Of a stretch of 10,058 bases of DNA, positions 1 to 10,058 are shown piece after piece. The stretch is from the NCBI GenBank assembly GCA_048939015.1, contig JBHLPW010000106.1, forward strand, positions 1 through 10,058, read 5' to 3'. This DNA comes from Promethearchaeota archaeon (lineage in GTDB: Archaea > Asgardarchaeota > Lokiarchaeia > Sigyniarchaeales > SOKP01). The first letter of the stretch is position 1, and every line of letters begins with the position of its first letter. A program made the translations under genes and the position numbers. The notes below the pieces were generated by a model. That model did no database searches, was not told the DNA's origin, and saw nothing but the letters and a program-made list of their open reading frames with translations.

Positions 1-2
1 AT

Positions 3-533
3 TTAAGCTGATTTATTTATTTCTTTAGAAATCTGGATTATGTTTTGACTGGTTCCTTTTAAATAATTGGTAATGTCGCTGAAATGATACAATTTATTAT
101 ATGTTATAATAAAGATTATAAAGAAAATTCCAGTAATTTCGGTACTGATTACTAATGGGTCTGTCCACAATTTCCTAAGCCAATAATTCAATGGTTCTTC
201 TATGTAATAAAAATTATAAGAAATAAATGGATAAAATAGAGGAACAAATGGAAGATCCAATATGATATGGGAACTAAGGCCAATTAAAAAGGGTAGAGAG
301 ACCGTTTTATTTCCTTTAGTGAAAATATGGACTATTAAAAAACTTACAATTACAAAGAGTAAGTTATGAGAGAATAATCTTCCATCCGCTAAACTCAAAA
401 GAAATAATGGTTTATCAATAATATCTGGAAGTAACGCACCTATTATTAATGAGAATCTATTGATTTTATATTTCTTTATACGTGGAATTTCAGTTAATAT
501 TAAAGGTACAGCAATATGGAATATAGGATAAAT
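3..533 (-). CDS. Membrane-bound metal-dependent hydrolase, YdjM / LexA-binding inner-membrane (DUF457-like) family, about 176 aa
   Basis: The supplied ORF (3..398, TTG start) is truncated. The frame stays open upstream to a TGA at 542..540 and reads IYPIFHIAVPLILTEIPRIKKYKINRFSLIIGALLPDIIDKPLFLLSLADGRLFSHNLL...GLSSHIILD. This supplies the family motifs: N-terminal His, G-x3-PD-x2-D, R-x2-SH and SH-x3-D, set among hydrophobic helices. The start is placed tentatively at ATT 533..531; stop TAA at 5..3. Confidence 0.8.
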   Translation of the reverse strand: MYPIFHIAVPLILTEIPRIKKYKINRFSLIIGALLPDIIDKPLFLLSLADGRLFSHNLLFVIVSFLIVHIFTKGNKTVSLPFLIGLSSHIILDLPFVPLFYPFISYNFYYIEEPLNYWLRKLWTDPLVISTEITGIFFIIFIITYNKLYHFSDITNYLKGTSQNIIQISKEINKSA

Positions 534-555
534 ATATCGTCACTCTTTTCTTCTA

Positions 556-1812
556 TTATATCCGTATTAATCTAAAAAAGTAGAATAAGTAAAACACTAT
601 AAGAAATAAAGAAAAAAACTCTATAGCTAACTTTAGAGATCTCATCATTAAGTAATTATACGGGATAAGTTCTTCATGAAATAAATCCAATTTCTTAAAA
701 AGATCACTTATCTTTATAGTTCCCAATCCTTGAGAATTTGGGTCAAGATTCAAATCAAATCTTGATTTCTTAATTAATTCCAAAACAGCATCATATGAAA
801 TTTGAGGATCTAACTCTTTAATTAGTGCGATAATCCCTGCTCCAATTGAGGCAGCAACACTAGTACCAGTGACTTTAACTTGTACATTATTAGATAATGG
901 GACAGTAATATCTGAACCTGGTAAACAAACATCAGGTTTTATTCTATTATCTAGTGTTGGACCCCTACCACTAAAATTGGGAATTAAAAAATCTTTCGTG
1001 AGAGCACCAACTGTAATTACTCTTTCTGCTGCTCCAGGACTTCCTATTGTTTGTGAATCTGGACCAGAATTACCAGCAGGGCATACTATTATCGAGCCCT
1101 CTTTAGAATAGAGATTACATGCTTTAGATAAGACGTCCTTACCATCAGATGGCTCTTGCGATGAGAGGGATATTAAAAGAATATCCATTTCAATTTGATC
1201 TTCATTAATTTTATCAAATATATGTAAAACATCAGAGAAGTAATATTCACCTGTGGATGAGGTAAGTTTTAAATCAATAATATTTGCTTTTGGAGCAATT
1301 CCAATAAGGTTATCTTCGTCATTTCTGAAATGATTTTTTATAATACTTGCCATTATGGTTCCGTGTGTGATCATGTTCTCTGATACATTATTTACAGTTC
1401 TTTTTTTATATCTATCTGAAGAATCCTTCACACTAGAAATAGATGGAAATTTTGTATTAATTCCATCATCAATAATTCCGATATTGACTTTATTACCCTC
1501 GTAGGTAATATGGGAATTTTTATATTCATCTAAATCTAAAATCTCTAAAACATCCAACATTGAGAGATATAGTTTTTGATCTTCTTCAATTTGTTTTATA
1601 ATTTTCTTGTTTTCATATTGAACTATCGTTTCCTTCTCTAAATTTACATTAATAGAAGGAATTAAATCAAACTTGCTTAAAATTTTTAAATCTCTATAAT
1701 TTTTTATGAATTCGTCTCGTTTTGAGAGTGTTTCAAATGAAATTATTACCCGAAATTCATGATCATTTTGTAGGGGTTCAATTTTTTCTTTAAAGGGGGT
1801 ATAAATCGTCAT
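556..1812 (-). CDS. S8 (subtilisin-like, AprX-like) serine protease with N-terminal propeptide-like region and C-terminal transmembrane helix
   Basis: Catalytic triad motifs IGIIDDG (D115), THGT (H150) and GTSVA (S318); oxyanion PAGNSG (N248); GIAPKA, ITVGA and FSGRGPTLDNRIKPD blocks. Residues about 20-83 look like an I9-type propeptide ending IEEDQKLYL. Hydrophobic tail AIEFFSLFLIVFYLFYFF (aa 396-413). No N-terminal signal peptide. Confidence 0.9.
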   Translation of the reverse strand: MTIYTPFKEKIEPLQNDHEFRVIISFETLSKRDEFIKNYRDLKILSKFDLIPSINVNLEKETIVQYENKKIIKQIEEDQKLYLSMLDVLEILDLDEYKNSHITYEGNKVNIGIIDDGINTKFPSISSVKDSSDRYKKRTVNNVSENMITHGTIMASIIKNHFRNDEDNLIGIAPKANIIDLKLTSSTGEYYFSDVLHIFDKINEDQIEMDILLISLSSQEPSDGKDVLSKACNLYSKEGSIIVCPAGNSGPDSQTIGSPGAAERVITVGALTKDFLIPNFSGRGPTLDNRIKPDVCLPGSDITVPLSNNVQVKVTGTSVAASIGAGIIALIKELDPQISYDAVLELIKKSRFDLNLDPNSQGLGTIKISDLFKKLDLFHEELIPYNYLMMRSLKLAIEFFSLFLIVFYLFYFFRLIRI

Positions 1813-1821
1813 TTTTTTGAA

Positions 1822-3393
1822 TTACCATGGTCTTTTTAATAGAGTCGGCCTACTCATTTCAGATTTATTTGGATAATCTAAATTGTAATGAATTCCTCGA
1901 CTTTCTTTACGTGAAATTGCACTAACAATAATAATTTTTGCAACAGTTGCTAAATTTCTTAATTCTACTAAATTTTTTTCTATTTTAAAATCCCAATAAT
2001 ACTGGTTAATCTCATCTAACAATAAATTTATTCTCTTCTTTGCTCTTTGTAAACGCAAATCAGTACGAACAATACCAACATAATTCCACATAAATCTTCT
2101 AATTTCATCCCAATTCTGTGAAATTATAACTGCTTCTGTCGACGGAACAGCGTGTCCTGGTTCCCAATCAGGGAATTGTTTTATCTTTAATTCACTAAAT
2201 CTTTTTTTGAGAGTAATGCTACATTCATGAGCGTTGACTAGCCCCTCTAATAATGAATTACTTGCGAGCCTATTACTCCCGTGTAAACCAGTGCATGAAG
2301 ATTCACCAATAACATACAAATTTTGAACTTCTGTGGTCCCATCGATTCCTGTCATAACACCACCACAGCAATAGTGTGCAGCAGGGACGACGGGAATTGA
2401 TTCTTTAGTAATATCTATGCTATATTTTAAACATTCATTATAAATTCCTGGAAAATGCTCTTTAATAAACTCAGGGTCTTTATAGGAAGCAATATCGAGA
2501 TAAACATGGTCATCTCCGGATTTTTTGAGTTCTGCATCAATAGCCCTTGAAACTATATCTCGAGGAGCAAGTTCCTTAAGCGGATGATATTTTTCCATGA
2601 AATCTTTACCCTTAATATCTTTAAGGATGGCGCCTTCTCCACGCATAGCTTCTGTGATTAAGAATGATTTAGCAAAAGGATGGTATAAACACGTAGGATG
2701 GAACTGTATGAATTCCATATTAGCTATTGTTGCTCCAGCTCTATAAGCCATAGCGATTCCATCTCCTGATGCAATATCGGGATTAGTGGTATAGAGATAT
2801 ATCTTTCCAGCACCTCCAGTTGCTAATATTGTAGCCTTTGCTGCAATATTATGAATTTCACCACTTTCTTGGTCTAAAACATATGCACCATAACACTTAA
2901 AATCCTCGGCATATAGGTTAACAGCACAGCAGTATTCTTTTATTTCAATATTTTTCAATTTTTTTACATTATCGATAAGTTTCTTCTCAATAGTTTGTCC
3001 TGTCTGATCATTAACATGAAGGACTCTTCTTTGAGAATGACCTCCTTCTTGTCCTAGATCATATTCTCCATCGTCATTACGTGTAAATTCCACTCCTAAT
3101 TCTATTAAATCCTGTATTCTATCTGGAGCTTGAGTAATAATTGATTTTACAACCTCTTCTTCACACAAGCCATCTCCAGCTATTAATGTATCGTGTATAT
3201 GCTTTTCAAAATTATCAGTTTCATCCCACACACAAGCAATGCCTCCTTGAGCATGGAAAGTACTACTTTGATGTAAACTCTCTTTTGTTATCAATAAAAT
3301 ATTTGCATCTGGAACTGATTTAGAAAGGTTTAGTGCTAATGAAAGTCCAGATATTCCACTTCCAATAATTAAAAAATCGGTTTTAATCTTCAA
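1822..3393 (-). CDS. nadB: L-aspartate oxidase (first step of de novo NAD biosynthesis)
   Basis: FAD-binding IIGSGISG; SSTFHAQGGIA, which lacks the RSH covalent-FAD His of SdhA/FrdA; NadB-typical EGGHSQRRVLH; QFHPT; LITEAMRGEG; LAPRDIVSRAI; PAAHYCCGG; GLHGSNRLASNSLLEG; RKESRGIHY. 523 aa, TTG start. Confidence 0.95.
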   Translation of the reverse strand: MKIKTDFLIIGSGISGLSLALNLSKSVPDANILLITKESLHQSSTFHAQGGIACVWDETDNFEKHIHDTLIAGDGLCEEEVVKSIITQAPDRIQDLIELGVEFTRNDDGEYDLGQEGGHSQRRVLHVNDQTGQTIEKKLIDNVKKLKNIEIKEYCCAVNLYAEDFKCYGAYVLDQESGEIHNIAAKATILATGGAGKIYLYTTNPDIASGDGIAMAYRAGATIANMEFIQFHPTCLYHPFAKSFLITEAMRGEGAILKDIKGKDFMEKYHPLKELAPRDIVSRAIDAELKKSGDDHVYLDIASYKDPEFIKEHFPGIYNECLKYSIDITKESIPVVPAAHYCCGGVMTGIDGTTEVQNLYVIGESSCTGLHGSNRLASNSLLEGLVNAHECSITLKKRFSELKIKQFPDWEPGHAVPSTEAVIISQNWDEIRRFMWNYVGIVRTDLRLQRAKKRINLLLDEINQYYWDFKIEKNLVELRNLATVAKIIIVSAISRKESRGIHYNLDYPNKSEMSRPTLLKRPW

Positions 3394-3501
3394 TTGAGCT
3401 AATCTACTTATTTCTTAATATTCTTAGAATTTATTATTAATTACAATTAATTAAATTAAAGTTTTATTACAATTAAAATAAGGGAAAAATTCTTAAAACG
3501 A

Positions 3502-5913
3502 TTATTGTGTTAATTTGCTATTAATTTCTTTAATATTATTCTCTATAAAATCAATATATTGCTTTTGTTCCAGTTGATTAAATATTTTTAAAGCTTCTTC
3601 ATAATTTTGTAATGCTTTATGATATTCTCCTTGTTGATTGTAAACTTTAGCAATATTTGCATAATCCATACCCATACTCATTGGGTCATTTAATTGTTGA
3701 TCAATTTGTAAAGTTTCTTCATATCTTCTTAAGGCTTCATGAAAGTTCTCATTTTTTTCATAAATCCTTCCAATATTACTAAGACTAGCCGCTTTGTTAG
3801 ATAATTCTCCCAATCTATCAAATATCAAAACTGCTTCTTCATAATGTTTGAGTGCATTTGAAAATTTCTCTTGAGATAAGTCAATAGTAGCAATTTTAGT
3901 CAGAAGTAGTGCTTTTTTTGATAGATCTCCGATATCTCCAGCTATTTTTAACGCTTCTGAGTAATTTTCTTTTGCAAGAAGATAATTACCAATATTATTA
4001 TATATCATTCCAATATTGTTGAGATAAATTATCTTCATTAAAGGATCTCCCAACCTTTCTTCTATATCTAAAGCTTCCTTATATTTTTCCAAAGCTATTT
4101 CAGGTTCTCCTTGAGTTAAAAAAAATGAACCAATATTGTTAATACATCCTGCCTTTTTAGAAAGATCTCCTAATTTTTCTGCTATTTGTAATGAATCATT
4201 ATATTTTTCTAAAGCTTTCTCATATTCATTGTTATCATCATATACTCTTCCAATATTATTCAATAGGATTATTTTTCCATATTGGTCCCCCAATAGATCT
4301 GAAATACGCAATGCTTCCTTATAGTCTTTAAGGGATTCAACAAGCTCATTACGTGCTTTATGAATCATACCTACATTATTGAGTAAAGCAGCTTTACGAT
4401 TTAAGTCACCAACCTGTTCAGTAATTTTAATAGCTTCAACATAATTTTCTATAGCTAACTCAAATTCATTGCGAATCTCATATACTCTACCAATGTTATT
4501 CTTACAAGTTATTTTGCCAGATAGATCTCCCAATCGCTCTACAATTTCAAGCGCTTTATTATAATTATCAAGAGCTTCATCATATTTACCTATTGTGAGA
4601 TAAACCGAACCAATATTATTTAAATCTGTACTAATGGCAGATATATCCTCTAAATCTTTATCAATTCGATATGATTCCTCATAATACTGTAATGCAAGAT
4701 CAAATTTTCCAGTCATTTGAGATATCAAACCTAAATAATTGAGAAAGTAAGATCTTGATTCGATATCATTAGTTTGCTGAGCAATTGAAATTCCTTTTTC
4801 TGTGCACCTTATAGTAGCTTCAACATCCTTTAAATAGTCAAATAATTGGCATGCGAATTTGTATTTTTCTATAATTGGTATTTCTCCATAAATCTTCTTA
4901 ATCCATTCTGAAAAAGTTGATGTATCAATTTTTGTCCCAGTTAAATCAATTTCATTTATCGGAAGATAGGGTAAAAAAATTCTCCATAAAACATTCTTAA
5001 TAAATTTAGCCGTATTAGTTCTAATTAAGACACCATCGATATCGCAAATCTTACAAACTTCTGATACAAATTGTTCAATATAGGATGACTTTTCTTTATA
5101 CTTTAATATTTCATTCCTATTTATTTCAATTATCTTTGTTATGGAATCTTGACAATGTTCGATCCATATAATACGATTGAGAAAGGGCATTTCTTTTAGG
5201 GCAGGGCCAATATCAAAATCATCACTCCCAGAATATCCCATAACCACTAAAGTTCTGTTATTCATTAGATTGAATACAGCAGACTTTTTATAAGGCTCAA
5301 TAGCAAAAGTTTCACCTTCACCACGATCTTTTCCTAAAGCGCTTATAGTGGTTATTAGTGAATCTTTGGTATTCTTGCCTGTAATAATATTACGCTTAGA
5401 TCCATGAATCTTATAAACTGGGTACTGGTTTGATGCTATTAAGCTTTTCGGATCTTGATATATAATAAAATCTTCCTTGGTAATAACTGGAATAATATTT
5501 TGATGCCATTGCTTATCTAGAACTTGTAGTAATGCATGTTCAATCAAGTAGTCAAAATTAGTAGTTACAACATAATTGCCTCGAGTAATCGCATTGGCTA
5601 AAAATAAATGAATTAAATTTGGCTTATCAATATGCTCTAGATAATTTAAAAACTTTAATTCTTCATCGAATCTATATTGAAATTTTTCTACGACTAATTC
5701 AAATCGTAACATTTCTAATAAAAAAAGATTTTCTACTTCTTCAAAAGGTGCACACAATTCCAATAAACTCCGAACAATTTGAACAGCAGAGGGCATGTTT
5801 GTAGGAGCATCCATTGAAATACCAGCACCAACGAGAAAAGTATAGTTGCTTTTTGGTGAAAATAGTAATTCTAAATCTTTTGTATCTTCCCTAAAGTTTA
5901 TCTCATCTGCCAA
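3502..5913 (-). CDS. SIR2-like (SIR2_2 / ThsA-DSR type) NADase domain fused to a TPR array
   Basis: N-terminal FLVGAGIS (26-33), VVTTNFD (N119), KIHGS (H170) and LVVMGYSGSD (222-231) are the motifs of non-deacylase SIR2 domains. The C-terminal half has helical repeats at an exact 40-aa period. No Walker A motif seen. TTG start. Confidence 0.88.
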   Translation of the reverse strand: MADEINFREDTKDLELLFSPKSNYTFLVGAGISMDAPTNMPSAVQIVRSLLELCAPFEEVENLFLLEMLRFELVVEKFQYRFDEELKFLNYLEHIDKPNLIHLFLANAITRGNYVVTTNFDYLIEHALLQVLDKQWHQNIIPVITKEDFIIYQDPKSLIASNQYPVYKIHGSKRNIITGKNTKDSLITTISALGKDRGEGETFAIEPYKKSAVFNLMNNRTLVVMGYSGSDDFDIGPALKEMPFLNRIIWIEHCQDSITKIIEINRNEILKYKEKSSYIEQFVSEVCKICDIDGVLIRTNTAKFIKNVLWRIFLPYLPINEIDLTGTKIDTSTFSEWIKKIYGEIPIIEKYKFACQLFDYLKDVEATIRCTEKGISIAQQTNDIESRSYFLNYLGLISQMTGKFDLALQYYEESYRIDKDLEDISAISTDLNNIGSVYLTIGKYDEALDNYNKALEIVERLGDLSGKITCKNNIGRVYEIRNEFELAIENYVEAIKITEQVGDLNRKAALLNNVGMIHKARNELVESLKDYKEALRISDLLGDQYGKIILLNNIGRVYDDNNEYEKALEKYNDSLQIAEKLGDLSKKAGCINNIGSFFLTQGEPEIALEKYKEALDIEERLGDPLMKIIYLNNIGMIYNNIGNYLLAKENYSEALKIAGDIGDLSKKALLLTKIATIDLSQEKFSNALKHYEEAVLIFDRLGELSNKAASLSNIGRIYEKNENFHEALRRYEETLQIDQQLNDPMSMGMDYANIAKVYNQQGEYHKALQNYEEALKIFNQLEQKQYIDFIENNIKEINSKLTQ
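3574..4773 (-). repeat. Ten 40-aa TPR-type protein repeats (aa 381-780 of the SIR2-TPR protein)
   Basis: LNYLG/LNNIG/KNNIG/LNNVG/LNNIG/INNIG/LNNIG/LTKIA/LSNIG/YANIA start at aa 391, 431, 471 ... 751. Each is followed by A-x3-Y-x2-AL-x-I and LGD-like linkers. A degenerate unit precedes the array (341-380) and a capping helix follows it. Confidence 0.9.
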
Positions 5914-5920
5914 CCTAATT

Positions 5921-5927
5921 TCCTCTC
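5921..5927 (-). promoter_or_regulatory. Shine-Dalgarno-like ribosome-binding site for the SIR2-TPR gene
   Basis: The minus strand reads GAGAGGA-AATTAGG-TTG, a purine-rich motif 7 nt before the TTG start in an otherwise very AT-rich spacer. Confidence 0.5.
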
Positions 5928-6047
5928 AATTATAGAATCTGTATGTGCTATGTTATGTTTTAAATTTTTATTCCTTTTTGAATTTAATCAAAACTCTTTT
6001 TTGAAATGAAATTTTTAATTTCATTTAAGTCAACAGAAACATAAAAT

Positions 6048-6545
6048 ATGCTAATGATAAAACATGTACTTTTTTACTGTGCAGGAAATACATGTCGAAG
6101 TCCTTTTGCTGAAGCATATGCTAAGTGGTTGAAAAGAACTACATTTAAAGAGGAATTAGCAGAAGTAGAATTTGATTCTGCTGGAATCTATCATTACTAT
6201 AAAACTGCTCAACCTGGAACAGTTAACTATTTAAATTCAAAAGGAATCGATATTGGTAATTTTAAAACAAAAAAAATTGATTCACAATTATTAGAGAATC
6301 AGGATTTGATTTTAGGATTCGAACAAAAACATCATATAAACAAACTGAAAAGAAAATTTAAAAATATCAAAGGATTAGATAGTAAAGTCTTTTTATTATT
6401 AGAATACGCTGGAGAAAAAGGTAATTTAGAGATTAAGGATCCTTTTTATTTACCCCAAGAGGAATATAACAGGATTCTAGAAAGAATTGAGAACGGAGTA
6501 TCAAAAATTATTGAAAAAATTATTGAAAAAAATGAATTGGAATAA
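6048..6545 (+). CDS. Low-molecular-weight protein phosphatase family protein, paralog 1 (YwlE-like P-loop)
   Basis: P-loop C11-AGNTC-R17-S, DSAG, DLIL and general-acid IKDPFY (D131). It has only two Cys residues, so it lacks the distal redox Cys pair of thioredoxin-coupled ArsC. An alternative ATG lies at 6054. Confidence 0.9.
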   Translation: MLMIKHVLFYCAGNTCRSPFAEAYAKWLKRTTFKEELAEVEFDSAGIYHYYKTAQPGTVNYLNSKGIDIGNFKTKKIDSQLLENQDLILGFEQKHHINKLKRKFKNIKGLDSKVFLLLEYAGEKGNLEIKDPFYLPQEEYNRILERIENGVSKIIEKIIEKNELE

Positions 6546-6594
6546 TTAATTTAATTTAGCCATGTCTTAACTCATAAACTCAGAATATTCACAC

Positions 6595-8247
6595 TTATTG
6601 TTTTAAAAATTCACTATACTTTTGACTAAAATATTTAATTATAAGGAATCTTGCTTGGTCGAAGCGTTGAATATTACCTTGGAAATTTTTTAGCTCCTTT
6701 GTAAATTTTTGTTCAAACTCTCTCGAAAATTCGTCAATTTTTTTAAATAAAACCGGTAAATCCATTGAAGCAATTAATGTTACAATGTGATATTTTCCAT
6801 AGGTAAATATTAGAGTAGCTTCATCCTTTTGAATTTGTCTTAGTTGTCTTTTAGTGTGAGTAATTTCACTTATTATTGTAATTACTCCTGATAGTGCTCC
6901 TGAGATAAGATCTTCATCAAAATCTGCATCTTCTTCATTTTTTTTTACTAAATCCTTACCTTCGAAACTATAATTAAAAAGACAAACTCCACTTTTATTG
7001 AAAACAAATATATTTTTTAATGAATTTGCCCATTTTTTTTCTTTTGAAACTAAAAATTCTTTCATTGCCATCATCCAAGCAAAAAGCATTACTAAAATGA
7101 ACGCATTTAAATAATCTGGGAAATCTGGTATAAAATTATTTAGCACAGGAAATTTTAAATACAAATCAGTTATAAAAAGGTTGAAAATGTATCCAAAAAT
7201 TGCTCCAAATAACATTAGTGATATAAAAAGTCCATTGATTCGGCCTCTATATTTTAAATTTCCTCTTTCGGTTGAAAAATCTCCTGATATTGTAAAGATG
7301 GCAAGTAGAAGAGGTAAAATAGAAAAACCATAATGAATTGAGAGTAGAATTGTTTTTGGCATACCAAATATAAAGAGTTTATTTTTAAATGCTCCAGATG
7401 AAATAAGAAAAAAGGAGAGAACTACTATACCAAGTACTATTGATGTTTTTCGTCCAATATTATCTAAAAAGCATCCCGCAGCGATAAGATATATAAACGA
7501 TGCCAATGCGAATACAAAAAAATTCACGTCAAAACCGTATCCTGCCAATAGATTCCCTAAAATAAAACTTAATACGGTAAAACTAGAAGAGTACCTAAAA
7601 AAGTGTTTTTCGAAAATGATTTTCAAATATTTCTTATCAGATTCCAAACGTTCACGTGTTTCTATATATTTATAGTTTCGGGAATACCAAAAAACAATAA
7701 AAAATAGACCTAATTCAAGAATCCCAAAAAGTACATACAAAAAGTTAAAAATAATAAAAATTACTGATAAAAATCCTAAAGAAAAACCACCAATCATTAA
7801 AAAAGTCGTTATTCTACCTCGATTCAAAATATTTGTTTCGTGAACTAGAATAGTAAACCATATGATAATTAATTGAGGAATGGTTAAGAGTATAAGTAAT
7901 AATCCAAGATAATAAATAGTTAAATCCGGAATTACAGTTATGAACACTCCAATAACACATATTAAAAGTACAATGTTAAAGTATTTTGTTCTATTTTTTA
8001 TCTTATCAACAATTACACCAGAAATGATAAAACTTACAGCAAGTATTGATAAAAAGATATAAATTTCTGTGCCTACAATTTCACCAAAAATTAGACCAGA
8101 TTCAACAGTATAACGATAAAGAAAGGCACCTGCTACGAACATAATAGCAACTAAAGTAAAAAATAGATATGCTAATGTGGGACGTGGTAAATTGATATCC
8201 CTTGTGAATACTTTTATAAACCAATTTTTTATAGTATGTCTTTTCAT
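6595..8247 (-). CDS. Multi-pass membrane protein with MFS-like fold (about 12 TM) fused to a C-terminal longin-like domain
   Basis: About 12 hydrophobic segments in aa 25-396, in two halves separated by a polar linker (189-218). MFS motif-A-like G77-VIV-D81-KIKNR and G258-CFL-D262-NI-GRK; paired RGR motifs at 143-145 and 334-336. The soluble tail (aa about 410-545) has the longin-type order: two beta strands (IFVFNKSGVCLFNY), a helix (DEDLISGALSGVITIISEI), three strands, then helices (VLFKKIDEFSREFEQKF; NFQGNIQRF). Confidence 0.75.
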   Translation of the reverse strand: MKRHTIKNWFIKVFTRDINLPRPTLAYLFFTLVAIMFVAGAFLYRYTVESGLIFGEIVGTEIYIFLSILAVSFIISGVIVDKIKNRTKYFNIVLLICVIGVFITVIPDLTIYYLGLLLILLTIPQLIIIWFTILVHETNILNRGRITTFLMIGGFSLGFLSVIFIIFNFLYVLFGILELGLFFIVFWYSRNYKYIETRERLESDKKYLKIIFEKHFFRYSSSFTVLSFILGNLLAGYGFDVNFFVFALASFIYLIAAGCFLDNIGRKTSIVLGIVVLSFFLISSGAFKNKLFIFGMPKTILLSIHYGFSILPLLLAIFTISGDFSTERGNLKYRGRINGLFISLMLFGAIFGYIFNLFITDLYLKFPVLNNFIPDFPDYLNAFILVMLFAWMMAMKEFLVSKEKKWANSLKNIFVFNKSGVCLFNYSFEGKDLVKKNEEDADFDEDLISGALSGVITIISEITHTKRQLRQIQKDEATLIFTYGKYHIVTLIASMDLPVLFKKIDEFSREFEQKFTKELKNFQGNIQRFDQARFLIIKYFSQKYSEFLKQ

Positions 8248-8328
8248 TTAGACAAATCTGCATTGATTTCAGTATTATTTGTTATGCTTGCTTTTTATTT
8301 AATATTTATGTCAATAACCTCTAATAAG

Positions 8329-8365
8329 TTTTATTTGATATACAAATCTACTTTTATTTGATATA
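8329..8365. repeat. Perfect 14-bp direct repeat TTTTATTTGATATA x2 in the divergent intergenic region
   Basis: Copies at 8329-8342 and 8352-8365 (23-bp period), with weaker copies at 8293-8306 (12/14) and 8273-8286 (11/14). Confidence 0.6.
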
Positions 8366-8367
8366 AT

Positions 8368-8847
8368 ATGAAGAAAATAAAGCGAGTTCTCTTTATTTGT
8401 ATGGGAAATACTGCAAGATCTCCAGCAGCAGAATATCTAGCTCGAAATTATTCAGAAAAACTTCATGCCGAATTAACTTTCGATTCATGCGGTTTTTTTA
8501 ATGCCTTTTCCTTTATCCAACCAGAATCCAGTAGATACTTAGATTCCAAGGGAATTAAATATTATGATTTTACACCCAAAATCGTTAATCGGAAGTTATT
8601 AGAAAAACAAGATTTAATCCTTACCATGGAAAGAAATCATTCTAGAGAAATTATACGTAACTTCAGTGATATCCCAAATATTGAAGAAAAAACATTCACT
8701 TTAAAGGAATTCAATGGTGAGAAAAATAATGCAGATATAATTGATCCTTATTATACTACCAATGACATATATAGACAAGTTCTTAAAATTATTGATGAGA
8801 ATGTTGAAAAGGCAATAAAAAAAATAATCCAAAATAATAAACATTAA
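8368..8847 (+). CDS. Low-molecular-weight protein phosphatase family protein, paralog 2
   Basis: P-loop C11-MGNTA-R17-S, FDSCG, DLILTME and general-acid IIDPYY (D126). Shares blocks with paralog 1: YLxSKGI, LLExQDLIL and GEKxN. Confidence 0.9.
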   Translation: MKKIKRVLFICMGNTARSPAAEYLARNYSEKLHAELTFDSCGFFNAFSFIQPESSRYLDSKGIKYYDFTPKIVNRKLLEKQDLILTMERNHSREIIRNFSDIPNIEEKTFTLKEFNGEKNNADIIDPYYTTNDIYRQVLKIIDENVEKAIKKIIQNNKH

Positions 8848-8939
8848 GATCCAAAGCTTAAATAAAATGTACTATCGTCGACTAAACTTCTTTTAAATAA
8901 GACTAAAATATAAATACTTGTCATTTAGTTATATGTTTA

Positions 8940-9485
8940 ATGGATCAAGTAGTGATAAATAATTCTGTACTTGAAATTTTTTTAGGAGATCTAACCAATC
9001 TGGAACAATATGAAGCGATCGTTATACCTACTAATAGTCGGCTTTTACCCAGTGGCGAACTAAGATGTAAAGTCCTAAGAAAGGCAGGATCACAGGTACA
9101 AATAGAATGTAATAAGATAATTAATAAAATTTCAAAAGTGGCAGTAGGATCTTCTGTCATTACTTCAGGAGGCAAAATTTCAAAATATCTAATACATACA
9201 AATGGTCCTAGACCTGGACAAGGAAATGAAATTAAGAAGTTAATATTAGCTACATGGAATTCATTAAGTTTAGCAGATAAAAAAGGAGTTATAGCTGTTG
9301 CTTTCCCACCAATTTCTCTAGAAATGAGAGGAATAACTTCAAAATTATGTGCTGAAGCAATGATTCCCGCTATGAAAAAATACCTTTTAGAAAAGAATGA
9401 AAACTTAAAAAATATTTCAATATGCTTAGAAAAAAATAGTGATTTCGAGGAATTTGAAAAAGTCCTCAATAACATCACAAGTTAA
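8940..9485 (+). CDS. Standalone macrodomain protein with non-canonical ADP-ribose-binding loops
   Basis: Macro fold motifs appear in order: IFLGDLT, EAIVIPTN, RKAG, G-x2-VITSGG, KYLIHTNGP, NSLSLA, AVAFPPIS. The canonical NAAN, GGGV and TGIYG motifs are replaced by IPTN, PSGEL and LEMRG. Confidence 0.85.
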   Translation: MDQVVINNSVLEIFLGDLTNLEQYEAIVIPTNSRLLPSGELRCKVLRKAGSQVQIECNKIINKISKVAVGSSVITSGGKISKYLIHTNGPRPGQGNEIKKLILATWNSLSLADKKGVIAVAFPPISLEMRGITSKLCAEAMIPAMKKYLLEKNENLKNISICLEKNSDFEEFEKVLNNITS

Positions 9486-9494
9486 ATTAAAATT

Positions 9495-10052
9495 TTAGTG
9501 TTCATTAAATTCTTTCCCTATTTGATAAGCTTTAGAAAGTTTTTCACCCACAGCTCGATAATAATTATCATTAAACCATGAGAATGGTTGTACCTTTTCT
9601 AAATCTGGAATACTTTCTTTCCAACAATCCTCGTTCACGTAAGTTTCGATAACCTCCCCAATGAACAAATAATGAGTATCTCCAAAATCAATGGTTTTTA
9701 CTAATTTACATGCATGGGTTATAGGGGCTTCTTTTATCAATGGTGCTGTTTTTAAATTTTCACCGTAAAAGACCTCAAAGATGTTAGACTTGTCAACTTT
9801 CTTTCCTGATTTAATACCACAGTAATCTGTCTTCACAATCATTTCTTTTGAAGGAATTGTGACACTAAAAGCTTCATTTTCAATGATTCCTATATTTGTA
9901 TAATGAGCTTTTCCGCTACTAATTACAAATCTTTTATAAGCAGTAGTGCAGAGATCTGCTACAGTAAAGAAATTTGGATTAGCATTTACTGTTGCTCCTA
10001 TCAAAGCAACAGGTTTTGGCATTAAATATGGAAAATTTCTTACTTTTTTCAT
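9495..10052 (-). CDS. Flavin reductase-like FMN-binding protein (flavoredoxin / DIM6-NTAB family)
   Basis: PKPVALIGA, PNFFTVA, HYTNIGIIENEAFSVTIPS, TDYCGIKSGKKVDKS, APLIKEAP and GDTHYLFIGEV match the flavoredoxin-type split-barrel family. 185 aa, complete within the window. Confidence 0.88.
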   Translation of the reverse strand: MKKVRNFPYLMPKPVALIGATVNANPNFFTVADLCTTAYKRFVISSGKAHYTNIGIIENEAFSVTIPSKEMIVKTDYCGIKSGKKVDKSNIFEVFYGENLKTAPLIKEAPITHACKLVKTIDFGDTHYLFIGEVIETYVNEDCWKESIPDLEKVQPFSWFNDNYYRAVGEKLSKAYQIGKEFNEH

Positions 10053-10058
10053 GATGAT

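Follow-up and report, generated by a model that had tools for sequence, protein, structure and literature searches.

The DNA analysed here, referred to below as the window, is a stretch of 10,058 nucleotides from a Promethearchaeota archaeon (contig JBHLPW010000106.1 of assembly GCA_048939015.1). Inspection of its open reading frames revealed an uninterrupted 550-residue frame on the minus strand, which joins a membrane domain of the MFS fold to a C-terminal longin domain and lies between two LMW phosphatase genes. The host genome that was searched measures 4.86 Mb and is 94.9% complete. The features are listed below.

6595..8247, minus strand: MFS-longin fusion gene, 550 residues, one uninterrupted frame, single copy in the genome
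7051..8199, minus strand: 12-TM MFS-fold domain (residues 17-399), compact and divergent, assigned by structure model and superposition
8128..8130, minus strand: position 40 in TM1, Gly here and in the two closest relatives, Glu in 94 of 101 near homologs
7990..8019, minus strand: first motif A in loop 2-3 (residues 77-86), Gly77 and Asp81 retained, Gly-Arg gone
7813..7842, minus strand: cytoplasmic loop 4-5 signature T-x2-L-x-R-G-R (residues 136-145), 45% pairwise identity in the broad family
7447..7476, minus strand: second motif A in loop 8-9 (residues 258-267), Asp262 and Gly265 invariant in 59 distant clusters
7243..7284, minus strand: cytoplasmic loop 10-11 (residues 322-335), conserved Gly-Asp and Arg-Gly
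7021..7122, minus strand: TM12 and the helix into the longin (residues 376-409), one continuous helix, Trp406 in 95% of distant members
6598..7020, minus strand: cytoplasmic longin domain (residues 410-550), TRAPP/Fuzzy/Mon1-like by structure model and profiles
6859..6915, minus strand: longin helix a1 (residues 445-463), predicted dimer face at 448, 451, 452, 455, 458, 459 and 461-463
6048..6545, plus strand: LMW phosphatase gene, convergent, 49 bp from the fusion stop, a syntenic neighbour and not a dependent partner
8368..8847, plus strand: another LMW phosphatase gene with 42% identity to the one above, divergent from the fusion with 120 bp between them, likewise a syntenic neighbour

A total of 127 proteins from NCBI, JGI, ENA and Logan assemblies match the fusion, about 100 of them over the full length at 45-90% identity, and most carry Promethearchaeota or Lokiarchaeia labels, which points to a Loki-type Asgard archaeon as the source. 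Comparison with the closest locus gave 87 synonymous and 53 non-synonymous changes in the MFS part and 23 and 9 in the longin part. The full-length homologs in independent assemblies, the 49 homolog loci retrieved for neighbourhood analysis (counts are given over 50 loci) and the excess of synonymous changes in both domains exclude an assembly artefact. The MFS-longin fusion is real and widespread across Asgard archaea. The Lokiarchaeia gene block recurs at 66% identity on a contig filed as a Nanopelagicaceae bacterium (L039), which probably reflects faulty binning; several close homologs labelled Thor-, Odin- or Hodarchaeota look mislabelled too. An NCBIfam search returned no matches, and a promoter scan, of a kind unsuited to archaea, stayed at chance level.

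A full-length AlphaFold2 model built on 101 homologs (pLDDT 81.5) contains 12 TM helices followed by a soluble domain at residues 410-550. The two six-helix bundles superpose on solved MFS structures, and all top Foldseek and VIA matches of the TM part are MFS proteins. The best VIA match is SLC37A4 (Z 30.4, rmsd 3.6, 355 residues aligned). Solved MFS transporters superpose over 340-370 residues with Z of 27-30 and 8-15% identity, and no subfamily stands out among them. The 6+6 MFS layout proposed in the initial annotation is therefore borne out. Pfam MFS_1 (PF07690) scores 17.3 bits on the fusion in one search and 24.8 bits in another, both under the curated cut-off of 33.4, the latter near the bottom among the 78 MFS matches in the genome; weak MFS_1 matches are also seen in many homologs. 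The nearest ESM Atlas clusters are stand-alone Bathyarchaeia-type MFS when compared by features and weak Promethearchaeota hypotheticals when compared by shape. The TM span is 374 residues, against 404 in 61 ordinary MFS proteins of the same genome. TM helices of the fused family have fewer Gly and Pro and more bulky hydrophobics than those of the 61 (Pro 1.2-1.8% against 3.1%), a comparison in which the relatedness of the members overstates significance.

Motif-A-like loops are present in both halves, as had been noted, together with the symmetric RGR motifs at residues 143-145 and 334-336. Loop 2-3 keeps G77-x3-D81 without the Gly-Arg, and D-x2-G-[RK] occurs there in none of the 101 near homologs; Asp81 is invariant among them. 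In loop 8-9 the full motif is found in all 101 near homologs and in 56 of the 59 distant members. The initial annotation had taken the short loops and the degenerate first motif A as signs of sensing rather than transport. The shorter TM span confirms the short loops. The motif A argument is weak, because Asp81 is invariant, the second motif A is intact and working transporters may carry motif A in loop 2-3 and/or loop 8-9 (PMC8154325); with both features retained, the protein is still compatible with transport. Within the membrane, Glu40 of TM1 is a candidate proton site in near homologs. It is absent from 7 of the 101, and on sequence comparison the present copy, with Gly at this position, has stayed under purifying selection despite the loss. 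No membrane-embedded acid common to the broad family was found among its 59 clusters. A Glu40-Arg236 salt bridge was considered and dropped, as the two residues show no clean co-variation. The near homologs retain a TM11 G-x3-G and conserved polar or aromatic positions in cavity-type helices (Tyr27, Glu40, Gln125, Tyr219, Ser227, His305, Tyr306 and Asn338). Fixation of such residues in the close subfamily suggests a putative ligand site.

In MFS topology the motif-A loops face inside. With 12 helices and these loops inside, the C-terminus is cytoplasmic, where the initial annotation had placed the soluble domain. The continuous TM12 helix is a possible mechanical link to the longin; model confidence drops at residues 399-402, giving a low-confidence kink within this helix. 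The tail was also modelled alone on 150 sequences (pLDDT 85.5, pTM 0.81). It forms a five-strand meander in the order bb-a-bbb-a-a with one helix above and two beneath, which is the topology of a longin. The best VIA match is Fuzzy (7q3d_C, Z 12.9, rmsd 3.0, 130 residues aligned), further longin matches are VAMP7 (Z 11.7), TRAPP 3cue_C (11.6), Sec22 and Mon1 (both 11.4), and Foldseek ranked TRAPP Trs23 first. Alignments to longins cover model residues 10-151 and those to roadblocks end near 120; the longin alignments include C-terminal helices that the roadblock matches lack. Pfam longin-clan scores of this protein are under the cut-offs (Sybindin 18.6, cut-off 25; Fuz_longin_1 16.5, cut-off 26.1), and the 150 tails gave Sybindin in 45, Fuz_longin_1 in 21 and Intu_longin_1 in 10, all sub-threshold. 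The longin-type C-terminal domain that had been proposed is thus recovered at residues 410-550. None of the outcomes that the initial annotation had named against itself (a TM part of another fold, a tail that is not a longin, or an artefactual fusion, the last judged here on homologs and codon changes) occurred.

In longin platforms, a1 and b3 form the pairing interface and the GTPase binds to the a1 face (PMC3747258, PMC5216073); SNARE and coat longins do not bind GTPases (PMC3747258). Homodimer prediction with the tail gave a1-a1 and b3-b3 pairing centred on Val455 and Ile472, with contacts agreeing in at least 97% between runs and pLDDT of at least 81. The score of 0.42 coincides with the mark, a level that 20 of 30 solved homodimers attained, as did 1 of 23 single chains; the best of three controls scored 0.02. 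Look-alikes of the tail include a solved Loki longin dimer (8yqg). Because the score only just reaches the mark, and because the predictor may be reproducing solved longin or roadblock dimers, the prediction supports likeness and not binding. Gly450 and Gly454 on a1 are not among the listed dimer contacts, and the predicted pairing would leave these conserved residues on the usual GTPase face. Position 450 is Gly, Ser or Ala in all 112 distant tails and position 454 in 111 of them. Their i,i+4 spacing is that of Mon1 G250/T254 and Ccz1 G106/G110, whose mutation abolishes GEF activity (PMC5216073), and they align to TRAPPC1 Gly40/Ser44 in a register that a weak profile match to TRAPPC1 and Trs23 provides. 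The small a1 residues recur in nearly all longins of this type in the genome, soluble ones included, and are for that reason not specific evidence. The a1 surface thus appears compatible with GTPase docking in a way that is not specific to this protein.

The breadth of the family was determined by searching all 50%-identity representatives. About 59 clusters combine 9-12 predicted TM helices with the same tail, and this radiation extends to Thor-, Heimdall- and Hodarchaeales-type genomes. Both domains were checked in Ca. Harpocratesius repetitus, Ca. Heimdallarchaeum aukensis and endolithica, and a Thorarchaeota MAG; a Heimdall-labelled genome has both as a tandem pair. Members from closed genomes are MCF2138578.1 and MCF2141837.1 (Ca. 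Harpocratesius repetitus) and UJG40449.1 (Ca. Heimdallarchaeum aukensis), and database labels of the family read MFS transporter or hypothetical protein. A profile of the TM domain only was then run against 301 Asgard genomes. Matches above ~90 bits fall in frames of 520-600 residues, apart from contig-edge fragments and a handful of frames of 420-490 residues, indicating that this MFS lineage is almost always fused. The close subfamily is patchy and confined to one Lokiarchaeia family, about half of which lacks the gene; the fusion gene is dispensable.

Across the 59 clusters, a1 and the cytoplasmic loops are better conserved than the TM helices. Identity is 14-22% in the TM helices, 51% in longin helix a1, 45% in loop 4-5 and 57% in loop 8-9; the 61 ordinary MFS proteins at equal TM divergence, a mixed set and a rough control, reach only 18% and 24% in these two loops. 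Invariant or nearly invariant positions are Asp81, the loop 4-5 Arg-Gly-Arg, the second motif A, Gly322-Asp323 and Gly348/Gly352 in the MFS part, and Trp406, Leu447, Gly454 and Glu461 in the linker and longin. The conserved MFS residues make up the cytoplasmic salt-bridge network, which is retained by working transporters and by non-transporting sensors such as Rgt2 alike (PMC8154325), so they show a preserved switch and not its purpose. In a tree, 57 of the 59 fused MFS domains separate from ordinary MFS with support of 0.48. The MFS and 7TM tails interleave in a tail tree with weak support and some mislabelled fragments. As both trees are weakly supported, they show neither a single nor a repeated origin.

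A profile made from the tail identified 42 longin-type domains in the genome. At least 15 membrane proteins end in this longin type, including 7TM proteins, 7TM proteins with HisKA/HATPase and single-pass proteins with large outer domains, and it also stands at the front of longin-GTPase and longin-HTH proteins. For Asgard archaea, fusions of NPRL2-like longins with two-component domains have been described (10.1101/2020.10.19.343400). In agreement with those fusions, the longin behaves, as far as domain arrangements indicate, as an output module on sensor-type inputs. Since the same longin sits on 7TM, kinase and single-pass proteins, the MFS domain would take the place of the sensory input.

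Other proteins with this longin show further arrangements. A 726-residue protein (L050:2575-4755; C31:26574-28754, plus strand) contains some 12 hydrophobic segments, and its longin tail is the closest one in the genome (102 bits). It has no Pfam match and is missed by MFS profiles, making it a second, unclassified polytopic membrane-longin fusion. One chain at L053:1147-3090 (C79) contains 6-7 TM helices, a longin, HisKA and HATPase, with the longin between the membrane sensor and the kinase. A tandem 7TM-longin pair is separated by an 11 bp gap at L051:1343-3597 (C122), and no small GTPase was found on that contig. An 876-residue protein at L058:502-3129 (C125) fuses a longin to an Arf-like GTPase and a nitrilase-fold (CN_hydrolase) domain.

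A phosphatase gene occurs in 43 of the 50 loci, usually directly on both sides of the fusion, and nadB lies beside it in 40. Both phosphatases are antisense to the fusion gene. They are absent at the basal near homologs and at all distant subfamilies read. In 11 same-family genomes without the fusion, both phosphatases persist as a direct tandem; in one of these (L116:1406-1504) a 33-codon N-terminal remnant of the MFS-longin gene lies between them, a direct trace of deletion. The fusion gene is a dispensable passenger between duplicated phosphatases. At another locus (L031:5106-8302) two DUF6125 paralogs, and not phosphatases, flank the fusion, which is again antisense between a duplicated pair. 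Elsewhere in the window, a SIR2_2 protein with about ten TPRs (3502-5913, minus strand) comes and goes beside the block (11 of 50 loci). A subtilase (556-1812, minus strand) that has a hydrophobic segment at its C-terminus but lacks an evident signal peptide is seen in 16 of 50, and a stand-alone macrodomain (8940-9485, plus strand), adjoining nadB, SIR2-TPR and phosphatases, in 26 of 50. No linkage to catabolic genes was found in the loci read.

The initial annotation had proposed coupling of solute binding or transport to small-GTPase signalling. The sensor side of this idea gains support from the longin on 7TM, 7TM-histidine-kinase and single-pass proteins, the conserved output over a variable TM core, the predicted dimer and the small residues retained on the GTPase face. 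The GTPase side does not: the genome has 76 small-GTPase-like ORFs, there is none on this contig, and none lies within 2 kb of any of 15 longin-bearing membrane genes in this genome. A Rab-like gene is divergent from the fusion in 4 of 50 loci (L032, L034, L036 and L045), all of one clade. Two unrelated genes arrived together with it, and of the many GTPases here at 50-58% identity none is clearly its orthologue; the idea of a dedicated GTPase neighbour was rejected. Tandem paralogs of the fusion, 50% identical in the MFS part and about 60% in the longin, occur in 14 of 50 loci. Because either type is commonly found singly and the second copy has been lost in this lineage, an obligate heterodimer was rejected.

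Neighbours of other subfamilies provide leads, not evidence. A roadblock-type gene, recognised by eye from its translation, is co-oriented and directly downstream of a third MFS-longin subfamily (L090:460-840, L091:3264-3644, L092:3095-3472), and the basal close homologs L020, L023, L030 and L038 lie about 3 kb from the same roadblock-type gene, which may mark an ancestral site. In four genera a 360-residue Promethearchaeota protein is encoded 2-28 bp downstream of another MFS-longin subfamily (L099:4040-5116, L100:1536-2630, L101:5071-6171, L103:2578-3678). Its start presumably resembles uDENN/longin strands; profile comparison did not tie it to longins. A small GTPase follows the 360-residue gene convergently at L101; its orthologue in this genome, that of the 360-residue gene (C85:12376-13482), has a similar GTPase at a distance of about 1 kb but no MFS-longin beside it.

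We favour, at roughly even probability, the reading that the fusion is a membrane sensor derived from an MFS protein. It would be a transceptor in the wide sense, might or might not have kept some transport, and would signal through the cytoplasmic longin. On binding of a solute in the central cavity, the two bundles would switch between outward- and inward-facing states. This movement would reach the longin through the TM12 helix and the retained cytoplasmic salt-bridge network, and would alter either longin pairing or how accessible the a1 surface is to a docking partner. The most likely partner would be a small GTPase, of which there are many, or a longin-GTPase fusion, but it could be another longin protein; a homodimer, or a mixed pair with another longin, would be expected because the fusion gene is single in the genome. 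A sensor is favoured by the same longin on sensor-type proteins, by a lineage that is nearly always fused with its output conserved over a variable TM core, and by the lack of a shared membrane acid, the loss of Glu40 under purifying selection and the Gly/Pro-poor TM helices. The predicted canonical longin dimer, with small residues kept on the GTPase face, points the same way. Counting against it, a GTPase is not reliably adjacent, the small a1 residues are non-specific and SNARE and coat longins bind none; near homologs keep what a transporter needs (Asp81, the second motif A, the TM11 G-x3-G and cavity-type polar residues); and the gene is dispensable, missing from about half of the same family. 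The fusion resembles a sensor more than it does a simple transporter, with ligand and partner only proposed. In a more specific form, which we regard as unlikely, a single solute-gated chain would regulate a small GTPase as a GEF, a GAP or a recruiting platform, with the ligand of the MFS cavity controlling a GTPase-docking longin dimer.

It is somewhat unlikely that the protein is instead a working secondary transporter, either a uniporter or H+-coupled via TM1 Glu40 in most near homologs, with the longin tail serving a regulatory, dimerising or localising role, so that information would run from a GTPase or longin partner into the transporter and not outward. The whole 12-TM fold matches transporters at Z 27-30, the gating and polar cavity-type residues are conserved in the subfamily with Glu40 in 94 of 101, variable cavities with fixed cytoplasmic motifs are also normal in transporter families, and soluble C-terminal domains are known on transporters such as YajR (PMC8154325). 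However, the lineage is nearly always fused and far diverged from MFS_1, its tail is better conserved than the TM core, loss of Glu40 is tolerated in 7 of 101, Gly and Pro are low, the same tail sits on non-transporter membrane domains and catabolic genes are not linked in the loci read. A non-sensing anchor or scaffold, in which a frozen MFS fold only holds the longin at the membrane to recruit lipid-free Asgard GTPases, would account for the bulky Gly/Pro-poor helices, the short loops and the same tail on many unrelated TM domains, including the unclassified 12-TM protein in the genome, and has a precedent in UNC93B1, a proposed frozen MFS fold (PMC8154325). We consider it improbable: the subfamily-invariant polar and aromatic cavity-type residues and the retained gating charges are hard to explain by anchoring, for which a single helix would suffice. 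A phosphorylation cassette, with the fusion as target or mediator of the two neighbouring LMW phosphatases, would fit their presence in most loci, but both are antisense, nadB is conserved to about the same extent, and neither basal nor distant members have them. This reading fails because the phosphatases stay in tandem where the fusion gene has been deleted, leaving it highly improbable.

Asgard archaea contain dozens of small GTPases and longins, which need a signal to feed them and a route to the membrane; according to PMC10933270, GTPases cannot be matched to their regulators from gene order. A conserved family in which a solute-binding fold is joined to a longin platform names a concrete input. 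If the protein were a solute-gated GTPase regulator, Asgard archaea would hold diversified nutrient receptors wired to GTPases, a functional analogue in one polypeptide of lysosomal SLC38A9-Ragulator-Rag sensing. Even a regulated transporter would be the first found, in the literature searched, to be controlled through a longin domain.

Consistent with the initial annotation, no characterised protein with this architecture and no description of an MFS-longin fusion were found in the openly accessible article texts searched. SLC38A9-Ragulator-Rag ties a solute carrier to a roadblock/longin GTPase platform. SLC38A9 has an APC/LeuT fold, separate subunits and an N-terminal signalling arm, and its resemblance to the fusion is analogy and not homology. 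CbrA and CrbS (SLC5-STAC-kinase) are transporter-fold receptors with a fused output. Ks-Amt5 (Amt-histidine kinase) and Sd-Amt1 (Amt-diguanylate cyclase) likewise combine a transporter scaffold with a C-terminal cytoplasmic signalling-type domain in one chain (PMC11152129), but with another transporter fold and an enzyme as output, where the fusion has a binding platform. In the MFS transceptors UhpC, Snf3/Rgt2 and NRT1.1 (PMC8154325), as proposed here, the MFS fold reports ligand binding to the cytoplasm, and Snf3/Rgt2 likewise do so with a cytoplasmic tail at the C-terminus. Output from these transceptors runs through a separate kinase (UhpB) or an unstructured tail, and none has a longin; signalling is demonstrated for them, whereas for the MFS-longin protein it is proposed from sequence and models. 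YajR (PDB 3WDO) likewise has a 12-TM MFS part, matching at Z 28.7, and a folded cytoplasmic C-terminal domain. Its alignment to the fusion stops at residue 396. The extra domain of YajR is small and is not known to be a longin.

The longin fold itself resembles those of TRAPP Bet5/TRAPPC1-Trs23/TRAPPC4 (3CUE, 2J3T), Mon1-Ccz1 (5LDD; PMC5216073) and Fuzzy-Inturned (7Q3D) at Z 10-13. The predicted a1-a1 and b3-b3 pairing would be like that of TRAPP, Mon1-Ccz1 and MglB, and the i,i+4 small residues are shared with the first two. Unlike in TRAPP, Mon1-Ccz1 and Fuzzy-Inturned, the longin here is C-terminal on a 12-TM MFS domain and encoded by a single gene with a homodimer likely, and no catalytic extras were identified in the fusion protein. 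Within the Asgard lineage, the NPRL2-like fusions (10.1101/2020.10.19.343400) and the longin-GTPase and longin-TRAPPC3 fusions (PMC10933270) display the same shuffling of longins onto signalling proteins; an MFS partner is not mentioned in either main text, nor was an MFS-longin fusion found in the text of an Asgard transporter survey (PMC7997004). Each ingredient is thus known, from MFS transceptors, from transporter-fold receptors that carry a fused output and from the longin fusions of Asgard archaea, and their combination was not found in the literature searched. What the present analysis adds to these systems is that one longin type ends 7TM, 7TM-kinase and single-pass proteins alike, that a1 and the cytoplasmic loops outlast the TM helices, that the family has no universal coupling acid, and that its tail is predicted to self-pair in the canonical way.
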